In this document: piece after piece, positions 1-64,000 of the stretch
How positions within the stretch are numbered: position 1 is the stretch's first letter
Layout of the letters: every line of letters begins with the position of its first letter
Assembly: GCA_041751195.1 (NCBI GenBank)
Contig: JBGSXX010000002.1
Coordinates: 35,839 to 99,838, forward strand
Direction: 5' to 3'
DNA length: 64,000 nt
Source: Pyrinomonadaceae bacterium
GTDB taxonomy: Bacteria > Acidobacteriota > Blastocatellia > Pyrinomonadales > Pyrinomonadaceae
Notes under the pieces: model-generated
What the model was told of the DNA's origin: nothing
Database searches by the model: none
What the model saw: only the letters and a program-made list of their open reading frames with translations
Made by a program: the position numbers and the translations under genes

Positions 1-540
1 ATTGACGGAGAAAAATTTGCTCGCGAACTCTGGCTTCGTCGCACGCGAATATCCCGTGCCGACGGTGTCGACAAAGACAAGGTCCGTCAGGTCGAGCCAA
101 CTGTGTTCGTTGTCCACTAGCTGATAGGGCGGCGGGGGTTTGTTGCCGTCGTCGAGCATCCGGACACGTTTCGGCCCAAGAGCTCCGAGATGAAGCCAGA
201 CTGAGGCCGAACCAGGCCCGCCGTTGAACGAGAACATGACCGGGCGGGTACGCCTGTCGGTGACGGCGTCCAGCGTGTAGGCCATGAAGAAGATGGTTGC
301 TTCTGTCTCTCCATTTGCAGGATTGCGGATCGGCATAAAGCCGGTGGTGACGGTGTAATTAAGCTGGCGTCCGCCTACGCGGGCCGAGTGCTTGGTGACG
401 ACGGGCGGCTCTTCTGGCCGCGGTGTAGTCGCCGCTGCCGCTGGTCGCTGTGTGTCGGGCGCGGGGCCTTGCTGCGCTGCAGTTGGTACTGCTGCACTGA
501 GGAGCACCATTACTAAAAGGGAAAATATCTTTGATCTCAT
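1..540 (-). CDS. Peptidase S10 (serine carboxypeptidase) family protein, N-terminal part; gene continues past the window start
   Basis: Own translation of the minus strand from the ATG at 540-538 stays open to base 1. It is absent from the ORF track because there is no stop in the window. Signal peptide MRSKIFSLLVMVLLSAAVPTAAQQ. FNGGPGSAS and VFVDTVGTGYS resemble the conserved S10 blocks NGGPG.SS and D.P.G.GFS. Confidence 0.55.
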   Translation of the reverse strand, partial: MRSKIFSLLVMVLLSAAVPTAAQQGPAPDTQRPAAAATTPRPEEPPVVTKHSARVGGRQLNYTVTTGFMPIRNPANGETEATIFFMAYTLDAVTDRRTRPVMFSFNGGPGSASVWLHLGALGPKRVRMLDDGNKPPPPYQLVDNEHSWLDLTDLVFVDTVGTGYSRATKPEFASKFFSVN

Positions 541-547
541 ATTTTGA

Positions 548-1765
548 TTATCGCTGAACCTCACTAACCACACGTCCGTTGATTATCGTACCGACACAAT
601 GCGTCGTGAATTCGAAAGGATCGCCGTTATACATAGCGATGTCGGCGTCTTTGCCCACAGCAAGTGAGCCCACACGGTTATCTATTCCGAGGATGCGAGC
701 GGCGTCGATGGTAATGGATGCAAGGGCTTCCTGTTGTGAAAGGCCGTTGGCTGCAGCAATTCCCGCCTCGAATAAGATCACGCGGGTCTTAGGAACATAT
801 CCCTCGTAACCGCTTTGGAGTGCAAAGGGAATTCCGGCGGCCTTTAGCTTTGAGGCGTTTTCCATCGAAAGGTTCTCACGGTCGCCGCCGGGCCGAGCCA
901 TCGTCGCGTGCACGATAACAGGGAAACCCGAAGCTTTGATCTCATCGAGCACCATGTGAGCCTCGGCCGCACCATCGAGAATGATCTTAATGTTGAACTC
1001 TTTGGCGATGCGGATCGCCGTCATGATGTCCTGGGCCCGCTCGGCAGTGATGAGCATAGGTATCTCGCCCTTTATCACGCGAATCATTGTCGCAGCTCTC
1101 GGATCTCGCGGCAGCTCGGCCTTTTTCGAGTTATCCAAAGCCTTGATCAGCTCCGCGCGGAGCATTGCAGCCATTTTTGCGCGGCTGCCGGGCGAGCGGC
1201 CGGCTCCGGCGCTTGCGGCTTGGCCGATCGTTGCAGCGATCATGGCCGTAGGAACGATTGTCGCTTCATCAACGTTCTTGCCGGTGGTTTTGGCGATCAT
1301 GGTTTGGCCGGAGACGAGGGCAGACGGCTGATGGCCGGTGTGAATCGTCGTGACGCCAAACTCGCGGACCCATTCGACGAGTCGCTCTTCCGCATTATAT
1401 GCATCGATCGCTCTTAGCTCCGGCTGGAATGAGCCGCCGCCGTCCAAAGCCATTTGATCGTGCGGCTGGTTGAGATAGCCGTTCAGGCCGATGACGGTGT
1501 GAGCGTCGATCAGCCCCGGGGTTACAACCTTCGCTTCGATAACGCGGTAGCCCGCGGGAATGGTGATGCTCGAAGCGGGCCCGACCGCGGTGATCTTACC
1601 GTTGTTCATAAGGACAACGCCATTTGTGATAGGAGCACCGGTCATCGTAAAGACCGTTTCACCGCGAACGGCGATCTGTGCATCGGCAGCAATCGCTGTA
1701 AACGCGATAACGGCGATGACCGCGGCGAATGACATTGCAGAGGTAAAGTGTTTGATCTTTTTCAT
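548..1765 (-). CDS. Secreted or membrane-anchored metal-dependent amidohydrolase family protein
   Basis: ORF 548..1822. I chose the internal ATG (MKKIKHFTSAMSFAAVIAVIAF, signal/anchor), which lies 1 nt after the stop of the upstream paralogue. Amidohydrolase blocks PGLIDAHTVIG and GSLAVGKDADIAMY. Confidence 0.8.
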   Translation of the reverse strand: MKKIKHFTSAMSFAAVIAVIAFTAIAADAQIAVRGETVFTMTGAPITNGVVLMNNGKITAVGPASSITIPAGYRVIEAKVVTPGLIDAHTVIGLNGYLNQPHDQMALDGGGSFQPELRAIDAYNAEERLVEWVREFGVTTIHTGHQPSALVSGQTMIAKTTGKNVDEATIVPTAMIAATIGQAASAGAGRSPGSRAKMAAMLRAELIKALDNSKKAELPRDPRAATMIRVIKGEIPMLITAERAQDIMTAIRIAKEFNIKIILDGAAEAHMVLDEIKASGFPVIVHATMARPGGDRENLSMENASKLKAAGIPFALQSGYEGYVPKTRVILFEAGIAAANGLSQQEALASITIDAARILGIDNRVGSLAVGKDADIAMYNGDPFEFTTHCVGTIINGRVVSEVQR

Positions 1766-1766
1766 T

Positions 1767-3083
1767 TTAGTTTCCACCTCCGATATAGCTGTCGAAGCAG
1801 TCGAGGTGCATGTCAGAGTCATTGTTTGCGCCGAAGCCGCCGACGGCGATCAGTCGATCTTTCGGATCTGAACGGTCGAAAACTTTTTCGCCGTCAACCC
1901 ATGTTTCGAGCACGTGGGTGTAAACGCTGAGCGGGTCGCCCGAGAGCAATATCAGATCAGCGTCTTTGCCGGGCTCGAGCGAGCCTACGCGGTCTTGCAG
2001 ATCCATCATGATGGCGTTAGCCATTGTCAGGGCATACAGAGCCTTTTCGCGTGACATGCCTGCACGTACCGCGAGGCCGGCGGATCTTAAAAAGTGACGC
2101 GAGTCGGTGATGCCGTCGTCGGTATGAAAGCCGACGAGTGCGCCTGCTTTCTCAAGGGCTACGCCGTTCTCGAACCTGATATCAGCCGTTTCGAGCTTAC
2201 CGCCCGGGGAGTCGATGAAGATTATCGATGCAGGAGCCTTCGCTGCAGCGATCTCGTCTGCTACTTTCCAAGCCTCGGATACATGCTGAAGCACGATGCG
2301 GAAGCCGAATTCTTTCTGAAGCCTGAGCGCGGTGAGCACGTCGTCATGGCGATGCGTGTGGAAGTGGACCATACGCTTGCCGTCGAGTACTTCGACGAGA
2401 GTTTCCATCGCGAGGTCGCGGGTGGGCAGCTTGCTGGTGTCCTTGCCCGCTTTTTGTATCTTGTCGCGGTACTCCTGTGCCTTGATGAACTGTTCGCGAA
2501 CCAGAGCGGCTGCTTTTGCGCGGGTCCCGGGGAAGCTGCCGCCGCCTGCTCGGATCGAGTTTGTACCGTTAGCGAACTTTATACCGCCCATGTAGCGGTT
2601 GTCCTTGTCGTAAATAAGGAGGTCGTCGACGGTGTTCGCGTTGTCGCGGAGCTTAATGTAGAGGGTCTGGCCGCTGTTGAGATGGCCTGAACCGGGCATA
2701 ACGTTAACGGTCGTCAACCCTCCGGCTTGGGCACGCTGCAGGTTTGCGGCTCGCGGATTAAGCCCATCCAAAAGTCTTACTTCGGGCTGGATCGGGCCGG
2801 AGCCATCGGCACCAGAGCCGCTACCGATGTGGCTGTGGGTATCAACTAGCCCCGGCATGATTACCTTGCCCGCGGCGTCGATCGTCCTCGCGCCGGCAGG
2901 GATCTGGACGTTGGCCCCGACGGAGACAATCTTTCCGGTTCGGATAACGACCGTGCCGGATTCGATCGGTTGACCGACTATCGGTATTATACGGGCATTT
3001 GTGAAGGCGACGGCCTGTTGCTGTCCTACGGCCGAACACACGAACAGAGCCATTGCGGAAAGGCAGAAAAGTAGTTGTTTCAT
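1767..3083 (-). CDS. Secreted metal-dependent amidohydrolase family protein
   Basis: 438-aa ORF. Signal peptide MKQLLFCLSAMALFVCSAVG. PGLVDTHSHIG metal-binding block and GSLEPGKDADLILL C-terminal block. Tandem with 548..1765. Confidence 0.85.
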   Translation of the reverse strand: MKQLLFCLSAMALFVCSAVGQQQAVAFTNARIIPIVGQPIESGTVVIRTGKIVSVGANVQIPAGARTIDAAGKVIMPGLVDTHSHIGSGSGADGSGPIQPEVRLLDGLNPRAANLQRAQAGGLTTVNVMPGSGHLNSGQTLYIKLRDNANTVDDLLIYDKDNRYMGGIKFANGTNSIRAGGGSFPGTRAKAAALVREQFIKAQEYRDKIQKAGKDTSKLPTRDLAMETLVEVLDGKRMVHFHTHRHDDVLTALRLQKEFGFRIVLQHVSEAWKVADEIAAAKAPASIIFIDSPGGKLETADIRFENGVALEKAGALVGFHTDDGITDSRHFLRSAGLAVRAGMSREKALYALTMANAIMMDLQDRVGSLEPGKDADLILLSGDPLSVYTHVLETWVDGEKVFDRSDPKDRLIAVGGFGANNDSDMHLDCFDSYIGGGN

Positions 3084-3349
3084 CGACTGGTCCTCAAAGA
3101 TTTTTGATATTAGTTAACGGAGTGTACTGATAAAGTGCTACGAAATGGTGTCAGTGTCAAGAATCACTAGACGAAATCGTTTAGACGGAATGGAGTCGGC
3201 GCCAAGTGCCGATCTGTGATTTCAGCTAACTACAGATTTCTCAACGATTTGTCAGGGATGTCGTCATCGGTCGGTGACGGTGGCACGTATTTTGTAAGGA
3301 TTCCGATGAACGATAGGAAATAACAGAAGATTTCGGGGAGGAACATATT

Positions 3350-3805
3350 ATGCGACAGATGCAGAAAGTTTTAGTCATAGCTATTTTAATGATCTTTGGT
3401 ATCACGACGCTCGCGCCTGAGGCGTTCGCGCAGAGGCGAAAATCGAAACGTGGGTTGGCTACGAATATTGCGATCGTTGGTGGCGGCACGGCGTTAGGTG
3501 CTTTGATCGGCGGCAAAAAGGGTGCGGCGATCGGTGCAGGTGGTGGGTTGCTCTATGCAACGAGTCGGCGCGGGACGAAGCGTCGTCATGCTAACAGCAA
3601 AACACGCCGTAACCTTAAGGTTGCCGGTGGGGCGCTGGTAGGTGCAGGCGTTGGCGGCTTCGCTGGCAAACGTGGTGCGGCGATCGGTGCTTTAGCGGGT
3701 GCAGGTGCAACGTATCTATACACGAGGAACCAGCGACGGTATTACAGAACGTCGAATGGGCGACAGTTTTACACGCAGAACGGCCGTCGTTACTACGTTC
3801 GTTAG
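3350..3805 (+). CDS. Small secreted glycine-zipper protein
   Basis: GGAGG-type RBS before the ATG. Signal peptide MRQMQKVLVIAILMIFGITTLAPEAFA. Two internal Gly-zipper segments (GGGTALGALIGGKKGAAIGAGGG and GGALVGAGVGGFAGKRGAAIGALAGAG). Basic Tyr/Arg-rich tail. Confidence 0.6.
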   Translation: MRQMQKVLVIAILMIFGITTLAPEAFAQRRKSKRGLATNIAIVGGGTALGALIGGKKGAAIGAGGGLLYATSRRGTKRRHANSKTRRNLKVAGGALVGAGVGGFAGKRGAAIGALAGAGATYLYTRNQRRYYRTSNGRQFYTQNGRRYYVR

Positions 3806-3857
3806 TTCGAACTCTCCTGTCTTCAAAGATAAGCGGGCCTTTTCTCAGGGCCCGCTT

Positions 3858-5609
3858 TTATTTTTTGAATCGGGGAAGTTTAATGATGAACTCTGTCCCG
3901 CCTGTGTCGGAGTCAGTGATATCGATGGTACCGTCGTGGGCAGTTACGATCGCATAACACACGGCCAGACCAAGGCCGGTGCCTTTGCCAGGGGCCTTTG
4001 TCGTAAAAAACGGGTCAAAGGCTTTTTTCATTGCCAGTTTATCCATTCCCGTTCCGCTATCAGCTACTGAGATATGGACCTCTCCTGGTTCGACATTGCA
4101 ACTTATGTTAAGGGTTCCGCCATCCGGCATGGCATCGCGGGCATTCAAGAACAAATTGAGAAGTACCTGGTGGAGTTGATCGCCATCAGCGAGGATTGTC
4201 GGGTCCTCCTCCGTGGGTTGAAATGCAACGGTGAGTGACTGGAATGTACGATCAAACAGTGCCAGGCGGAGTGCGCGCTGTATAAGCTCGTTCACCGAGA
4301 TGGTGGTTCTGGCGGCGGGGCGAACTCGGGCGAATTCCGTGAGGTCTTTGGTTACCCGCGAGATCCGTCCGATCTGAGCAGAGATGAGTGCGAGATTCTC
4401 TTTGGCTTCGGTCTCGGAGATCTGCTCGGAACGCATCATCTGGATGAGTGACGAAATTGATGCGAGAGGGTTGTTTACCTCGTGAGCGACTCCGGCGGCA
4501 AGGGTTCCCATCGCAGCGAGACGGTCCGAGCGGACGAGGTGTTCGTTGAGATGCTTTAGCTGATCGATGTCGGCTGCCATCTTGCGGCTCATTTCGTTGA
4601 ACGAGTTAGCAAGGAGGCCGATCTCATCGTTGCTACGGCGTAGATCGACCTCGGTGCCGTATGCCCCGTTCGAAACCTCGACCGCAGCGACTGTGATGCG
4701 CTGGAGGGGCCGTGAGATCGTTCGAGCGATCAAAAGGAGAAGCAACAGGTTGGGTACTAGTGCAGAAAGAACGCTGAACACCAAATATTTCTTCCATGCA
4801 TCCGGGGTCATTCCGTTCGCGAACGCCCACCAGACAATTGGGATCTGAAATATCACAAAGCTGACAATCGCGACCGATGCGATGCTGAGCGCGATCTTGT
4901 AGGCGATCGGGAAGAGGCGAAACTGATCGAGCGCGGATTGGAGCGAGAACAATTTGAAATTCGAGATGGCATAGGCATATATCAGGGCGCCGGGGAGCAC
5001 GAACAGGGAACTGAAGGGCAGAAGGTCAAACACCCCGACAAGCGGAAGTATGACGTTTACCGTCGTTATAAGAATGACTGTGATAGTGAGGCCCCAGAGA
5101 ATGGAACCTAGCTGAAGACCACGCTGAGTGTCGCGATAGGTCCGGTGCTTCTGAATGAGGATGTATCCGCCGTAAAGAAACACGATGTAGACGTACACCC
5201 CGAAAACGTAGGCGAGCGGCGCGAGCTCAATATTGAACCCAGCGGTCGTGTCGATGCGATCCCAGAGAAGACCTAGCAACGCGGCGGGTACGAGGATAAG
5301 GCCTGGTGCCACAACAACGGCAAGTTTCTTTCGAGGAGTTCGCGAGTTTTCGGGAAATACCCACGCAAAGACGACGAGCGCGTATTGCATGAAGATCGCA
5401 ATAATGAAGCTGGCGGAGGCCCACCAGCCTGCCGAAGACGAGAACTCGGGGAAATTCCAGAAGACGAGGTCTTTGACTGTCCAGAGAGCGAGAAACGCGA
5501 TAAACCCAGCAAAGGTTTGGTGACCGCGGCTTCGGGGGTCGGCGACAAAAATGTAAAAGCCGAGGATGACCAGCAGAAACAAGACGACGAAGTGCAGCAG
5601 GACGAGCAT
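3858..5609 (-). CDS. Membrane sensor histidine kinase (multi-TM sensor, HAMP, HisKA, HATPase_c)
   Basis: 583-aa ORF. The N-terminal ~300 aa hold several hydrophobic helices. H-box AHEVNNPL, N-box [12 protein letters not shown]-boxes DSGTGM and GKGTGLGL. Confidence 0.9.
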
Positions 5610-5659
5610 TGCGTCAATAGTAATTCGCGGCTGCCAATCTCGGCAATGTGCAAAGCGTA

Positions 5660-6361
5660 CTAGTCGATGGTGATCTTGAAGTTGGCTCCAACGCCATGGA
5701 TCGTTCGGATAGAGCCGACGTCGTTCGTTCGGTAGACGTAGAAAATCTCCGCGGACGTGTTGCTGGGGAGTCCGACCTCCACGCCGGTGGAAAATTCGTT
5801 GCTGGACCAGGCTTTGTCCGCGGTGCTGTAAAAGAACTCGTTTGCCACAAAGGGCGCAAAGATCTCTTCACCATCCTTTTTCACGGGCACCTTCAACGAC
5901 ACTTTATTACGGTAACGAACAAAATCGCTTTTTGAATTCTGCGCACGATATTCCACACGGTTTCGATCTTTAATAGTGAAATGCTCGAATTTTTTCTGCA
6001 CGGTAAGATCGAAGCGGATGCGATGCTCGAAATCGGCGGGCCGGTCGCGTCGTGAGCGGCCGTAGCGATACAGATACGTCGGACTGAAGTTTAGATACGT
6101 GTTAATGCGCCAGTCGAAGCCCGCTCCAATTCGGCGGTCGACGGGATACAGACGGTTCTGGCCCAGACGGATAGTGCCGAGCATTAAGAAAGAGACGCGC
6201 GCATCGTTTTTGTCATCCCGTACCACCGGCACCGAAACGGTCGTTTCGCTCCAGACCTGAAAGTCGGTGGGGTCGGGAGTAGTGCTTTGCCCGCTGGATA
6301 GGGTATGCAATAGAAAAACGACCGTGCACATGGTGAGGGTAAGGGATAATTTTCGATACAC
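5660..6361 (-). CDS. Putative outer-membrane beta-barrel protein (DUF2490-like)
   Basis: 233-aa ORF with a signal peptide. Alternating beta-strand-like pattern rich in Y/R/F and a C-terminal aromatic strand (ANFKITID). The DUF2490 assignment is from memory of that family's size and composition and is not verified. Confidence 0.45.
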   Translation of the reverse strand: MYRKLSLTLTMCTVVFLLHTLSSGQSTTPDPTDFQVWSETTVSVPVVRDDKNDARVSFLMLGTIRLGQNRLYPVDRRIGAGFDWRINTYLNFSPTYLYRYGRSRRDRPADFEHRIRFDLTVQKKFEHFTIKDRNRVEYRAQNSKSDFVRYRNKVSLKVPVKKDGEEIFAPFVANEFFYSTADKAWSSNEFSTGVEVGLPSNTSAEIFYVYRTNDVGSIRTIHGVGANFKITID

Positions 6362-6432
6362 GTAAGGGTCCTCGCTAAAAGGACAATGTTACAAGTTTAG
6401 GAACGGAATGTTAAATCGACGGGCGGATGCTG

Positions 6433-7029
6433 CTATTGAAATCCAGTAAGCAAGAGCGCGAATATCAGACCGAGGGTGAGAGCCAGCGGAAGCAGCCGAC
6501 GCAGCTCTACTTTTCCGTACTGTTTCAAGGCGTTAAATGCGAGAAATACGATGGGAAGAGTTATAGCTCCAATCGGAAAGCCGATCAAAGCGCCGAAGAT
6601 CGCTCCGATCCCAAAGATCACGACCCCGCCCGCGAATCCCGACGCCATGCCCCACAAACCGCCGATGAGCGCGATTGCGGCTATTCGATTGATAAAATGA
6701 AAGTTTTGGGTTCTCTCAACGAGTCCGGCGGCCCGCGAGGCTGCTATGTAGCCCGCCGCCGGGGTGGTAAACGCCGCGAGGGCGAATAGAAATAATACTA
6801 CCGGAGAGAGGTTCGGGGCTCCGCTGAATAATTGGACGACTATCGCGGCGACTGGGAAAAAGCCGATCGACGCTGCGGTAAGCCGGAGTGTGGCTGTCAG
6901 GTCAAGGTGCCGACGGTTCGAATGCAAACGCGACAATTCCTGCAGTTCCTGCCGACTTCTGATCAACTCTACAGTTTGTGCCTGCAAAACTTCGATACGA
7001 GATAGTGAGTTGTCGGCGATCGTTTTCAT
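6433..7029 (-). CDS. Hypothetical membrane protein (N-terminal coiled coil, Gly-zipper TM helices)
   Basis: ORF 6433..7053. I preferred the ATG at 7029 (MKTIADNS), which has an AAGGG RBS 8 nt upstream and lies 8 nt after the stop of the upstream gene. Several hydrophobic helices, e.g. GGLWGMASGFAGGVVIFGIGAIFGALIGFPIG. Confidence 0.55.
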   Translation of the reverse strand: MKTIADNSLSRIEVLQAQTVELIRSRQELQELSRLHSNRRHLDLTATLRLTAASIGFFPVAAIVVQLFSGAPNLSPVVLFLFALAAFTTPAAGYIAASRAAGLVERTQNFHFINRIAAIALIGGLWGMASGFAGGVVIFGIGAIFGALIGFPIGAITLPIVFLAFNALKQYGKVELRRLLPLALTLGLIFALLLTGFQ

Positions 7030-7039
7030 ATCGTTACCC

Positions 7040-7669
7040 TTACGCAGCGGCAAGTTCCGTACGGTCCCGGAGGCCAGCTATATCTGAGCCGCTTTCTACG
7101 AGCTGAATTAGGGAAGCGTCCTGAATCAAATTCGCGAGTTCGCGGAGTTCGGATGCCGGCAGCGGACGGTCGTATGTCCGCACACAGCGAAAAACTTCTC
7201 GGCGAGCGAGGGCCGCGTGTCGAAGGAGACGATCTCGACTTCGCCGCTTAAGACATGCCGACGCGATGGCGGGGTCGTCATGGCCGGCGATCGTATAAAA
7301 CTCCGTTTCTTGTTCGCCAGGCGCAGCCGCATCGAACTCAGCGGCCGTATGAAGTTCGATATAGCGTTCGAGGGAATCGAATAAGAGCCGTCCGTCCTCA
7401 TAGCTTTTGAATTTTGCTTTGAGTATTTCGAGTATCTCGCCGGTTCGATGATCGTCGTATGAATCCACGTCCGACCGATTCGCGAAGTGTTGATCAGTAC
7501 GGATCAGAGTCCGAAGTGTCTTGAGAGCGTGCGGCTGCCAGAACAATGTGGTGAGCACGACCATCGCGATCCGCTTAGCATTGAAAGGGGTACGAGTCTC
7601 AAAAACATACAGAACCACGAACGGAGACCCGAAGGCAAGGTAGATAATAATTGCGTCGATGAGTGTCAT
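7040..7669 (-). CDS. Hypothetical protein with two N-terminal TM helices
   Basis: 209-aa ORF, co-directional and tightly packed with 6433..7029. No motif recognised. Confidence 0.5.
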   Translation of the reverse strand: MTLIDAIIIYLAFGSPFVVLYVFETRTPFNAKRIAMVVLTTLFWQPHALKTLRTLIRTDQHFANRSDVDSYDDHRTGEILEILKAKFKSYEDGRLLFDSLERYIELHTAAEFDAAAPGEQETEFYTIAGHDDPAIASACLKRRSRDRLLRHAALARREVFRCVRTYDRPLPASELRELANLIQDASLIQLVESGSDIAGLRDRTELAAA

Positions 7670-7989
7670 CGCAAGTGATTACGGCAAGCCGCGTTCCTAG
7701 TATGTCCTTTTTTCGTGCAGGACTGCGTTAATACGGATGATCTTTATTGATAACAGTTTACGCGTGATAGTTGGAACTTCTGTGCAGGGCGATCGTTACA
7801 AAGATTTAGCATACTGCAAAATGGCCCATAAATACTTTGCAGAACGCGAAAGGGGGCAGTATCCGCAAAAAGCAACCGTCGAATCGTCTAAATTGCGGCA
7901 CAACAGTTGCCCTAGTACATTGCGACAGGTCAGTCCGTAATTAAATACATACAGTTAGTCGATACATAAGAACAAGGAGGTTCGCAATA

Positions 7990-8217
7990 ATGGCTGAGAA
8001 AATGAAGATCAAGGTGATCAAGAAAGGCGAGAGGAAAGTCGCCGAGAAGGCAGCGGCCCCTGCGGTTGCTGAAACGCGTACAAAAAGAGATGCTGCACGC
8101 GACGTTGTGTCGAATGTAACGGCATGGGTCAACGATTTTCAAAACCGCAAGCGTGAAGAGACTTTGGTCGCATTCGATCAGCTTTTCGCACCGTCGACCA
8201 GACCCTCTGAGATGTAG
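7990..8217 (+). CDS. Small basic hypothetical protein
   Basis: 75-aa ORF with a strong AAGGAGG RBS 7-8 nt upstream of the ATG. No recognisable domain. Confidence 0.55.
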   Translation: MAEKMKIKVIKKGERKVAEKAAAPAVAETRTKRDAARDVVSNVTAWVNDFQNRKREETLVAFDQLFAPSTRPSEM

Positions 8218-8351
8218 TTTAGATTTCAAGCGCGGGCAATTGCATATAGAGCGTTCGTAGACCGGGCGCTTTTTCTTTTGCTTGGCTCTCGTTTTGTCTA
8301 ATCTCGACCGAGTTGATATTCTTACCAAAACCCGCTTTTAGTAAAGAAATA

Positions 8352-9113
8352 ATGAAAGACAAAGTTTGCTTAGTTACTGGTGCGAGCAGCGGTATCGGCC
8401 GTGCTACGGCTGCACTCTTAGCTGCAGAGGGCGCGAAAGTCGTTGCCGTCGGTCGCAATGAGAGTGAGTTGAACCGGCTCCATGAGGAGTGCAGGAACCG
8501 CCCGGGCGCGATCAGGGTTCATTTGGCTGACGTTACAGACGCTTTGCAGATCGACGACCTGATGTCGGGAACGGTTCAGCATTTTGGCGGCATCGATGTG
8601 CTCGTGAACGCGGCGGGAATCATACAAAACGGGTCGATCGAAACGACGACTGAAGACGATTGGAACAAGATGTTGAACATCAATTTGAACTCGGTGTTCA
8701 TATTGATGCAAAAATGTGTCCCGTTTCTCGCAAAGAACAAAGGAAATATCGTCAACGTTTCAAGCATAACCGGATCGCGTGCGTTTCCGAATGTGCTGGC
8801 GTACTGCGTATCCAAGGCCGCGGTCGATCAGCTAACTCGATGCGCAGCACTTGAGTTGGCCCCCAAGGGCATCAGAGTGAATGCGGTCAACCCCGGGGTG
8901 GTTGTTACCAACCTACATAGGCGGGGAGGGATGGAAGAAGCGGATTACGAGAAGTTTCTGGAGAACGCTAAGAATACACACCCGATCGGGCGGGCAGGCC
9001 AGCCTGAGGAGGTAGCGGATCTGATACATTTTCTTGCATCGGACAGGGCGCAGTGGATAACGGGTGCGACATACGAAATAGACGGCGGGCGGAGCCAGAC
9101 TTGTGCACGGTGA
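8352..9113 (+). CDS. SDR family oxidoreductase (3-oxoacyl-ACP reductase-like)
   Basis: ORF 8313..9113. Start taken at MKDKVCLVTGASSGIGR (TGxxxGIG Rossmann motif). NAAG block and catalytic YCVSK (YxxxK). Confidence 0.9.
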   Translation: MKDKVCLVTGASSGIGRATAALLAAEGAKVVAVGRNESELNRLHEECRNRPGAIRVHLADVTDALQIDDLMSGTVQHFGGIDVLVNAAGIIQNGSIETTTEDDWNKMLNINLNSVFILMQKCVPFLAKNKGNIVNVSSITGSRAFPNVLAYCVSKAAVDQLTRCAALELAPKGIRVNAVNPGVVVTNLHRRGGMEEADYEKFLENAKNTHPIGRAGQPEEVADLIHFLASDRAQWITGATYEIDGGRSQTCAR

Positions 9114-9137
9114 TGGCGTAAAGGAGACTTCGGGGTC

Positions 9138-9911
9138 GTGAGATTTGAGTTACTTCCCAGTTCATTCGAAAGAGGCGGCGGTGCATCGCAACGGCAGCAT
9201 CTGACGTGCTTCCTGATCGACGATCTCGTGGCAGTGGATGCGGGCAGCCTGGCGCTCGCGGCGACCGACGAGCAACGACGTAGTGTTCGCGATGTGGTCA
9301 TCACACATGCACATCTAGATCACATTGCAGGACTGCCTTTGTTTGTCGATGACCTGTTCTCGGAATTGCGGGAACCGGTTACGATCCATGCGATCCAGGA
9401 GGTCATCGACATCTTAGAACGCGACATTTTCAATTGGTCGGTCTATCCTAGATTTTCAGAGCTCACGAACGATCACGGCCTTGTCATGCGATATTCCGCG
9501 ATCCCTGAAGGCGGCGAATTTCAGATCAAGCATTTGAGCTTTCGTGAGATTGAGGTAAATCACAATGTGCCGAACTCGGGATTCATAATCAGCGACGGTG
9601 AATCGAAGATCGCTCTGACAGGCGATACGGCAGAGATGGACGGGTTTTGGGAGTTCATCAATTCGGTCGATGGGCTGGATGCACTGCTGATCGAGTGCGC
9701 GTTTTCTGATGAGATGGGTGAGTTAGCTGACGTGTCGCATCACCTGACGCCGTCACAGCTGAGCCGGGAATTAGAGAAGTTCACGCAGGACTGCCCGATA
9801 CTTGCGATCAATCTAAAGCCGACATTTCGCGAGGCGATACTTAGCCAGCTTGAGACACTGGCGATTCCGCGACTGACTGTGTTGGAAAGCGGAAGAGTCT
9901 ATAAATGGTGA
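9138..9911 (+). CDS. MBL-fold metallo-hydrolase (class II cyclic-nucleotide phosphodiesterase-like)
   Basis: GTG start with an AAGGAG RBS 11 nt upstream. HAHLDHIAGLP (HxHxDH) motif. 257 aa. Confidence 0.75.
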   Translation: MRFELLPSSFERGGGASQRQHLTCFLIDDLVAVDAGSLALAATDEQRRSVRDVVITHAHLDHIAGLPLFVDDLFSELREPVTIHAIQEVIDILERDIFNWSVYPRFSELTNDHGLVMRYSAIPEGGEFQIKHLSFREIEVNHNVPNSGFIISDGESKIALTGDTAEMDGFWEFINSVDGLDALLIECAFSDEMGELADVSHHLTPSQLSRELEKFTQDCPILAINLKPTFREAILSQLETLAIPRLTVLESGRVYKW

Positions 9912-10157
9912 TCACTTGGTCACATTCCGCCTAAAGTTGATGGGTTCAAAGGCGCCTTCGCCGTGTTCGTCAGGGAAAGCGTAGAGTTGGACGCGCCCGT
10001 TCGGGCGAACAGACTGAATGCGAAATGTGCGTTCTTCGCGACTCTTGCCCGGCATGATCTCTGCACGAAATGTAACTTCCATTTCGGGCCGTGCCCACAC
10101 ATCCGCGGCCGCCGCCGCGGCAGTTGCTGTCTTTGATCTCTTACTAAAAATCGCCAT
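9912..10157 (-). CDS. Hypothetical small protein
   Basis: 81-aa ORF abutting the stop of the convergent MBL gene. No motif recognised. Confidence 0.35.
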   Translation of the reverse strand: MAIFSKRSKTATAAAAAADVWARPEMEVTFRAEIMPGKSREERTFRIQSVRPNGRVQLYAFPDEHGEGAFEPINFRRNVTK

Positions 10158-10468
10158 TTGAGTCGTCTTTCGTTATCGGCTTTTTATGCTTAGCTTTGCG
10201 CAGAGAAGGCCGTATTTTCTCAGCGGGTTTGTTCTCCCCGATCTTGTGACCCGCCGGAGCGGTCGGCTTCCGAATTGAATCGAAAACCGGGAGCTTTGGT
10301 TTCTTCTTACCCTTTGATGCCACGAAGTGGAAGATTATAGCAAATAATAGTCTCAATGGGGCAAAGTTTTCAGCCAGAAGACGCCGGACGCTGGGAAGAG
10401 AAGAAATATTGACAATGTTATGCAAAACCTACACTATATAGGCACCCTGATCAGGGCAGAGCAACTTG

Positions 10469-11431
10469 ATGCCGAGAGGCCCGAGAACAATACGAACCGT
10501 CCGCCCCTATCCGCGCCCCCCGTTTTGGTTGTCGGCGCCCAATTTCTATATTCTGGCGATAGCGGCGGCGGCTGCAACATTCTTTTTGATTTGGGGGGCG
10601 TTGCAGGACGGGTTGGATGAGGCGCCTTGGATCAAGGCCGGCGTGTCAGCCAGCGTCGTTCTCGCGGCGGCGGTGATACTGCGGGAGTTGATCTTGCGGC
10701 GGGTTCGCGAGCGGATCGAGACAGCGCGGCAGTTGGAGAGGAACCTTCGGGCAGTGCAGGCGACGAGCAAAAGGAATTCGGACAAGCTTTCGCTGAAGCA
10801 AAACGCGATCTTGCTGCATCAGATACGTCAGAAGTCGGAAGCCGCGAAGGTACTCGGCCGTCTTTCGGCGGCGCACCGAGAGGTTTTTGATCTTTGCGAA
10901 GAATATCTGCGAGTGGTGATGAATGAGCTGCCGGGCGTCGGGGTTGGTTCACCGCGACTGGTTCCGTTTCAGAAGGGCAAAACGCTTGCGAACGAACTGG
11001 GCCGTTTTCATTTGCTAAAGTGGGCAGAGCTTGAGACACGCGCGATAATGGGAAAGGCCGCCGAGCAGAACACTGCATCGGATAAACTGGGAATGCTGCA
11101 GGAGGCTTCATCGGTACTTGAAGCCGCTCTCGACCGGTTTCCTCGAGAAACGAAGCTGCTGGAATCGACGGAAGCAGTTCGCGAGGTAATGGTAACCGTC
11201 AGGCTGACTGAGATGGTCGAAGCGGCGTCGAAAGCGGAATTTGATGGGGAGCTTGAGATCGCACTGGAACAATACCGTGACGCGCTGTTTTACGTCAGGA
11301 AGCATCGACCGGCCGGGCGTGAGCTCGATAATGCGGTCGATCATATAGAATCGGAGATAGAGCGGATCTCAAGTTCGAAGCCCCTGGGGCCTGGCGGAGT
11401 TACGACGCCCTACGAGCCGGATTTATCATGA
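10469..11431 (+). CDS. Hypothetical membrane-anchored helical protein
   Basis: ORF 10466..11431 (TTG), with an ATG at 10469. Two predicted TM helices followed by a long alpha-helical or coiled region. Its stop overlaps the next start (ATGA). Confidence 0.55.
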   Translation: MPRGPRTIRTVRPYPRPPFWLSAPNFYILAIAAAAATFFLIWGALQDGLDEAPWIKAGVSASVVLAAAVILRELILRRVRERIETARQLERNLRAVQATSKRNSDKLSLKQNAILLHQIRQKSEAAKVLGRLSAAHREVFDLCEEYLRVVMNELPGVGVGSPRLVPFQKGKTLANELGRFHLLKWAELETRAIMGKAAEQNTASDKLGMLQEASSVLEAALDRFPRETKLLESTEAVREVMVTVRLTEMVEAASKAEFDGELEIALEQYRDALFYVRKHRPAGRELDNAVDHIESEIERISSSKPLGPGGVTTPYEPDLS

Positions 11432-11646
11432 TCTCTCAACGGTGTCCTAAGTGCAGCAGCGACCGCATTCGCCGCGGATATCGGCCGACGCCGATATTCT
11501 TTAAACTTGTCGGACGATACAATCTTTTGTGCGACGGCTGCAACCTAGAATTTCGCGGCTGGGCGATGCCGTTCACTGTAAATGGAAGTTCCCGCAGAAA
11601 AAGAAAAAGCAAGAACCTCTCGCCACGGCGAACGCCTCCGGAATAG
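11428..11646 (+). CDS. Small zinc-ribbon protein
   Basis: 72 aa. CPKC..(24 aa)..CDGC four-Cys ribbon and a basic tail. Start overlaps the stop of 10469..11431. Confidence 0.5.
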   Translation: MISQRCPKCSSDRIRRGYRPTPIFFKLVGRYNLLCDGCNLEFRGWAMPFTVNGSSRRKRKSKNLSPRRTPPE

Positions 11647-12643
11647 GATCCTTTCGATCGGGGCGGTCATTTTATTGGTGATTCCCCTTCTTTATTCCCA
11701 CGCCAGCTCTCAGGTGAACGGCTACCGGCTGCCAGAATCTAATGAGGTGGCTCGTACATTCGACCTTGTCCATTACGGCGACGTGGTTGATGTCGATGTC
11801 ATCGGAAGCCTTCAGTATGATTGGCGAGGCACTTTGACGCCGGAGGGTTTCCTGGACGGCGGAGATCATCTTGGCGTTGATATATACGCGCTTTGCAAGA
11901 CCGAGGCGGAGTTGGCGTCTGCGATCGCTAAGCATTATTCGAGGCTGCTGCGGGAGCCGAGGGTAGTTGTTCGGATCCTGGATCGTTCGCAGCGTCCGGC
12001 TGCCCTCGTAACGGGAGCAGTACGGAACCCCGCACGATTTCAGATCAAGCGCGCGGTGCGTTTGAATGAGTTGATCGTGATGACAGGCGGCCTGACGGAT
12101 ACGTTAGGCGGTGACATAAGAATATTTCGTCCGCCAGATCTGAGCTGCGCGGGACGGACACCGGAAGGGGGGGCCGTTCCGATCTCGTCCGGCAGCAACC
12201 AGCCTGTAAATCTGGACATCACAATAGCGGACCTCTTGGCGGGGGAACCTGAGGCTAATCCTTATATTTTGAGCGGCGATATCGTGACGGTCAGTGAAGC
12301 CGCACCGATCTATGTTATTGGGGGCGTCGATGCTCCGCGGTCAATACCGTCGCGAGGCGATCTGACGGTTTCGAGGGCGGTCGCGACCGCTGGGGGCGTT
12401 GCGAAGAATGGCATCGAAACGTCTGTCACAGTCTTTAGACGGGCCGGCGGGCAGACACAGGTGATCGAAACTAACCTAAGGGCTATAGAGGGCGGCACTG
12501 CTGAAGACGTGAAGCTTGAGCCCTACGATATTGTCGAGGTTGGAATCAAGGGTAAAGAGAAGCGGGAGTTTCCGCCGGTTGTTCTGTACGACCGAATTAT
12601 TGGCGGTGACGGAAGGACGCTGCCCTTGAGGATCGTCGAATGA
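11582..12643 (+). CDS. Polysaccharide export protein (Wza-like, Poly_export plus SLBB-like domains)
   Basis: 353-aa ORF with an N-terminal anchor. YGDVVDVDVIG...GTLTPEGFL and GDIVTVSEAAPIYVIGGV blocks are typical of Poly_export/SLBB proteins. The start is uncertain because the ORF overlaps the previous one by 65 nt. Confidence 0.6.
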   Translation: MEVPAEKEKARTSRHGERLRNRILSIGAVILLVIPLLYSHASSQVNGYRLPESNEVARTFDLVHYGDVVDVDVIGSLQYDWRGTLTPEGFLDGGDHLGVDIYALCKTEAELASAIAKHYSRLLREPRVVVRILDRSQRPAALVTGAVRNPARFQIKRAVRLNELIVMTGGLTDTLGGDIRIFRPPDLSCAGRTPEGGAVPISSGSNQPVNLDITIADLLAGEPEANPYILSGDIVTVSEAAPIYVIGGVDAPRSIPSRGDLTVSRAVATAGGVAKNGIETSVTVFRRAGGQTQVIETNLRAIEGGTAEDVKLEPYDIVEVGIKGKEKREFPPVVLYDRIIGGDGRTLPLRIVE

Positions 12644-12712
12644 GGCTCGTTATTGTAGAACGCTGCAAAATTTGTTCAAATAGAGAATTGTCTATTGTTG
12701 ACCAATTAATTT

Positions 12713-12925
12713 ATGGCACAAACTCAGCGTAAGTATGGGCGGCGGACTCTCGCCCTTTTGTGGTTCCTTGGCGCGGCGGTAGTTATCGGCGTTCTGCTCT
12801 TCTTTGAGCAGATACAATTGCTTTACCTCGTATCGACCTTTGCCCTTATCATATTGCTTCTCATCGTTGCGTTCGCCGACCTGGAAAACGTTGGGCGGGA
12901 ACCTGCAGAGGGCGGTCGGCCCTAG
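12713..12925 (+). CDS. Small two-TM membrane protein
   Basis: 70-aa ORF with two hydrophobic helices. No other support. Confidence 0.35.
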   Translation: MAQTQRKYGRRTLALLWFLGAAVVIGVLLFFEQIQLLYLVSTFALIILLLIVAFADLENVGREPAEGGRP

Positions 12926-12943
12926 CGACCTGCCAGCACGTTG

Positions 12944-14260
12944 ATGGGAAAAACCCTCAAATCGATAACCGGGACACTGATCACCCTCGCCATGGCGGGG
13001 TCAGTGATGGCGTCCTCGTTTTTATCGTCCGTGGACGGCGTTCCGCGTCAGTTGCGTTGGCGCGAAGACGCCACGATCAAGATCGGAGTCTCGACGTCGC
13101 TGTTTCGCACGGCACAGATAAAGTCGGATACGGATGTTCGGGCTGCATTGAGGCAAAGTCTGGCGACTTGGGAAGAAGCTGCCAATATACGGTTTGAGGT
13201 GGTCGTCACAGATGATCAAACCGTTAGCCCTTCGGGGCCGGCCGGTGACGGGGTTAACCTCATCACGATCGCGCCAAGTTCCGACAACGTCCTTCTTTTT
13301 GGTAAGCAAAACGAATCGACACCCGCTACGACGCGAATATTTTTTGACCCCGCGGGGCGGATCACAGAAGCAGACATTGTCCTGAATCCGTTTCAACAGT
13401 TTTCCACGGACGGGACGTTTGGTACGTTCGATCTGGAATCGACGCTAACGCACGAGATCGGACATATGTTGGGACTTGATCACTCTTCGATATATGGGTC
13501 CACGATGTATCCGAATCACGGGAAGAACGGCGTATATTCGATATCGCAGATGAACGCACGCACGCTTTCGCTGTCAGACCTCAGCAGCGTTCGCGGCCTT
13601 TATCCGGAGAATGTTCTGGAACCTGACTGCTGTGGCACCGTGTACGGCCGACTAACGAATAGTGAGCGTGAGGCGGCTAGTGTTGCAGAGCTATGGCTTG
13701 AGGACGTCGAATCCGGCCGTGTAGTCGCATCCGTTCGGGCTTCTGAGGACGGCACGTATCGATTGAGCGGCATATCAGATGGGCGATATCGCGTTTACGG
13801 TGGCGAGCGTTCGAATGGGCGTAATCTCACACTGAGTGAGCAAAGCGATATCGAGATCGTCGCCGGCAGATCCGTTCAGCTTAACGGCGTTTTGCGCAAG
13901 ACCGGTAGTTCGCCTGATGCGCATTTGATCGGATTCAATTCGCAGCTTTCGAGTGTGGCTGTGCGGCTGAACGCCGGGCGAAGTTACACGCTTTTCATCG
14001 GCGGTCATGATCTTTCCGCTGAGAAGGTGGAGATCGGATCCACGTCTGCGAACATCGCGGTTGATGCCGGTTCGGTCACAGAACAAAATTCGGATCAGCG
14101 GCTTTCGGTTCTTCGATTTGAAGTTGCGATCCCGCCTGATGCTTTACCGGGTGATTACAGCTTGTACGTGAGAGGGCGCGACGGTGCGGTTACCGTGCTT
14201 GTTGGGGTGATAACTGTCGAAGATCTCGTCAATCCGTGGAGTAACTATTCCATCCGTTAG
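12944..14260 (+). CDS. Secreted matrixin-like (M10) zinc metalloprotease with C-terminal beta-sandwich repeats
   Basis: HEIGHMLGLDHS (HExxHxxGxxH) followed by a Met-turn (STMYP). Signal peptide. The C-terminal half looks like carboxypeptidase-regulatory-like repeats (GTYRLSGISDGRYRVY). Confidence 0.8.
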   Translation: MGKTLKSITGTLITLAMAGSVMASSFLSSVDGVPRQLRWREDATIKIGVSTSLFRTAQIKSDTDVRAALRQSLATWEEAANIRFEVVVTDDQTVSPSGPAGDGVNLITIAPSSDNVLLFGKQNESTPATTRIFFDPAGRITEADIVLNPFQQFSTDGTFGTFDLESTLTHEIGHMLGLDHSSIYGSTMYPNHGKNGVYSISQMNARTLSLSDLSSVRGLYPENVLEPDCCGTVYGRLTNSEREAASVAELWLEDVESGRVVASVRASEDGTYRLSGISDGRYRVYGGERSNGRNLTLSEQSDIEIVAGRSVQLNGVLRKTGSSPDAHLIGFNSQLSSVAVRLNAGRSYTLFIGGHDLSAEKVEIGSTSANIAVDAGSVTEQNSDQRLSVLRFEVAIPPDALPGDYSLYVRGRDGAVTVLVGVITVEDLVNPWSNYSIR

Positions 14261-14395
14261 ATTAAGCGTTACATAGATTTAACATAAGCTGTCGAAAAAA
14301 GTTGTTGCATTTTCGTACAGTATGTGCATAATCATTAATGTTCACCTCCCCGGTGAACATCCGGTCACGAGGGGTGAGGACTTGTGACCAAAATA

Positions 14396-14434
14396 GGGGC
14401 GACGGTGTGGGAGACGTCGCCCCGCTTATATTTT
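14396..14434. terminator. Bidirectional rho-independent terminator between convergent genes
   Basis: GGGGCGACG-N10-CGTCGCCCC, a 9-bp GC stem. It is followed by a T-rich run on the plus strand (gcttatatttt) and preceded by an A-rich run that reads tatttt on the minus strand. Confidence 0.7.
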
Positions 14435-14482
14435 AAAACTGCTTTGCCCCGTTATCAGAGCTAAGAATGTGCACGCTGGAGG

Positions 14483-14896
14483 CTATTCTGGGGTGCTGCC
14501 GTTAAGGGTTGCAGGATTGGACTTGAGAAAACATGAGCGGCAATAAACCGGCCGGCCCTGCGACGGATAAAAGGGAACCGTCGTTTGCTCCTGGCAGTCA
14601 GCGCAGTTTACTGTTACCTCGATACGCTGTTTGATGCCGGAGGCCTGAGCCGCGGCAATAGCAGCGAGCCGTTCGTTCTTAGCCTGTTTGCATTCTTTGC
14701 AGCGCTTGGGTGGATTGAGGAGCTGTTTGTCGCGGAAGAATATTTGCTCACCCACGGTCCATGTAAAATCCTGATTGCAGTCAATACAGAGTATCGATCT
14801 GTCTTCGAACTCTACGTCAGGGTTTGAGGATTCCTGATCTCTTGTTTCTTCGCTGCTGGCGACTCTTTCCAGTTCACTCTGTGACATAACCATCAC
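14483..14896 (-). CDS. Zinc-ribbon domain protein (two CxxC...CxxC modules)
   Basis: 137 aa. CIDCNQDF...CKECK and CADCQEQT...CRSC. Acidic N-terminus. Confidence 0.6.
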   Translation of the reverse strand: MMVMSQSELERVASSEETRDQESSNPDVEFEDRSILCIDCNQDFTWTVGEQIFFRDKQLLNPPKRCKECKQAKNERLAAIAAAQASGIKQRIEVTVNCADCQEQTTVPFYPSQGRPVYCRSCFLKSNPATLNGSTPE

Positions 14897-15150
14897 TTCC
14901 TTGTTCTCGTTTGGGAGACCGACCTATCAAGATGATCAATACGGACGCAATTCCAAGTCATCACTTGCCACGCCTTACATAAAATTCGGCGAGTTCGGAA
15001 TATGGTCAATATAGTAGTAAATTTAAATGAAAGATCACCGATGTCAGCTGAGGGAGAATTTAAAAGCTATTTGCGACCTTATAACTATTGACTTTCGGTG
15101 TCAAGTGAATGAAATGTTACGCGCATACTGAGCGGCTCGGCAGGTAAAAA

Positions 15151-16419
15151 ATGAAAGTATTTGTGATCGGTTCTGGGGGGCGCGAACACGCGCTCTGTGA
15201 GGCATTTTCGCGGAGCAGCCGCGTTCGGCAAATCTTCTGCGCGAATGGTAACGCAGGCATTGCGAGCATCGCGGAAATAGTTGATATCAAACCGGATGAT
15301 ATCGGTTCGCTAGGGGACTTTGCGGAAGGCGAAGCGGTCGAAATCACGTTTGTTGGCGGCGAAACGGCGCTTGCGTTGGGCATTGTCGATGAGTTTGAGA
15401 GGCGAGGGCTCCGGATAGTCGGAGCTTCAGCGGCGGCGACGCGGCTGGAGGCGAGCAAATCGTTTGCGAAGGATTTTATGTCGCGGCATGGGATTCCGAC
15501 AGCGCGTTACGTGAACGCGAACTCGGCAACGGAAGCGAAAGCGATACTGGAAAGCGGGGAGTTCGCCGACGAGGCTGCACCGGTTGTGGTAAAGGCAGAT
15601 GGGCTAGCGGCGGGAAAGGGCGTGGTTGTAGCGGGCAGTAGGGATGAGGCTATCGAGGCGATAAGAGAGTTGCCCGGTCTGGTCGGTGTCGATGCGTCGG
15701 CTACGATCGTGCTTGAGGAATGCCTGACGGGAAAGGAAGTGTCGTTGATCGCGTTTTGCGACGGTGATAATTTTGCCCTGATGCCGCCTACTCGGGATCA
15801 TAAGCGGATCGGGGAGGGCGATACAGGCCCGAATACCGGAGGGATGGGGACGTTTTCGGATGATGGGTTGCTGTCGGACGAGCAACTCCAACGAATCCGG
15901 AAGACGATTGTTGAGCCGACACTTCAAGGCTGTCGAGTCGAGGGGTTTCCTTTCCGCGGTATATTGTTCCTTGGTTTGATGATGGACGGAAATGAGATAA
16001 ACGTTCTGGAATATAACGTTAGGTTCGGTGACCCGGAGACCCAATCGATATTGGTGCGGCTCGAAACGGATATAGTTGAGATTTGCGAGGCAATGCTCGA
16101 GGGCCGGCTTTCGGGACTCGATATAAAGTGGAAGGCGGGAAGCTCGGCCTGTGTAGTATTAGCAGCCGAAGGCTATCCGGGAGCTCCGCGGACCGGGGAT
16201 GCTATAGCAGGGCTCGCGGAAGCGAATCGAGGCGAAGATGTGTGGATGTTTCACGCTGGGACTGCCGTGAAGGACGGGGAGGTCGTTACGGCAGGCGGCA
16301 GGGTGCTGGGGGTAACAGCAGTGGGTTCAAATCTCGATAAGGCTCTTTCACGTGCATATGACGCGGCTGCCGGGATCTCGTGGCCCGGAATGCAGTTTAG
16401 AAGGGATATTGGACAATAG
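15151..16419 (+). CDS. purD: Phosphoribosylamine--glycine ligase
   Basis: 422 aa. The N-terminus MKVFVIGSGGREHAL and an ATP-grasp core (VVKADGLAAGKGV, EYNVRFGDPE) are typical of PurD. Confidence 0.95.
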   Translation: MKVFVIGSGGREHALCEAFSRSSRVRQIFCANGNAGIASIAEIVDIKPDDIGSLGDFAEGEAVEITFVGGETALALGIVDEFERRGLRIVGASAAATRLEASKSFAKDFMSRHGIPTARYVNANSATEAKAILESGEFADEAAPVVVKADGLAAGKGVVVAGSRDEAIEAIRELPGLVGVDASATIVLEECLTGKEVSLIAFCDGDNFALMPPTRDHKRIGEGDTGPNTGGMGTFSDDGLLSDEQLQRIRKTIVEPTLQGCRVEGFPFRGILFLGLMMDGNEINVLEYNVRFGDPETQSILVRLETDIVEICEAMLEGRLSGLDIKWKAGSSACVVLAAEGYPGAPRTGDAIAGLAEANRGEDVWMFHAGTAVKDGEVVTAGGRVLGVTAVGSNLDKALSRAYDAAAGISWPGMQFRRDIGQ

Positions 16420-16484
16420 TTTGGAACGCTAATTGCCCCTAAAGCGAGCGGACGTATGATATTGATATAAAGGGGCGTGAAACA

Positions 16485-16655
16485 ATGGAAAAGAGACGAG
16501 CAGAGAGCAAAACAGACTTCGACAGACCGATAAACAAACCGTTTGAAGAACTTCCGGAATCATTCATAAAGAATCTTCATTCACGTATGGTGACGTTGAG
16601 AAATACAAAGCGGTCGAACGAGAAGAACCGCGAAAAGCAGCGAACACAGCACTGA
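16485..16655 (+). CDS. Small basic protein (56 aa), below the ORF-track cutoff
   Basis: Own translation: MEKRRAESKTDFDRPINKPFEELPESFIKNLHSRMVTLRNTKRSNEKNREKQRTQH. AGGGG purine-rich stretch 8-9 nt upstream of the ATG. Followed by a strong terminator hairpin. Confidence 0.4.
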   Translation: MEKRRAESKTDFDRPINKPFEELPESFIKNLHSRMVTLRNTKRSNEKNREKQRTQH

Positions 16656-16672
16656 TCATAATTAATAGCTAA

Positions 16673-16709
16673 AAAAGGCCTGCCGAACACTTTGCTCGGC
16701 AGGCCTTTT
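16673..16709. terminator. Bidirectional rho-independent terminator
   Basis: AAAAGGCCTGCCGA-N9-TCGGCAGGCCTTTT, a perfect stem flanked by an A-run and a T-run. It lies between the small ORF (+) and the 284-aa gene (-). Confidence 0.8.
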
Positions 16710-16725
16710 CATTTTGATCAATGGG

Positions 16726-17580
16726 TTAGGACGCTCCGCTACCCGAAGCTCTCTGAATCCGCTGCGGCGTTAAATTGAGAATGTTCTCACCTGCCCGAAC
16801 CGAAACAGGCGAGCTCCATAATGCAAAGCCGTCAGCGGTCTTGGTGATACCGAATAGGTAGTAACTACCGGGTTCGACGTCGCTCATATTGGCTTTCCCG
16901 GCCGAATCAGTCGTTCCGGAATACTCGATGTTCTCGTTGATAGCGTTCATCGCCGAGCGATGAAAATCGCTATACCGGCTAGGATCGAGGACCGCGAGCG
17001 CGAGGCTGTTGGAAAGCGAGTTACCCTCGATCGGCTGTAATCGAGCCTCTCGCAGTATCTGTTCCAAGTCCTTTTCGAGCAAATAGAAACGCTCGTTCCT
17101 TACCGCCTGCGGTGTGCCGTTATCGGAAATTACACGAGCTTCGATACGGACGACCCCGCGATCGGTGTTCACCGACGTCTGGGAGCCCGGTACCGTGGAT
17201 TCACTTGTCGGCATTTCGGGCGGGGGAGCAGGAAGCGCGTCGGATGGAGCGACGTCGCTCGGCGGGATCGCCGATCGTGAATCAGTGGTCATGGTGTCAC
17301 GCGCGGGAGGGGCGCTGGTGTTTACCGCGACCCGGAGGTTTGAATTTGCTGCATCGTCGTCGCGCGACATCATTGCGAAAATGAAAAATATAACGAGTAC
17401 TGCGACTACCCCCATGGCGACGAACGCCCAGGGCGGAATGCCCTCAGAGCGGGGCTCCGTGCGTGCTACGACGGGGCGAACCGGTGGCGGCGCTATGTTG
17501 ACAGGCCTGCCGCAACTTGGGCAAGCGACCGCAGAATCGGAGATATCGTGTCCGCATTCAGGACAGTTTACTAATGGCAT
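16726..17580 (-). CDS. Zinc-ribbon membrane protein with Pro-rich linker and C-terminal beta-sandwich-like domain
   Basis: MPLVNCPECGHDISDSAVACPSCGRPV zinc ribbon, one TM helix and a Pro/Ser-rich linker. AAGGGAGGA RBS. The 21-bp array C lies 160 bp upstream. Confidence 0.7.
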   Translation of the reverse strand: MPLVNCPECGHDISDSAVACPSCGRPVNIAPPPVRPVVARTEPRSEGIPPWAFVAMGVVAVLVIFFIFAMMSRDDDAANSNLRVAVNTSAPPARDTMTTDSRSAIPPSDVAPSDALPAPPPEMPTSESTVPGSQTSVNTDRGVVRIEARVISDNGTPQAVRNERFYLLEKDLEQILREARLQPIEGNSLSNSLALAVLDPSRYSDFHRSAMNAINENIEYSGTTDSAGKANMSDVEPGSYYLFGITKTADGFALWSSPVSVRAGENILNLTPQRIQRASGSGAS

Positions 17581-17740
17581 GGTGTATTTTCCTCCCTTTT
17601 TACCTACTAGCAGGGATCACTGCAAGGTGTATGCCATCAATATGTTAGGGGAGCGATCAGAAACGACGGGCGTGTCTTGCCTCTTTTCCTTTGTTTACTG
17701 GGGTTTGGGCGCAGTCGAGGCGTGTATGAAGGGTTCCGGG

Positions 17741-17866
17741 GGCGCCTGCCGGCTAGCTCCGGGCGCTTGCCGGCTACCTGCCGGCGCCTGCCGGCTATCT
17801 CCCGGCGCTTGCCGGCGACCTCCCGGCGCGTGTCGGACACCTCCCGGCGGCCGTCCGGGCGGATCC
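17741..17866. repeat. Array C: about 6 tandem 21-bp units with a CCGGC-N4-GCCGG dyad
   Basis: Units start at 17741, 17762, 17783, 17804, 17825 and 17846: GGCGC(C/T)TGCCGGCTA.CT.C.; the last two are degenerate. Position 6 alternates C/T. Intergenic, between the aroC stop and the start of 16726..17580. Confidence 0.85.
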
Positions 17867-17936
17867 GACAGCCGGTCGGGCAATGCATCCGGTTAGAATT
17901 CGAGCGGATCTGAACAGCTTCGAAAAAATTTCAGAT

Positions 17937-19139
17937 TTATGGCGATTCAACCGCCGGGCGAGTTGCAACAGTGAAAGAGGTGGAGACTGAGGCAAGATAA
18001 GAATCGACGTTTCGCATCATCTCATCGATCGAATCGCCCCCGAACTTTTCTCGCATCTCGTTGGCAAGAACGATGGCCAGCATTGATTCGGCGATAACCC
18101 CGGCTGCAGGGACGGCGGTGATGTCCGAGCGTTCGAAGGCGGCGGGGCTGTCGGCTTTGGTGTAGATGTCGACGGAGTTGAGGGGCTTCCGGAGCGTTGA
18201 GATGGGCTTCATATAACCGCGGACGCGGAGTTCTTCACCGTTGGTGATGCCGCCCTCGAGGCCTCCGGCCCGGTTCGTCTTACGATCGAATGAAGCTTCG
18301 CCGGCGAATATCTCGTCGTGGACCTGTGAACCGGGGAGTGAAGCGTTTTGGACGCCCGTGCCGATCTCGACGGCTTTGACGGCGTGGACGGACATTATTG
18401 CACGGGCGATGCGGCCGTCGAGCTTATCTTCCCAGGAAGTGTGAGAACCGAGTCCGATCGGTACGCCGTGAGCGACGACCTCGAAAATACCGCCCAGCGT
18501 GTCGCCGTCAGTTTTTGCTTTATCGATGGCGGCGATCATTTCGGCTTCGGCAGCTTTGTCTGTGCAGTTCAGGGGCGAGTCGGATTCGATGCGACTGATG
18601 TCTTCCCACGTGGCAGTTAGTGGGTTATCGGGGATACCGCCGAGAGAAACGACGTGGCTTCGGACCTCGACGTTGAATGTTTGCAGAAGTTGTTTGGCGA
18701 CGGCGCCTGCCGCAACGCGGGCGGCTGTTTCGCGTGCCGAAGCTCGTTCGAGGATGTCGCGAAGGTCGCGGGTCTGGAACTTCTGGCCGCCCGCGAGGTC
18801 TGCGTGACCGGGTCGTGGACGGGTCACGGTGCGGGGGTTTTTGGGCTGCACCTCAAGTGGCTCTGCGGACATGACCTCTTGCCAGTGAACGAAATCTTTG
18901 TTCTCGATCATGAGCGCGATAGGCGAGCCTAGGGCTTTGCCGTGGCGGATGCCGGCGAGGATCTGCACCGTGTCGCTTTCGATCTTCATTCTGCCGCCGC
19001 GGCCGTAGCCTTGTTGGCGACGCCAGAGTTCGTGGTCGATGGCTGCCTTGTCGATTGGGAGTCCTGCGGGAACGCCCTCGATGATTGTGACCAATGCGGG
19101 ACCGTGAGATTCGCCTGCGGTTGTGAATTTGAAGTGCAT
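17937..19139 (-). CDS. aroC: Chorismate synthase
   Basis: 400 aa. [26 protein letters not shown] and [12 protein letters not shown]-like blocks are typical of AroC. Confidence 0.95.
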
Positions 19140-19140
19140 A

Positions 19141-20019
19141 TTAGGCCGTCTTTTTGCGTGGACGGAATACGATGAGGCCGATGCTCGCCAGAATCAGCAG
19201 TGCTCCGAAGACCGTCTGCGGCGGCAGCGTTTCGCCGAGCACAACGTTGCCGACGGCGACCGCGATGAGCGGCGTTACGAGCGAGATCATCATCGCTTTT
19301 GTTGATTCGATTCTAGCTAAGAGCCAGTAATAAAGCCAAAAGGCGGCAATGGTTCCGGTTATAGTGAGATAGAGGACGGAGACGATGGCCCGCGTTGTCC
19401 ATTCGTGGGCGAACGGAGAGCCCTCGACGGCGAGAGCATAAACGATGAGAGGCGGCAGGCCGAAGAGCATTTGCGTGAAGAGGATGACCGATGGGTCGAT
19501 GCCGACCGCTTTTGCCTTGATGAGAATAGAAGCCTGGGCAGCTGCATAGGCGCCGACGACGATCGCGACTGCGCCGGCGAAAGCTAAGGCGCTTTCGACG
19601 CGGAGCTGATCGATGAAAATAATGCCGACGCCGACGATGCCAATAAGGACGGCGATTATTTTAAGCCGTGTTATGCGTTCTGCGGGAAGGAATATCCACG
19701 CGAGAGCGAGGCCGAAGACCGTGATCATTGCCTGAAGGACGGCTGCGAGTCCCGAGGTGATGTACTGTTCGGCCCAGAATACGGTGCTGTAGTTGATGGT
19801 GAATTGAAGGACCCCGGTGAGGGCGATGAGCCGCCATTCGGACCAGTTTCGCGGCCACGAGACGTTGCGGAGAAAGACGAGCGGCGCGAGTAGAAGGGCT
19901 GCGAGAGCGAAACGTGCGACGGCAAAGGTGATGGGCGGAAGGTCTTCGAGCCCGATCTTGATGAAGATCCAAGTCGTTCCCCATACGACGCATAGGATGA
20001 GCCAGACGAGTACGTTCAT
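19141..20019 (-). CDS. EamA/DMT family transporter
   Basis: 292 aa with about 10 TM helices and the duplicated EamA pattern. 1 nt downstream of the aroC start. Confidence 0.8.
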
Positions 20020-20022
20020 CGT

Positions 20023-20574
20023 TCAGGAGCGGTCGTAAAAGCTGAGGCGCGTTTCGCCTTGTTTGAGAATGCGCCAGCGCCGCATTTCGCCCCGCTCGTC
20101 CGGCAGCGGGTTCTTGCCATGGTGTTCGACGATAAGAAGTCCGCCTTCGCGAAGAAGCGAGCTTTTTGCATGGCCAAATTCGTGCAAAACGAGCGAATAA
20201 TCCAAAGCGTAAGGGGGGTCGAAATACACTATGTCCCAGCCAGTGGGGTGTGCGCGGCCCGCGAAGTTTTCGGCGGTGAGCGCGAGCACCTCGGTTTGCT
20301 CCTCGGGGATGTCGAGGAGGTCGAGGTTTTCTTCGATCAGCGCACAGGCTCGCCGCGATTTATCGACGAAGGTGACATGCTCGGCTCCGCGTGAGAGTGC
20401 TTCGATGCCGATGGCTCCGCTGCCGGCGCATAGATCGAGAAATCGGGCATCGGCGACGCGCGGAGCGAGGACGTTGAAAACGGTTTCGCGAAGGCGATCG
20501 GATGTCGGGCGGGTCTTATGGTCGGAGGGGCTTTTGAGCACCCGGCCGCGGTATGTTCCGGCGATAACGCGCAT
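20023..20574 (-). CDS. rsmD: 16S rRNA (guanine966-N2)-methyltransferase
   Basis: 183 aa. MRVIAGTYRGR..., PTSDRLRETVFN, DLCAGSGAIGIEALSRGA and the DPPY motif. Confidence 0.9.
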   Translation of the reverse strand: MRVIAGTYRGRVLKSPSDHKTRPTSDRLRETVFNVLAPRVADARFLDLCAGSGAIGIEALSRGAEHVTFVDKSRRACALIEENLDLLDIPEEQTEVLALTAENFAGRAHPTGWDIVYFDPPYALDYSLVLHEFGHAKSSLLREGGLLIVEHHGKNPLPDERGEMRRWRILKQGETRLSFYDRS

Positions 20575-20578
20575 TTAG

Positions 20579-22900
20579 TTAGCCTATCTCAGCAAGCTTG
20601 AATTTCGCATCGCGGTCGACCTTTTCGATCAGTTTGGAGGTTTCAGCGGTCAAGCGTTTTTCGCCGAGGTAAGTTTCGGCTTCGGCCCGGGCTGCCTCGA
20701 GTATTTCGTAATCTCGGATGATATTGGCGAGTTTGAACATTTGAATACCCGATTGGCGTGTCCCGAGTATCTCACCTTGGCCGCGGATTTCAAGGTCTTT
20801 TTCTGCGATCTTAAAGCCGTCGCTGGTTTCTTCCATTATACCGAGGCGTTCTTTGGCGACGGCGGTTTTTTTGTCGCCGGTGAGCAGCACGCAGAAGCTT
20901 TCGTCGGTTCCGCGGCCTACGCGGCCGCGAAGCTGGTGGAGTTGAGAGAGGCCGAAGCGTTCGGCATGCTCGATGACCATAAGGGATGCGTTGGGGACGT
21001 CGACGCCGACCTCGATGACAGTGGTGGATACGAGGACGTCGATCTCCCCGGTCACGAACCGCTGCATCACATCGTCCTTTTCGGCAGGTTTCATCTTGCC
21101 GTGGAGGAGGCCGACGCGGCGATGCGGGAAGACGCGGTCGCGGAGTTCTTCGAACATCTTGGTCGCCGCTTTGAGGTCGACCTTTTCCGATTCCTCGATG
21201 AGCGGATAGACGACGTAGGTCTGCCGGCCCTTGGCAAGCTCGCGCTCGATGCCTTTGTAGACGCCGATACGTTTGTCTTCACCCGCGACGACGGTCTTGA
21301 TGGGGGTGCGACCGGGCGGGAGTTCATCGATGATGGAGACGTCGAGATCGCCGTAGACGGTCATGGCAAGCGAACGCGGGATGGGTGTTGCGGTCATCAC
21401 AAGAACGTCGGGATTCAGGCCGTGACGTTTTAGCTCGGCACGCTGGAGAACGCCGAAGCGGTGCTGCTCATCGATGACGGCGAGGCCGAGGTTTTCGAAT
21501 TCGATCGTGTCTTGAATGAGTGCGTGGGTACCGATGACGATCTGAGCGGTGCCATTGCGGATCTCGTCGTGGATGCGACGCTTTTCGGCGGCGCGGGTGC
21601 TTCCGGTGAGAACGGCGACGCTGTAGCCGGTGCTGGCGAACATCGCGGAGGCGTTGCGCGCGTGTTGTTCGGCTAGTATCTCAGTGGGCGCCATAAGGGC
21701 TGACTGATAGCCGTTCTCGGCCGCAGCAAACATCGCAATGAACGCGACGATCGTTTTGCCGCTCCCTACGTCGCCTTGTACGAGGCGGTTCATGGGAGCG
21801 TCGGACGTCATGTCGTCCATTATTCGGCGGACGACGCGTTTTTGTGCGTCAGTGAGCTTGAATGGAAGCCAGTCGGCGACGCGTTTTTTGAAAGCATCGG
21901 TGATCTCGATGACGGTGCCCTTTGGTTCTTTTTTGCGTTTGCCGCGAATCAGCTGGAGGGAGAAGCTGAGCCAGAAAAATTCTTCGAAAATGAGTCGGCG
22001 GTGGGCGGAGCTTCGGAACATTTCGTAATCGGCGACGGATGCGTCGTCGGGTGGGAAGTGGATCTCACGGATGGCGGCGGATCGGGATATTAAGTTATTG
22101 CGTTTGATGAGTTCGGCGGGGAGATGTTCGTCGATGCTGGTGACGTCGAGCTTCTCTAAGACGGCAAAGATCACCTCGCGGAGTCGTTTTGTTTGGAACG
22201 GGCCAAGTTTGCGGTAGATCGGGACGCGGCGGGCGGTGTGAACGGTGGCGAATTCGGGGCTTTCGATGTCGGCTTCGAGGCCGTCGTCATCGCTGCTGGT
22301 TTTGGTTACTGGGGTTTCCGCGGGTGTTTCGGGGGCTTCGGTCTTTAAAAGGCCGAAAGCGTCGGGGTCGGAATCGAGAGGCAGCAGTTCAAGCTCTTCG
22401 GGTTTTGTCACCTTGAGAGAAAAGGTGTTGCGTTTGCCGTCCCATTCCCACTTACCGTGGGCGACGAAGCGAGTTCCGCGTTTGAATCGTTCAACGTAGT
22501 ATCCAATGGCGTGCTTCGCCGTTTTTCCGGAGAGAAACCAGAGGACGACGACGGGCTTCTGGGTTCGTTCGCGATCGCTGGCGGTGACCTCGAAAATATA
22601 GAGGGGCGGCTGTTTCGGATGCCGGTTCTTGCCCACCTGAAACCCGCCTGAGACGCGGACGAAGAGTTCTACGGACGCTTCAATGCCGTCGTAGAGCTGA
22701 TCGATGCCGATGAAGTTTGAGCGATCCTCGTGACGTGCGGGGAAGTAGCCGAGGAGATCTTCGACGGTCACCTCGGTCAGGTCTGGGCGGCCGGCGTGTT
22801 TTGATAGGGCAGCGGCGAGCTTTCTTGCGAGTCCTGCCGAAAGATTGGCGATGCCGTGGCTGCTAAGTTCGACGACCTGTGTTTTGAGGGTAAGCTTCAT
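20579..22900 (-). CDS. recG: ATP-dependent DNA helicase RecG
   Basis: ORF 20579..22933 (TTG); I preferred the ATG at 22900 (MKLTLKTQ). Wedge domain, Walker A GDVGSGKT, DEQHRFG and helicase C-terminal motifs. Confidence 0.9.
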   Translation of the reverse strand: MKLTLKTQVVELSSHGIANLSAGLARKLAAALSKHAGRPDLTEVTVEDLLGYFPARHEDRSNFIGIDQLYDGIEASVELFVRVSGGFQVGKNRHPKQPPLYIFEVTASDRERTQKPVVVLWFLSGKTAKHAIGYYVERFKRGTRFVAHGKWEWDGKRNTFSLKVTKPEELELLPLDSDPDAFGLLKTEAPETPAETPVTKTSSDDDGLEADIESPEFATVHTARRVPIYRKLGPFQTKRLREVIFAVLEKLDVTSIDEHLPAELIKRNNLISRSAAIREIHFPPDDASVADYEMFRSSAHRRLIFEEFFWLSFSLQLIRGKRKKEPKGTVIEITDAFKKRVADWLPFKLTDAQKRVVRRIMDDMTSDAPMNRLVQGDVGSGKTIVAFIAMFAAAENGYQSALMAPTEILAEQHARNASAMFASTGYSVAVLTGSTRAAEKRRIHDEIRNGTAQIVIGTHALIQDTIEFENLGLAVIDEQHRFGVLQRAELKRHGLNPDVLVMTATPIPRSLAMTVYGDLDVSIIDELPPGRTPIKTVVAGEDKRIGVYKGIERELAKGRQTYVVYPLIEESEKVDLKAATKMFEELRDRVFPHRRVGLLHGKMKPAEKDDVMQRFVTGEIDVLVSTTVIEVGVDVPNASLMVIEHAERFGLSQLHQLRGRVGRGTDESFCVLLTGDKKTAVAKERLGIMEETSDGFKIAEKDLEIRGQGEILGTRQSGIQMFKLANIIRDYEILEAARAEAETYLGEKRLTAETSKLIEKVDRDAKFKLAEIG

Positions 22901-23059
22901 CGATGAGCAGCGGAGCGCCCGCCGTCGAAACAATTCTAGACGCGAAGGGGGGTATCGGCAAGAACGTGCCGATCAGGCGCAAAAAAGCGGAAACAAACTG
23001 CTCGCGGTTTGTTTCCGATCAATAGAGGAGAAATGCCCTCGCCCTTGTACGTATTCGTG

Positions 23060-23323
23060 CTATGCCAGTTCGGCAACGTGCTTGGTCAAACGCGATTTAT
23101 ATCTTGCAGCGGTGTTCTTATGCAGAATTCCTTTGTTCACGGCTTTGTCTATAAGAGACACCGTCGGGTTCAGAAGTTCTACACTCGCACTTTGATCAGC
23201 ACCGCCGATCGCCGTACGGAGTTTTTTGATCTGAGTACGAAGTTTGCTGCGGTTGTTGCGGTTGACCGCTTTACGCTTGGTATTTTGTCGTATTCGCTTT
23301 TCAGCTGATTTATGATTTGCCAT
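23060..23323 (-). CDS. rpsT: 30S ribosomal protein S20
   Basis: The C-terminal 87 aa of ORF 23060..23617 start MANHKSAEKRIRQNTKRKAVNR, a typical S20 N-terminus. The longer ORF would overlap the upstream J-domain gene. Confidence 0.9.
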   Translation of the reverse strand: MANHKSAEKRIRQNTKRKAVNRNNRSKLRTQIKKLRTAIGGADQSASVELLNPTVSLIDKAVNKGILHKNTAARYKSRLTKHVAELA

Positions 23324-23385
23324 CGCTAAACTATATATTCCTGTTGATTCCCATTTATTGAGAAACTCCAAAGTATAGGGGGCGG

Positions 23386-24225
23386 TTAGCTCAAAGTCAA
23401 GTGGGACGTCTGTGTTTCCAGGCGGGTGGCGAACGAGTGCATTAGGTCCACCAGGAGAACAAAGATGGGAGGATAAAGGATCATCTCGGGAAGCGGACTT
23501 TCTGCAAAAATGAACTCGTCGAGTAGGACGGACCTGATCTCGATGTTGTAGCCGATGACGAGCCCTAGACCAAAACAGATGAAGACACCGAAAACGATCA
23601 TTGCCGCTGCGGTCCACCGGGACATTGACTTGGGCGCTGGTTCGTTCCCCTCGAAAATCGAGTCGTGAAGGTCGGCTGCGTCAAAGGTGTAGCGATTGAG
23701 CCCGTCGCGAATTCGGGATACGAGATGGATGGCTCCTGCAACTGCAAGGGAGACCAGAACGATCTTTAGGAGTATTCCATCGGGCGTAGAGAAAACCTGA
23801 GGCCGCACAATGCCTACGATCAGCGTAGAAACGAAGAGAGCGACAATGGGAAAGATCATTCGCTGGAGGTCCATCGACTGGCGGCGCTCTTCCGCGATCA
23901 TACGGTCGATTATCTCGTTGTAACGCTGGTCATAGATCATCTGACGCCAGCGCCTTGCGTGAACGTTGGAGGACGTAAAGACCGAGTCGCCGTTGGAATT
24001 GCCGTTATAGCGTGCGGCGAGGAGTTTTTTGTCGTACTCTGCGCGCTCTTTCGGGTTGCCGAGAATTTCGTACGCTTCGGCAATGGCGGCGAACGCACGA
24101 GCGGTTTGTTCGGAGCCCTCGTTCTTGTCGGGATGAAGCTTGCGCGCGAGCCTACGATAGGCAGACTTGATCTCTACCCGCGAGGCTTTTGGTGAAACTT
24201 TCAATGTCTCGTAGTAATTCACCAT
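23386..24225 (-). CDS. J-domain (DnaJ-like) membrane protein
   Basis: N-terminal J domain YYETLKVSPKASRVEIKSAYRRLARKLHPDKN (HPD motif), followed by several TM helices. Confidence 0.85.
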   Translation of the reverse strand: MVNYYETLKVSPKASRVEIKSAYRRLARKLHPDKNEGSEQTARAFAAIAEAYEILGNPKERAEYDKKLLAARYNGNSNGDSVFTSSNVHARRWRQMIYDQRYNEIIDRMIAEERRQSMDLQRMIFPIVALFVSTLIVGIVRPQVFSTPDGILLKIVLVSLAVAGAIHLVSRIRDGLNRYTFDAADLHDSIFEGNEPAPKSMSRWTAAAMIVFGVFICFGLGLVIGYNIEIRSVLLDEFIFAESPLPEMILYPPIFVLLVDLMHSFATRLETQTSHLTLS

Positions 24226-24323
24226 TCGGACGATTTGCCCAGGGAAGAAGGGGGCTCGGACGTGAAAGAACGCCCCTTCTGAACTACAAAAAGTATAGCA
24301 TAGCCGGTGGGCGGATTTGAAAA

Positions 24324-25628
24324 TTATCGGGCGAACGGAATGCCGAGAGCGGCGATCAGTGCTTGGGCTTTCAAAAGGGATTCCTCGTATTCGCTTTCGG
24401 CGTCGCTGTCGATCACTACGCCCCCGCCGACATTGAAAACTGCGTTGCCGTTTCGGATCACCATTGTACGTATTGCAACGCTCATCTCGATCACAGGGTC
24501 GATACCGGTGAAGCCGGTTGGAATCGACAAACCGATGGCTCCCATTGAAAGGCCGCGCGGCCGGTTTTCTAGTTCGTCAATCAACTCCATCGTCCGAATC
24601 TTGGGTGCACCGGTAATTGATCCACAGGGAAATGAGGCCCGCAGACCATCAGCGAAAGTCGCCTCGGGCCGGAGAGTTCCGGAGATAGTGGAGACAAGGT
24701 GAAACAGCGTTGGATGCTCTTCAATCTCGCAGAGGCTTTCAACCCTTACGCTTCCGAATTTGCAGACGCGGCCGAGATCGTTTCTCAGGAGGTCAACGAT
24801 CATCGTGTTCTCAGCCCGATCTTTGGCACTGGAGCTCAGCCGCGAACGAAGCTGATCATCTTCGGCCCGCGTCGCGCCGCGGCGGATCGTTCCCTTTATC
24901 GGCGACGTTGTGATGACGCCATTCGAAATGCGGAAGAAGCGCTCGGGCGATGCGGACACGACGGTCGAATTTTCGCGGGATATGTAGCCTGAAAAGGCCG
25001 CCGGATGATCATTGCGGAGGCGGGAAAACACGTCCTGCCGCGTGTTGCGTTCCGAGAGTCTAGCAGTTAGCTGCTGAGTGAGGTTCGCTTGATACGTGTC
25101 GCCGCGACGGATGTGTTCGCGAATGTTTTCGACGGCGGCGATATAGCTGTCTCGCGTGAAATTTGATGAAAGCTCGATCTTTCCGACAGGGTGCGACTGG
25201 TATGGCTCTGCGGAAAGGAGCATCTCACTGGGCCGAGTGAGATCACCCTGGCCCGTAAAGAATGTTCGGGCGGTTTGATAATCGTGGACGATAAGAGAGT
25301 CGTAGAGGGCGAGGTATGCGGGCGGCTCATCGACGGGTGATGTTGACCGGACCCGTTTCGCTCTTGATTGAAGGTCAGCGCCGAGATCATACGAGAGGGT
25401 CAGAACGGCCGCATACTCGGTTGACGCAAAGATGTTGGATAGATCCTGTACGATCTGAGACGCGGGGCCCGAAAATTCAGTGATGTTTACTGGGCGAATG
25501 CCGGCGATCAAGTAGCGCGCGCCGCTGTAGGACGAGTCACAGCTGTCAAGAATCGAGACCTGCTCGGTTTTCGATAGAGACAGGAGTTTGCTGATCAACT
25601 CTTCTACAGATAGCGGCAGCGGGATCAT
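24324..25628 (-). CDS. Anthranilate/aminodeoxychorismate synthase component I family protein (PabB-like)
   Basis: ORF 24324..25991. Start taken at the internal ATG 25628 (MIPLPLSVEEL), because the longer form overlaps the divergent permease gene. Chorismate-binding blocks SPERFF, GTIRRG, DRAENTMIVDLLRND, GAPK and GGGVVIDSD. Confidence 0.8.
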   Translation of the reverse strand: MIPLPLSVEELISKLLSLSKTEQVSILDSCDSSYSGARYLIAGIRPVNITEFSGPASQIVQDLSNIFASTEYAAVLTLSYDLGADLQSRAKRVRSTSPVDEPPAYLALYDSLIVHDYQTARTFFTGQGDLTRPSEMLLSAEPYQSHPVGKIELSSNFTRDSYIAAVENIREHIRRGDTYQANLTQQLTARLSERNTRQDVFSRLRNDHPAAFSGYISRENSTVVSASPERFFRISNGVITTSPIKGTIRRGATRAEDDQLRSRLSSSAKDRAENTMIVDLLRNDLGRVCKFGSVRVESLCEIEEHPTLFHLVSTISGTLRPEATFADGLRASFPCGSITGAPKIRTMELIDELENRPRGLSMGAIGLSIPTGFTGIDPVIEMSVAIRTMVIRNGNAVFNVGGGVVIDSDAESEYEESLLKAQALIAALGIPFAR

Positions 25629-25776
25629 TTGATGAAATGGTATCACGCGGCAACATTCTGCCTGAGATTGCGGGTGCCGCAAAAATTCTCCGAACAGGGT
25701 TCCAGGTGTTTCCCATAAGTCGCGTTTTCGCGTAAGATACTGCCAATCTAATCTCCTCACAGTACTTCTAAAAATT

Positions 25777-27306
25777 ATGGCATTGGAAACAAGCGAAAAA
25801 TACAAACTTATCCGCGGCTTAGGGTTGCTCGCCGCCGCGTCGGTGATCATCGGCAACGTTATTGGGACGGGCGTATTCTTTAAGGCCCGGATCATGACTT
25901 GTAACGTCGGATCGGGCGGATGGGTCATCGCGGCGTGGATTGCGGCCGGCTTGCTGGCACTCGCAGGGTCGTTAACGTACGCAGAACTCACCGCGATGAA
26001 GCCGAAGGCGGGTGCGGAGTATGTTTTGCTACGTGACGCGTATGGGCGCGTTTCCAGTTTCCTTTACGGGTGGATGCAGATATTCATCGCGAAGACGGGG
26101 TCAATGGCAGCGTTGGCCGTGGCTTTTGCGATCGTGCTCAATACCTACCTAGATAATGCATTGAGCCAGGTGCTGATGTCGGTTCCGATGTTTGGGACAG
26201 TAATTGAGATAACTGCACTGCAGATCGTCGGGATAATGGTGATCGTTATATTCACCACGTTGAATTCTGCTTCGGTGGTTATCAGCGGACAGATCGCGAC
26301 GGCATTGACATTTGTGAAGATCGCATTGGTGCTGATGGTCGGGCTGGGGGCGTTCGCATTTGTTACCGGCGGCAGTTTTGGGAATTTCGGACTCGATGCT
26401 GCCGGGGCGGCGTGTGCGGATGTAACGGAGTCGCAGCGCTACGGGGCCGCGGGCTATTCATTCTTTGCGGGATTTGCGGCGGCGATGCTCGGTGCTTTGT
26501 GGGGATATGATGGATGGAATCAGCTCACGTTCGTTGCGGGTGAGGTTAAGGATCCGAACCGCAATATCCCGTTGGCGATCATCGGCAGCACGATCTTGAT
26601 CATGGTGCTGTATGTGTTTGTTCACATCGCGTATTTTTATGTGCTTACGCCGGGCGCGATCGCGGCAGTACCCGAAGATGTTGCGGTGGCGCAGGTCGTT
26701 GCCGAACGGTTCTTCGCGGCCGATGGGGCAACGATGCTGGCAGGTGCGGCGGTAGCGATATTTACTGTGGGGCTGATGATCTCGTCGCTCGGGTCATTGC
26801 ATACGTCGATCCTCGCGGGTTCACGGGTGCCTTACGCCATGGCGCAGGACAAGCTGATGTTCGCCCGGTTTGGCCGGCTTTCGGTGAATGGCATTCCGCT
26901 GGCGTCGCTAATATTTCAGGGCATCTGGGCCAGCATACTCACACTTTCGGGGTCGTTTGATACGCTCACTAATTATGTGATCTTTGGATCGTTCATTTTT
27001 TACGGTTTGATCACGTCGTCGGTTTTCCTTTTCAGAAGGCGTTACCCTGATCTTGAACGTCCTTACAAGACGTTTGGGTATCCGGTCGTACCGGTGATCT
27101 TTTTGCTGGTGACGGCTTGGCTGCTGATCCAGACACTTTATGACGAGCCTAGACAGTCGCTGATCGGGATCGGGCTGATCCTTTTGGGACTGCCTTTCTA
27201 TTACTACTTTACGAAGGTCGAAGGCCGTGATCCGGAGCCGGGGCTGCCGGAAGAATACAAGCACGTTGGCCCTGAGGACGAAGATACATCAGATGACCGT
27301 TCTTGA
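25777..27306 (+). CDS. APC family amino acid permease
   Basis: 509 aa with about 12 TM helices. The N-terminal GNVIGTGVFF motif is typical of APC transporters. Confidence 0.85.
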   Translation: MALETSEKYKLIRGLGLLAAASVIIGNVIGTGVFFKARIMTCNVGSGGWVIAAWIAAGLLALAGSLTYAELTAMKPKAGAEYVLLRDAYGRVSSFLYGWMQIFIAKTGSMAALAVAFAIVLNTYLDNALSQVLMSVPMFGTVIEITALQIVGIMVIVIFTTLNSASVVISGQIATALTFVKIALVLMVGLGAFAFVTGGSFGNFGLDAAGAACADVTESQRYGAAGYSFFAGFAAAMLGALWGYDGWNQLTFVAGEVKDPNRNIPLAIIGSTILIMVLYVFVHIAYFYVLTPGAIAAVPEDVAVAQVVAERFFAADGATMLAGAAVAIFTVGLMISSLGSLHTSILAGSRVPYAMAQDKLMFARFGRLSVNGIPLASLIFQGIWASILTLSGSFDTLTNYVIFGSFIFYGLITSSVFLFRRRYPDLERPYKTFGYPVVPVIFLLVTAWLLIQTLYDEPRQSLIGIGLILLGLPFYYYFTKVEGRDPEPGLPEEYKHVGPEDEDTSDDRS

Positions 27307-27616
27307 TGAGAGACGTCAGGCTGAGCGTACGAAATTCAGCAAAGAGATAGAGTGGGCCGGTGCCTCAGGCCGGCTCACAGGGACGATCAGTGACATAGGC
27401 CCGGGTGGCTGTTTTGTGCTGACCGGCGGGATTTATGACGATGGTGAGATCGTGCGACTCTACTTTCCACTGAGTGATGGAATGAATGTTGAGTTTATGG
27501 CTGAGATCTCAAACCATGAGAAGGAGATCGGGTTCGCCGCCAGGTTTGTGGATATGACGAGGTCGCAGCGGGAGTTCCTGAGCAGTTTCATCGAGATGTA
27601 TCAGGACTCGGACTAG
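27293..27616 (+). CDS. PilZ domain protein
   Basis: ORF 27227..27616; I preferred the ATG at 27293 (MTVLDERRQAER). RRxxxR (RRQAER) and D.S.GG-like (DIGPGG) c-di-GMP-binding motifs. Confidence 0.6.
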   Translation: MTVLDERRQAERTKFSKEIEWAGASGRLTGTISDIGPGGCFVLTGGIYDDGEIVRLYFPLSDGMNVEFMAEISNHEKEIGFAARFVDMTRSQREFLSSFIEMYQDSD

Positions 27617-27625
27617 GCGGCGGCC

Positions 27626-29137
27626 TTATTGGTGAGTGAGAGCGTCCAGAGCGACCTCGCGATCGTCGAAGTGAAACTTTTCGTTGCCGACGATCTGATA
27701 AGTTTCGTGCCCCTTGCCGGCAATGATGACCACGTCGTTCTTTTGCGCGACGCTGACCGCTTTGCTGATCGCTTCCCGGCGGTCTGAGATCGACAAGTAT
27801 TCGGTCCCGGTTGCGGCAACACCTACTTCTATCTCGCCAATTATCTTAAGCGGATCCTCAGTTCTCGGATTGTCGGACGTAATGATCACGAAGTCGCTGT
27901 TTGCTCCCGCGGCTTCGCCCATCGGGACCCGTTTCGTTTTGTCTCTATCTCCTCCGCACCCAAATACAGTTATCACGCGACCTTCCGCGAGATCCTTCGC
28001 AGTTTTAAGCGTATTCAGTAGAGCGTCGTCAGTGTGGGCGTAGTCAACGACGACGGCGAAATCGCCGTCGTGGATGACACGTTCGAAACGACCCGGCGCT
28101 CCGGTGCATTTGGCGATCCCTTGTGCGGTGGTGTCCATGCTATAGCCGAGTTCCAGAGCCGCGGCGGACGCGGAGAGGATGTTGTAGACGTGCGGCCGTC
28201 CGACGAGAGGCGAGACGATCTTGTGATCGCCGCTCTCGGTTCTGAGTGTGAATGATGTCCCCGCGAGCAGCGAGACCTCGATGTCGTCGGCGGTTAGATC
28301 GGCACCACCCGTGGGATCATGTGAAGTTGTGATAACCTTCGCCCCGCTTTCACGGAGTTCGATAGCTAAACGCACCCCCCACTCATCGTCGATATTGATG
28401 ACAGATGCTTTTGGTTTGTAGCCAAGCCGCCCGTCAAACAGCTTCTTTTTCGCGTCGAAATAGTTTTCCATCGTGAGATGGTAATCGAGGTGGTCTTGGG
28501 TGAGATTGGTGAAGATCGCGACGCGGAAATTGAGCCAATCGCATCGATTTAAGTCGATCGCCTGCGATGAAGCCTCCATGGCGGCGAACCCGCAACCGTC
28601 GTCGACCGCGGCTCGGAGAAACTTGTTGGTATCACTGGACTCAGGCGTGGTCCGGACCGCTTCCTGCGATCGTTCACCTATACGATATTCCACTGTGGTC
28701 AGCATTGCGGGTCGAACGCCGGCTGCTTCGGCGAGGGCGTAGCATAAGTAGGTGGTGGTGGTTTTTCCATTCGTCCCGGTGATACCGACGAGGTCGAGCT
28801 GCTTAGACGGCTCGCCGTAAATAAGTGCGGCGGCTTTTGCAAGAGAGCGGCGGGCTTCTGTGACCGATATCCAAGTTCCGGCGAAATCAGCAGGCCTCGG
28901 ATTTTCCGAGATCACGCCTACGCATCCTCTTCGCATCACATCGTCGATGAAGCGATGTCCATCAGTAGTCGCACCTTTTACCGCTACGAAAAGCGTTCCC
29001 GGGCGGGCTTGGCGCGAGTCATGCGTGACGTCCGTGACAGTGGCTTCACCGAATTCTTCTAAAACCGACGGGTCGGCGGCGGCATCTAATTTATGGACGA
29101 GGTCGCGGATGGAAACGCTCGGGAATTGACTTTTCAT
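27626..29137 (-). CDS. murE: UDP-N-acetylmuramoyl-L-alanyl-D-glutamate--2,6-diaminopimelate ligase
   Basis: 503 aa. GITGTNGKTTT P-loop and Mur ligase middle and C-terminal domains. The DNPR motif (SDNPRTEDP) indicates meso-DAP specificity. Confidence 0.95.
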   Translation of the reverse strand: MKSQFPSVSIRDLVHKLDAAADPSVLEEFGEATVTDVTHDSRQARPGTLFVAVKGATTDGHRFIDDVMRRGCVGVISENPRPADFAGTWISVTEARRSLAKAAALIYGEPSKQLDLVGITGTNGKTTTTYLCYALAEAAGVRPAMLTTVEYRIGERSQEAVRTTPESSDTNKFLRAAVDDGCGFAAMEASSQAIDLNRCDWLNFRVAIFTNLTQDHLDYHLTMENYFDAKKKLFDGRLGYKPKASVINIDDEWGVRLAIELRESGAKVITTSHDPTGGADLTADDIEVSLLAGTSFTLRTESGDHKIVSPLVGRPHVYNILSASAAALELGYSMDTTAQGIAKCTGAPGRFERVIHDGDFAVVVDYAHTDDALLNTLKTAKDLAEGRVITVFGCGGDRDKTKRVPMGEAAGANSDFVIITSDNPRTEDPLKIIGEIEVGVAATGTEYLSISDRREAISKAVSVAQKNDVVIIAGKGHETYQIVGNEKFHFDDREVALDALTHQ

Positions 29138-29248
29138 AGGTAGTGGTCGTGGGTCAGTGCGTGAAGATTATACGACAGAGCGGGAAATATTTGCACGAAC
29201 ATACGCGAGCAGATAATCGTATAGAATAGAGAACGGAGGTTGAGTCTA

Positions 29249-29512
29249 ATGGGAATAATAAAGTTTCTTCTGGGGGTTTTGGGGCTGATACTCGGTGTTT
29301 ATCTCCTGCTGTGGGTGTTCGGGATCATTTCGGCGCTGCTGTGGTATGGCGTGGTTGTCGGAGTTCTTGCGGCGGTCGGATACGGCGGGTACAAGCTTTT
29401 TCGGAAAGCTGAAGATAAGTCCTTGGGAGCAGGATCGGCTTCGCTTGAGATCGAAGATCGCGATTATTCGATGTCGTGGGAAGAGTACGACCGAAAATAT
29501 CTGAAGAAGTGA
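29249..29512 (+). CDS. Small two-TM membrane protein
   Basis: ORF 29240..29512 (TTG). The ATG at 29249 is 9 nt after GGAGG. Two hydrophobic helices and an acidic tail. Confidence 0.5.
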   Translation: MGIIKFLLGVLGLILGVYLLLWVFGIISALLWYGVVVGVLAAVGYGGYKLFRKAEDKSLGAGSASLEIEDRDYSMSWEEYDRKYLKK

Positions 29513-29565
29513 GCCGCTAGACATTTGGTGGTGGTTTGGCTAAATTCGATAAAGCCGTCCGACGT

Positions 29566-29650
29566 GCCGAGGTGGCGAAATTGGCAGACGCACTAGACTT
29601 AGGATCTAGCGTCGAAAGACGTGCGAGTTCGAGTCTCGCCCTCGGCACCA
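29566..29650 (+). tRNA. tRNA-Leu (anticodon UAG), CCA encoded
   Basis: Hand-folded cloverleaf. Acceptor GCCGAGG/CCTCGGC. Anticodon stem CTAGA/TCTAG with loop CTTAGGA. Long variable arm and T-arm CGAGTTCGAGTCTCG. Confidence 0.9.
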
Positions 29651-29787
29651 TCTTTTTTCCAACGCGTTATCACAGATCATAGGCTGAACCTCAGGGAGGC
29701 ATTGCCTCCCTTCGATGTTTTTAGGGTCGGGTCTAGGCGTTCGCAAATTCGACAATTTTTAGCCCATTCGTTATCCTAAATCGGAAA

Positions 29788-31239
29788 ATGAAAACCGAAA
29801 TAAAAGAAATTTCCCCGACCCGACGTGAATTGCAGATCGAGGTCGATACCGAGTCGATCAAGGAGGCGTACGGAAAGGTCAGCCAGCGATTTGCAAAGGG
29901 TGCGAACGTACCCGGATTTCGTAAGGGGCTGGCGCCGCTTGATGTGATCCGCCTGCGGTACAAAGAGGAGATAAGGCAGGAGGTACTGCAGCTGCTGTTG
30001 CCCGACAAAGTGGCTGCGGCGGTTGAGGAGCACGGTGTGCAGCCGCTGGCAGAGCCGCAGATCCATATCGAAAATATTGAGACGGTCCAGGTGAACGGCT
30101 CGGAGCCTATCTCGATGCACGTTCATCTTGAGGTGATGCCGACATTGCCCGATCCCGAATACAAGGGAATCGAGCTAAAGCGTCAGGTGAAGCCGGTGAA
30201 CGAAGAGCAGGTTGAGGAGTTGATCGCTCGTCGCGCTGCTGAACAGGCGGCTCTGATACCGGTAGAAGACCGGGTATCGGAAACGGGCGACACGGTTGTC
30301 GTGGATCTGGAGGGGAAGTTTGAGGACGACCCGGAAGGCGAGCCAATCACTGCCGAGGATCTTGAAATAAAGATCGGCGATGAAATGATCGAGGCGTCGT
30401 TTACGGAGAATCTTGCCGGTGTAAAACCGGATGAAACGAAAGATTTCACGGTGACGTATGCCGACGACTTTTCGTCTCCCGCACTTGCTGGAAAGACCGT
30501 CCATTACAAGGCGAACGTCAAGGCCGTGGGACGCATGGAAGCCCCGGAGATCGATGACGAATGGGCAAAGAGCTTGGATGAGGGCTACGAGTCGATGGAC
30601 GACCTTCGCACGAAGCTGCGGGCCGACCTGGAATCGGTAGAAACTGCGGATGCCGACGCTCGAGTGAGAAATGAGGCGATCGCCACGCTGATCGAGAAGA
30701 ACGGATTTGAAGTGCCGGGTTCGCTGATCGAGAATCAGGCGCAGAACCTGCTGAATAATTTTGCGAAAGACCTGCAGGGCCGCGGCGTCGACCTGAAGAA
30801 GGTTGAACGTGATTTCATCGAGATGGCGTACACGCAGATGCGTGAGCAAGCCGAGAGGGATGTTCGCGGCGCGATGCTGCTCGAAAAGGTTGGTGAGCTT
30901 GAGAAGATCGAGATCTCTGATGAAGACGTGAAAGAAGAGATCGCGAAAATGGCGGAGTATTACAACACCACGCCCGACAAGGTCGAGGCCGCCTTGGCAT
31001 CTCAAGGCGGAACCGCGGGAATCGAGAATAATCTGCGAACGCGTAGGTCGATCGAAAAGCTTGTTGAGCACGCGAAGGTCACGGAAGAAGAGTGGGTGGA
31101 AGAGGCTCCCCGGAACGAAACGGAAGCGCCTGCGGAGGTGGTGGACACTTCGGAAGTTGGTGAAACTGCGGAGGCGTCTGAAGAGAAACCTAAGAAGAAG
31201 CCCGCGAAAAAGAAGTCAGCGAAGGGCGACGCAGCATAA
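29788..31239 (+). CDS. tig: Trigger factor
   Basis: 483 aa. MKTEIKEISPTRRELQIEV... and FRKGLAP (the ribosome-binding GFRxGxxP motif). Canonical position upstream of clpP-clpX. Confidence 0.95.
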   Translation: MKTEIKEISPTRRELQIEVDTESIKEAYGKVSQRFAKGANVPGFRKGLAPLDVIRLRYKEEIRQEVLQLLLPDKVAAAVEEHGVQPLAEPQIHIENIETVQVNGSEPISMHVHLEVMPTLPDPEYKGIELKRQVKPVNEEQVEELIARRAAEQAALIPVEDRVSETGDTVVVDLEGKFEDDPEGEPITAEDLEIKIGDEMIEASFTENLAGVKPDETKDFTVTYADDFSSPALAGKTVHYKANVKAVGRMEAPEIDDEWAKSLDEGYESMDDLRTKLRADLESVETADADARVRNEAIATLIEKNGFEVPGSLIENQAQNLLNNFAKDLQGRGVDLKKVERDFIEMAYTQMREQAERDVRGAMLLEKVGELEKIEISDEDVKEEIAKMAEYYNTTPDKVEAALASQGGTAGIENNLRTRRSIEKLVEHAKVTEEEWVEEAPRNETEAPAEVVDTSEVGETAEASEEKPKKKPAKKKSAKGDAA

Positions 31240-31353
31240 TGCTTGCCTTTTGAACAGTTTTATGTAGAATTTGTAACCGGTCGAAGTATCAACAGATTAA
31301 CCACGCCCGGTTCAAGTAACCCCTAAGGAAAGATCGAAAGAGAGTTTAACGTT

Positions 31354-31941
31354 ATGGCATTGGTCCCAATGGTTGTCGAACAAACGTCCCGAGGCGAGCG
31401 GGCGTTTGATATCTACTCAAGGCTGCTAAAAGACAGCATTATTTTTATTGGAACGCCGATCGACGATCAGATCGCAAATCTGCTGGTCGCGCAGTTGTTG
31501 TTCCTCGAAGCTGAAGACCCGGAGCGCGACATCAATTTGTATATCAATACGCCGGGCGGTTCGATCACGGCCGGCATGGCGATTTATGACACAATGCAGT
31601 TCATCAAGAACGATGTGACCACGATCTGCGTTGGGCAGTGCGCTTCTATGGGTGCTTTGCTCCTAACGGCGGGTACTAAAGGAAAGCGTTTTGCTCTGCC
31701 GCATTCGCGCGTATTGATCCATCAGCCGTCGGGCGGAGCGACCGGACAGGCGACGGACGTAAGGATCATGGCTGAGGAAATCTTGAGAATGCGTGAACTT
31801 ACCTCGCGGCTTCTTGCACTGCATAGCGGCCAGTCGTTTGATCAGGTGGAAAAAGACGTCGAGCGCGATCGTATTCTGTCGCCGATCCAGGCAAAGGAAT
31901 ACGGCCTGATCGATGAAGTTATCGAGCATCGCGATAAATAG
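31354..31941 (+). CDS. clpP: ATP-dependent Clp protease proteolytic subunit
   Basis: 195 aa. [19 protein letters not shown] and the catalytic Ser context [11 protein letters not shown]. Confidence 0.97.
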
Positions 31942-31987
31942 AACACTCACACTCCGAGATCGGAAATTGACTGAGATCTGAAGATGT

Positions 31988-33232
31988 ATGGCGAATTTTA
32001 GACGACCCGAAGAACTTTTGTGCTGTTCGTTCTGCGGAAAATCTCAGAACGACGTCAAGAAACTGATCGCCGGCCCCGGCGTATATGTTTGCAACGAGTG
32101 CATTGATATCTGCAATGAGATCATCAATGACGACGAGCAGAACGAGTCCGCGGGTGTTCGAACCACGCTGCCCAAACCGCAAGAGATCAAGTCATTTCTC
32201 GACGAGTACGTGATTGGCCAGGACGAACCGAAAAAGCGTTTGTCGGTTGCGGTGTACCAGCATTATAAGCGGCTGGAGCTTGCTAAGCGTCGCTCGGATA
32301 TTGAGATCCAAAAGTCGAACATCCTGTTGATCGGGCCGACGGGAACGGGGAAGACGCTGCTGGCACAAACGCTGGCGCGAGTTCTTAGCGTCCCGTTCTG
32401 CATCGTGGACGCTACAAGCCTGACCGAGGCGGGTTATGTCGGTGAAGATGTCGAGAACATCTTGCTCAGGCTGCTGCAATCGGCAGGCAATGACGTGGAA
32501 TTGGCGCAGCAAGGAATTATCTACATCGACGAGATCGACAAGATCTGCCGCAAGGATGACAACCCGTCGATCACACGTGACGTTTCGGGTGAGGGTGTTC
32601 AGCAGGCGCTATTGAAGATACTCGAGGGAACGGTTGCGAACATACCGACCGGCGGAGGGCGAAAGCATCCGCAGCAGGAATTTACGCAGCTTGATACCAA
32701 GAACATTCTATTCATTTGCGGCGGAGCTTTTATCGGGCTTGAGAAAGTCATCGAGCGACGCTTCCGCAACAAGTCACTGGGTTTTCAGGCTGATGTTCGT
32801 ACCACCGCTCAGCGACAGGGTGAGGCGTTCAGCAAGCTCGAGCCGGAGGATCTGATCCACTACGGGTTGATCCCTGAGTTCGTCGGGCGGCTGCCGGTTG
32901 TGGGGACGCTGTCTGAGTTGGACGAAGACGCGCTGATCCAGATATTGACAGAGCCGAAGAATGCGCTTGTTCGGCAGTATCAGCGGAAGTTCGAATTCGA
33001 CAATATCAGCCTTAAGTTCACCGAAGGCGCACTTCGGGCGATCGCTCACCAGGCGCATAGCCGCAAGGTTGGCGCACGCGGGCTGATGATGATCATGGAA
33101 GAGATCCTGCTCGAATCGATGTTCGTGCTTCCGTCGGAAAAACGTGTAAAGGACCTGTTGATCACGAGCGAAATGATCGAGCGCAAAGCGCCGGTCTTCG
33201 ATCTTGTGAGTTCGATCGACCAGGCGGCTTAG
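31988..33232 (+). CDS. clpX: ATP-dependent Clp protease ATP-binding subunit ClpX
   Basis: 414 aa. N-terminal zinc finger CSFCGK...CNEC, Walker A GPTGTGKT and Walker [10 protein letters not shown]. Confidence 0.97.
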
Positions 33233-33250
33233 TTTATTTTCACAAATAGC

Positions 33251-33286
33251 GACCGGCTTATCGCGATGCGGTAGGCCGGTCTTTTT
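33251..33286 (+). terminator. Rho-independent terminator after clpX
   Basis: GACCGGC-N17-GCCGGTC followed by TTTTT. Confidence 0.65.
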
Positions 33287-33329
33287 GTGTACGCAAGCGG
33301 TCGGTTGGCGGGTGCTATAATCGGGGCAT

Positions 33330-34460
33330 ATGGAAGCGCAAATCAAGCTCGGGCGGATCTTCGGCATTCAGATCGGTCTTCATTACAGCTGGCTGATCAT
33401 CGCGGTGCTGATCGCGTTGTCGCTGGCGGCACACTTTAGCATGCAGCATCCGGATTGGGGCACCGGTGTGATCTGGACGATGGCGGTGATCACGGCGGTT
33501 TTGTTCTTTGGGGCGATCGTCGTGCATGAGCTTTCGCATGCGCTGGTGGCGATCAAGAACGACATGCCCGTGAAGTCGATCACGCTATTCGCGCTTGGCG
33601 GGGTTGCGCAAATTGAAAAGGAATCGGCGACGGCGAAGATCGAGTTTTGGATGGCGATAGTTGGGCCAATAACGAGCGCGGCTCTGGGGTTTCTCTTTCT
33701 AGCTATTGCGATGGCCATGGGATGGGAAGCGGCCGTGGGGCCGACGACGCCGCTAATGGCGATGATGGTGTGGCTGGGGTACATCAACATCGCGTTGGCT
33801 GTATTCAACATGATCCCGGGTTTCCCGATGGACGGCGGCCGGGTGCTGCGGGCGGCTTTATGGTGGATGACGGGGAACCAACGCAGCGCGACGAAGGGCG
33901 CATCGATCACGGGGCAAGTGATAGCGTTCGCGTTCATTATATTCGGATTGATCGGGTTCTTTCGGGGGCTGGGGTTCGGCGGTTTGTGGATCGCGTTCAT
34001 CGGATGGTTCCTGCTGAATGCGGCGCGGGCGACGCTGGTGCAGTCCGAAGTTTCGAGCGGATTGGAGGGCGTGACGGTCGGCGATCTGATGAACGTAGAT
34101 TGCCCGACGATCGAGAGTACTGAGAATTTGCGGACGGTCGTGCACGAGCACATGCTGCGGACCGGGCGGCGGTGCTTTGCTGTGATGGAAATGGACGAGC
34201 CGGTCGGGATCGTGACGCCGCAGGAGATCACGCAGGTCGAAGAGCGGAAGTGGCCGTTCACGCTCGCGGTCGAGGCGATGAAGCCGATGTCTGAGCTGCA
34301 CGTCGCGACGCCGGGAATGTCGGCAGGCGAGGCGCTTGAGATAATCGGGAAGCACAACGTTAACCAGCTGCCGGTGGTTTCGGGAGGGCGGCTTGCGGGG
34401 ATAATCTCACGCGACGGCATCTTGCGATATCTGGTGACGCGGAAAGAGCTGAAGATGTGA
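33330..34460 (+). CDS. Site-2 protease family (M50) metalloprotease with a CBS pair
   Basis: 376 aa. HELSHAL (HExxH) in a TM helix, a second metal-ligand region ([12 protein letters not shown]), and a C-terminal CBS-like tandem. Confidence 0.85.
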
Positions 34461-34461
34461 T

Positions 34462-35829
34462 CTAGGCCATTCCGCGGATGGTTTCGAGAACAAAGTCGAT
34501 CTCGGCGGTCGTGTTGACGATCGACGGGGTCAGCCGCGCGTGCGGGAAGGCGTAGGGCGTGACTGATGCGACGATGCCGCGTTCCCCCAGGGCATTGACG
34601 GCGCCGCCGGAGGAATAGCCCGCGACGTCGAAACAGACGATGCCCGCGGAGATGTCTTCGCTTTGCGGCGTGACGAGGTCGACGTGTTCCATTTCGGCGA
34701 GGCCCTGTTTCAGGCGGCTCGCGAGTTCGCGGGTGCGTGCCTCGACGCGGTCTTTGCCGATGTCGAGCATGAAATCGAACGCGTCCGCCATTGCCCATTG
34801 GTGTTCGAAAGGTTTGAAGCCGCCGGGCGTCAGACGTCGGCCGGTCGTGGGGCCGCTGATTCCGCGGCCGGTTATCCAAGCGTTTCGGACGCTATTGTCG
34901 GAGAAAGTGGGGATCGTCGGTTCGATGTTTTCCCAGCCTTTGGCGCTCGCCCAGACGATGCCGGTGCCGCGAGGGCCGAAGAGCCATTTGTGGCAGCCGG
35001 CGGCGAAGTAATCGCATTCCAGATCGGCCATTTCTACGTCCTCGATGCCAAATCCGTGAACGCCGTCGACGGCGAGCAGGATGTTCTGATCGGGCTCGCG
35101 TGTCGCGTTGATCTCGCTGATGCCTCCAGAGATCTGCCGAACGGGGAGCTTGAGGCCGGTGCTCGAATGCACCCAGGTCAGGGCAACGACGCGCGTTTCC
35201 GGGAGGATGGCGTTGAGGATCCGGCTAGTTAGTTCGTCGATTGTGACGGTGTTGATGTCGGAGTACATCGGGATCGTGCGGTAAGTTGCTCCCGATTTCC
35301 CGCATTTGAGGCGGATGGCTTCGTCGGTGGAGTAATAATTTTGCTCGGTGGTCAGAAACTCCTGGCCGGGGCCGATCTTGATGCCGTTATAGATGAGTCC
35401 GAGGCCCATAGTGGTGCTGTCCGTGATCGCAATGTCCTCGTGCGACGCTCCGAGATAGCGGGCGGCCGCACGCAGGGTTTCATCTTCGTTGCCGCTGTTA
35501 TTTTCGTTCAGATAGCCGACCGGGTCGACATCGAGTCCGCGCCTGTGGCGTTCGATAGCCTCGCGGACGGGAGCGGGGTTCGCGGCGATGAGCAGTGCGC
35601 TCATGTGGATCTTGTCGTCGGTTAGCGCGAACTGGCTGCGGACCTTCGCCCAGTCATCGGAATCGGGCTGCTGCGCCGCGACGGGGATCGGCTTGGCAGC
35701 GCGGGTCGACCTTTCGGGCCCGTCGTCCGATCCGCACGCGACGGCCAGAGCCGCGCCGCCCGCGAGAGCAGCCTTGATAAAGTTCCGGCGATCAACACCA
35801 GAAGTGTTTCGATTCGATTCAGTTCGCAC
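34462..35829 (-). CDS. Class V aminotransferase-fold PLP enzyme with Tat signal and lipobox-like Cys
   Basis: ORF 34462..36081, but its N-terminal 84 codons run through repeat array A. An in-frame GTG at 35829 gives MRTESNRNTSGVDRRNFIKAALAGGAALAVACG (twin-Arg motif RRNFIK, then AVAC). The body resembles cysteine desulfurase / isopenicillin-N-epimerase-like enzymes (ALTWVHSSTG, CHKWLFGPRGTG). Confidence 0.7.
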   Translation of the reverse strand: MRTESNRNTSGVDRRNFIKAALAGGAALAVACGSDDGPERSTRAAKPIPVAAQQPDSDDWAKVRSQFALTDDKIHMSALLIAANPAPVREAIERHRRGLDVDPVGYLNENNSGNEDETLRAAARYLGASHEDIAITDSTTMGLGLIYNGIKIGPGQEFLTTEQNYYSTDEAIRLKCGKSGATYRTIPMYSDINTVTIDELTSRILNAILPETRVVALTWVHSSTGLKLPVRQISGGISEINATREPDQNILLAVDGVHGFGIEDVEMADLECDYFAAGCHKWLFGPRGTGIVWASAKGWENIEPTIPTFSDNSVRNAWITGRGISGPTTGRRLTPGGFKPFEHQWAMADAFDFMLDIGKDRVEARTRELASRLKQGLAEMEHVDLVTPQSEDISAGIVCFDVAGYSSGGAVNALGERGIVASVTPYAFPHARLTPSIVNTTAEIDFVLETIRGMA

Positions 35830-35971
35830 GATATGAGTGTCGATTGCAAACGAGGTGCCAACCGAACCACTTCGACCCCGGGTGCGAACGATATCGGTCC
35901 CCGATCCCCCGAGATATGCCCTGTCGACGATGCGGACACAATTTCCCGGGCGACGACCGCCCTCGGACACT

Positions 35972-36243
35972 GCGCACTCACCAGCTGCGTCAGCGCACTC
36001 GTCAGGTGCGTCAGCGCACTCGTCAGGTGCGTTAGCGCACTCTTCAGGTGCGTCAGCGCACTCAGTAGTGCGCCAGCGCACTCAGTAGGTGCGCCAGCGC
36101 ACTCGGTAGGTGCGCCAGCGCATTCGGTAGGTGCGCCAGCGCACTCAGTAGGTGCGCTAACGCACTCGGTAGGTGCGCTAACGCACTCAATAGGTGCGCT
36201 AGCGCACTCGGTAGGTGCGCTAACGCAGCTGATAGGTGCGCGG
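35972..36243. repeat. Array A: 13 tandem units (12 x 21 bp, one 20 bp) with a GTGCG-N4-CGCAC dyad
   Basis: Units start at 35972, 35993, 36014, 36035, 36056 (20 bp), 36076, 36097, 36118, 36139, 36160, 36181, 36202 and 36223. Consensus GCGCACTC(A/G)GTAGGTGCGC(C/T)A. The parse was verified against the translation of ORF 35833..36324. Confidence 0.95.
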
Positions 36244-36259
36244 TCGCTGGGGGCCGTGC

Positions 36260-36288
36260 TTGCGGTGTTTCGAGTGATTTGCTATATT
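36260..36288 (+). promoter_or_regulatory. Sigma70-like promoter candidate for the 228-aa gene (paralogue A)
   Basis: TTGCGG-N17-TATATT, 59 nt upstream of the ATG at 36348. Followed by leader stem-loop GCCTT-N7-AAGGC (36295-36311) and an ACAGGAG box. Confidence 0.45.
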
Positions 36289-36347
36289 CTTTTTGCCTTA
36301 TCATCCAAGGCGCTACCCCAGTAAATACAGGAGCTGCAAGAAAATAG

Positions 36348-37034
36348 ATGCCAGATAAACCTTTACCGAGAGGCGAGGCCGAGCTCGTGATCTTTCTTCA
36401 TGTTTTCAACGCAAAACTAGCTATTCACCACGTTGCTCTGGGCATTTCCGCCGAAGAAGTGGCCCAAATGCAGTTGAATACTGATAATTTTGTCTATCTC
36501 GTGAATCTTTCGAGGCAGGTGCAGGACACGCGTGATGCGTTTGCGCGGTTCAAAGATACGGCGCTGTACGGCGATCTGAACGAGCCGACGCCACACATTC
36601 CGGTGTTTCCCACTGTCGCACCGCCCGAGACCATCAGCACCGGGATCGTTACGTATTTGAAGATGATCATTCGCAAGATGAAGAGCTCGGGGAAGTGGAC
36701 ACGGCAGCTCGCGGAGGAATTTGGGCTGTGGACGGATGATCCCTCGCCGAATCCTGCGTCGATCACTCCTGTGCTGTCGGGCTGGGCGTTGCCGATGGGC
36801 GAGGTCGCGATCAAATTCCTCAAATATCGGCGCGAGGGCATTCGCCTTGAGCAGCGAATGAGGGGGGAGCAAACGTGGACGAGCCTCGGGAACTTTACGA
36901 AGTCTCCGATCATCCTGGGACCGGGCGGCAAAAACGGCGATCCGATCGCCTTCGAATTCCGCGCACGCTTCACCGAAAACGACAAACCCGTCGGCAACTT
37001 CTCATCAGTCATGACCGTCATCACAACGCCCTAG
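36348..37034 (+). CDS. Hypothetical 228-aa protein, paralogue A (helical N-domain plus FN3-like C-domain; family not recognised)
   Basis: An in-frame TAG lies immediately before the ATG. Aligns without gaps to 60912..61598, with 119/228 identical positions by hand count. The C-terminal ~95 aa follow an FN3-like pattern (...W..L...; FEFRARF; PVGNFSSVMTVITTP). No signal peptide. Confidence 0.8.
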   Translation: MPDKPLPRGEAELVIFLHVFNAKLAIHHVALGISAEEVAQMQLNTDNFVYLVNLSRQVQDTRDAFARFKDTALYGDLNEPTPHIPVFPTVAPPETISTGIVTYLKMIIRKMKSSGKWTRQLAEEFGLWTDDPSPNPASITPVLSGWALPMGEVAIKFLKYRREGIRLEQRMRGEQTWTSLGNFTKSPIILGPGGKNGDPIAFEFRARFTENDKPVGNFSSVMTVITTP

Positions 37035-37135
37035 CGGCGCGGTTTTAAGGGTGGCTACGTCCCCGCAACCGCTCTATATAAAACCCAAACCGTCCCCGGT
37101 CGGCTGCGCCGTCGTCTGAGCGTGCGTTTTCCAAA

Positions 37136-37477
37136 CTATTCGGGGCTATGAAAATCAAATGCCTCGGCTAACTCATCATTCTCAAAAAGGTCGGCGACCA
37201 GGCGCTCGACAACCTCGGTATTCAAGTGCTCGACGACTATCATATCCTTACAGAAGAAATACAGCCCTCCAGCGCAATCTCCATTTCTTTTGCTTCTTTT
37301 GAGCTGTGTCTGCAGGTTTACTAAAGTGAAAACCGTTGCCGTGTAGAAGCTACCATCATTCAAGGTTACCTGGACGTCGACATTATCGTCGTTCTCGTCT
37401 ATGGGGTCGGACCTACCCGAGAAGATAGTAATTACATACTGCGGTCTTCGTATCTCAAGATTTGGATTACTCTCCAT
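37136..37477 (-). CDS. Hypothetical small acidic cytoplasmic protein (immunity-protein-like, unverified)
   Basis: ORF 37136..37558; I preferred the ATG at 37477 (MESNPNLEIRR). AT-rich relative to its surroundings. The pattern ...GGLYFFCKDMIVVEHLNTEVVERLVADL weakly recalls small polymorphic-toxin immunity proteins. Confidence 0.45.
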   Translation of the reverse strand: MESNPNLEIRRPQYVITIFSGRSDPIDENDDNVDVQVTLNDGSFYTATVFTLVNLQTQLKRSKRNGDCAGGLYFFCKDMIVVEHLNTEVVERLVADLFENDELAEAFDFHSPE

Positions 37478-37575
37478 AGCAGTCCGTAGGAACTCGGCGC
37501 GTCTAGGTCTGTGATGCGCGGAAGTTGGTTGCGGTAGGAGCGCCTGGCATCGCGGCACCCCGGCCTACCTAGCGA

Positions 37576-38238
37576 TTAATGGTCTTTCCAGTCCGTTTGC
37601 ACTTTTTGATATCGCTTCGTCAGCAGCCTTGACTGTTTACTCTCAGTTCCCAGTAAGTCGACAAACATTTCGACCGTACCTTGATGGTTATCGGAATGTG
37701 GCCCGTCGAAAAGGAAATACCAAAAGGACGCAGCTTTCTCATCCGGCAACTCGTCCAATATTCGCTTTGCCTCATTCATATGATTTCGGACCAATGTCTG
37801 TGAGCGACGTTGAAATACCGAAATGGCATCTGCGTCCCATCTTCCATCGACTCCCGTGTGAATAACCTTATTCAGCTTTGCCAGATCCGACACTTCGGGG
37901 CAATCGAAAAAGTACTCCAGATGAGTTTCAGTCTGTGAAATCAAAACGCGTTCGCCCATCACCTCGTCGAACCCATACAGACTATCAAGCTCGGAGATTG
38001 ACTTTGGAAAAAGTTCGACGAAATTTTCGCAATTCTTAGTGTTATATGATTCAGTGAGATTCTTCGCGGCCAGTTCGAAGTGATCATCTACCTTCGGCGT
38101 ACCGCTTACCTGGATTGACGCGGTCTCGTTCGTTCTTGGATCGGCGTTCGGGCTAGGTTCAGGACTATTGCACGCAAAAGTCATAAACATGCCAAGACAG
38201 CCAGCAACGAAAACAGCTTTCTTACTTGTGTTACACAT
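37576..38238 (-). CDS. Hypothetical lipoprotein
   Basis: ORF 37576..38265 (TTG). The ATG at 38238 is 7 nt after AGGAGG. Signal MCNTSKKAVFVAGCLGMFMTFAC with a lipobox-like FAC. AT-rich. Confidence 0.6.
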   Translation of the reverse strand: MCNTSKKAVFVAGCLGMFMTFACNSPEPSPNADPRTNETASIQVSGTPKVDDHFELAAKNLTESYNTKNCENFVELFPKSISELDSLYGFDEVMGERVLISQTETHLEYFFDCPEVSDLAKLNKVIHTGVDGRWDADAISVFQRRSQTLVRNHMNEAKRILDELPDEKAASFWYFLFDGPHSDNHQGTVEMFVDLLGTESKQSRLLTKRYQKVQTDWKDH

Positions 38239-38268
38239 TAGTGTGCCTCCTGTGAAGATCGTCAAATC

Positions 38269-38646
38269 CTACCAAGGATCGATTGCAATTCGGCCGGACA
38301 GACTGTCGAACCTCACCAAGACCTGCCATGTAAATAGCTTCGATATAAGCGTTGCCTCGTCTCTTCCGTCCAGAATCTCCCTTATCCGACGATCCTCAGG
38401 TTTAAGAGAGTTTATATAGTCCCGACAACTGCCACTGTTCGATCGCGTGCGATTCTTGTCCGTTACAAAATAACGTGAAATCGTAGCTACACAGCCTTGG
38501 CAAAAAACCTTTTGAAGCGTGTTACCCTCGCGCAATAATCTGAATTTATACTCGGTGGACGTCTTGATAATTAAAAACAGCCCATCCTCATCCGGCTTCG
38601 CATTCTCAAGAAACAAGGGAGAGCCGCTCGTTAATGTTTCTTTCAT
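38269..38646 (-). CDS. Hypothetical protein
   Basis: 125-aa ORF. Its start overlaps the stop of 38643..38879 (ATGA). AT-rich. No motif recognised. Confidence 0.45.
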   Translation of the reverse strand: MKETLTSGSPLFLENAKPDEDGLFLIIKTSTEYKFRLLREGNTLQKVFCQGCVATISRYFVTDKNRTRSNSGSCRDYINSLKPEDRRIREILDGRDEATLISKLFTWQVLVRFDSLSGRIAIDPW

Positions 38647-38879
38647 GAACGCCTTGTACTGTCGAATCCTTCCGTTTCATTCAGCAATAAAAAAAGATCG
38701 CTATTTTTCACTACGACCTTTCCGGTATACCCATTCGACGATACGTCCAAAGCGATAAAGTAGCGGCCGTCTGAATCAAGCAAATGATCGAAGTAGTCGA
38801 GCTGATTCCCTAGGCCGCTAGTTGTGAAGGCCACCAAGATCGATATCGCGATAAGAAGTTCTATTAATTTTGTAGACAT
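38643..38879 (-). CDS. Hypothetical small secreted or anchored protein
   Basis: 78-aa ORF with an N-terminal hydrophobic helix (LIELLIAISILVAFTTSGLG). Translationally coupled to the downstream ORF. Confidence 0.4.
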   Translation of the reverse strand: MSTKLIELLIAISILVAFTTSGLGNQLDYFDHLLDSDGRYFIALDVSSNGYTGKVVVKNSDLFLLLNETEGFDSTRRS

Positions 38880-39044
38880 ACAATTTGATGCTCGAACTTT
38901 TGGCTCTCACTTAGTTGCACCTGGCCGCCAGGCATGGCAGCAACCCCGCCCTCTCGGCGGCCAAACCCAACGCGACCACGGAGAAGCCCGCCTCTTCCCC
39001 GACCGCCTCCGCCGCAAAACCGGGTGGCATTCGACCCAATTCTG

Positions 39045-39518
39045 TTACTTCTGGAGCGCTTTATTTACCATCCCCCAGCAAACGAACACGAGCTGTTTTG
39101 CGTAGAAAGTTTCCTCGTCGAATACCGAAATATCCGGAACTAACAATACGAACACCGAAGTCGGCTCAACTGACTGTATCGACACACCTTGCCAGCGTGA
39201 CTTAATTAGCACGTGAGCCACGTCGAGTCGTTCCCGGCACGCCGTCTCAGCTTCTTCGTCCTGTTTAGTCGGTTCGAATAAATAGCTGAACGGTTCGTCA
39301 AGCTTTACAAGGTGCCAATCATCCCCCCAGTCTTCTGACGCGACAATGCGCACTACCCTCCCAGAGCGCGGTAGGATACTTTCCATCTGGAGATTCTGGT
39401 CAAAGTAGCGAAGAATAATTTGCTCGCCGATCATAATTATCGTCAATATGGCGGAGGCAACTGAATAACACAAGGCACGGGCGGAGAGGAATGCATTGGC
39501 CCACGCCGTGCCGGGCAT
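39045..39518 (-). CDS. Hypothetical protein (possible N-terminal TM helix)
   Basis: 157-aa ORF starting 16 nt after the prfC stop. Start uncertain (internal Met residues). No motif recognised. Confidence 0.45.
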   Translation of the reverse strand: MPGTAWANAFLSARALCYSVASAILTIIMIGEQIILRYFDQNLQMESILPRSGRVVRIVASEDWGDDWHLVKLDEPFSYLFEPTKQDEEAETACRERLDVAHVLIKSRWQGVSIQSVEPTSVFVLLVPDISVFDEETFYAKQLVFVCWGMVNKALQK

Positions 39519-39534
39519 GTTTCCGTCTCTGGGA

Positions 39535-41133
39535 TCAGGCCGAGATGGTGGAGAGGTGGAGTTCGGGGCGGGTTTCTTCTACGCGTTGGAGGTGCCAGGC
39601 GCTGCGGAAGAGGAGGACAGGGTGGTCCTGGGCGTCGCGGAAGGTGTCGGTTTCGTAGAGCTGTTCGCCGGCGTTGAGGACCTCCCAGCCGGCGGTGACC
39701 CAGCGGGCGGCCATGTAGGGCATGCGGTCGAGGCGGGTTTCGACGCCGTACTCGGTGCGCAGGCGGAACTGGGCGACCTCGAACTGGAGTTCCCCGACGG
39801 CGGCGAGTATCGGCTCTTGTGAGCCTCCGCCGGCGACGGGCTGCAGCACCTGGATGGCCTTTTCTTCCTGAAGCTGCGCGATGCCTTTCTGAAACTTCTT
39901 GGCGAGGGAAGTGTTCGGGTTGCGAATGCGGGCGAAAAGTTCGGGCGAGAACGTGGGGATCGGCGGGAACTTGACGGGCTCGCCGGTGTACAAGGTGTCG
40001 CCGATGGTGAAGGCTCCGGGATTGTTGAGGCCGAGCACGTCGCCGGGGAACGCTTCGTCCATGGACTCGCGTTCGCGGGCGAAGAGCTTTTGCGGACGCG
40101 TTAGTCGAAGCTTTTTGCCGGTACGGGCGTTCGTCACGGTCATATCTTTGATGAACATGCCGGAGCAGATGCGGACGAACGCGAGGCAGTCGCGGTGACG
40201 CGGGTCCATGTTCGCCTGAAGCTTGAAGACGAAGCCGGTGAACTCTTCGTAGGTCGGGGCGATCGGGCCGATGGAGCTTTCGCGTGGGCCGGGAAGCGCG
40301 GAGAATTCGAGGAATGAAGTAAGGAACGGTTCGACGCCGAAATTCGTCATGGCGCTGCCGAAGAAGACGGGCGTTTTGGCACCGGTCAGGATGGCTTCGC
40401 GATCGAGTTCGGCTCCGGCGATGTCGAGCATTTCGAGATCGTCGAGAAGTTTGCTGTGGAGCTTTTCGCCGATCAGCCCGGCGACGGACGGATCCGAGAG
40501 AGCGACGACGGACTCTTCGGCCTGACGGCGGCCGCGCGGGTTGCGGTCGTAGAGGTGGACCTGTTTGGTCATGCGGTTGTAGATGCCGCGGAAATCTTCC
40601 CCGTCGCCGATGGGCCAGTTGACGCAATAGACCGCGAGGCCGAGTTCGCGTTCGATCTCGTCGATGAGCTCGAGCGGATCGCGGGCGGGGCGGTCCATTT
40701 TGTTGATAAACGTGAAGATCGGAATGGCACGCAGGCGGCAGACCTCGAAGAGTTTGCGCGTCTGGGTTTCGAGGCCTTTTGCGGCGTCGACAAGCATCAC
40801 GGCGTTGTCGGCAGCGGTCAGCGTGCGGTAGGTGTCTTCGCTGAAATCGTGATGGCCCGGGGTGTCGAGGAGGTTGAGATGGTGGCCGAGGTATTCGAAC
40901 TGAAGCACTGTCGATGTGATGGAGATGCCGCGCTGCTGTTCGAGCGCCATCCAATCGGACGTAGCGGCGCGTTCGGCACGGCGGTTTTTAACGGCGCCCG
41001 CTTCCTGAATCGCTCCGCCGTAAAGGAGAAGCTTTTCAGTGAGTGTGGTCTTTCCCGCGTCAGGATGCGAAATGATCGCGAAGGTCCTGCGCTTGGCCGT
41101 CGCTGCGGCGATGCTTGTTGTGTTCTCGGACAT
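39535..41133 (-). CDS. prfC: Peptide chain release factor 3
   Basis: 532 aa. GTPase motifs [20 protein letters not shown] and NKMD. Overall RF3 layout. Confidence 0.95.
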
Positions 41134-41359
41134 TGTGTTGCTGCTTGTTTGATCAGTTCCTCAAACTCAATGATATAGGAAAAGGGAAAGACGAGCATGC
41201 AGAGACACCAGCGAACAGGTCCCGGAGAGACGCCGAGCCGAGCATTTCAAAAACATTGTTTAAAACATTAGGCTTCTGGGGTGAATTAGTGTACTGTTGA
41301 ATTCCACGCATTTCTATTGTGCGCGATTCGCCAGATCGAGATCTACAATAGAAGCCCGA

Positions 41360-42889
41360 ATGAATATCCCACAACCTACTCCGCACGAAATCCACACTTC
41401 GGAAACCAGATACCGGCGTCTCTTTGAGGCCACCCAAGACGGCATCTTGATACTCAATGCTGTAACTCTCCAAATCACAGGCGTTAACCCGTTCATGATG
41501 GAATTTCTCGGATATTCGAGAGATGAATTCCTGGGAAAGGAGCTTTGGGAGATCGGGCTTTTCGGCGATAAAGGCGCCAGCCAGACAGCTTTCAAGGTGC
41601 TTCAGGAAACGGGGTATCTGCGATACGAGGACCTTCCACTCGAAACGCGCGGCGGCAAACGCCGTGAGGTGGAATTTGTCAGCAACGTCTATGACGAAGA
41701 TGGCCAGCAGGTCATTCTTTGCAACATCCGCGACATTACGGAACGCCGACAGCAGGAAGTGCTCAGGGAACGACTCGCCGCGATCGTCAAATCGTCGGAT
41801 GATGCGATCATCAGTACGGACCTTGAAAGCATCGTGACCACGTGGAACTCGGCAGCTGAAAAGATGTTCGGCCATACGGAAGCCGAGATGCTCGGCAAGT
41901 CGCAGTCGCTGATCATTCCGACCGACCGAGAAGATGAGGTCGTTCGTATTCTCGATATGATCAAGCGAGGCGAGACGCTGAATCACTTTGAAACAGAGCG
42001 AATCGGTAAAGACGGCAGATCGATCGACGTCTCGGTCACGATTTCCCCGATCAAAGACGAAGACGGAAATATAACCGGTGCGTCGAAGATCGCTCGCGAT
42101 ATCAGCGAACTGAAGCGGGCCGTTAAAGAGATCCGCAATCTCAACGCACAGTTAGAGCAGCGGGTGACTGATCGAACAGCACAGCTACAGGCAGCGAACG
42201 ATGAGTTGGAGTCGTTTTCCTATTCGGTGTCGCACGATCTGCGAGCTCCTCTGCGCCACATTAGCGGTTTTAGCGGAGCGTTGCTCGAGGATTATGGCGA
42301 TGTTCTGGATGAGATCGGAAAAGGATATCTAACCGAGGTTCGCGAAGCGACAAGGGAGATGTCCCGGCTGATCGACGACGTTTTGCAGCTCGCTCGTGTT
42401 ACCAGAACAGAAATAACTCCCGAGCCGATCAACCTTAGCGAAATGGCCCTGTCGGTGGTCGATGCTCTGCAAACGGAATTTCCCGACAGGAGTGTCAAGG
42501 TCGCGATCAGTGAAGGGCTCTCGGCACGCGGCGACAAGCGGTTAATGCATATCTTGCTCACCAATCTACTGGGCAATGCCTGGAAATTCACGTCAAAAAC
42601 CGAGAATGCCGAGATCACTTTCGGTCAGGAAGAAGTCGAAGGGGAGTCCGTCTTTTTTGTACGTGATAACGGCTCCGGATTCGACATGGCATTTTCAGAC
42701 AAACTTTTTGGTGCGTTTCAACGCCTACACGGAAGTGACGAATTCGAAGGAACCGGCATCGGTCTCGCCACAGTTCAACGCATCGTTAACAGGCATGCCG
42801 GCCGCGTCTGGGCAGACGGTAAGGTGGATAACGGTGCGACCTTTTACTTCACGTTGCCGGCCATAAAAGGAATCGAAAATGAAAAATAG
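41360..42889 (+). CDS. PAS-domain sensor histidine kinase
   Basis: ORF 41297..42889; I preferred the ATG at 41360 (MNIPQPTP). Two PAS modules, a coiled-coil linker, H-box SVSHDLRAPLRHI and HATPase boxes (NLLGNAWKF, DNGSGF, GTGIGLA). Confidence 0.9.
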   Translation: MNIPQPTPHEIHTSETRYRRLFEATQDGILILNAVTLQITGVNPFMMEFLGYSRDEFLGKELWEIGLFGDKGASQTAFKVLQETGYLRYEDLPLETRGGKRREVEFVSNVYDEDGQQVILCNIRDITERRQQEVLRERLAAIVKSSDDAIISTDLESIVTTWNSAAEKMFGHTEAEMLGKSQSLIIPTDREDEVVRILDMIKRGETLNHFETERIGKDGRSIDVSVTISPIKDEDGNITGASKIARDISELKRAVKEIRNLNAQLEQRVTDRTAQLQAANDELESFSYSVSHDLRAPLRHISGFSGALLEDYGDVLDEIGKGYLTEVREATREMSRLIDDVLQLARVTRTEITPEPINLSEMALSVVDALQTEFPDRSVKVAISEGLSARGDKRLMHILLTNLLGNAWKFTSKTENAEITFGQEEVEGESVFFVRDNGSGFDMAFSDKLFGAFQRLHGSDEFEGTGIGLATVQRIVNRHAGRVWADGKVDNGATFYFTLPAIKGIENEK

Positions 42890-43319
42890 AACCATATTGC
42901 TCGTCGAAGACAATGCGCGCGACGAGGCTCTGACACTGCGTGCGTTGAAGAAAAGCGGAATCGCGAATGAGATAATCGTGACCCGCGACGGCGTCGAGGC
43001 GCTGGAGTACTTATTTGGCACCGGCAAATATGAGGGCCGAGATGTTTCGATCCTGCCCCATCTGGTCATGCTAGATCTTAAATTGCCCAAGTTGGACGGA
43101 CTGCAGGTGCTAGCTCGATTACGCGAGGACGAGAGGACCAAGCGTCTGACGGTGGTAATGTTCACCTCATCCAGCGAAGAGGAAGACATGATAAAGAGTT
43201 ATGACCTGGGAGCGAATAGCTATGTCCGTAAGCCAGTGGATTTTGAACAGTTCGCAGAAGTGACACAGAAGTTGGGCATCTATTGGTTCAACCTGAATGA
43301 GCCGGTTCCATCGCATTAG
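42879..43319 (+). CDS. Stand-alone response-regulator receiver protein
   Basis: 146 aa. LLVEDN..., phospho-acceptor context VMLDLKLPKLDG, and the conserved T/S and K (FTSS..., RKP). Overlaps the kinase stop by 11 nt. Confidence 0.9.
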   Translation: MKNRTILLVEDNARDEALTLRALKKSGIANEIIVTRDGVEALEYLFGTGKYEGRDVSILPHLVMLDLKLPKLDGLQVLARLREDERTKRLTVVMFTSSSEEEDMIKSYDLGANSYVRKPVDFEQFAEVTQKLGIYWFNLNEPVPSH

Positions 43320-43328
43320 TGACATCAA

Positions 43329-46300
43329 ATGCAGAAGTCATTGCGTATTTTAAATGTAGAAGATTCGGAGCGCGATAGTTCGCTCTTGAAGCGTCATTTG
43401 ATTTCGGCCCAGTACGAGCTGACCGCTTGGCAGCGCGTGGACACACCGGATGAGATGCTGGCGGCGCTTGAGTCATCGGAATGGGATATCGTGCTGTGCG
43501 ATTACGCGATGCCCCGTTTTGACGCTCTGAAGGCTTTAGCACTTCTGCGACAGACCGGCATCGACGTTCCTTTCATCATTATTTCGGGTACTGTGGGCGA
43601 GGAGGTTGCGGTCGAGGCAATGCTCAGCGGTGCTCACGATTATTTGTCGAAGGACAATCTCGTCCGGCTCGTTCCTGCGATTGAACGCGAGCTTAAAGAA
43701 GCTCAGAACCGCCGCGGACTACGCGAGTCAGAAACGGCAAGGAGTGTCAGCGAGGCGCGATATCGCGCGTTATTTGACTACGCTCCTGACGGCATCATTA
43801 TTTCCGGGCCCGATGACTACTACCTCGATGCCAACGCGAGCATGTGTGCGATGCTCGGTTATGAACATCGCGAACTGGTGGGCCTGCATGCCTCGGACAT
43901 CGTGATCAGATCAGAGGCCCGCGAGCTCGATTCGGAGTTTGCTCTGGTACAAAGCACTCCGGACTACAACCGCGAGTGGCATTTCAAACGAAAAGACGGG
44001 TCCGTGTTTCCCGCAGAGGTGATCGCAACGATCATGCCTGACGGGAATTTGTTGGCGATGATACGGGATATATCGGAGCGCAACCACACCGCAGAATCTT
44101 TGCGGGTCGTCGCTAGAGAAAAAGACGAATCGCTCGCCCTGATCGACACGATCCTGTCTCGCGCACCTATCGGCTTTGCCTTTCACGATCGCGACATGCG
44201 ATATGTTCGCATCAACGGAACGCTTGCTGACATAAACGGGCTAAGCGTGGAGCAGCATTTAGGTCAAACGCCTCACCATATCCTTCCGAAGACGGCGCCG
44301 ATCCTAGAGCCGCTGATCCGCGGCGTTCTGGAAACTGGTGAACCTGTCATTGACTATGAACTCCGCGGCGAGACCCTTGCGGAACCTGGGGCCGCCAAGG
44401 ACTGGATCGCGAGCTTTTACCCGGTCGGTATCGAAGGCGGCGAGGTCATCGGTGTCGGTGTGCTTGTTACCGACATTACGGAACATAAGAAAGCAGAAGA
44501 CGAACTTCGCGAGAGCGAATACCTGCTTGCAGCGTCGCAGCGGATAACCCATCTGGGAAGCTGGGTAATGGAACTTTCTGACGCCGGAGAGTGGCAGAAA
44601 GAACGCTGGTCTGACGAGCATTATCGGATCTTTGGCTTTGAACCGGGCGAGTTCGAGATCACAGATGAGAATTTCTATAAATGCATTCATCCCGACGATC
44701 GGGAACGCCTTGCCAAGACAATTGCGGATGCATTGGAGGACCAAGAATCGTTTGATATCGAGCACCGCATTATCCTGCCCGATGGCAGCGAACGCATCAT
44801 TCATGCTATAGCGGAGATGGTCGTCGACCCAAAGACGGGTAAGCCGCAGAAACTAGTCGGATCCGTTCAGGACATTACCGAACGAAGAAACGCAGAGGAA
44901 GCACTAAGGGCTACTGAAGAGCGGTATCGAGAACTGGTCGAAAACGCGCTCGATATTATTTATACCCACGATCTTGAAGGCAACTATACCTCCGTCAATA
45001 AGGCTGCCGAAACGCTAACCGGTTTTACCAAAGACGAAATTTTGGCGATGAATATTGCCGATGCGATCTCGAGCGAGGATCTCGAGACAGCGAAGAATAT
45101 AGTCGGGGCAAAACTAGCTGGCGAAGACGCGCCAGCTCATGAAGTCGAACTTTTAACGAAAGACGGCAATGGGGTGATGGTCGAGGTCAACTCACGAATC
45201 ATTTACGAGAATGGAATCCCTATTGGAGTACAGGGGATCGCACGTGACATCACTGAACGCAAACGCGCGGAGGCGACCTTGCTTGAGAGCGACGAAAAAT
45301 TCCGGCAGCTTGCGGACAATATTACCGATGTGTTCTGGATACGTTCGCCGGACATGAGCAAGATCTATTACATAAGTCCTGCCTATGAACAGATCTGGGG
45401 TCGCAAATTGAGAAGCGATTATGCCGATCCCCACGAATGGCAAGATTTCATCGTTCCGGAAGATCGCCAACGCGTTAAAAAAGCCTATGCCGGGCTTATG
45501 GGCGATGAAACTAAGATCGAGGTAGAGTTTCGCATCCTTCGGCCCGACGGAGAGCAGCGTTGGCTTCGGGCCAAAGGCTTCCAGGTTAAAGATGCAAGCG
45601 GCGAAGTTATTCGTCTCGCCGGAATTAATACGGACATCACACAGACGAGACAGGCCGGAGCGGAGATGGAGCAGATGCTTCAGCGACTCAAGGATGCCCA
45701 GCGAATTGGTCAGATCGGAGACTTTACATGGGATAAAGCGACTGGGGCGATCACATGGTCGCATGAGATCTTTGAGATCGTCGGTCGCGATCCCCAACTT
45801 GGGCCACCCAAAGACTATCAGGAGATGCAGGACTATTTTGACACTCCTAGCAGAGAGGTGATGGATGTGAAGACAGCCCTCGCCATTGGGTCCGGTGAGT
45901 CACAGGAATACGAACTCGTCGCCGTGCGGCCGGACGGTGAACGTGTATATATCCAAGCGATGAGCGAGCCGAGAAAAGACTCAGGCGGCGAAGTTTTGGG
46001 CCTTAGAGGTACGATTCAGAATATCTCGATCCGAAAAGAGGCGGAAGCCTCTCTTGAGCGAAGCGAAATTCGTTATCATTCGCTTTTCGAGAACATGATC
46101 GAGGGCTATGCCTACTGCGAAACAGTGTTTGAGGGGGATAAGCTTAAAGATTTTGTCTACACTGAGGTCAACGGCGCGATGGAAAAGCTGACCGGATTGA
46201 CCGATGTCGTTGGAAAAAAGGTAAGTGACGTCGTCCCTGGGCTTGCGAAAACCAACCCCGAAGTTTTTGAGGTCTTTGGACGTGTGGCTTTAACTGGTGA

Positions 46301-48518
46301 ACCTGAGAAAATCGAGACCTATCTTGAACCTTTGGAGATCTGGCTCTCCATTGCTGTTTATAGCTCGAGTCGGGAGAATTTTGTTGCCGTGTTCGACAAT
46401 ATTACCGAACGAAAGCGCGCTGGTAGCTTATTGATCGAAAGTCAGCAGAGGTTGGCGTTAGCGACCGAATCGGCGAGCATCGGTATCTGGGACTGGGACC
46501 TCGTTGCGGATACGATGAAGTGGGACGCCCGGATGTACGACCTGTACGGCAACCACGATGAGGACTTCGCCGGGTCGAGTCAAACATGGAATCTCAACCT
46601 TCACCCAGAAGATGTCGAACGAGTCTATGCCGAGTACGCCGCTGTGATCGAGGGAACTGGAGAATACCACTCCGAATTTCGCGTCGTATGGCCGAACGGC
46701 GAGGTGCGTCATCTGGAATCGAGCGCGACGATACTGCGTGCTGAAGACGGAACCGCACTGCGTTTCATCGGCGTCAACTGGGACATAACTGAACGCAAGG
46801 TTGCTGAAGAGACATTGAGAGAGGCAGACCAGCGGGCGATCCGCGAATATGGGCTGCTGCTTAACAGAGTGGCGAAACTTGCCCTGGCCCTTGGTGACGC
46901 GCGTGACCTGGAGACCGTCTATGAAGAGCTTTGCGAATTCGCTTTCGTTTCGACAGGAATGGACGGATTTTTTATCTCGCTGTTTGATGCGAAACAAAAA
47001 ACACGCACTGCTGCGTATGTATGGAGCGAGGGAGTCAAGGTTGACGCACCGAGCCTGCCTCCAATGGAGATGGGTAAAAGCCCACACAGCCGTGCTGTTT
47101 TAACCGGTGAGACGATCATAACCGATGATTTTCAAAATGCGATGGACGGCCAGCCGGTGATCCACCTCAATGGCGATCTTCCTCAGTCGTCTTTAGTCGT
47201 ACCAATGTCGGTTATGGGCAAGATCGTCGGCGGTGTCGAGGTTCAAAGCAACCACCTTGCTGCCTTTACGGATAGCCATGCGACTGCGATGCAGATGGCC
47301 GCAAATCTGGCGGCAAATGCGATCGAGAATGTTCGACTCCTTGACATCGAGCGGGTACAGGCCGAGCAGCTTCGCCAATCGCAGAAAATGGAAGCTATCG
47401 GAGTTTTGGCGGGCGGCATCGCTCATGACTTCAACAATCTTCTCACCGCGATAAATGGCTTTAGCGATCTGACCCTCAGAAAGATGGAGCCTAACAATCC
47501 GTTTCGGCACAGCATTCAGGAAATCGGTAAAGCGGGCAGGCGTGCGGCAGAACTGACCAGTCAGCTGTTAACTTTCAGCCGCAAACAGGTGCTGGTCCCA
47601 TCTGTGATCAATCTAAACTCAGTCGTTTCGAACATCGAGGCAATGCTGCGTCGAGTCATCCGGGAAAGCATCGAGCTTAAGGTCAAACTCGAGCCGAAAC
47701 TCGGGAATGTTATGGCCGATCCGGGACAGGTCGAGCAAGTGATCATGAACCTTGCGATCAACGCCCGCGATGCGATGCCGGACGGTGGACATCTGACGAT
47801 CGAGACCAAAAACGTTTATCTGGACGCGAATTATGTGGAACAGCATTTTATGGTTTCCGGCGGCCACTTTGTCCGCATGACCATCACAGATACCGGCGAA
47901 GGAATGGACGCGATGACGCGATCGCACATTTTTGAGCCTTTCTTTACGACCAAAGAGGTAGGCAAGGGAACAGGCCTTGGGCTTGCGACCGTCTACGGCA
48001 TCGTCAAGCAATCCGGGGGGACGATCTCGGTTTACAGCGAGGTGGGACACGGCAGCAGCTTTAGGGTCTATTTGCCCTGCGTTGACCAGGAGGTAGAACA
48101 GCCTTCGTGGCCCAGTGAAGTTGAAGCGATGGGAGCCGGGACCGAAACGATATTGTTGGTCGAGGACGAAGATGCAGTTCGAAGCTTTGTGACCGAGGTA
48201 TTGGAAGACAGCGGATACAAGGTCTTGCCGGCGGAAAACGGTCCCAACGCGTTGACGCTCTGCCAAAATTACTCTGAACCGATCGACCTGCTGATCTCAG
48301 ATGTAATAATGCCGAAAATGGGCGGGGCCGAGCTGAAGAATCAAGTGGTCAATTTGATCCCCGGCATCAAGGTTCTTTTCATTTCAGGTTATACCAATGA
48401 TTCGATGGCCGGGCGCGGCATCGACGACCCGAACCTCGCCTTCCTCGAAAAGCCATTCACGCCCGACAGCCTCACCCGAAAAGTTCGCGAGGTTCTGGAA
48501 CGCGAAGTTTCAAACTAG
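43329..48518 (+). CDS. Giant hybrid sensor histidine kinase (REC, multiple PAS/PAC, GAF, HisKA, HATPase, REC)
   Basis: 1729 aa. N-terminal receiver (DIVLCDYAMPRFD). At least seven PAS/PAC-like repeats, each ending in ...DITERK/R. GAF-like segment. H-box GGIAHDFNNLL. NLAINARDAM, DTGEGM and GKGTGLGL. C-terminal receiver (DLLISDVIMPKMGG). Confidence 0.9.
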   Translation: MQKSLRILNVEDSERDSSLLKRHLISAQYELTAWQRVDTPDEMLAALESSEWDIVLCDYAMPRFDALKALALLRQTGIDVPFIIISGTVGEEVAVEAMLSGAHDYLSKDNLVRLVPAIERELKEAQNRRGLRESETARSVSEARYRALFDYAPDGIIISGPDDYYLDANASMCAMLGYEHRELVGLHASDIVIRSEARELDSEFALVQSTPDYNREWHFKRKDGSVFPAEVIATIMPDGNLLAMIRDISERNHTAESLRVVAREKDESLALIDTILSRAPIGFAFHDRDMRYVRINGTLADINGLSVEQHLGQTPHHILPKTAPILEPLIRGVLETGEPVIDYELRGETLAEPGAAKDWIASFYPVGIEGGEVIGVGVLVTDITEHKKAEDELRESEYLLAASQRITHLGSWVMELSDAGEWQKERWSDEHYRIFGFEPGEFEITDENFYKCIHPDDRERLAKTIADALEDQESFDIEHRIILPDGSERIIHAIAEMVVDPKTGKPQKLVGSVQDITERRNAEEALRATEERYRELVENALDIIYTHDLEGNYTSVNKAAETLTGFTKDEILAMNIADAISSEDLETAKNIVGAKLAGEDAPAHEVELLTKDGNGVMVEVNSRIIYENGIPIGVQGIARDITERKRAEATLLESDEKFRQLADNITDVFWIRSPDMSKIYYISPAYEQIWGRKLRSDYADPHEWQDFIVPEDRQRVKKAYAGLMGDETKIEVEFRILRPDGEQRWLRAKGFQVKDASGEVIRLAGINTDITQTRQAGAEMEQMLQRLKDAQRIGQIGDFTWDKATGAITWSHEIFEIVGRDPQLGPPKDYQEMQDYFDTPSREVMDVKTALAIGSGESQEYELVAVRPDGERVYIQAMSEPRKDSGGEVLGLRGTIQNISIRKEAEASLERSEIRYHSLFENMIEGYAYCETVFEGDKLKDFVYTEVNGAMEKLTGLTDVVGKKVSDVVPGLAKTNPEVFEVFGRVALTGEPEKIETYLEPLEIWLSIAVYSSSRENFVAVFDNITERKRAGSLLIESQQRLALATESASIGIWDWDLVADTMKWDARMYDLYGNHDEDFAGSSQTWNLNLHPEDVERVYAEYAAVIEGTGEYHSEFRVVWPNGEVRHLESSATILRAEDGTALRFIGVNWDITERKVAEETLREADQRAIREYGLLLNRVAKLALALGDARDLETVYEELCEFAFVSTGMDGFFISLFDAKQKTRTAAYVWSEGVKVDAPSLPPMEMGKSPHSRAVLTGETIITDDFQNAMDGQPVIHLNGDLPQSSLVVPMSVMGKIVGGVEVQSNHLAAFTDSHATAMQMAANLAANAIENVRLLDIERVQAEQLRQSQKMEAIGVLAGGIAHDFNNLLTAINGFSDLTLRKMEPNNPFRHSIQEIGKAGRRAAELTSQLLTFSRKQVLVPSVINLNSVVSNIEAMLRRVIRESIELKVKLEPKLGNVMADPGQVEQVIMNLAINARDAMPDGGHLTIETKNVYLDANYVEQHFMVSGGHFVRMTITDTGEGMDAMTRSHIFEPFFTTKEVGKGTGLGLATVYGIVKQSGGTISVYSEVGHGSSFRVYLPCVDQEVEQPSWPSEVEAMGAGTETILLVEDEDAVRSFVTEVLEDSGYKVLPAENGPNALTLCQNYSEPIDLLISDVIMPKMGGAELKNQVVNLIPGIKVLFISGYTNDSMAGRGIDDPNLAFLEKPFTPDSLTRKVREVLEREVSN

Positions 48519-48730
48519 CCCCTACCCTGCGATTCACAGACCGGGATGCGCTTACCCACCCGCGAACCTAAGAATCTACGCGTTTTCTCCTCGACTGTGT
48601 TCTATCACGCAATGCGAATATTTGGGTCGGACGGGTTCTGCGTCCCAAAGTTGAAGCCTTGCCATGATATCGAGCGATGATGGACTGCGTGTGGCTGCGC
48701 ACATACGTATCTACCCCAATGACGTAATCT

Positions 48731-48919
48731 ATGATTACGATGGAAGACAAAGATGTAAAAAAGGAAAGAGGTGAAACTGACGGGGGGGTTGAATGCCGAT
48801 GGTGCGATGCACTTCTCACTTGGGCAAATCACACAACCCCGGGTGTATGTCTCCGTTGCAATACGCTCCTAACCGCAGCTGGACTTGATCACACAGAGAT
48901 CTTTGGCCACCCCTCGTAA
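48731..48919 (+). CDS. Possible small zinc-ribbon protein
   Basis: 62-aa ORF with CRWC...CLRC, followed by a hairpin plus T-run (AAAAAGCCGGA...TCCAGCTTTTT). The start could instead be the internal MEDKD. Weak support. Confidence 0.3.
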   Translation: MITMEDKDVKKERGETDGGVECRWCDALLTWANHTTPGVCLRCNTLLTAAGLDHTEIFGHPS

Positions 48920-49000
48920 GGCCCGATAATCAAATGAAAAAGCCGGATTTCGCGTCCAGCTTTTTGCATTTATCTATCTATGGTCCGGTAAGGTTGAGAT

Positions 49001-49077
49001 TGGTACACCCGGCATGATTCGAACATGCGACCTCTTGATTCGTAGTCAAGCACTCTATCCAGCTGAGCTACGGGTGC
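49001..49077 (-). tRNA. tRNA-Arg (anticodon ACG), CCA encoded
   Basis: The reverse complement GCACCCGTAGCTCAGCTGGATAGAGTGCTTGACTACGAATCAAGAGGTCGCATGTTCGAATCATGCCGGGTGTACCA folds as a cloverleaf. The anticodon loop is CTACGAA. Confidence 0.9.
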
Positions 49078-49201
49078 TCGCAAAGCGAATAATTAGATTA
49101 CGAAGCGGAGGGGGAGGTGTCAAGTTAGGGCCGGGCGTAGTGTCGTGCGGCGCTGTAATGGAAGGTCCCCGTCGCTGCTGCTCCGGGTACTGACCTGACG
49201 A

Positions 49202-50191
49202 TCAGCGGGCGAAGTAGCCTTGGCGGGAGCGGGCGATGAGGTCGGGGTTGGATGTTTCGATTCGGATCGCACGCCATTTGCCGTCGCGGGTGCCATTGGT
49301 CGGCTGGTATTCAATTGTGTAAAGCGTGCGGAGATCGGCGGCAACCTCGGCGTAGAGGCGACCCATTTCTTCGAGACGCTGGATTGTGTTTACCGTGCCG
49401 CCCGTGCGATCAGCGATTATCCGGAGGCGCGAACGAGCGGCGGTGAACATTGCGATCTGCAGAGGCGTTGGGTCGGCGAGGCGTGCCGGGTCGCCGGTAG
49501 GGAGGGCAAGCGGGTAGATGGTGGCGCCGACATTATCGGCGAAATTCAAGATGGAATTTAGGCGCGCGTTGTCGCCGGGTTCGATGGCGGTCGGCATCTG
49601 GTCGTCAGTAAGCGAAGACAGGCGTTCGCGGTCGGCGGATTGCGATGCGGTGTCGACGCCGTCAGTTAAGACGACGACGGCTTTACGGGTCGTGTTTTCG
49701 GCCTGGAGACGCTGGAGAGCGAACTGGATAGCATCGTAGAGATTTGTTGAACCTGCCCCGTTGGCTACTGAGATCGAGTGGGCGGCTCGACGACGATCAT
49801 TTGTGAAATCGTTGAGAAGTGTGATGCGGTCGTGAAATTCCACGACAGCGATGCGATCTGCGGGTGAGAGGGCATCGAGAAATCGGGAAGCAGAGAGCTT
49901 GATATTTTGGCGAAAGCTCTTTGTGGAGCCGCTCATGTCGAGGAGCATCACAACGCTAAAAGGAGCGGAGCTGGATTCGAACTTCGAAATATCCTGACGC
50001 ACGCCGTCCTCGAAGACGGCGAAATTCGTCTGAGAAAGGGTGGTGATGGGCCGACCGCGCTGATCCACGACACCGACATTTACACGGACGATCGCGGAAT
50101 CGACGCGGATGGGATCGTCGTCCTGAGCAGCGGTGAAAACGGCGCAGCAGAGGACGATAAATAATGCCAGGAGGAAGGTGGATCGGGACAT
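49202..50191 (-). CDS. Secreted VWA domain protein (VWFA-related acidobacterial-type)
   Basis: 329 aa. Signal peptide, then an N-terminal beta domain (VRVNVGVVDQRGRPITTLSQTNFAVFEDGVRQ). VWA MIDAS-like DMSGS. The layout recalls the acidobacterial VWFA-related family. Confidence 0.75.
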   Translation of the reverse strand: MSRSTFLLALFIVLCCAVFTAAQDDDPIRVDSAIVRVNVGVVDQRGRPITTLSQTNFAVFEDGVRQDISKFESSSAPFSVVMLLDMSGSTKSFRQNIKLSASRFLDALSPADRIAVVEFHDRITLLNDFTNDRRRAAHSISVANGAGSTNLYDAIQFALQRLQAENTTRKAVVVLTDGVDTASQSADRERLSSLTDDQMPTAIEPGDNARLNSILNFADNVGATIYPLALPTGDPARLADPTPLQIAMFTAARSRLRIIADRTGGTVNTIQRLEEMGRLYAEVAADLRTLYTIEYQPTNGTRDGKWRAIRIETSNPDLIARSRQGYFAR

Positions 50192-50313
50192 AGGATTATA
50201 CTAACAATCAGACGCGGTGAAGCGAAAGGCGGTTGCTTTATTCCGCTTGTGAAATTGCTTAACTTTTTGTGGTCAATACGTTATAATCCGAACAGCCCGA
50301 TTTTAAGAGAAAA

Positions 50314-50883
50314 TTGGAGACAGAAGATCGAGCATCCTCAAGCTCTGAGGATCTTTTGCGAATGTTTTTTAAGCCGAAGTTTTGTTGCAATTGCGGTGAA
50401 GTCATTGAGCGCGACCAATGGCGTTTGTGGACGAGCCGTCGTTTTTGTGAGCTTTGCGAGACTGAATTTAAGGGGCAGGACCTGATACCTCGTGCGATCG
50501 TGGTTGTGGCACTGCTGGTTGGTGTTGCGGGCATGGGGGCGGCGTTTCGGGATGGCGGCGGCGTTGCGGCGTCTGCGGAGAGACCGACGGCGATGTCGCT
50601 GGTCGGCGGCCGAGGTAGCGATAAAGGTGGACAGCAGCGACCTTCGAATGGTGGGGTCGCCGATCCGCAGGCCGGGGCTACGGAAGAGCCGGCGACAACT
50701 AGCGAACAACCGGCGAGTCGCGAAAAATCATCAGAGCAGGAAGTTCACTTTTGTGAAGCAACAACGAAAAAAGGCAAACCATGTTCACGCCGAGTAAAAA
50801 GTAAAGGCTATTGCTGGCAGCACGAAAGGGCATCAGCTGATAAACCGGCTCAGACGCATTCGCGTCCGACCGCGAGTTTTTAG
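50314..50883 (+). CDS. Hypothetical zinc-ribbon / TM protein with a C-terminal Cys/His cluster
   Basis: 189 aa. CCNCG...CELC ribbon, one TM helix, and a C-terminal FCEATTKKGKPCSRRVKSKGYCWQH cluster. The start may instead be the internal MFFKPK. Confidence 0.5.
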   Translation: METEDRASSSSEDLLRMFFKPKFCCNCGEVIERDQWRLWTSRRFCELCETEFKGQDLIPRAIVVVALLVGVAGMGAAFRDGGGVAASAERPTAMSLVGGRGSDKGGQQRPSNGGVADPQAGATEEPATTSEQPASREKSSEQEVHFCEATTKKGKPCSRRVKSKGYCWQHERASADKPAQTHSRPTASF

Positions 50884-50981
50884 GATATTTACTGTTTTTC
50901 GGACGCCGTAAAATATTGAATTTTCGAGCTTTTTGATTCAGAATATCTGTTTCAGACTTCGTCGCCCTAAACACGATCGAA

Positions 50982-52835
50982 ATGAAACCTCTTGCACAAA
51001 ACACTCTGATCCAGAATCGATACCTCGTCGTGCATCTTATCGGCAAGGGGGGAATGGGCGAGGTCTATCTTGCGGTGGATCAGCGTCTCGGCAGCGCGGT
51101 CGCGTTGAAGCGGACCTTCTTTGCGGGCGATGAGATGCTTGGAGCGGCTTTTGAGCGCGAGGCACGTACGCTGGCGCGAATGCGTCATCCGGTATTGCCG
51201 AAGGTCAGCGACCATTTTGGCGAGGGCGATGAGCAGTATCTGGTGATGGAACACATCTCTGGCGACGATCTGGCGAAGCGGCTGGAAGTTGCGCAGAAAC
51301 CGTTTCCGCTGAGCTGGGTGATGTTTTGGGCGGACCAGTTGTTGGACGCTCTTTCATACTTGCATTCGCATGAGCCGCCGATAATTCACCGGGATATTAA
51401 GCCGCAGAATCTGAAGCTGACGGATGAGAACCATGTGATCCTGCTCGACTTTGGATTGGCGAAGAATTCGACCGGGAACACGAACATTACGTCGACGAAG
51501 AACAGCACCGGAAGCACGGGTAGCGTTGTGGGGTATACGCCGCATTATGCGCCGATGGAACAGATCAGGGGGATCGGGACGAGTCCAAGAAGCGACCTGT
51601 ATTCACTTTCGGCGACGCTTTATCAGCTTTTGACGAATTCGATCCCGATGGATGCGCTGACGCGGGCGGACTCAATGCTGAACAGCATGGGGGATCCGAT
51701 AACGCCGATCAGTGAGCTGAACCCTGAGGTTTCGACGGCAGTGTCGCAAGTGATAATGCAGGGGATGGAGCTGAGCCAGGAGCGGCGTTTTGAATCTGCG
51801 CGGGAGATGCAGAAATCGCTGAGGCGGGCATTCGCAGGCATTCAGAACGAGATGGCGGCGAAGACCGTTGCGTTTAGTGCGGCCGAAGTTGAAGCCGCGG
51901 GCGACATGCCGATGGCGGTGTCACTTGATCAGACCGAGGTGATGGATTTTGGTCTGAAGCAAGAGGCACGCGAGGCTTATCAATCGGGTCGATCTTTGCC
52001 GCAGGATGACGTTCCCGCGACGGACAGCTATTCGAGACAATCGGATGTTAAGACTGAAGTTTTCATTGCAGGGTCTGGGAACTCACTGCCGATCCCGGAA
52101 GATGCGGGTGCTTCTGATTCGTATTCAGCGCCGGCTGACGCACCCGCTGAAAACTGGGCGCCGACGCAGGATTTTTCTGCGTATGCTCGCGAGCATGAGG
52201 AGCCGGTTGGTGATAGCGGCGGATTTTCGCCGGATGCGACCGTGCCGGTGATCGCGCTCGATCAGGGTGGGACAGCCGATTTGGGCAATTCTGGCGGGTT
52301 TGGCGAGGGCGAAACGCGAGACGGAGATTCGTTCGGGCATCCTTCGGACCCAGACATGCACGACGCTGCACCGCCGATGGTAGCAGCGGCTGCGGTCTCG
52401 GCTGCGCCGGTTGCGGCTAAAGCTCCCGCAAAGAAGAAGTCTGCAGGGAAGATATTTGCGATATTTGGCGGGTTGTTTGCGTTCTTTGCTCTTGCGTTGG
52501 GAGCGGTTGGTGGTGGTCTGTATTACTACAACAACTATTACACTGCCGGTGCGGTGGAAGAAGAGCCGACACCGACGCCAGAGATGACGCCGACACCTAC
52601 GCCTTCGCCGGAGCCGACTGTTGAGGCGCTCGTGGATGCGAATAGCAACGCGAATATGTCGGAGGATGTTAATTCTAATACGGCACCCTCGCCGACGCCG
52701 GCAGTAACGATCCCGGGAGCGACCCCGCGTCCGGCGGTTACGCCGCGTGCAACTCCGCGTCCGCAGGTAACAGCGCCGGCAACGCCGAAACCGACGCCTG
52801 CAAAACCGTCAGTGAAGCCTACTCCGCTTCAGTAA
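50982..52835 (+). CDS. Ser/Thr protein kinase with C-terminal TM helix and Pro/Thr-rich tail
   Basis: 617 aa. GKGGMGEVYLA, VALK, HRDIKPQNLKL and DFGLAK. TM segment IFAIFGGLFAFFALALGAVGGGLYYY. PT-rich C-terminus. Confidence 0.9.
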   Translation: MKPLAQNTLIQNRYLVVHLIGKGGMGEVYLAVDQRLGSAVALKRTFFAGDEMLGAAFEREARTLARMRHPVLPKVSDHFGEGDEQYLVMEHISGDDLAKRLEVAQKPFPLSWVMFWADQLLDALSYLHSHEPPIIHRDIKPQNLKLTDENHVILLDFGLAKNSTGNTNITSTKNSTGSTGSVVGYTPHYAPMEQIRGIGTSPRSDLYSLSATLYQLLTNSIPMDALTRADSMLNSMGDPITPISELNPEVSTAVSQVIMQGMELSQERRFESAREMQKSLRRAFAGIQNEMAAKTVAFSAAEVEAAGDMPMAVSLDQTEVMDFGLKQEAREAYQSGRSLPQDDVPATDSYSRQSDVKTEVFIAGSGNSLPIPEDAGASDSYSAPADAPAENWAPTQDFSAYAREHEEPVGDSGGFSPDATVPVIALDQGGTADLGNSGGFGEGETRDGDSFGHPSDPDMHDAAPPMVAAAAVSAAPVAAKAPAKKKSAGKIFAIFGGLFAFFALALGAVGGGLYYYNNYYTAGAVEEEPTPTPEMTPTPTPSPEPTVEALVDANSNANMSEDVNSNTAPSPTPAVTIPGATPRPAVTPRATPRPQVTAPATPKPTPAKPSVKPTPLQ

Positions 52836-52846
52836 GGAGAAAAACG

Positions 52847-54238
52847 ATGAGAATGTTCACCCGAACTTCGCCCTTGATCGCTACGGTCATAATCGCACTT
52901 TGCACTTTTGTTTCCTCGGCGGACGGGCAGAATCGCAGGGATGTGAGGCGAGCAGAAGATCTTGTCCGTGATGGCAACACTGCGTTTAACCGGAAGGATT
53001 ATCGCGATGCGATCGCTAAATATGCTGAGGCGATCGTGCTCGTGCCGAACAACTCGACGGCGCATTTCTGGAAGGGGATGGGGCACTTTTATCTTGATGA
53101 GCCAGCGATGGCGATTCAAGAGTTGGACCGCGCGGAGTCGCTCGGGTTTGAGCGGCCGATCGATATCTACCGCGTCCGGTGGCGAATTCATTTCGCTAAC
53201 CAGAGTCAGGATCTTGCGTTGCGTGATGTGAATGCAGGGCTTGCGCTGGACCCGGAAAATGCGGATATGCTGCTCGCAAAAGCTGACATGGATTTCGCGG
53301 GTGAGCGATATGCGGATGCGAAGGTTGCATATGAGCGTGTGCTTCCGCGGGTTACGAACAACGCCGATATTCATTTGAATCTAGCGAAGATCCATTACCA
53401 GTTGGGTGATGTTCAGCAGCAGTCGGCGTCGGCGCTTGAAGCGCTTGCGAAAGGGACGGCGAAGCCAGGTGACGCTTATCTTCTGCTTGGCAACGCTTTT
53501 CAGAATCAAAGGCGTTATCCGGAAGCGATCGACAACTATCAGAGGGCGTTGACGGCGGACCCGAAGAATTATGAGATCTATCGGAGTCTGGCAGACCTTT
53601 ATCGGGTTCAGAATCGGTTTGACGACGCGATATTGATCTCGAGGCGAGCGTTACAGGTGTTCCCGAATGACGGAAATATCTACACGGATGTGAGCTGGTA
53701 TTACAGCTTGGCCGACCGGCACGAAGAGGCGATACAGGCGGCGCAGGCCGGGATTCGGTTCTTGCCGGATCAGTATATGGCATACACAAACCTGTGCCGG
53801 GCGTACAATGATACACAGCGACCTGAGCTTGCGATCACTGCATGCAACAACGCGTTGAGGATCAAGCCCGGCGACGGCGAGACGCATTTTTATCTGGCGA
53901 GAGCGTTTTCGCTACTCAAGAGGCCGGCAGAGTCAACCAAGAACATTAAGCTTGCGATCACGGGGTTGGAGCAGTTTACGCGTGAGAGGCCGGACTATTC
54001 CGACGGCTTTTATCTTTTAGGAAATGCTTATTTCACCGACGGGCAGACGGAAAAGGCGATAGCGGCCTATGAGCGCTGTTTGGCACTGAGTCCGCGGTTT
54101 GCGAAAGCAAGATTCAATTTGGGGCTGCTGCACGTGGGCAAAGGCGAAAAGGATAAGGCGATCGAGCAATATAACAGCTTGATCGCGCTCGATCGCTCGC
54201 TTGCGAATGACCTGAAAGAACAGATCGACAAACTTTGA
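52847..54238 (+). CDS. TPR repeat protein (secreted)
   Basis: 463 aa with a signal peptide and about 10 recognisable 34-aa TPR-like repeats (A..Y..AL..DP.N). 11 nt after the kinase stop. Confidence 0.85.
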   Translation: MRMFTRTSPLIATVIIALCTFVSSADGQNRRDVRRAEDLVRDGNTAFNRKDYRDAIAKYAEAIVLVPNNSTAHFWKGMGHFYLDEPAMAIQELDRAESLGFERPIDIYRVRWRIHFANQSQDLALRDVNAGLALDPENADMLLAKADMDFAGERYADAKVAYERVLPRVTNNADIHLNLAKIHYQLGDVQQQSASALEALAKGTAKPGDAYLLLGNAFQNQRRYPEAIDNYQRALTADPKNYEIYRSLADLYRVQNRFDDAILISRRALQVFPNDGNIYTDVSWYYSLADRHEEAIQAAQAGIRFLPDQYMAYTNLCRAYNDTQRPELAITACNNALRIKPGDGETHFYLARAFSLLKRPAESTKNIKLAITGLEQFTRERPDYSDGFYLLGNAYFTDGQTEKAIAAYERCLALSPRFAKARFNLGLLHVGKGEKDKAIEQYNSLIALDRSLANDLKEQIDKL

Positions 54239-54258
54239 TCGGACAAATATCCTCGGAA

Positions 54259-55437
54259 CTATTGCCCGAACCGATTGCCTAGCAGAAATGCGGCAAGGTT
54301 CGGGCTTTCGTGTGAGCGGTCATAGCCTACAAGTTCTACGTACGAGCGGCCGGTGACGGACCGGTCGCCAATCCTAGCATCCACTGTGCAGTCGCCTTCC
54401 CAGTAGACGATCATCGTTGATCCGCGCGTGTCGAGTTCCTGGTCTTTCATAACCGGCTGAACGTTTGCGGAGATATGCAGCGACGGGACGAAGACGACCC
54501 AGCCTGACGGGTAGGTAGCGCCAGAGCCGGGACTCGTCCATTCGCCGGTCGGCTCGATTGAGATCTGGTCTGCGGAGAGGCGTGTGGTTGTGCCATCTTT
54601 GTCTACGAACACCCCGCTGGAGAAGGGCGAGATATTATTTTTGCTGTCGCGAAGCTGGTAGCACATCAACTCCGTTTGATCGTCAAACTGGATGGAGAAC
54701 CAGTCCCAGCCTTTTTGCCGTTCGGTGGGCGCCCATGTGCCGAATTCGCGGTCCATCCAGGCGAGGCCGGTGAAATGTTCGACCTTTCCGTCGATGAGGA
54801 TGTCACCCTCGGCAGCCATTCGCGTGTAGGAGAAATAGCGCGACGCTTCGCCTTCGTCTTTGAACGAGACGCCGTTTTCGCCATTGAGCACGACGGGCTT
54901 TACGGGGGTAAAGCTGGCTTCCATGACGATGTCGGAATCGAGGGCGGCACGAACGTGATGAGACCCGCCGGCCTCGCGGACGGACCAGTCTCCGAGCCGC
55001 AGGTGGTAATGTGCGGCGGACGCGGACGCGGGCAGGTCTAGCGGGCCGTTGCTGCTCTTGCGATGTTCGTAGCGAAACCGCTGAGTTCGATGGTCGGTGA
55101 CGGCGAAGTGAGCAAAATAATACGGGTTTCCGATAAGGCGTAGCGGGACGACGGCGAATTTGTCGAGGTCGGTCCGGCGCTTAAAGAAAACGAGTTCGAA
55201 GCCGAATTGGCGTCCGGACGCAGTTTCGGCGTGGCCGGTGTAGTACCACCATTCGGTCTGAACGTTATCGTGAGCGGCCAGGTCGCGGGGGAGTTCGACC
55301 GGGTGATGTTCGGTGCCATCGCGCAGGTCGTGCGGTTCACCGTGAAGGAAGTGGGCGACGCCGTCGAAAAGGGCGGCCGATGCGGCGCCCGCTGTGTCGA
55401 TAAAGTTCTGGAAAAAGTTTGAAGCGCTCGATGTCAT
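54259..55437 (-). CDS. Lipocalin-like hydratase family protein (CrtC / AttH-like)
   Basis: 392 aa. The TEWWYYTGH block is characteristic of the carotenoid 1,2-hydratase (hydroxyneurosporene synthase) / AttH family. 49 nt downstream of the anti-sigma gene. Confidence 0.6.
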   Translation of the reverse strand: MTSSASNFFQNFIDTAGAASAALFDGVAHFLHGEPHDLRDGTEHHPVELPRDLAAHDNVQTEWWYYTGHAETASGRQFGFELVFFKRRTDLDKFAVVPLRLIGNPYYFAHFAVTDHRTQRFRYEHRKSSNGPLDLPASASAAHYHLRLGDWSVREAGGSHHVRAALDSDIVMEASFTPVKPVVLNGENGVSFKDEGEASRYFSYTRMAAEGDILIDGKVEHFTGLAWMDREFGTWAPTERQKGWDWFSIQFDDQTELMCYQLRDSKNNISPFSSGVFVDKDGTTTRLSADQISIEPTGEWTSPGSGATYPSGWVVFVPSLHISANVQPVMKDQELDTRGSTMIVYWEGDCTVDARIGDRSVTGRSYVELVGYDRSHESPNLAAFLLGNRFGQ

Positions 55438-55486
55438 TTCCTTTAGTTCGATGATATGACAAAGACGGATTCTGGTGAAAGTTCAA

Positions 55487-56299
55487 TTAGTAAGGCGAGG
55501 TGTTCACGTTGACGCTTTGGAACCTGATAACGACGCGGGTTGTTTCTGAGCGGCCGTCCATTTTTGCGGGTACGAACGGAGCAAAGTCGGGGTCGGACTG
55601 AAGTGCTTTTTGAAGCTCAATGATGGCGGCATCGTCGCCAGCTGGTGTTTCAACTACCTCGGCGATGCGGGCAAGGCCGTTGCCGAATACGTCGGCGACG
55701 ATCACGACTTCGTCGTCGTGCATCTCACCACGCATAAGCGAGCGGGTGAGAGCGATCAGAGCACCGCGGGGGTTGATGCTCGGCGATTCTTTCGAGATCG
55801 CGAGCCGCGAGTTTGCATATTCGAGGGGCGTCAGATGAGACAAGCTTGCGAAATCACGATTTGTCGAGATCGGACGCTGGGTCAGATACTCGGGCTGCTG
55901 GGTCGCGAGATTGGCAGCGTAATCGGGCTGTGTGCCGCCGACGAAGATAACCCAAAGAAAGGTGAAGCCTAGGATCAAAGTCGAAACGGAGCCGACAGCG
56001 TAAGGCATGAGCCAGCGGTCGATCCAGACATCGGTCGAACCGACGAGGCGAAAATTTGGCCCGTCATTGGTTTTGCCGAGGCGGGCGGCCATCATGGCTT
56101 TGGTCGCGTCGAGCACGGCGACAGGGATCTGCGGACGCGAGACCGAGCGAAGTTCGCTGTGAATCTCGCGGTGATCAGACAGGGTCTGACGGCAGAGCGG
56201 GCACGTGATGAGGTGGGCATCGAGCCGGGCGCGTTCATCCGCAGAGAGCAGATCATCGCTGTAAAGCGGGAGCATGAATTTGAATTCCGGGCACTTCAT
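55487..56299 (-). CDS. Anti-sigma factor (zf-HC2 type) with one TM helix
   Basis: 270 aa. N-terminal H-x3-C-x2-C (HLITCPLCRQ) preceded by MKCPEF..., with a central TM helix. Downstream of the ECF sigma gene. Confidence 0.7.
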   Translation of the reverse strand: MKCPEFKFMLPLYSDDLLSADERARLDAHLITCPLCRQTLSDHREIHSELRSVSRPQIPVAVLDATKAMMAARLGKTNDGPNFRLVGSTDVWIDRWLMPYAVGSVSTLILGFTFLWVIFVGGTQPDYAANLATQQPEYLTQRPISTNRDFASLSHLTPLEYANSRLAISKESPSINPRGALIALTRSLMRGEMHDDEVVIVADVFGNGLARIAEVVETPAGDDAAIIELQKALQSDPDFAPFVPAKMDGRSETTRVVIRFQSVNVNTSPY

Positions 56300-56455
56300 T
56301 TTGCTTCCTTATCGTTTCAAAATTAATCGGATGACTGGCTGACCCCGGTTGTTCTCTGTTGCCAGAGAGCAACAACTTTCTCAGTGGTTATGCCGTTATG
56401 CGTCGGGTTCCCTTGATCGATGTTGCTGGTCGATTTCAAAACTACCCGATGCTGA

Positions 56456-56483
56456 TTGACGTTCCCGCCGAAAATTCGTTCCC
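56456..56483 (-). promoter_or_regulatory. ECF-type promoter candidate inside the sigma/anti-sigma gap
   Basis: The minus strand reads GGGAAC-N16-CGTCAA, with GGAAC at 56482-56478 and CGTC at 56461-56458. This matches the common ECF -35 GGAAC / -10 CGTC pattern. Confidence 0.4.
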
Positions 56484-56561
56484 TTTAGACCTCTCGTTTG
56501 GCACCGATATGTCTTAGCTTTTAAACACGGAACCGGGGCGAGTCAATCATCCGATCAATTT

Positions 56562-57239
56562 TCAAAAATCTTTGAGCCTTAGTCTCAGCTCTTCTCTGCC
56601 GCGTGCGAGCCGCGATTTAACGGTTCCCACATTTATGTCGAGAGCCGCGGCTATCTCTCCGTATTTCATCCCTTCGATGTCGCAAAGCACGATCACTTCT
56701 CTGAAGGGCTCGGCGATCTCGATCAATGCCGACCGAAGGGCCCTTTCGCGTTCGGCACGTTGTGCGGCTTCTTCGGGCGAGTCACACTCGTCGGCGATCG
56801 TGTCGGCGTAAACCATTTCGGTGCGGCCGACGGAGTCGTCGAGTGAGACGGTGCTGCTCTTTTTCCGCCGCTTCCACCATCGAAACCGGTTTCGGCTTTG
56901 GTTGACCGCGATGCGGTAGAGCCAGGTTTTCAATTCCGATTCGCCGCGAAAGCTTTTGATCGACCTCAGTGCACTTAGAAAAGTTTCCTGAGTGAGATCG
57001 CCGGCTTCTTCGTGATCTTCGGTCAGCCGGAGCAGCAGTGCGTAAACGTCGGCGGAGTATCGGTTGATCAGCGTGTCAAACGCGTCGCAGCTTCCCGCCC
57101 TTAAACTTTCAATGAACTCAATTTCGGCACGTTCGAACGCGGAAGTGACATCGGCCACTGTGGAAGCAGCTTCTAGATGCTGCTCGTCAATTGTGATCGA
57201 CTTGCCGAAGATCATGTCGCGCGCTCTGCTTTTACCCAC
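56562..57239 (-). CDS. ECF-family RNA polymerase sigma-70 factor
   Basis: 225 aa, with a GTG start and AGGA 8 nt upstream. Region 2 (DLTQETFLSALRSIKSF, WLYRIAVN) and region 4 HTH (YGEIAAALDINVGTVKSRLARGR). Confidence 0.9.
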   Translation of the reverse strand: MGKSRARDMIFGKSITIDEQHLEAASTVADVTSAFERAEIEFIESLRAGSCDAFDTLINRYSADVYALLLRLTEDHEEAGDLTQETFLSALRSIKSFRGESELKTWLYRIAVNQSRNRFRWWKRRKKSSTVSLDDSVGRTEMVYADTIADECDSPEEAAQRAERERALRSALIEIAEPFREVIVLCDIEGMKYGEIAAALDINVGTVKSRLARGREELRLRLKDF

Positions 57240-57283
57240 CGATCAGTCCTGGTTGTGTGCCCCTATAGCGGGCTTAGTTAGTT

Positions 57284-57309
57284 AGACACCGAATAAACGA
57301 AAGTGTTCC
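57284..57309 (-). promoter_or_regulatory. ECF-type promoter candidate upstream of the sigma gene
   Basis: The minus strand reads GGAAC-N17-GTCT, about 45 nt upstream of the GTG start. This is the usual autoregulatory position. Confidence 0.35.
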
Positions 57310-57467
57310 CGAAAAATATAAATTATTTTCTGAGCTGGTAATAAGGCGGTGTTGATGTTCATTTAGTTGCCCTTGCCGGCGAATTGAGCTAAATTAACTC
57401 TTTTGGAAAATTTCCAGTTTCGCAATTATACAACGTTCTAATATCAGAAGATTGCAGTTTTTATAAG

Positions 57468-58337
57468 ATGGCAAGAAAAAAGCGTAGAGTTGAGCCGACC
57501 GCGGCGCCACCGACAGCGGCGGCGTCGAAAGAACCGGTGCGTTATCAAGACACCTTTCAGCGAACGGTCGGTGAAAAGATAGAGGACGCCGGGAAGGTGT
57601 TTGAGGGGCAGGGGCGGAACATTTTGTATGGCCTGGCTGCCCTGGTGGTTCTTGGCATCATAGTGTGGCTGATCTTTGCATGGAGCGGGCGGTCGAGTGC
57701 CGAGGCGCAGGCGGCGCTCGGACGGGCGATCAGGACGTCTGAGGCGATGGTGACGGATCAGCCGATGCCTGCGGGTTCGACAGATCAGCGGACATTCAAG
57801 ACGAACCAGGAACGTGCGGAAGCTGCGATAGCTGAGTTTCAGGCGGTCGCGGATACGTACGGCGGTTCAGTGGCTGAGAAGGCCCGATACTTCATTGCCG
57901 TTAACAGGCTGACGCTGGACAGGGCTGCGGGTGCACAGGAGCTTGCGGCGTTGGCTGGGTCGAGCGGTGAGGTCGGGACGCTTTCGAAGTTTGCACTAGC
58001 TCAAGTAAGGCAGAACGACGGGCAGTTTGATGAGGCGGCGACGCTTTATCGCGAACTGTCGCAGGGTTCCGATTCGATCATCGCGAAAGGGACGATCGAT
58101 TATGAACTTGCGAACGTTTTGGAGAAGCAGGGAAATCGCGAGGAGGCGGTGAACGTTCTGTTTGAGTTGGTGAGGGAAGCGAGCGAGGCGAAGGACCCTG
58201 AGGGTAAGCCGATCCCGCTGACATCGATAGCGCAGCAGGCGAAGGACAAGCTGCAGAATCTGGACCCCGAGCGAGCGAAACAGCTGCCGGAGGTGCCGAT
58301 CGAATCACCCTTGGGCGGAAATCCTTTCGGGATGTAA
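57468..58337 (+). CDS. Membrane-anchored TPR-like protein (YfgM-like layout)
   Basis: 289 aa. Basic N-terminus, a single TM helix (ILYGLAALVVLGIIVWLIFAW) and a helical-repeat C-domain. Confidence 0.5.
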   Translation: MARKKRRVEPTAAPPTAAASKEPVRYQDTFQRTVGEKIEDAGKVFEGQGRNILYGLAALVVLGIIVWLIFAWSGRSSAEAQAALGRAIRTSEAMVTDQPMPAGSTDQRTFKTNQERAEAAIAEFQAVADTYGGSVAEKARYFIAVNRLTLDRAAGAQELAALAGSSGEVGTLSKFALAQVRQNDGQFDEAATLYRELSQGSDSIIAKGTIDYELANVLEKQGNREEAVNVLFELVREASEAKDPEGKPIPLTSIAQQAKDKLQNLDPERAKQLPEVPIESPLGGNPFGM

Positions 58338-58398
58338 TTGGCGGAGTTGTTGACCGCGCGGCTGGTCTCGGCAGATAATTGAGTTGCCGAGAGCGCGG

Positions 58399-59763
58399 AT
58401 GAGCAAGAACAAATCGAAAAGAATAGGCGTGCGAAGTGCCCCGAACGGGTATTTCGCCGCCTTTTTTATTTTGTCGTTTGTGGCGGCGTTTCTGCTTCAT
58501 TACGAATACAACGGGGCGGCGGTCGGCGCGTTCGCGGCGGCGTGGATGGTGGTGCCGGTGCTGGCGCTGACCGATAAGATCGTGTTCGACGGCGTGCGGC
58601 TGAGGCGGACGGGGTTGCTGCCGCGTTTGTGGATGAAGGTGGGCGGCGGGCGTGACCGGCTGCGGTTGGCGCATATTGAGCAGGTTGAGACGCATGCGAT
58701 CAGATCGCTGAAGCGCGGCGGGCGTGTGCATTATCGCTATCGGACGGCGTTCCGCGGACGAGGCACGGTGATGGTCGCGGTGTCGGGCGGAGCGGGGTTT
58801 CGGCGGCTGGTGACAGAGGTGCTGCGGCGGCTGCCGGACGAGGTGATGGACACGCGCTCGATGGAGCTGCGCGATTTTGCGGCGGAGCCGGCGGATGTGG
58901 CGAAGCGTGCGGACGAGTCGAAGATACCGCATTCGGAGGTGTTAGAGGCTTCGATGAAGGAATTGCGGCATCGGAGCCGGCGGCGGGCTCCGGCGGCGAA
59001 CGCAGTGGTTGAGCACGAAGAGCGTGCGGAGCATTTGCGGCAGCTGGCGAACGAGCTTCGCATCAGCGGGTCGCTGACGCGAGCGCTGGAGGCGTTTCGG
59101 CGGGCTGCGATATTGTCGCCGAACAACGGATGGCTGCTGTTCGAATTCGCTAGGTGTCTGCAGTCGGTGGCGGGTGCTGAGCGGGACGGCAAGCTGGAGC
59201 GGCGAGCTCTGGCGATGATGCGGTTGGCGGAACGGCGGGCGGGTGATGACGGCGAGCTGCTGGCGCGGCTTGGCGAGAACTATTTTCAGGCTGGCGACTG
59301 GTCGCGTGCTGACATCGTTTATAACAGGTGCGTTGACCGGATCGGCGAAACGTTCCTGGCGATGCGCGGGCTGGCGGAGATCGCTTTGCGGCAGGGCAAG
59401 ATCGCGCACGTCATCCACAACTTTTCGGCGGCGAACCGGTCAACTTCGACGGGCTCGCTTAAACGCTGGACTCAGGGCGAGGTGGAATATTTTTCGAAGC
59501 TCAACTCCGACGAGGAGTATATGGAGCTGGAGGTGAGCCGCGTGAACCTCGCGGATTCGCTCACGCGGTCGCGGCGGACGGCGGTGCGGATCGGGCTGTT
59601 CGGGATGCCGCTGATACTCGCGGGCATCCTACTCGAAGAGGACCTCGTCGCAAACATCGGCTGGGCCATCTCAATGGTCTCGGTCGCATTCTGGATCGCC
59701 ATCTCGCTCCTCCGGCAAACCGTCGAGCGGCGGATACCGGTGGAGTTGGTGGATTCGGAGTGA
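58399..59763 (+). CDS. Hypothetical membrane protein with TPR-like central region
   Basis: ORF 58384..59763 (TTG), with an ATG at 58399 (MSKNKSKR). N-terminal and C-terminal TM helices. The central helical repeats resemble TPR. Confidence 0.55.
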   Translation: MSKNKSKRIGVRSAPNGYFAAFFILSFVAAFLLHYEYNGAAVGAFAAAWMVVPVLALTDKIVFDGVRLRRTGLLPRLWMKVGGGRDRLRLAHIEQVETHAIRSLKRGGRVHYRYRTAFRGRGTVMVAVSGGAGFRRLVTEVLRRLPDEVMDTRSMELRDFAAEPADVAKRADESKIPHSEVLEASMKELRHRSRRRAPAANAVVEHEERAEHLRQLANELRISGSLTRALEAFRRAAILSPNNGWLLFEFARCLQSVAGAERDGKLERRALAMMRLAERRAGDDGELLARLGENYFQAGDWSRADIVYNRCVDRIGETFLAMRGLAEIALRQGKIAHVIHNFSAANRSTSTGSLKRWTQGEVEYFSKLNSDEEYMELEVSRVNLADSLTRSRRTAVRIGLFGMPLILAGILLEEDLVANIGWAISMVSVAFWIAISLLRQTVERRIPVELVDSE

Positions 59764-59796
59764 GTTGTCAAATCTTACGAATCCGCCGCTGGTTTG

Positions 59797-60090
59797 CTAT
59801 ATCTCGAATCTGCGTCGCTCAATGATCTCACAAATCTCATCACCCAATGTTGAGTCGTCGAAGAACTTGGAAGCATAGTATTTGGGGATGTCCACGAGAT
59901 CTCCGGATTCAAGTTTCAGGTAAAGATCGTCACTGCCATTTCGATCAATGATCTAAACAGTTTTAATAAGTTTTTCTCCTTCATCCGAGACCTGGGCGTT
60001 GCCGATGGTCGTAGAGCCGAGCCACATAGGACCAGCGGCTGTCATCGAGAAAAGTATCGCCGCCGCACCGCACCAATATATCTTTTTCAT
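59797..60090 (-). pseudogene. Small signal-peptide ORF interrupted by one in-frame TAG (45 codons, stop, 51 codons)
   Basis: Own translation from the ATG at 60090: MKKIYWCGAAAILFSMTAAGPMWLGSTTIGNAQVSDEGEKLIKTV, then TAG at 59955-59953. The same frame continues IIDRNGSDDLYLKLESGDLVDIPKYYASKFFDDSTLGDEICEIIERRRFEI and ends at TAG 59799-59797. GAGGA lies just upstream of the ATG. Confidence 0.4.
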
Positions 60091-60120
60091 TGATCCTCTA
60101 GTCAAAGTTTGACATTAGTG

Positions 60121-60774
60121 TTACTCATCATCGAAATTATCTCTGGCGACTACGAGAGGCTCGATCAAAGAAACGAGTTCTCTTAACTCCTTTTCATTTT
60201 TGTCCGTTTTTTCTTTGCGGTTTCTGTAACGGGTATATACTTTCGCGCGGCCTTTGATGAAATGAAGCCCGACGTCGGTCAGCGCGGTATTCGCGTAAAC
60301 GTTTTTAACCAGAACGGCCTCGTCTCCTACTTCACGAACCTTGATAAAATCTCCCATTGAAATAAAATCCAAACTTCTCCAGAAATCCTCACTCATTCCT
60401 TTTTTAGCGAGCCTTAAGTTAATGACTAGAAATAGATTCTTTTGCTTGCCATTCTGCCAGGATATTTCGTTTACCGTGCTGCCCCGCTCTCCCGGCGGCA
60501 TCGAAATCAAATGCGACGCACGTTTATTTTTTAGCTTATATTTAGGCTTTTCTTTGGCCATAATTTCTATAATATCTTCCTGAATCCGCTGAGCCTCAGC
60601 AAAAGCCATGTCAACCTTTTCCTGCGGAACATTCTTGTCACGTTCCAGCAGGTTCTGCCGCCCTTCGTCAGGAACCTGGGCGATGCTGATACTCGCCGAA
60701 CCGATCCCCAGATAACAAAGGGCCACCAAAGCGAAGAGTGTCGCGGTCACGGCGCGGCAATCGATCTTATTCAT
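60121..60774 (-). CDS. Hypothetical secreted protein (AT-rich ORFan)
   Basis: ORF 60121..60789 (TTG); I preferred the ATG at 60774 (MNKIDCRAVTATLFALVALCYLGIGSASISIAQV signal). Hand counts on two 60-nt lines give 35-38% G+C, versus about 60% in a flanking housekeeping line. Confidence 0.6.
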   Translation of the reverse strand: MNKIDCRAVTATLFALVALCYLGIGSASISIAQVPDEGRQNLLERDKNVPQEKVDMAFAEAQRIQEDIIEIMAKEKPKYKLKNKRASHLISMPPGERGSTVNEISWQNGKQKNLFLVINLRLAKKGMSEDFWRSLDFISMGDFIKVREVGDEAVLVKNVYANTALTDVGLHFIKGRAKVYTRYRNRKEKTDKNEKELRELVSLIEPLVVARDNFDDE

Positions 60775-60859
60775 TGTTCCTAGCTCCAAATTGCGTTTGC
60801 GTGCCCAGACCTGTGATGCCCGGGGATTTGGTCATGATAGCACGGGCCACAAACAACAA

Positions 60860-60886
60860 TTCCCGCCAGTCACCCTCTGGCGGGAA
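60860..60886 (-). terminator. Rho-independent terminator after paralogue B
   Basis: The minus strand reads TTCCCGCCAG-N7-CTGGCGGGAA followed by TTGTTGTTT. It lies 25 nt after the stop of 60912..61598. Confidence 0.7.
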
Positions 60887-60911
60887 GTTTTTGATATGAG
60901 AAAGCAGTGGA

Positions 60912-61598
60912 TTACGGCGTTGTTACGACCGTGATTACTGCTGAGAAGTTGCCGACGGGGCTGTCCTTCTCGGTGTATCGGGCTCGAAACTCGACGATCT
61001 GGGGCTGGCCGGTCTCAGACGGCGGAGTAAATTTGATGGGCGACGTCGTCCAACGACCCAAGTTCTTCCACTCCGATTCGCCCTTAAAACGCCATTCGAG
61101 CTGAATGCCCTGACGCCCGTTTTTGCGATACCGGACTTCAAGCTCACCCAGCGGCAAGGCGGTAGCCGTAAGCACCGGCATATTCGATTCGGGGTCCGGC
61201 GACGGATGATCAGACCAAAGGCCAAACTCTTCCGCCATCTGATTCGTGTATTTCGTCGTACTCTTCATCTTCCGAATGAGCAATTTCGCGTAAGTAATGA
61301 TCCCCGGCTCGCCGGCTTCCGGCAAGTTGATAGCCGGGAATGCAGGCGTGGGAGGTGTCGCACCGTCAACATCGCCATAAAGCATCGTCTGCTTAAAATC
61401 GGTAAACGCTTCACGCGTATCCGCCACCTGTTGGTTAACGTTAATGAGGAAGGTGAGATTCGCGACATGATTAGCCATCATCGCGATCTCTGTGGGGCTT
61501 ATTCCAAGCGAAGGTCCGTAAGTAACGAGCTTCTCTTGGAAGTTAACGAAAAAGGGAACGAGTTCTGATTCAACTCGCGGTATCTGTTTGTCAGGCAT
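60912..61598 (-). CDS. Hypothetical 228-aa protein, paralogue B (same family as 36348..37034)
   Basis: Same length as paralogue A and aligns to it without gaps, with about 52% identity by hand count. Shared blocks are MPDK..PR.E.ELV, LGIS, IRKMKS, AEEFGLW, FRAR.TE.D.PVGNFS and TTP at the C-terminus. Confidence 0.8.
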   Translation of the reverse strand: MPDKQIPRVESELVPFFVNFQEKLVTYGPSLGISPTEIAMMANHVANLTFLINVNQQVADTREAFTDFKQTMLYGDVDGATPPTPAFPAINLPEAGEPGIITYAKLLIRKMKSTTKYTNQMAEEFGLWSDHPSPDPESNMPVLTATALPLGELEVRYRKNGRQGIQLEWRFKGESEWKNLGRWTTSPIKFTPPSETGQPQIVEFRARYTEKDSPVGNFSAVITVVTTP

Positions 61599-61664
61599 AG
61601 TGCTAACTTATAACTCCTGTTCTTAGTTTTATATGAAATTTGCCTCGGGTGACGTGGCAAAGAA

Positions 61665-61694
61665 AATATACCAAAAATGTTTTGGTAGTTGCAA
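61665..61694 (-). promoter_or_regulatory. Sigma70-like promoter candidate for paralogue B
   Basis: The minus strand reads TTGCAA-N18-TATATT, 66 nt upstream of the ATG at 61598. Followed by leader stem-loop TTTGCC-N11-GGCAAA (61661-61639) and an ACAGGAG box, the same layout as paralogue A. Confidence 0.45.
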
Positions 61695-61781
61695 CTAGAT
61701 TTTACGTCTCGGCAAGATCGCTTGCGCCCACGGCCGGAATCGGCTCCCCGAACGCAATAAAATAGGCCATATCTGCGGCTT

Positions 61782-62179
61782 TGCAACTCCGACTTGCGCG
61801 ATTGCAAATCCAGTCTGCGACGTTGCAAATCCAATCTGCGCGATTGCAAATCCAATCTGCAACGTTGCAAGTCCAATCTGCGCGATTGCAAATCCAATCT
61901 GCAACGCTGCAAATCCAATTTGCGCGACTGCAAATCCAATCTGCGAGGTTGCAAATCCAATCTGCAACGCTGCAATCCAATCTGCGCGATTGCAAATCCA
62001 ATTTGCGACGTTGCAAATTCAATCTGCGCGATTGCAAATCCAATTTGCGAGGTTGCAAATCCAATCTGCAACGCTGCAACTCCAATCTGCGCGATTGCAA
62101 ATCCAATTTGCGACGTTGCAAATCCGATCTGCGCGATTGCAAATCCAATCTGCGCGAGCGCAATTCCGACCTGCGCGGG
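61782..62179. repeat. Array B: 19 tandem units (18 x 21 bp, one 20 bp) with an AT(C/T)TGC-N6-GCAAAT dyad
   Basis: Plus-strand consensus TGCAAATCCAATCTGC(G/A)NNNN. The first unit starts at 61782. The 20-bp unit is at 61971-61990. The last two units are degenerate. The parse was verified against the translation of ORF 61781..62272. Confidence 0.95.
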
Positions 62180-62308
62180 CGCAAATGGGTGGGGCTTGCC
62201 CAGAAGAAGCCGCCTAAAGGCGGGATTTTTAACGGGCGGCGGGTCCGGTGGCTTAAGCCAACTGGAATTTAGAGGAAGGGCCCGTGGAGGCCCTTCTGCT
62301 GTCGGCGT

Positions 62309-63325
62309 TTATTTGGTGGTGGCTTTGGTTTTGGGTTTGGGCGGTGATTTTTTTGCGGCTCGGGGGGCTTTTGGTTTTTTTGCCGGGGCGGTGGGGTTTA
62401 GGAGGGAGGTCCAGTGGTAGTTGGGTTGGTCCCAGCCGGTTTTAAGTTTGTTGAGGATGAAGTCGGTCATGGCGTCGACTATCCAGCGGTGGTTGTATTC
62501 GCCGACGGAGGCGAGTTCGGCGTCGGGGGCCGGGTTCATAAAGTCGATGGCGTAGGGGATGCCGTCTTTGATCGCGAATTCGACGGTGTTGAGGTCATAG
62601 CCGAGCGCTTTGCAGATGGTGATGACGTCCTGTTCGACGCGCTGGTGGAGTTCGGGCGTGAGGTAATCCTCGACGTTTACGTACTGCATGCCGGAAAGGT
62701 ACGGCTTAGAGGGGTCGTAGGGCATGATCAGGACTTTCTCTTGCCCGACGCAGTAGCAGCGGACGAACTGGTCGTATTCGATGCCTTCCTGCAGGGTCAT
62801 GCAGAGCGTGCCGGACTTGTTGTACTCCTCGAAAAGCTGTTCGAGCGTGTGGATCTTTGAGACGTTCTTCCATCCGCCGCCGTCGAAGGGTTTGAGGAAC
62901 GCGGGGAAGCCGACGTAATTGACGATGCCTTCCCAGTCGAGGGGGAATTCGAGGTTGCGGAGCGATTCGCTCGTGATGTCTTTGATATAGCTGTGCTGCG
63001 GGAGGAGCACGGTCTTCGGGATCGCGACGCCGATCTTTGCGGCGAGCGAGAAATTGAAGAACTTGTCATCGGCGGACCACCAGAAGGGGTTGTTGATGAC
63101 CAAAGTGCCCTCAAGCGCCATGCGTTTGAGCATTGCGCGATAGTAGGGGATCTCGTGCGAGATGCGGTCGATGATGACGTCGTAACGCTTCGTCTCGTCA
63201 AGGCGGATGCCGCCGACCTTTACCATTTCGGCAACGACCTCGCCGCCGCCTTTTTCGTTGATGCTGTTGATTATCGATTCGGGGAAGGTGACCTCGCGGC
63301 CGACCAAAATACCTACGCGTTTCAT
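62309..63325 (-). CDS. ATP-grasp fold protein with a Lys/Pro/Ala-rich C-terminal tail
   Basis: 338 aa. The layout resembles RimK / inositol-phosphate-kinase-type ATP-grasp enzymes (FPAFLKPFDGGGWKNV; NTVEFAIKDGIPYAIDFMNPAPDAE). Tail NPTAPAKKPKAPRAAKKSPPKPKTKATTK. Confidence 0.6.
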   Translation of the reverse strand: MKRVGILVGREVTFPESIINSINEKGGGEVVAEMVKVGGIRLDETKRYDVIIDRISHEIPYYRAMLKRMALEGTLVINNPFWWSADDKFFNFSLAAKIGVAIPKTVLLPQHSYIKDITSESLRNLEFPLDWEGIVNYVGFPAFLKPFDGGGWKNVSKIHTLEQLFEEYNKSGTLCMTLQEGIEYDQFVRCYCVGQEKVLIMPYDPSKPYLSGMQYVNVEDYLTPELHQRVEQDVITICKALGYDLNTVEFAIKDGIPYAIDFMNPAPDAELASVGEYNHRWIVDAMTDFILNKLKTGWDQPNYHWTSLLNPTAPAKKPKAPRAAKKSPPKPKTKATTK

Positions 63326-63532
63326 ATTTGTATCTATCCTAGTATTTATAAGTAAGTGAAAATATAGCTCGGGCCAAAGTAGAAGATTTTAATAGTTATC
63401 GAACGTGCGGGCAAGGGTATTAAAGTTATTGCACAACATTGTTGCAACGTAGTATTCTATAGAAGCCGCATCTCACCCGCGGCGTTTGAACTTTCCGGAA
63501 TTCCCATATCCAACGACCGAATAACTGAGAAA

Positions 63533-64000
63533 ATGCTCGATACAACATCTACAATTGCGCAACAGCCCGACGCCGGTGCGCCGGCCGTCGATCAGAACGT
63601 CCAGTCTTTTCACAATGTACTGCAGCGAATGCTGGCGGTGGACAGCAAGGTCAGTGACCTTATCTTTTCGCCGGGGCGGCCGCCGCAGGTCGAACTGACG
63701 GGCGACCTGCAGGGGGTTCCTATCCCGGGGCTTGAGATGCTGAAGGCGCCGCAGATAAAGGCGATGTCCGACATAATGCTCCGCGGAAATGAGCAGGGGC
63801 TTGAGACGCTGGATAAGAAGGGGTCGTCGGATATCTCGTACAGCGTGCCGGGACTGTGCCGGTTTCGTGTGAACATTTTTAAGCAGCGCGGGTCGCATGC
63901 GATCGTGATGCGGGTTATCCCGACGACGCCCCCGAACTGGGAAGACCTGAACCTGCCAAAGGCGGTGCGGAACGTTTCGGAGTTGAAAAACGGGCTTGTG
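63533..64000 (+). CDS. pilT: Type IV pilus retraction ATPase PilT/PilU family, N-terminal part; gene continues past the window end
   Basis: Own translation from the ATG at 63533 stays open to the window end. ...VSDLIFSPGRPPQVELTGDL..., DISYSVPGLCRFRVNIFKQRGSHAIVMRVIP and LNLPKAV match the PilT N-terminal domain pattern. Confidence 0.75.
   Translation, partial: MLDTTSTIAQQPDAGAPAVDQNVQSFHNVLQRMLAVDSKVSDLIFSPGRPPQVELTGDLQGVPIPGLEMLKAPQIKAMSDIMLRGNEQGLETLDKKGSSDISYSVPGLCRFRVNIFKQRGSHAIVMRVIPTTPPNWEDLNLPKAVRNVSELKNGLV

Follow-up and report, generated by a model that had tools for sequence, protein, structure and literature searches.

A 21 bp phased tandem repeat in a Pyrinomonadaceae genome is probably a conserved non-coding DNA element accompanying a family of ~230 amino acid proteins

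We have analyzed a 64,000 nt stretch of a Pyrinomonadaceae contig, which we call the window. It contains a tandem repeat with 21 bp units, array A (35972..36243, no strand assigned), upstream of a gene coding for a 228 amino acid protein (36348..37034, + strand). At this locus, it probably represents a conserved non-coding DNA element which accompanies a widespread family of ~230 amino acid proteins. Such arrays are found upstream of almost every family member we have examined, so they probably correspond to a conserved DNA control element. Our preferred reading, which we propose tentatively, is that the array is a helically phased, protein-binding stretch of DNA which controls the adjacent promoter. 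The interpretation given in the original prediction, which was made from the window alone, is partly supported by these results.

Structure of the array

Sliced into units, the sequence gives 13 head-to-tail repeats: 12 have 21 bp and one has 20 bp. TRF detects the array (35972-36241, period 21, 12 copies, 89% matches), and also scores it as a superstructure with a period of 63 (score 331). The consensus is GCGCACTCGGTAGGTGCGCCA, in agreement with the original prediction. This unit may be written as GCGCAC-N7-GTGCGC-YA, so that a 14 bp palindrome, GTGCGC-YA-GCGCAC, appears every 21 bp. The inverted repeat GTGCG-N4-CGCAC had been claimed for every unit junction. Reading the units shows that this is true for nine junctions, three others having one mismatch. 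These nine exact matches are the only ones in the window; shuffled sequences have a mean of 0.14, and nine were reached in none of 100 trials.

The two sub-families of units that had been described are also found. Units 1-4 (35972..36055) are of the ..TCAGGTGCGTCA type, units 5-13 are of the ..GTAGGTGCGC[CT]A type. The only 20 bp unit (36056..36075) lacks one G before TGCGC, and is followed by units 6-13 (36076..36243). The half-site is GTGCGT in units 1-4, which leaves a G.T mismatch against GCGCAC, and units 10, 11 and 13, proximal to the promoter, begin with ACGCA. According to the unit table and the conservation of each position, half-sites are at least 90% invariant, in line with the original prediction, and the variable positions (1, 9-11 and 19-20) correspond to both dyad centres. 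Taken as a whole, array A is a quasi-palindrome, with arms of up to 106 nt and 71% complementarity. It is not a CRISPR: The units are contiguous, with no unique spacers between repeats. The unit is confined to the array, and no other copy is found in the 64 kb window allowing up to three mismatches.

Promoter and leader region

The predicted promoter element is present downstream of the array: TTGCGG (36260-36265), which begins after a 16 bp gap, a 17 nt spacer and TATATT (36283-36288). A TG at 36280-36281 forms an extended -10, TGcTATATT. Its sequence and its conservation suggest that this element (36260..36288, + strand) is a sigma-70-type promoter for the 228 amino acid gene. The centre of the -35 lies about 20 bp, one array period, past the last degenerate dyad centre (36242.5). 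A consensus promoter scanner does not call this site, because the -35 matches at only three of six positions. Its conservation in an ortholog and in a paralog, both described below, is what supports this promoter: Alignment of the three loci places it between the array and the gene in all cases. The paralog promoter (61665..61694, - strand) consists of TTGCAA, an 18 nt spacer and TGgTATATT, and is called by the scanner. By eye, a TTGC-type -35 followed at 17-18 nt by a -10 may also be seen in three more loci (L004, L007 and L047). Array and promoter are separated by about 12 to about 320 bp, depending on the locus.

We have scanned the interval between array and gene in both modules of the window and have found no terminator-like site. 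There is a putative 5'-UTR stem-loop, GCCTT-ATCATCC-AAGGC (36295..36311, + strand), and the alignment shows TTTGCC..GGCAAA in the same position of the paralogous module.

By eye, the GCAC-N7-GTGC motif of the array A unit resembles an NtrC site. In array A and in the ortholog, there is a GG-N10-GC spacing running into the TTGC of the -35. Nevertheless, this spacing is absent from the paralogous module, L004 and L007, whereas the extended -10 is conserved in array A, the ortholog and the paralogous module, and we have discarded a sigma-54/NtrC promoter.

Distribution of arrays in the gene family

A second module is found in the same window, 25 kb away. Its array C (61771..62180, - strand, detected with TRF) has 19 units of 21 bp, one of them of 20 bp, and lies upstream of a paralogous family gene (60912..61598, - strand), also coding for 228 amino acids, whose product is 52% identical to that of the first gene. 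On the gene strand, TTGCAATCGCGCAGATTGGAT alternates with TTGCAACGTYGCAGATTGGAT, which gives a 42 bp super-period. The unit has diverged, yet it is recognisably homologous to those of array A and of the ortholog.

This ortholog is found in another member of the Blastocatellia (locus L002; loci from other contigs are numbered in this way). Its protein is 82% identical and a 7-unit array, compared with 13 units in array A, is present at the same position, although the divergent PLP gene has been mostly deleted. The 12 bp core TGCGC-YA-GCGCA is unchanged between both arrays, whereas flanks and linker differ. Orthologous and other family loci do carry arrays, and the association of the array with the adjacent gene, suggested originally from a single locus, recurs with an ortholog, a paralog and distant members. 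The original prediction has in this way passed two of its own refuting conditions, a dispersed unit (checked in the window) and orthologous loci devoid of arrays. Relatives with arrays are as remote as ~20% protein identity, and array-bearing loci are found in at least two phyla, Acidobacteriota (L002) and Verrucomicrobiota (L016 and L017).

A formal census considered arrays with periods of 21, 42 or 43 bp whose TRF score was at least 80, some of which have a 63 bp higher-order period. Of 10 family genes, 9 have such arrays in the 1 kb upstream, and a single array lies elsewhere in 144.6 kb (Fisher p = 1.6e-12). An eleventh independent family gene (L048), scanned after the census, also has upstream arrays. 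One family member, L011, has no clear array. Among the loci examined, the family gene is the only conserved neighbour of the arrays, and genomic contexts are otherwise varied. No DNA-binding gene is found among the conserved neighbours of family loci.

Unit sequences differ between loci, even between two paralogs on one contig (L004 and L019), while the period is retained at 21-21.5 bp. The two-helical-turn phasing deduced from array A holds across family loci, with periods of 21, 42 or 43 bp. Half-sites have a conservation of at least 0.9 in A, C, L002 and L016, with variation at dyad centres or linkers. Dyad symmetry is strong in most arrays, although L007, L014 and array B, an orphan array, have little or none. 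Copy number ranges from ~5 to ~27. L007 and L008, which represent one locus in different samples, differ by exactly 21 bp, one unit, the rest of the sequence being identical.

These arrays have no conserved reading frame. L014 has a 43 bp period, which is not a multiple of three, A and C contain 20 bp units, which in array A shift every frame, and four of the six frames of array A have stops. The original prediction that the array is non-coding was correct, but its statement that all six frames are open was not: There is one stop-free frame per strand, and the other four carry 2-13 stops. We have accordingly rejected a coding heptad repeat.

Intrinsic curvature was calculated with our own implementation of the Bolshoy-Trifonov wedge model. 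For arrays A and C, the predicted curvature does not exceed that of 60-74% of windows of the same sequence. Predicted curvature is moderate only in L002, L018 and L019, so it is not common to the arrays and we have discarded it as an explanation.

The protein family

The 228 amino acid protein had been described as an ORFan. This turned out to be wrong, since a profile search gives 1206 representative clusters at E<=1e-3. The best-scoring matches listed are mostly full length, about 226-235 amino acids. The protein has an N-terminal helical hairpin, a proline-rich linker and a C-terminal FN3 sandwich. It has no match in Pfam, NCBIfam, PHROG or PADLOC. A protein-pattern scan of metagenome contigs also gave no match. 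Some genomes contain several copies of the family.

Interpretation

We suggest that the array acts as DNA, rather than as RNA or protein. Each 14 bp palindrome would be the site of a dimer of a sequence-specific protein. As the palindromes are 21 bp apart, all dimers would lie on one face of the helix and could polymerise cooperatively. The filament formed in this way would abut the -35 element and may set promoter activity, either by repression or as a sharp switch. The gain or loss of whole 21 bp units would alter the number of sites while keeping their phase. That a protein binds the array, the identity of this protein and the sign of the regulation are what we infer from the sequences. Several observations weigh against this reading: No DNA-binding gene is conserved next to family loci, the family protein is mildly acidic and its fold matches no DNA-binding protein in our searches, dyad symmetry is poor in L007, L014 and array B, the array-promoter distance varies widely, L011 has no clear array, and L035 has a very similar array but no family gene. 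In addition, units differ between paralogs of one genome, so that a single shared regulator would need a very loose specificity. If this reading is right, the cis-element is defined by its geometry (two turns and a dyad per unit) and not by its sequence, and it is attached to one uncharacterised family across at least Acidobacteriota and Verrucomicrobiota. The arrays could then serve as a test case for the evolution of cooperative, phased operators through concerted evolution. They would also provide an experimental entry to this family, which comprises more than 1000 clusters and has no Pfam, NCBIfam or PHROG model.

Another explanation, which we consider unlikely, requires no dedicated binder. 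The array would be a copy-number "rheostat" or contingency minisatellite, in which steps of 21 bp tune the expression of a paralogous family via distance, supercoiling or cruciform formation. The single-unit polymorphism between L007 and L008 fits, as does the range of copy numbers. In addition, neighbouring units are the most alike and 42 and 63 bp higher-order repeats are present, which is typical of unequal exchange. The fold-back capacity of the whole of array A and the presence of several family copies in some genomes also agree with it. On the other hand, the conservation of half-sites is left unexplained, and we have observed no variation at array A itself. Known phase-switching tracts have units of 1-7 bp, while a 21 bp unit corresponds to integral helical turns, so that unit changes do not rotate upstream sites with respect to the promoter. 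Examples are the GAA tracts of M. gallisepticum vlhA and the 7 bp repeats of H. influenzae hmw, which are upstream of promoters and have a strain-variable copy number (PMC6258824). Our arrays also lie upstream of the promoters of a paralogous family and differ in copy number between L007 and L008, but their unit has internal dyads and is 21 bp, compared with 3-7 bp.

It is doubtful that the array is a functionless satellite hitch-hiking with the gene, a slippage-prone hairpin sequence which arose once, upstream of the ancestral gene, and was kept by concerted evolution. The same signs of concerted evolution and higher-order repeats are compatible with it. The arrays of L011 and L019 are badly degenerate, and orphan arrays exist: array B, and L035, which has a very similar array without a family gene. 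Nevertheless, arrays persist down to the ~20% identity mentioned above and in at least two phyla, the period is held while the sequence is replaced, and conservation inside the units is position-specific.

A particular case of our preferred reading is that the ~230 amino acid protein binds its own upstream array, either for autoregulation or for an iteron- or centromere-like organisation of DNA. Protein and array would co-evolve, which would account for the paralog-specific units. We find this idea rather improbable. In its favour, only the family gene is found with the array in every case, and units differ between paralogs of one genome (A and C, L004 and L019). The long helical hairpin could dimerise. 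However, the proteins are mildly acidic (median pI 6.4), their N-terminal domain has a net charge of -2, and the only positive patch (+2) is found in helices 3-4. The protein lacks HTH, RHH and winged-helix domains, its fold matched no DNA-binding protein in our searches, Foldseek finds only FN3 domains, and the family profile has no significant match among solved structures. At the same low level of probability, we may imagine a two-part module, widespread in soil phyla, in which a coiled-coil and FN3 protein recognises its own phased, co-evolving 21 bp array. Such a protein-DNA system would constitute a new class, similar to iterons or centromeres but outside Rep, Par and HTH proteins, and devoted to autoregulation or DNA organisation.

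We have little confidence in an RNA-level element. In this case, the array would be transcribed and its hairpins would serve to bind or titrate a protein, in the manner of a type III antitoxin array or an RNA sponge. Type III toxin-antitoxin systems have locus-specific repeats with units of ~34-46 nt, and are small, multi-copy, context-independent modules. Like ToxIN, CptIN and TenpIN (see PMC3401426), our modules consist of an array and a protein gene on the same strand, the array being located immediately 5' of the gene and co-varying with it. Compared with shuffled sequences, folding is far better in arrays A, C, L002, L016 and L018, and the L002 half-sites, GCGCAG and TTGCGC, form a G.U pair on the sense strand. 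In spite of this, the array of L007 folds no better than shuffled sequences. The more stable RNA strand is the sense strand in three loci, the antisense strand in three others and neither in A; it follows G+T content. In array A, units 1-4 have their G.T mismatches on the sense strand, whereas those of units 10, 11 and 13 are on the antisense strand. Rfam 15 only detects tRNAs in the window at gathering score, with sub-threshold matches to eukaryotic miRNA hairpins in the array regions. We have therefore rejected an RNA structure, since the favoured strand is inconsistent between loci and Rfam gives no match. The plus-strand hairpin chain of the original prediction finds no family-wide support: The conserved promoter is 3' of the array, not 5'. 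Type III systems also differ in their longer units, in the lack of a terminator between array and gene in our modules, and in their proteins, as PADLOC, Pfam and Foldseek detect no ToxN/AbiQ, CptN or TenpN match (Foldseek only finds FN3).

Very little remains of the idea that the array derives from an integrated plasmid or phage, as its iterons or its partition centromere. Iteron arrays (F, P1, R6K, RK2, pSC101) have units of ~17-22 bp with a two-turn spacing, beside a rep gene. Partition centromeres include sopC (12 x 43 bp, with inverted repeats), parC of R1, tubC and the omega heptads. The likeness noted in the original prediction holds for the architecture. As in iterons, units with internal dyads are directly repeated at two turns beside one gene, and their sequence diverges with the gene while spacing is kept. 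As in the centromeres, a long regular dyad array beside a promoter could nucleate a cooperative nucleoprotein filament. A phage contig (L003) also has a 21 bp array with a TGCGC-CA-GCGCA core, although inside a gene. The likeness does not hold for the genes. No Rep, ParA, ParB or ParR is found within 10 kb of array A, and ORFs between 31.9 and 41.1 kb include no ParA, ParM, TubZ or centromere-binding protein such as ParB, ParR or TubR. There is no Rep_3-type initiator, and the adjacent protein is a mildly acidic coiled-coil and FN3 protein. The neighbours are chromosomal housekeeping genes: ClpX, an M50 protease, the PLP enzyme (which, as predicted, has a TAT-signal match when its start is at 35829) and RF3. 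Two modules are found on one chromosome segment, and arrays belong to single-gene modules in varied chromosomal contexts. Cumulative GC skew rises steadily over the window, with no switch. A tblastn search of 72,556 plasmids with two family proteins gave no match, and a scan of viral contigs with the family profile gave none either. These results, and those of PADLOC and PHROG, led us to reject a defence, plasmid or phage origin.

A generic REP/BIME-like palindrome or a translated heptad repeat may be practically dismissed: Units 5-13 have the GTAG plus GC-rich palindrome that is the signature of REP elements (PMC3733652), and one frame per strand is open through array A, but units 1-4, L002 and C lack GTAG, no dispersed copies are found in the 64 kb window, units are head-to-tail and not the head-to-head or tail-to-tail dimers of REP/BIME, frames are broken as described above, and the promoter sits between array and gene.

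Similar repeats in other contexts

DNA-pattern scans for TGCGCYAGCGCA at 21 bp spacing detect 25 loci in metagenomes and a single viral one; a family gene is missing from all of them. This core is often coding elsewhere (A-L/P-A-Q/H), for example in L044, L029 and L003. Several of these loci are ordinary coding A-L-A-Q heptads, so we cannot take the palindrome core by itself as diagnostic.

Two practical warnings follow. Arrays of this type are sometimes called as spurious heptad-repeat proteins. They also break short-read assemblies just 5' of the gene. The one other contig with array A (L001) breaks inside the array.

Tandem Repeats as a Feature of a Gene Family

The 21-bp tandem array upstream of the 228-aa gene at 36348-37034 (plus strand), which we call array A, is a property of the family to which this gene belongs. 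The gene had been described as an ORFan, which it is not. A word-indexed search gives only 3 relatives, and a HMMER profile run on 1.84 billion representatives finds 1206 clusters at E<=1e-3 (416 at E<=1e-10). The best 150 matches listed are mostly full-length, about 226–235 aa. The family has no Pfam, NCBIfam, PHROG or PADLOC match, and its members are annotated as 'hypothetical protein' in the source records. The AlphaFold model of the 228-aa protein (mean pLDDT 89.6) predicts, from N- to C-terminus, a helical hairpin (10–27 and 35–74), a linker rich in Pro, a pair of short helices and finally a beta sandwich. With this model, Foldseek matches only FN3 domains; a family profile search of PDB sequences gives no significant match. 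Family proteins are mildly acidic (median pI 6.4), with a net negative N-terminal domain.

We have compared nine additional independent family loci (L004, L007, L011, L014, L016, L018, L019, L047 and L048), whose proteins are 20–30% identical to the window protein. Upstream of the family gene, TRF detects arrays with a period of 21, 42 or 43 bp, on which a higher-order period of 63 bp is superimposed in some cases. They are found in L004 (5397-5522, with additional runs), L007 (5564-5791), L014 (4542-4753, period 43), L016, from Chthoniobacterales (4698-4950, palindrome CACCAG-CG-CTGGTG), and L018 (3381-3951, about 27 units). There are several short runs in L048 and several short, degenerate ones in L019. 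L011 shows a weak 42-bp autocorrelation and nothing more, and L047 has none in the 245 bp upstream of the gene, all that its contig covers. Contigs L005 and L047 begin just 245–381 bp upstream of the family gene, which is what one would expect of assemblies broken by repeats.

Across the 144.6 kb that were censused (these periods, score at least 80), 9 of 10 family genes have an array within 1 kb upstream. Elsewhere there is just one, array B (Fisher p = 1.6e-12). The family loci share no neighbouring genes beyond the family gene itself. Distant loci have unrelated unit sequences, and so do the same-contig paralogs L004 and L019. The period is retained despite this divergence, and the 43 bp of L014 is not divisible by three. 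L007 differs from L008–L010 by exactly one 21-bp unit, the rest of the sequence being identical.

Array A and Related Arrays

Array A (35972-36241) has period 21, 12 copies and 89% matches according to TRF, which also reports a period of 63 (score 331). Slicing yields 13 units, twelve of them 21 bp long and the other 20 bp (36056-36075), with consensus GCGCACTCGGTAGGTGCGCCA; the array is thus as the original prediction described it. A dyad GTGCG-N4-CGCAC had been claimed at every junction: nine exact matches are present in the 64-kb window, all within array A (0.14 expected), and the three remaining junctions are one base off. Half-sites are at least 90% invariant and the variable positions (1, 9–11 and 19–20) are those of the two dyad centres, which bears out the contrast originally drawn between them. 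The proposed promoter is also there, 16 bp past the array: TTGCGG (36260-36265) and, after a 17-nt spacer, TATATT (36283-36288) with TG in front of it. L001, a short-read contig with an identical gene, breaks within the array.

The window has two other 21-bp arrays, whose units look unrelated. One of them, array C (61771-62180), comprises 19 units, a single one being 20 bp long, and sits immediately upstream of a 228-aa gene on the minus strand (60912-61598) with 52% identity to the gene at 36348. These are the only two family copies that a profile search of all window ORFs detects. An array is also found at the orthologous locus, as the regulatory reading would have it: L002, a Blastocatellia MAG contig, has an 82%-identical ortholog with seven 21-bp units at the equivalent position. 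In L002, the divergent Tat-signal PLP aminotransferase gene (3347-3640) is a remnant with about 1.1 kb deleted, yet the array has stayed intact, as have the promoter and the family gene.

Written in a common register, the palindromes and linkers are GTGCGC-YA-GCGCAC-TCGGTAG in array A, TTGCGC-TA-GCGCAG-TTGGTCG in L002 and TTGCAA-TC-GCGCAG-ATTGGAT in array C. These units are clearly homologous, so the array was passed on together with the gene, in speciation as well as in duplication, its units being homogenised within individual loci. Between array A and L002, the 12-bp core TGCGC-YA-GCGCA is identical, linker and flanks are altered. The interval from array to gene is kept in all three: TTGCGG or TTGCAA, a 17–18 nt spacer, TGnTATATT, a short stem-loop and AGGAG, that is, promoter and 5' UTR. 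The stem-loops of the two window paralogs (36295-36311, GCCTT..AAGGC; 61640-61662, TTTGCC..GGCAAA) have equivalent positions and different stems. In both paralogs AGGAG is unusually far from the ATG, 15–17 nt.

Possible Function

What remains after the exclusions discussed below is a DNA-level function dependent on helical phase. The best-supported reading is that the arrays are helically phased sites for a dimeric, sequence-specific protein; that a protein binds, which one it would be and whether its effect is positive or negative are all inferred. In four arrays, which come from three deeply diverged lineages, conservation is strongest at the half-sites. Dimers bound along an array would share one helix face and could assemble cooperatively, reaching as far as the promoter. 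In array A and L002, about one period (20–22 bp) separates the last dyad centre from the -35 centre. Gain or loss of units would alter the number of sites and leave phase intact. A wedge model with approximate parameters, which is weak evidence, predicts no intrinsic curvature in arrays A and C.

A copy-number rheostat, independent of any binder, is a rather unlikely explanation, and a satellite hitch-hiking with the gene is a doubtful one. Because paralogs within one genome carry different units, the product of the adjacent gene is the simplest candidate for reading the array. However, the protein is acidic, with a coiled-coil and FN3 fold, and for this reason we find it distinctly unlikely that it reads its own array.

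An RNA-level system of the type III toxin–antitoxin kind is improbable. Folding energies of most arrays are far below those of shuffles. Which strand folds better varies, however: the sense strand for C, L002 and L018, the antisense strand for L004, L016 and L019, neither for A; the preference tracks G+T content. In array A, G.T mismatches are sense in units 1–4 and antisense in units 10, 11 and 13. The hairpin alternative originally offered for array A is not supported, since strands are inconsistent, the L007 array folds no better than shuffles and Rfam yields no match.

An iteron or centromere is very improbable: the likeness once suggested finds no support and the absence of rep or par genes nearby, already noticed then, stands (the neighbours are ClpX, an M50 protease, the PLP enzyme and RF3), GC skew climbs steadily and neither of the two family proteins used as queries has a plasmid match. 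Equally improbable are a REP element and a coding repeat. Units 5–13 of array A do have the REP look, GTAG plus a palindrome (PMC3733652), but the tag is not retained in L002 or C, and the array A unit, allowing up to 3 mismatches, occurs nowhere else in the 64-kb window, in keeping with a specific regulatory element. Coding is excluded by the 20-bp unit in both A and C, by stops in four of the six frames of A, all six of which had been called open, by the period of L014 and by the promoter between array and gene.

In architecture, the element comes nearest to the iteron arrays that adjoin rep genes and to repeat centromeres such as sopC and parC. The nearest gene–repeat logic is that of type III toxin–antitoxin loci and of repeat tracts upstream of phase-variable gene families. 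For iteron arrays, repeat centromeres and type III toxin–antitoxin loci alike, a defining feature was tested and is absent here. We found no description of the association in the papers and libraries searched. We rate the array as of the phased tandem operator or iteron-like kind, its attachment to an unnamed protein family being the new part. The finding holds more interest than an isolated odd repeat would, because the association is conserved across phyla; its certainty falls short of what the original prediction implied, because no array reader is known.

Other Tandem Repeats

Array B (17741-17849) has five 21-bp units, GGCGCCTGCCGGCTACCTCCC. It separates the 3' end of a 400-aa ORF (17937-19139, minus), which from its sequence we take to be chorismate synthase, from the start of a 284-aa zinc-ribbon gene (16726-17580, minus). 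The profile search of window ORFs places no family gene nearby. Another orphan is the intergenic array of L035 (4015-4212, 9.4 x 21 bp, CTGCGCTAGCGCAGAGGTCTT), closely like the L002 unit, in a 7.9-kb contig without a family gene. On one side it has the 3' end of a 555-aa ORF (4270-5937, minus) and on the other a 552-aa ORF (1802-3460, minus); from their sequences, we take these to be an M20-type peptidase and a phosphoglycerate mutase.

Some repeats are part of coding regions. In the AT-rich phage contig L003 (IMGVR_UViG_3300022545_000004, 9166-9344), at least 8.5 perfect 21-bp units, AGGGTGTTGCGCCAGCGCAAC, lie in the 3' part of an ORF with no Pfam match and read as GVAPAQQ heptads, which recalls the origin iterons within the lambda O-type initiator gene. 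In L044 (7631-7766), the TGCGCTGGCGCA core at 21-bp spacing is truly coding (six copies of RQRNEPL, close to the N-terminus of a protein of 307 aa), so the palindrome core by itself is not diagnostic of the element. L018 has a second tandem array (4944-5040, period 20/39 bp, about 5 units), over the family-gene stop codon and beyond.

In L004 (5397-5905), a spacer of about 170 bp separates two 21-bp repeat regions. Its edges form a perfect 13-bp inverted repeat, GGGTGCAAATCCC (5542-5554) and GGGATTTGCACCC (5725-5737), a layout reminiscent of an invertible segment. The 98-aa gene called there in public records (5338-5634, Ala/Ile heptads) is probably a repeat artefact.

Both window modules are found in patches of lower GC (37136-39518 and 60121-60789), 0.47–0.50 as against about 0.55 elsewhere. 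These patches contain minus-strand ORFs without Pfam or PADLOC match, two of which (229 and 222 aa) look like lipoproteins or secreted proteins. The patches may be small genomic islets.

Follow-up and report, generated by a model that had tools for sequence, protein, structure and literature searches.

Within the window, i.e. the whole 64-kb stretch of DNA that was analysed, two genes of the same protein family lie on opposite strands, each downstream of a tandem-repeat array with a 21-bp period. The features of the two loci are the following:

35972..36241 (no strand): array A, ~12 tandem units with a 21-bp period and the consensus AGCGCACTCGGTAGGTGCGCT (TRF score 295, register print)
36260..36288 (+): putative sigma-70-type promoter A, -35 hexamer TTGCGG at 36260-36265, 17-nt spacer, -10 hexamer TATATT at 36283-36288
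36295..36311 (+): stem-loop A at the predicted mRNA 5' end, GCCTT-ATCATCC-AAGGC with an N7 loop, present in the minimum-free-energy fold
36327..36333 (+): Shine-Dalgarno box A, ACAGGAG, 14 nt before the ATG (sequence)
36348..37034 (+): paralogue A, 228 aa, ATG start; predicted helical N-domain (residues 1-~130) and FN3-like C-domain (~140-228) (BLASTP, AlphaFold2, Foldseek)
60860..60886 (-): predicted intrinsic terminator of paralogue B, T-rich tail behind a stem of 10 bp (7 of them GC)
60912..61598 (-): paralogue B, 228 aa, ATG start (BLASTP against A; match to P0004)
61614..61620 (-): Shine-Dalgarno box B, ACAGGAG, 15 nt before the ATG (sequence)
61639..61661 (-): stem-loop B at or near the mRNA 5' end, TTTGCC-N11-GGCAAA (sequence, folding)
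61665..61694 (-): predicted promoter B, TTGCAA, 18-nt spacer, TATATT, with a TG extension (promoter scan)
61771..62177 (no strand): array B, ~19 units with a 21-bp period (TRF score 465 at period 21 and 515 at period 42)
62210..62223 (-): terminator-like hairpin CCGCCTTTAGGCGG with a T-rich tail, ending the upstream gene 62309-63325 (-) just before array B

The two open reading frames are of equal length and align without gaps (119/228 identities, 52%; 158/228 positives; E=3e-87, BLASTP), which confirms the hand count of an earlier note on this DNA. Identity of the two copies at four-fold degenerate sites is 43%; the duplication is thus old, as the note had held, and not recent. Paralogue B is identical to the database protein P0004, which is carried on a 243-kb NCBI contig, and the genome holding the window contains several family paralogues, each with its own array beside it. 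Copy A is embedded in chromosomal synteny (clpP-clpX-M50 protease ... prfC).

The -35/-10 pairs ending in TATATT that had been described upstream of both copies can be read directly from the sequence, as can the ACAGGAG boxes 14-15 nt before the start codons. Promoter B is also recovered by the promoter scan; promoter A, with 8/12 matches to the consensus, falls under the 9/12 threshold of the scan, and both of its hexamers are identical in the orthologue at locus L001. The predicted terminator after paralogue B stands as well (10-bp stem, 60886-60860 on the minus strand), leaving this gene monocistronic, and since the hairpin at 62210..62223 ends the upstream gene just before the array, array B is situated between a terminator and a promoter. 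The leader stem-loops fold as described in A and B, but the leaders as a whole are not significantly more stable than shuffled sequences (z from -0.2 to -1.9; -0.67 for the A leader), and the A hairpin has lost one base pair in L001, with 4 bp left. The layout of promoter, hairpin and Shine-Dalgarno box is common to A and B, kept in L001 (82/100 identical) and partly kept in L003; to this extent the conserved cis-architecture of the earlier note holds, but the hairpins and the ACAGGAG spacing are confined to one subfamily. Across the loci compared, the cis-feature conserved family-wide is the 21-bp-period array, not the leader hairpins. A known RNA element in leader or array was rejected: no Rfam 15 family apart from two tRNAs reaches the gathering score in the window, and the upstream regions give only sub-threshold matches to miRNA-type hairpins.

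The paralogue-specific arrays, to which the earlier note gave no more than its closing sentence, are real and strong (TRF; 12 copies at 35992-36241 and 19 at 61781-62177, period 21) and constitute the principal result. Their units are arranged head-to-tail without spacers, and a CRISPR array was rejected because no unique spacers separate the units. Array A comprises two sub-types, CAGGTGCGTCAGCGCACTCGT and then AGGTGCGCYARCGCACTCRGT, with the dyad GTGCGC-N2-GCGCAC in every unit, and ends ~18 nt before the -35 hexamer (3 nt in L001). On the gene strand, the units of array B alternate in a 42-bp super-unit, GCAATCGCGCAGATTGGATTT and GCAACGTCGCAAATTGGATTT. Motif searches returned 22 matches for A (0.48 expected) and 16 for B (0.19 expected), all within the respective array; a regulon of single sites was rejected, as the units are confined to their own arrays within the 64 kb.

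Homologous loci share this arrangement. Among the homologue loci that were fetched independently, each of the 11 with sufficient upstream sequence carries a 21-bp-period array before the family gene; a 21/42-periodic tract precedes A, B, L001, L002, L004, L007, L008, L011, L013, L015 and L017, and L003 ends within such an array. A pattern search from a four-sequence alignment located another 61 metagenomic loci, each having 300 nt or more of upstream DNA, of which 46 lie above the 99.9th percentile of control windows and about a quarter are devoid of a clear array. Periodic windows account for 27% of those upstream vs 0.5% elsewhere, and among 500 periodic upstream windows the best lag is 21 or 42 in 482, 20 in one and 22 in none; no upstream window has its best lag at 10-11 or 31-32 bp. 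Arrays persist with period 21 down to 22% protein identity and across phyla. The 144 kb made up by the window and ten loci contain just two more tracts that are 21-periodic. A 21-bp array also precedes an unrelated zinc-ribbon gene (window positions 17741-17849), indicating that such arrays can exist without a family protein encoded in cis. The breaks of short-read contigs 200-320 nt upstream of family genes are explained by the arrays.

Judged by these alignments, it is the period that is conserved and not the sequence of the unit. The array consensus of A and L001 is identical at 17/21 positions, and the four-fold degenerate sites of the two genes are 77% identical; the arrays diverge as neutral sites do, and constraint on their sequence between these orthologues was therefore rejected. 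At 50-70% protein identity, unit identity drops to background (10.0/21 vs 9.0/21), and at L026 and L036 the arrays are unrelated beside proteins that are 85% identical; in the pairs L026/L036 and L046/L072 (proteins 79-85% identical), both the arrays and the upstream DNA are unrelated. Clear dyads of the type TTGNNN-N2-3-NNNCAA occur in A, B, L001, L002, L003 and L008. A universal palindromic operator was rejected, dyad symmetry being only weakly enriched (mean 6.1 vs 5.3 pairs; 9/59 arrays at p<=0.05), as was a two-patch, one-face pattern of conserved unit positions, for which adjacent co-variation (z=4.5) was found and no significant lag-10 signal. The array signal looks like a feature of double-stranded DNA, given that there is no strand skew, codon phase or Rfam match and that array B lies between terminator and promoter.

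The protein family appears to span Acidobacteriota, Verrucomicrobiota and probably Bacteroidota; member names are those of Blastocatellia and Verrucomicrobiota, and T9SS-type neighbours are seen at some loci. Nearly all members measure 226-235 aa. The earlier note had called the family unrecognised, and no curated family accounts for it: A and B have no match to Pfam, NCBIfam, PHROGs or PADLOC better than E=0.014, all far below the cut-offs, and none to PDB sequences, and among 125 aligned members no Pfam family is found in more than one and no NCBIfam family in any. The family is large, not small, with 1,206 clusters at 50% identity (E<=1e-3) and 416 representatives at E<=1e-10. A PHROG 'tail fiber' family is matched in 5/125 members (best E=3e-4). 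A plasmid or phage origin was rejected, as tblastn gave no match in 72,556 plasmid sequences and none in phage. All-against-all ORF clustering of 97 loci revealed no conserved neighbouring gene, so that a conserved partner gene or operon was rejected as well; family genes are monocistronic, and the module occurs several times per genome, in surroundings that are not conserved.

An AlphaFold2 model built from 125 sequences (pLDDT 94.7; a four-sequence input gave 46.7) contains helices at residues 10-27, 35-74, 100-113 and 119-125 and a beta-sandwich at 143-225. Together with Foldseek, it shows that the protein had been divided correctly in the earlier note, with the N-part helical and the C-part FN3-like, and the Foldseek comparison envisaged at that time yielded a match for the latter but not for the former: the structural neighbours are FN3 domains only, and the helical N-domain has none. 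In the PDB, the neighbours are FN3 domains of integrin beta4, titin, contactin and cytokine receptors (rmsd 2.2-3.5 A, 90-105 columns); phage FN3 domains are matched likewise. The C-terminal ~95 residues superpose on the integrin beta4 FN3 domain (3f7p) with an rmsd of 2.5 A over 93 columns and a Foldseek probability of 1.0, and in the model the C-terminal domain is an FN3/Ig-like beta-sandwich. It has the fold in common with the PF00041 FN3 domains; in sequence, neither A nor B matches PF00041 at E<=10, nor does any of the 125 members at E<=0.01, and the domain is here fused to a helical one in a protein that appears to be cytoplasmic. Neither A nor B has a convincing transmembrane segment or signal peptide, in line with the earlier note: the hydropathy maximum (Kyte-Doolittle, 19-residue window) is 1.62 in A, located in the amphipathic helix 1, and 0.97 in B, and the N-terminus MPDKPLPRGEAE is polar. 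The Foldseek neighbours, all FN3, include no recognisable DNA-binding domain, and no winged-helix structure is among the top 50 matches in either library. The pI of the family has a median of ~6 and ranges from 4.8 to 9.4, i.e. the family is not basic.

The pairing of gene and array points to an undescribed regulatory or DNA-organising module; a literature search found no description of one. It is self-contained and has a single gene, its elements following the order 21-bp array, predicted sigma-70-type promoter, leader (5' hairpin, Shine-Dalgarno box), apparently cytoplasmic protein of ~230 aa, terminator. The only locus-specific trans factor apparent from these comparisons is the adjacent family gene, as no neighbour is conserved and A and B units occur nowhere else in the 64 kb. 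Tentatively, and aware that it may well be wrong, we propose that the family protein coats its own array as a phased oligomer with a step of two helical turns, thereby controlling its own promoter. The module could work in the following manner: The protein would bind double-stranded DNA cooperatively, as an oligomer or filament with this step, and its sequence preference would be weak. On a tract that repeats every 21 bp, all subunits would meet an identical, locally optimal contact along one side of the helix, so that the array may serve as a loading site of high avidity irrespective of its sequence. Once occupied, an array beside the promoter would feed back on transcription of the gene itself, the repeat number setting the threshold of this feedback; the family gene may thus be under the autoregulatory control that the earlier note had considered. 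What the comparisons show is the module itself, its retention across the family, the strict period, the rapid turnover of the units and the lack of a coding signal, a strand signal or a partner gene; DNA binding by the family protein, phased oligomer binding and the direction of regulation are what we infer here. In favour of the proposal we count the linkage throughout the family, the conservation of period and not of sequence, the adjacent gene as sole locus-specific trans factor, the apparent double-stranded character of the signal and the position of the arrays, which adjoin near-consensus promoters or end a short way before them (A, L001). The distance between array and promoter, from 3 nt up to ~500 nt (L007, L011), does not fit the fixed geometry of an activator or repressor.

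Further observations speak against such a coat, namely the missing DNA-binding domain in a family that is not basic, the array before the zinc-ribbon gene and the quarter of metagenomic loci without a clear array. A wider version of the proposal is more doubtful: the family would constitute a new class of bacterial DNA-binding proteins, a helical bundle joined to an Ig/FN3-like domain, which reads the periodicity of DNA and not its sequence and polymerises on any tract of 21-bp period as a private nucleoprotein filament beside its own gene, serving as an autoregulatory switch or chromosomal landmark conserved in Acidobacteriota, Verrucomicrobiota and probably Bacteroidota.

Somewhat unlikely, in our estimate, is a promoter element that acts independently of the protein: a hypermutable tract would tune expression through its repeat number, as at contingency loci, with the 21-bp unit keeping the helical phase between RNA polymerase and the DNA upstream, and the encoded protein would have a role unrelated to DNA. 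Such tuning would agree with the free unit sequence, with the several paralogues of the window's genome that carry an array each, and with repeat numbers that differ between near-identical loci (10.3 units in L028 vs 13.3 in L030/L032 within the same flanks; 12 in array A vs 7 in its orthologue L001), although these numbers stem from short-read assemblies, which can collapse repeats, and are unreliable. A wedge model, the results of which are only indicative, predicts a 21-bp repeat to be more curved (end-to-end/contour ratio 0.83) than the same unit repeated every 20 bp (0.93) or 22 bp (0.89). Natural units are, however, only marginally more curved than shuffled ones in this model (0.834 vs 0.866; 5/59 at p<=0.05), and strong intrinsic curvature was rejected. 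Phase keeping alone would also permit the periods of 10-11 or 31-32 bp that are never the best lag upstream, and it leaves unexplained why one family carries arrays across phyla and almost no other gene does in 144 kb.

It is unlikely that an unlinked host factor binds the arrays, be it a nucleoid-associated protein or a dedicated regulator that advances by two turns, and so controls the family and a few other genes. The comparable array before the zinc-ribbon gene and a family protein that is neither basic nor endowed with a recognisable DNA-binding fold would suit this reading. Yet the arrays differ completely between paralogues in one genome, so that each would need a separate sequence-specific factor; a sequence-blind factor, in turn, should leave arrays before many types of genes, whereas they are almost exclusive to the family, and no regulator gene is a conserved neighbour.

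Quite improbable is that the arrays are by-products or substrates of a ruler-type DNA transaction, in which the module is a duplicating or mobile cassette and its 21-bp units are added by a fixed-length, gene-linked mechanism and not selected for regulation. The unrelated arrays beside proteins of 79-85% identity suggest de novo rebuilding, the module occurs in several copies per genome and in non-conserved contexts, and copy A is flanked by rearrangements (L001 has lost an aminotransferase gene, and the window carries an insertion of 2.4 kb). Against this stand the family protein, in which the AlphaFold2 model and Foldseek revealed no recombinase, transposase or polymerase-like fold, the modules, around which no terminal repeats or target duplications were noticed, and the tblastn searches without plasmid or phage copies; ordinary unequal recombination already accounts for the homogenisation of units.

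That the array functions as RNA (transcribed as repeat RNA or as part of a long, structured leader) or codes for a peptide of heptad repeats is highly improbable. Some subfamilies have no more than ~45-75 nt between array and ATG (L024, L054, L047), with little room for a promoter, and the ORF is at times carried on through the array by gene callers, as in P0012, which starts with YDITRVV x8. Heptad coding (21 nt = 7 codons) was nevertheless rejected: array variation has no codon-phase pattern (0.401 vs 0.414 for the null), one array lacks an open forward frame, and no strand skew was found. Moreover, array B has a terminator before it and a good promoter behind it, the arrays of A, B, L002, L007, L008, L011 and L017 are each followed by a predicted near-consensus promoter, no Rfam family matches, and a role as RNA or coding sequence would not account for a period of 21 and not 18 or 24. 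Neutral satellite DNA, persisting without function beside the gene, would agree with the about neutral divergence of the A and L001 consensus (17/21 vs 77%), but it is hardly credible since it would be lost or drift in unit length, whereas the arrays persist to 22% protein identity and across phyla, always with period 21.

If the link between the family protein and its array is functional, a widespread family of more than 1,200 clusters from at least three phyla would have an obligate cis-partner defined by helical phase and not by sequence, a principle that we did not find described for bacterial regulators; many 'hypothetical proteins' of soil and freshwater bacteria would thereby receive a function, or failing that a starting point for finding one. 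Should the protein turn out not to bind DNA, an array that is linked to a promoter and held at exactly 21 bp despite turnover of its sequence still represents an unusual evolutionary constraint that calls for an explanation.

Known systems resemble the proposed module in different respects. Promoter VNTRs of contingency loci, e.g. the 7-bp repeats upstream of the Haemophilus influenzae hmw genes, likewise consist of repeats upstream of a promoter, with several paralogues having their own tracts, and differ in number between close relatives, as the family arrays may do; the unit of the family arrays is long, in contrast, and strictly 21 bp across phyla, and the gene products, having no signal peptide, are not obvious surface antigens. 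The sites of LytTR regulators (AgrA, ComE, PlnC/D) are 9-bp direct repeats separated by a 12-bp spacer, i.e. 21 bp from centre to centre, immediately upstream of the -35 element, and the LytTR DNA-binding domain is mostly beta. Shared with the arrays are the 21-bp direct-repeat distance and the vicinity of the -35 hexamer; however, these sites comprise only two repeats, which have a conserved 9-mer, they are served by a separate regulator of the two-component type, and no LytTR structure is among the top 50 Foldseek matches, which returned FN3.

Precedents for the proposed arrangement are the iteron-Rep pairs of plasmids and the pairs parC-ParR and tubC-TubR, in which a direct-repeat array lies upstream of the gene for its own binding protein. 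In type II and III partition systems (parC-ParR, tubC-TubR), a small protein cooperatively coats the upstream repeats and the helical complex represses the promoter. The family loci share the upstream direct-repeat array, and coating by the encoded protein is the proposal made here; they differ in their units (10-12 or 20 bp there, 21 bp here), in a fold unrelated to the ribbon-helix-helix or winged helix-turn-helix of ParR and TubR, and in lacking a partner NTPase (ParM, ParA, TubZ) or any other conserved neighbour. With no NTPase partner among the ORFs of 97 loci and with monocistronic genes, a partition centromere module was rejected. Iteron plasmids (R6K, pPS10, F, RK2) carry ~17-22-bp direct repeats with nearly two-turn spacing, and their Rep gene is autoregulated. 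Direct repeats at about two-turn spacing, beside and upstream of the gene, are found here as well, binding between protein and array being only predicted. Rep is a winged-helix protein and the family protein a predicted helical bundle with an FN3 domain; the family modules are chromosomal and several per genome, with no tblastn match in the plasmid sequences, and in view of these differences and the chromosomal synteny of copy A an iteron-Rep replication module was rejected. The sequence of iterons is conserved and specific, whereas the family arrays conserve the period alone.

The main result of this analysis, and the one in which its real interest lies, is a 21-bp-period array that is family-wide. 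In the 64-kb window, TRF detected three sizeable arrays of this period; two lie directly upstream of the family genes A and B, which bears out the paralogue-specific array mentioned in passing in the earlier note, and the third is the sole non-family one:

35972-36241, array A, upstream of A, ~12 units, period 21 bp
61771-62177, array B, upstream of B, ~19 units, period 21 bp with a 42-bp alternation
17741-17849, third 21-bp-period array, GGCGCCTGCCGGCTACCTCCC, 5.2 copies

All independently fetched homologue loci with sufficient upstream DNA carry such an array. The orthologue of A (L001) has 7 units; L002 has an array though its homologue is merely 22% identical; the contigs of L004, L005 and L006 start, and that of L003 ends, within the array; and arrays are present at L007, L008, L011, L013, L015 and L017. 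When the window was scanned by lag autocorrelation together with ten independent loci, 144 kb in all, every family gene proved to have 21-periodic DNA on its upstream side, and only two other places showed it. A pattern scan of JGI metagenomes contributed 80 further loci, which belong to the family's central part. Of these, 61 have 300 nt or more of upstream sequence, and 46 of the 61 exceeded the 99.9th percentile of control windows; periodic windows made up 27% in the -700 to -100 interval versus 0.5% elsewhere. The best lag was 21 or 42 in 482 of 500 periodic upstream windows, 20 in one, and 10-11, 22, 31 or 32 in none. The N-terminal 'extension' of the database protein P0012, YDITRVV repeated eight times, is translated array.

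Short-read contigs with family genes (L003, L004-L006, L009, L010, L012, L016) often stop 200-700 nt upstream of the gene; since the inspected ends (L003, L004-L006, L012) lie inside the array, arrays appear to break assemblies. P0005 (L003) and P0016 (L017) stem from the same sequencing run, SRR28170462, and the source genome concerned, with L007 (P0010), L003 and L017, probably holds three to five paralogues that differ in their arrays.

The two genes of the window are accompanied by the following elements:

36348-37034 (+), gene A, 228 codons
60912-61598 (-), gene B, 228 codons
36260-36288 (+), predicted promoter of A, TTGCGG-17-TATATT
61694-61665 (-), predicted promoter of B, TTGCAA-18-TATATT
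36295-36311, hairpin at the predicted mRNA 5' end of A
61661-61639 (-), hairpin at the predicted mRNA 5' end of B
ACAGGAG, 14 nt ahead of the ATG in A and 15 nt in B
60886-60860 (-), terminator downstream of B, 10-bp stem

BLASTP aligned A and B end-to-end and gap-free (119/228 identical, 158/228 similar, E=3e-87), reproducing the ungapped identity and equal length claimed by the earlier note, and four-fold degenerate sites are just 43% identical, so that the duplication is old, as the note had held. Every promoter, hairpin and ACAGGAG element that it placed upstream of the genes was found there, as was the terminator after B; its interpretation as a whole is partly supported. The leader hairpins are present in the minimum-free-energy folds, and leader stability showed no significant excess over shuffles (z -0.2 to -1.9).

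At Acidobacteria-type loci, a near-consensus predicted sigma-70 promoter lies downstream of the array, 70-105 nt ahead of the ATG (e.g. TTGACA-17-TATAGT in L008, TTGACT-18-TACAAT in L011). Array B is flanked by the terminator-like hairpin of the upstream gene and by B's own predicted promoter. No conserved neighbouring gene was found at family loci. What is conserved comprises the array with its promoter, leader, gene and terminator, and nothing besides.

Several features of the surroundings deserve mention. The interval 37136-39518, which separates gene A from prfC, contains five small ORFs on the minus strand (140, 229, 125, 78 and 157 aa; no Pfam match). It is a ~2.4-kb insertion or island, since the syntenic MAG contig L001 has prfC directly after gene A. 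The Tat-signal class-V aminotransferase divergent to array A (34465-35790, minus strand) survives in L001 as a 96-aa C-terminal remnant (3347-3637), the deletion having an endpoint near the array. Directly beyond B's terminator, a 222-aa signal-peptide protein without Pfam match (60121-60789, minus strand) is followed by a 50-aa ORF (59953-60105, minus strand) in which the N-terminal region of that protein is repeated; this looks like a partial tandem duplication. In two Acidobacteria-type contigs, inverted pairs of heptamer arrays flank genes (AATGATG... then ...CATTCAT; TAAGTGG... then ...CCACTTT), one pair immediately after a family gene; heptamer arrays lie at L002 2979-3114, 4174-4289 and 4663-4783 and at L011 6690-6860 (= L012 1388-1558).

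Neither A nor B matched Pfam, NCBIfam, PHROGs or PADLOC. A word-indexed search of 5.8 billion proteins gave only four close relatives, among them A's orthologue from a Blastocatellia MAG (L001; 82% identity). When 1.84 billion representatives were searched exhaustively with a profile, 1,206 proteins reached E<=1e-3 and 416 reached E<=1e-10; almost all have 226-235 aa and were matched over their full length. Few members carry a name; it then reads 'hypothetical protein', and the sources are Blastocatellia, Verrucomicrobiota and soil metagenomes. T9SS-type neighbours occur at some loci. The 125 members aligned in A2 have no Pfam or NCBIfam assignment, in keeping with the earlier claim of an unassignable family, and no PDB sequence match. 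AlphaFold2 with A2 yielded a model of pLDDT 94.7 and pTM 0.75:

residues 10-27 and 35-74, long helical hairpin
a proline-rich extended segment
residues 100-113 and 119-125, two short helices carrying the best-conserved motif, GIxxRxRxLVxRIKxxPxYTxxIGxDLGI
residues 143-225, beta-sandwich

In Foldseek searches of PDB and BFVD, the C-terminal ~95 residues matched only FN3 domains (e.g. 3f7p, rmsd 2.5 A) and the N-domain had no structural neighbour. Model and matches agree with the predicted FN3/Ig-type C-terminus and helical N-part; likewise, no signal peptide and no convincing TM helix were found, as had been stated.

Array sequence is not conserved. Compared in their best circular register, units of unrelated pairs agree at 9.0/21 positions, against 10.0/21 where the proteins are 50-70% identical and 11.6/21 at 70-90%, and agreement is clearly raised only above 90%; L026 and L036, with proteins 85% identical, have unrelated arrays. 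Between A and L001, divergence is about neutral (array consensus 17/21, four-fold sites 77%, promoter plus leader 82/100 identical). Units within one array are 80-98% alike, which indicates concerted evolution, and those of arrays A and B do not occur elsewhere in the window. A, B, L001, L002, L003 and L008 show obvious dyad symmetry, which is only weakly enriched overall; predicted intrinsic curvature, an indicative value only, is no more than marginally above that of shuffled units. Many loci have two consecutive arrays or sub-arrays with unlike units and the same 21-bp period (e.g. L028 2481-2823, L004 1-219, window 35972-36241), and L070 has one unit in two opposite-orientation arrays ~120 bp apart (2185-2509 and 2630-2729) upstream of one family gene.

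Neither a coding signature nor strand skew was found in the arrays; a period fixed at exactly two helical turns, together with free sequence and this lack of strand or codon signal, points to a helical-phase-dependent role as double-stranded DNA, rather than to one as RNA or peptide. Given that the arrays are near-exclusive to the family and that a partner gene is lacking, the gene's own product is the most economical reader, an unlinked host factor being a rival. The family protein may oligomerise on DNA with a 21-bp step; any tract of 21-bp period would then be a high-avidity site, and an oligomer on the array adjoining its own promoter could lead to autoregulation. Such an oligomer would explain why the period is strict and the sequence free, why the arrays are specific to the family and why they lie beside the gene's own promoter, yet we hold this reading only tentatively and consider it somewhat doubtful. 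Against it stand the lack of a recognisable DNA-binding fold, a pI that is not basic (family median ~6), an array to -35 gap varying from 3 nt (L001) to ~500 nt (L007, L011) and the similar array 17741-17849, which has aroC (17937-19139, minus strand) on its upstream side and is followed by an unrelated gene (16726-17580, minus strand). The product of that gene combines a zinc-ribbon and a TM segment with a C-terminal beta-sandwich that gave weak CarboxypepD_reg/fn3_3-like matches. Unit copy number varies among near-identical loci, and the arrays might instead form a copy-number rheostat independent of the family protein; a ruler-type DNA transaction is a less likely rival. Neutral satellite DNA, with the near-neutral divergence on its side, is an unlikely one, against which stands the fixed period.

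Full-text literature searches gave no description of the module; the association of gene and cis-element is rated categorically new, its mechanism hypothetical. The arrays lack spacers and are thus not CRISPR arrays. Partition systems have an NTPase partner, which family loci lack, and, in contrast to iteron-Rep plasmid modules, the family has no plasmid association (no tblastn match in 72,556 plasmids and 50,697 phages). Membership of the Rep, ParR, TubR or LytTR groups does not hold, as the top 50 Foldseek matches include no winged-helix, ribbon-helix-helix or LytTR structure. In iterons/Rep, parC/ParR and tubC/TubR, a direct-repeat array lies upstream of the binder's gene; the array-then-gene order of the family is similar in layout to iteron-Rep and to the parC-ParR and tubC-TubR centromeres, and its period recalls the 21-bp spacing of LytTR sites.

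Follow-up and report, generated by a model that had tools for sequence, protein, structure and literature searches.

Iteron plasmids such as pPS10, R6K, RK2 and P1 carry direct repeats of approximately 17–22 bp, about two helical turns, upstream of an autoregulated rep promoter, and the repeats are specific to each system. In iteron-regulated rep promoters, an inverted partial copy of the repeat is found at the promoter. Plasmid centromeres, including parC/ParR of R1 and pSK41 and sopC/SopB, are phased direct repeats beside the operon promoter of their own binding protein, and these arrays are also system-specific. The 7-bp variable-number repeats of Haemophilus influenzae hmw are promoter-proximal and tune expression. 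Type III toxin–antitoxin systems (toxIN, cptIN, tenpIN) combine a tandem array, a short palindrome and a protein gene, with cognate-specific arrays that are unrelated between systems (PMC3401426). Their repeats are 31–62 nt in length and present in 1.9–5.6 copies (Table 2 of PMC3401426), with the promoter upstream of the array and a terminator after it (PMC3401426).

The locus described here, module B, is one of two related modules in a 64-kb window, the window being the whole stretch of DNA that was analysed. As in the iteron/rep systems, the 21-bp direct repeats of this family of loci adjoin the predicted promoter of a gene of ~230 aa (rep genes: roughly 230–350 aa), and the repeat sequence is locus-specific. 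An inverted copy of the unit is found near the promoter in some loci, as in iteron-regulated rep promoters. A phased direct-repeat array that adjoins the predicted promoter of the gene, with sequences that are system-specific, is also the arrangement of plasmid centromeres. The order of array, short hairpin and gene, with arrays unrelated between loci, broadly resembles that of the type III toxin–antitoxin systems. As with the hmw repeats, the tandem repeats reside just upstream of the promoter and their copy number differs among close relatives.

Organization of Module B

Module B lies on the minus strand. Its features and the gene upstream of it are listed below in gene-sense order.

62309–63325, minus strand: upstream gene of 338 aa
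62210–62223, minus strand: CCGCCTTTAGGCGG, a terminator-like hairpin belonging to the 338-aa gene, directly before array B in gene sense
61782–62179, minus strand: array B, 19 head-to-tail units (TRF, unit table, autocorrelation scan)
61665–61694, minus strand: promoter-like element TTGCAA-18-TGgTATATT with an extended −10 (consensus scan)
61639–61661, minus strand: leader hairpin UUUGCC...GGCAAA, near the predicted mRNA 5′ end (fold)
61614–61618, minus strand: Shine–Dalgarno sequence AGGAG, 3′ of the leader hairpin
60912–61598, minus strand: paralogue B, 228 aa (ORF)

Array B is called by TRF at 61781–62177, with a period of 21, 19.0 copies and a score of 465. Cut from 61782, the array falls into 19 units that end at 62179, 18 of them 21 bp long and the remaining one, at 61971–61990, 20 bp long, which reproduces exactly the unit table of the preliminary description. 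The unit starting at 61991 recurs without change at 62096. On the plus strand the units share the consensus TGCAAATCCAATCTGC, after which come five variable nucleotides; in gene sense the unit is formed by the core GCAGATTGGATTTGCA and a variable spacer of 5 nt. A recurring triplet of units had also been described, and this proved to be approximate only. The true regularity is an alternation of two spacer types, resulting in a super-period of 42 bp, or two units. TRF also reports this second period (85% matches), with an identity above that of the 21-bp period. Array B is the longest array seen in the family survey.

The consensus scan located the TTGCAA-18-TATATT promoter-like element that had been noted 87 bp from the array, downstream of it in the gene-sense direction, and revealed in addition a TG that makes the −10 an extended one. 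The terminator-like hairpin ahead of the array speaks against transcripts of the 338-aa gene running on into the array. A leader stem-loop had also been proposed. The fold exists, and hairpins at the equivalent position recur in many homologous loci; its energy (61661–61639; −9.8 kcal/mol, z = −1.0) is not significant on its own.

Module A and a Third Array in the Window

Sliding autocorrelation of the whole window detected three periodic regions only, all with a lag of 21 or 42 bp: 17664–17916, 35889–36291 and 61699–62229. As there are no more than these in 64 kb, and all share these lags, the arrays are a real observation, far from chance. The features of module A and of the third, orphan array are as follows.

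35972–36241, plus strand: array A, 12 units at period 21, one of them 20 bp (TRF, unit table)
36260–36288, plus strand: promoter-like element TTGCGG-17-TGcTATATT, 18 bp after array A (read from the sequence)
36348–37034, plus strand: paralogue A, 228 aa (ORF)
17741–17849, minus strand: orphan array, approximately five units of GGGAGGTAGCCGGCAGGCGCC in gene sense (TRF, autocorrelation scan)

The unit of array A is AGCGCAC-N7-GTGCGCT. Paralogues A and B align from end to end without gaps at 52% identity. Arrays A and B themselves, which reside in one genome with paralogous genes downstream, have unrelated unit sequences. The gap from array to promoter is not constant (18 bp in module A vs. 87 bp in module B). 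The module A element falls under the scan threshold due to its poor −35 hexamer, and no promoter-like site was predicted upstream of array A or array B in the same scan. The module A element is conserved in locus L002, a Blastocatellia metagenome-assembled genome (MAG), and TGnTATATT is common to both modules and L002. This locus is the syntenic orthologue of module A, with 82% protein identity, and the sole relative among the GTDB representative genomes when a narrow profile query is used. Its array comprises seven units of 21 bp and lies 101 bp before the start codon. The neighbours of the window modules are chromosomal housekeeping genes (clpP, clpX, aroC), and the two modules are situated within 25 kb.

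The orphan array precedes, by approximately 160 bp, an unrelated gene for a zinc-ribbon membrane protein (16726–17580), and the 64-kb window holds no third copy of the family gene. This shows that 21-bp arrays can occur without the family gene in this genome and are not strictly exclusive to the family. The array is absent at the orthologues of the zinc-ribbon gene (L088–L092), and in four orthologous loci the spacer between aroC and the zinc-ribbon gene is merely 60–150 bp. As the orthologous loci are arrayless, the orphan array is taken to be an insertion specific to this lineage rather than another conserved pairing of array and gene. The preliminary description had weighed its proposed link against 21-bp arrays occurring irrespective of the gene family; one such array is present, and the orthologues of the gene behind it carry none. 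The orphan array weakens the case for the 228-aa protein as sole partner and keeps alive the reading in which a general factor is involved.

Linkage of Array and Gene across Homologous Loci

The survey covered 72 non-redundant homologous loci with at least 250 bp upstream, over lags of 5–45 bp. The best upstream lag was 21 or 42 bp in 68 of the 72 loci, compared to 8 of 77 control segments, and no such control segment reached 55% identity. An array with a period of 21 or a multiple thereof was called by TRF in 57 of the 72, such that homologues are not generally arrayless; approximately 20% of loci retain decayed periodicity only. Up to 1 kb upstream of family genes (64 kb of sequence), 119 of 123 periodic segments have a lag of 21, 42 or 63 bp, vs. 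one of 13 across 261 kb of control sequence. A metagenome scan added 80 further loci through a sub-alignment, and the same scan with a narrow alignment gave no locus.

Distant homologues in a Pyrinomonadaceae MAG (L006), Verrucomicrobiia MAGs (L004, L005) and two metagenomes each have an upstream array with a 21-bp period, and unit sequences are unrelated among distant homologous loci. One distant-homologue contig begins within its array. It has also been noted that short-read assemblies break at the arrays, with contigs L001, L007, L020 and L030 ending in or beside one, and that gene callers place spurious heptad-repeat ORFs on them.

Array copy number has a median of 9.6 (range 2.6–19.3). 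The distance from the array end to the start codon has a median of 101 bp (10th–90th percentile 49–340 bp) and is 36–50 bp in several loci. The arrays are placed at or just upstream of the predicted core promoter. All-against-all BLAST of the flanking ORFs found no other conserved neighbouring gene, and the conserved unit therefore consists of array, promoter and gene. The evidence for a conserved array–gene unit is strong and extends over at least two phyla: the window, L002 and L006 belong to Acidobacteriota, L004 and L005 to Verrucomicrobiia. The linkage that had been suggested from the two window modules is borne out by the survey. Full-text literature searches for bacterial 21-bp arrays turned up no account of this pairing.

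Unit Anatomy and Array Evolution

Each unit comprises an invariant core of approximately 8–16 bp and a contiguous variable block of 5–10 nt, the latter drawn from a few recurring variants. Super-periods of 42, 63, 84 or 126 bp are common among the arrays. The widespread 42-, 63- and 84-bp super-periods indicate growth by multi-unit duplication, in agreement with what had been suggested for array B. Between array A of the window and its orthologue in L002, the palindrome TGCGCYAGCGCA is kept, while the spacer differs at 5–6 of 9 positions. Unit identity within the array is 86% in the former and 91% in the latter, and their consensus units match at 15 of 21 positions. Units are thus more alike within an array than between orthologous arrays, a case of concerted evolution. 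Proteins that are 80–82% identical may have arrays that share a core of only ~8 nt (ATCGTCCA in L009, L024 and L030). Among close proteins with differing arrays, no concentrated specificity-determining region was found; the amino-acid differences are scattered. Copy number also differs among close relatives (8.7 vs. 9.7 units; at least 10 vs. 14.9).

Modules A and B, L002 and the L009 group all have a predicted extended −10 promoter separating the array from the gene. The combination of a TGn-extended −10 and a short hairpin just 5′ of the ribosome-binding site recurs in several subfamilies. An inverted unit copy between array and promoter is significant in six loci (L009, L024, L086, L029, L043 and L072) and absent in modules A and B, and was rejected as a universal feature.

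A common dyad logic had been read from arrays A and B. Across the family, complementarity within units is 5.72 of 10 pairs compared to 5.21 in shuffled controls (p = 6e-4). This excess is modest, and many arrays are without any dyad. Dyad symmetry is common, yet it does not hold as a shared rule, and its universality was rejected.

The Protein Family

An exhaustive profile search retrieved 1,236 cluster representatives at 50% identity with E ≤ 1e-3, 434 of them at E ≤ 1e-10. Nearly all members are 225–235 residues in length. Members come from Acidobacteriota, Verrucomicrobiota and numerous uncultured soil, sediment and freshwater lineages. Neither paralogue nor any of 101 homologues has a Pfam match, and searches of NCBIfam, PHROGs, PADLOC and, by profile, the sequences of the PDB gave no match to the family. 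No phage relatives were found in 50,697 phage records or IMG/VR contigs. No signal peptide or membrane segment is visible in the protein sequence.

The AF2 model built on the family alignment (pLDDT 94) predicts helices at 10–27 and 35–74, an extended proline-rich segment at 75–99, and further helices at 100–113 and 119–125. The predicted C-terminus is a seven-stranded sandwich (142–228) that resembles a fibronectin type III (Fn3) domain. Foldseek searches of PDB and BFVD matched this C-terminal part alone, to Fn3 domains. The N-terminal helical domain, modelled alone (pLDDT 89), has no fold relatives in Foldseek (best E = 4.2). No known DNA-binding fold is recognisable in the 228-aa protein from Pfam, the AF2 model or Foldseek. 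The family is slightly acidic, with an average net charge of −1.9, and its only basic part is helix 100–126. Nothing in the predicted fold or in the charge marks the protein as a nucleic-acid binder.

Proposed Function and Alternatives

The reading tentatively favoured is that the array works in cis as an iteron-like regulatory element of double-stranded DNA, its units phased at two helical turns. Module B would be self-contained, leading from the array through the extended −10 promoter and 5′ leader hairpin to the ~230-aa gene. As double-stranded DNA, the array would present a run of sequence-specific sites two helical turns apart, each with a conserved core of 8–16 bp and a variable spacer. 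Factors bound to these sites would lie on one face of the helix and act cooperatively beside the promoter, thereby setting the expression of the downstream gene. Fast turnover of the array through multi-unit duplication and homogenisation would allow the sequence to drift while the 21-bp register stays. The promoter-adjacent position, the exact two-turn register, the division into core and free spacer, and the lack of a strand or codon signature are best fitted by an array of double-stranded binding sites. Variation in blocks beside an invariant core is as expected of such sites.

In this reading, a protein would bind the array and transcription would be regulated by that binding. It may be speculated that the adjacent gene itself encodes the binder. 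This gene is the sole consistent link, and the unrelated arrays of the two paralogues fit private recognition by the gene product. Further still, and doubtful, is the proposal of a widespread class of single-gene modules. In these, the ~230-aa protein would read a private, fast-evolving 21-bp satellite through a new nucleic-acid-binding fold, each 21 bp accommodating a subunit or a dimer of a phased filament, and divergence of the arrays would keep the paralogues of one genome orthogonal. Against the cis-regulatory reading, the predicted structure suggests a protein with no recognisable DNA-binding domain, whose N-terminal domain is without a fold match. The missing specificity region, the non-universal dyads, the variable promoter spacing and the orphan array also count against it.

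Another possible, if rather improbable, explanation is an architectural or tunable DNA element that has no dedicated binder. The 21-bp register would provide a regular shape or a landing pad for a nucleoid protein or RNA polymerase, with copy number acting as an evolvable rheostat of promoter strength. Conservation of the period and not of the sequence is in keeping with this, as are the copy-number differences among close relatives given above, the same-period orphan array before an unrelated gene of the same genome, and an adjacent protein unlike a DNA binder. Intrinsic curvature was examined with a dinucleotide wedge model, the outcome of which is weak evidence. The curvature predicted for the arrays exceeds that of aperiodic shuffles but falls short of that of random 21-bp-periodic sequences, and for arrays A and B the model gives an essentially straight path. 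Curvature in excess of that of random periodic 21-mers thus finds no support, within the limits of this model. Helical phasing alone would also permit periods of 10–11 or 31–32 bp, which are not seen among the arrays, and the well-conserved unit core implies either selection at the sequence level or very recent homogenisation.

A function at the RNA level is unlikely. The transcribed array would serve as a type III-like RNA antitoxin, as a sponge for the downstream protein, or as mini-hairpins in a long leader. Array B on its own is suggestive, with sense folding far better than antisense (−197.6 vs. −144.1 kcal/mol; z = −10), and in several loci the array ends merely 36–50 bp before the start codon. 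Across 50 arrays, folding is better for the sense strand in 24 and for the antisense strand in 26. Dyad appositions are G:T in 188 cases vs. A:C in 212, and the sense strand has a GC skew of −0.02 and an AT skew of +0.04. As a set, the arrays favour neither strand, whether by folding energy, by wobble pairs or by base composition, and the sense-strand mini-hairpins with a G-U pair that had been postulated find no support across the family, array B alone being sense-biased. A transcribed array is also at odds with the good extended −10 promoter predicted between array and gene in the modules and groups named above, with the lack of a predicted promoter upstream of array A or B, and with the terminator-like hairpin that precedes array B. 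Rfam families gave nothing relevant in the window and five loci, the leader hairpins are without U-tracts, and the protein is unrelated to ToxN, CptN and TenpN and has no nuclease fold.

The prospect of a selectively neutral satellite is a little dimmer. The upstream region of the gene would simply be prone to duplication and the array would be functionless. Fast turnover, satellite-like super-periods and the roughly one-fifth of loci with merely decayed periodicity are what such a process would leave. Slippage does not account for one exact 21-bp period across phyla, at protein identities down to ~25%, nor for the constant promoter-adjacent placement.

Heptad-repeat coding, in which 21 bp would equal seven codons of an ORF ahead of the gene and possibly coupled to it, was rejected on stops per frame, longest open stretch and 3-periodicity of unit variation, and is most improbable: the frame C-A-S-A-L/V-S/G-R of module A and L002 does run to a TAG overlapping the ATG (open in L002), some differences between the two are synonymous in that frame, and sense frames are open in 41 vs. 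33 antisense of 50 arrays, but a stop-free frame is expected by chance at any period divisible by three, 9–16 arrays have stops in every sense frame, none of 39 has a 3-nt periodicity of between-unit variation at p < 0.05, arrays A and B each hold a frame-breaking 20-bp unit, and the arrays lie upstream of predicted promoters.

Comparison with Known Systems

Beyond the resemblances described at the outset, the family differs from each of the known systems. Unlike the iteron/rep systems, it has no Rep_3 or winged-helix (WH1–WH2) domain (101 members, AF2/Foldseek). Its loci are chromosomal, with neighbours that are not conserved; the 64-kb window alone has two copies, and the repeats of an array number as many as 19. 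Among the ORFs flanking family loci, no replication or partition genes were found, and the loci do not have the plasmid setting and origin features (DnaA boxes, an AT-rich region) of an iteron replicon. Unlike plasmid centromeres, they encode neither a partition NTPase of the ParA, ParM or TubZ type nor an RHH or HTH protein, and 21 bp is the unit length throughout the family.

In contrast to the type III toxin–antitoxin systems, family units are 21 bp, present in a median of 9.6 and up to 19 copies, with the predicted promoter between array and gene, where type III systems have a terminator. Short hairpins are present between arrays and genes; they follow that promoter and have no U-tracts. 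There is no strand signature in 50 family arrays, and the protein, with its helical and Fn3 fold, is not ToxN-, CptN- or TenpN-like (Pfam, PADLOC). The hmw repeats are short, species-specific and without a tie to a protein family; the family period is conserved across phyla and its sequence is not. Unlike CRISPR or TIGR-like guide arrays, the units are head-to-tail, and the variable block is of 5–10 nt with few recurring variants. No cas- or Nop-like genes were found at family loci among neighbouring ORFs or by PADLOC.

The family is unnamed, and at least 1,236 clusters of it share a signature that is easily scored, namely an upstream array of fixed 21-bp period and free sequence, which provides an experimental handle. 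It also poses the general question of why the length of a repeat should stay the same across deep divergence when its sequence keeps changing. Should the protein bind its own array, it would represent a new DNA- or RNA-binding fold together with natural orthogonal protein–site pairs. If it does not, the array would be a new kind of promoter-proximal architectural element. Set beside the known systems, there is a minor but appreciable chance that these loci are something categorically new; otherwise, they would join the phased repeat arrays at promoters, a known kind.

Array Units, Gene Calls and Contig Ends

The sequence TTGCAA is present in the majority of array B's 19 units (61782-62179, minus strand) and is also the -35 hexamer of the module's own promoter-like element (61694-61689). 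The array thus offers many additional -35-like sites.

Heptad-repeat "proteins" have been annotated on the 21-bp arrays, both in public gene calls and in mechanical ORF lists. These reading frames are almost certainly artefacts of the stop-free 21-bp unit.

Heptad-repeat reading frames called on arrays
L003 (homologous family locus), 288-518
L007 (homologous family locus), 2-244
Window, 61702-62184, minus strand
Window, 35833-36324, plus strand

The ends of short-read contigs repeatedly fall within or beside a 21-bp array. Assemblies thus break at these arrays, and metagenomes understate their lengths.

Contig ends at arrays of homologous family loci
L001, contig start 220 bp upstream of the gene
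L007, 1-87
L020, 1-113
L030, 1-215

Further Repeats Around Family Genes

At the family locus L080, an array with a 42-bp period (971-1083) lies 34 bp 3′ of the family gene, at the contig end; it may precede a second family gene, arranged in tandem past that end, as that gene's upstream array. Separate 7-bp tandem repeats are found immediately 5′ of the start codon or 3′ of the stop codon of family genes. That of L049 is TTCTAAA repeated seven times, immediately before the start codon. L003 has two 7-mer runs in opposed orientation, and the long hairpin they form gives spurious miRNA matches in Rfam. Two related loci, L025 and L034, carry a second, distinct 21-bp repeat family (CGCAACAGCGCGGTG...) on both sides of the main array, including palindromic CGTCACAGCG-N3-CGCTGTGACG copies.

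Repeats other than the main arrays
L049, 2947-2995, 7-bp repeat
L003, 1831-1900, 7-bp repeat
L025, 2209-2253, 7-bp repeat
L025, 1190-1242 and 1392-1430, second 21-bp family
L034, 589-678, second 21-bp family

Genes Flanking the Modules

The class-V aminotransferase gene divergent from module A retains only its C-terminal ~60 codons in L002, the syntenic Blastocatellia MAG locus, where the remnant is fused directly to the conserved upstream region. Compared with the window, this locus has undergone an internal deletion.

Class-V aminotransferase region
L002, 3347-3637
Window, 34462-35790

The genes flanking module B (60121-60789 and 62309-63325, both minus strand) have no Pfam match. The product of the first is 222 aa long and has a hydrophobic segment at its N-terminus; that of the second is 338 aa long and ends in a tail rich in lysine and proline.

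The Orphan Array and the Zinc-Ribbon Promoter Motif

A sigma-54-type promoter motif, TGGCA-N7-TTGCA, is conserved directly 5′ of the start codon in the zinc-ribbon gene (16726-17580, minus strand) and its orthologues.

Sigma-54-type motifs
Window, 17600-17640, minus strand, TGGCATACACCTTGCA
L088, 2098-2168, zinc-ribbon orthologue
L089, 2441-2500, zinc-ribbon orthologue
L090, 2440-2500, zinc-ribbon orthologue

Upstream of the window's own motif, at a distance of ~100-200 bp, lies the orphan 21-bp array; an enhancer, or upstream activating sequence, usually occupies this position.
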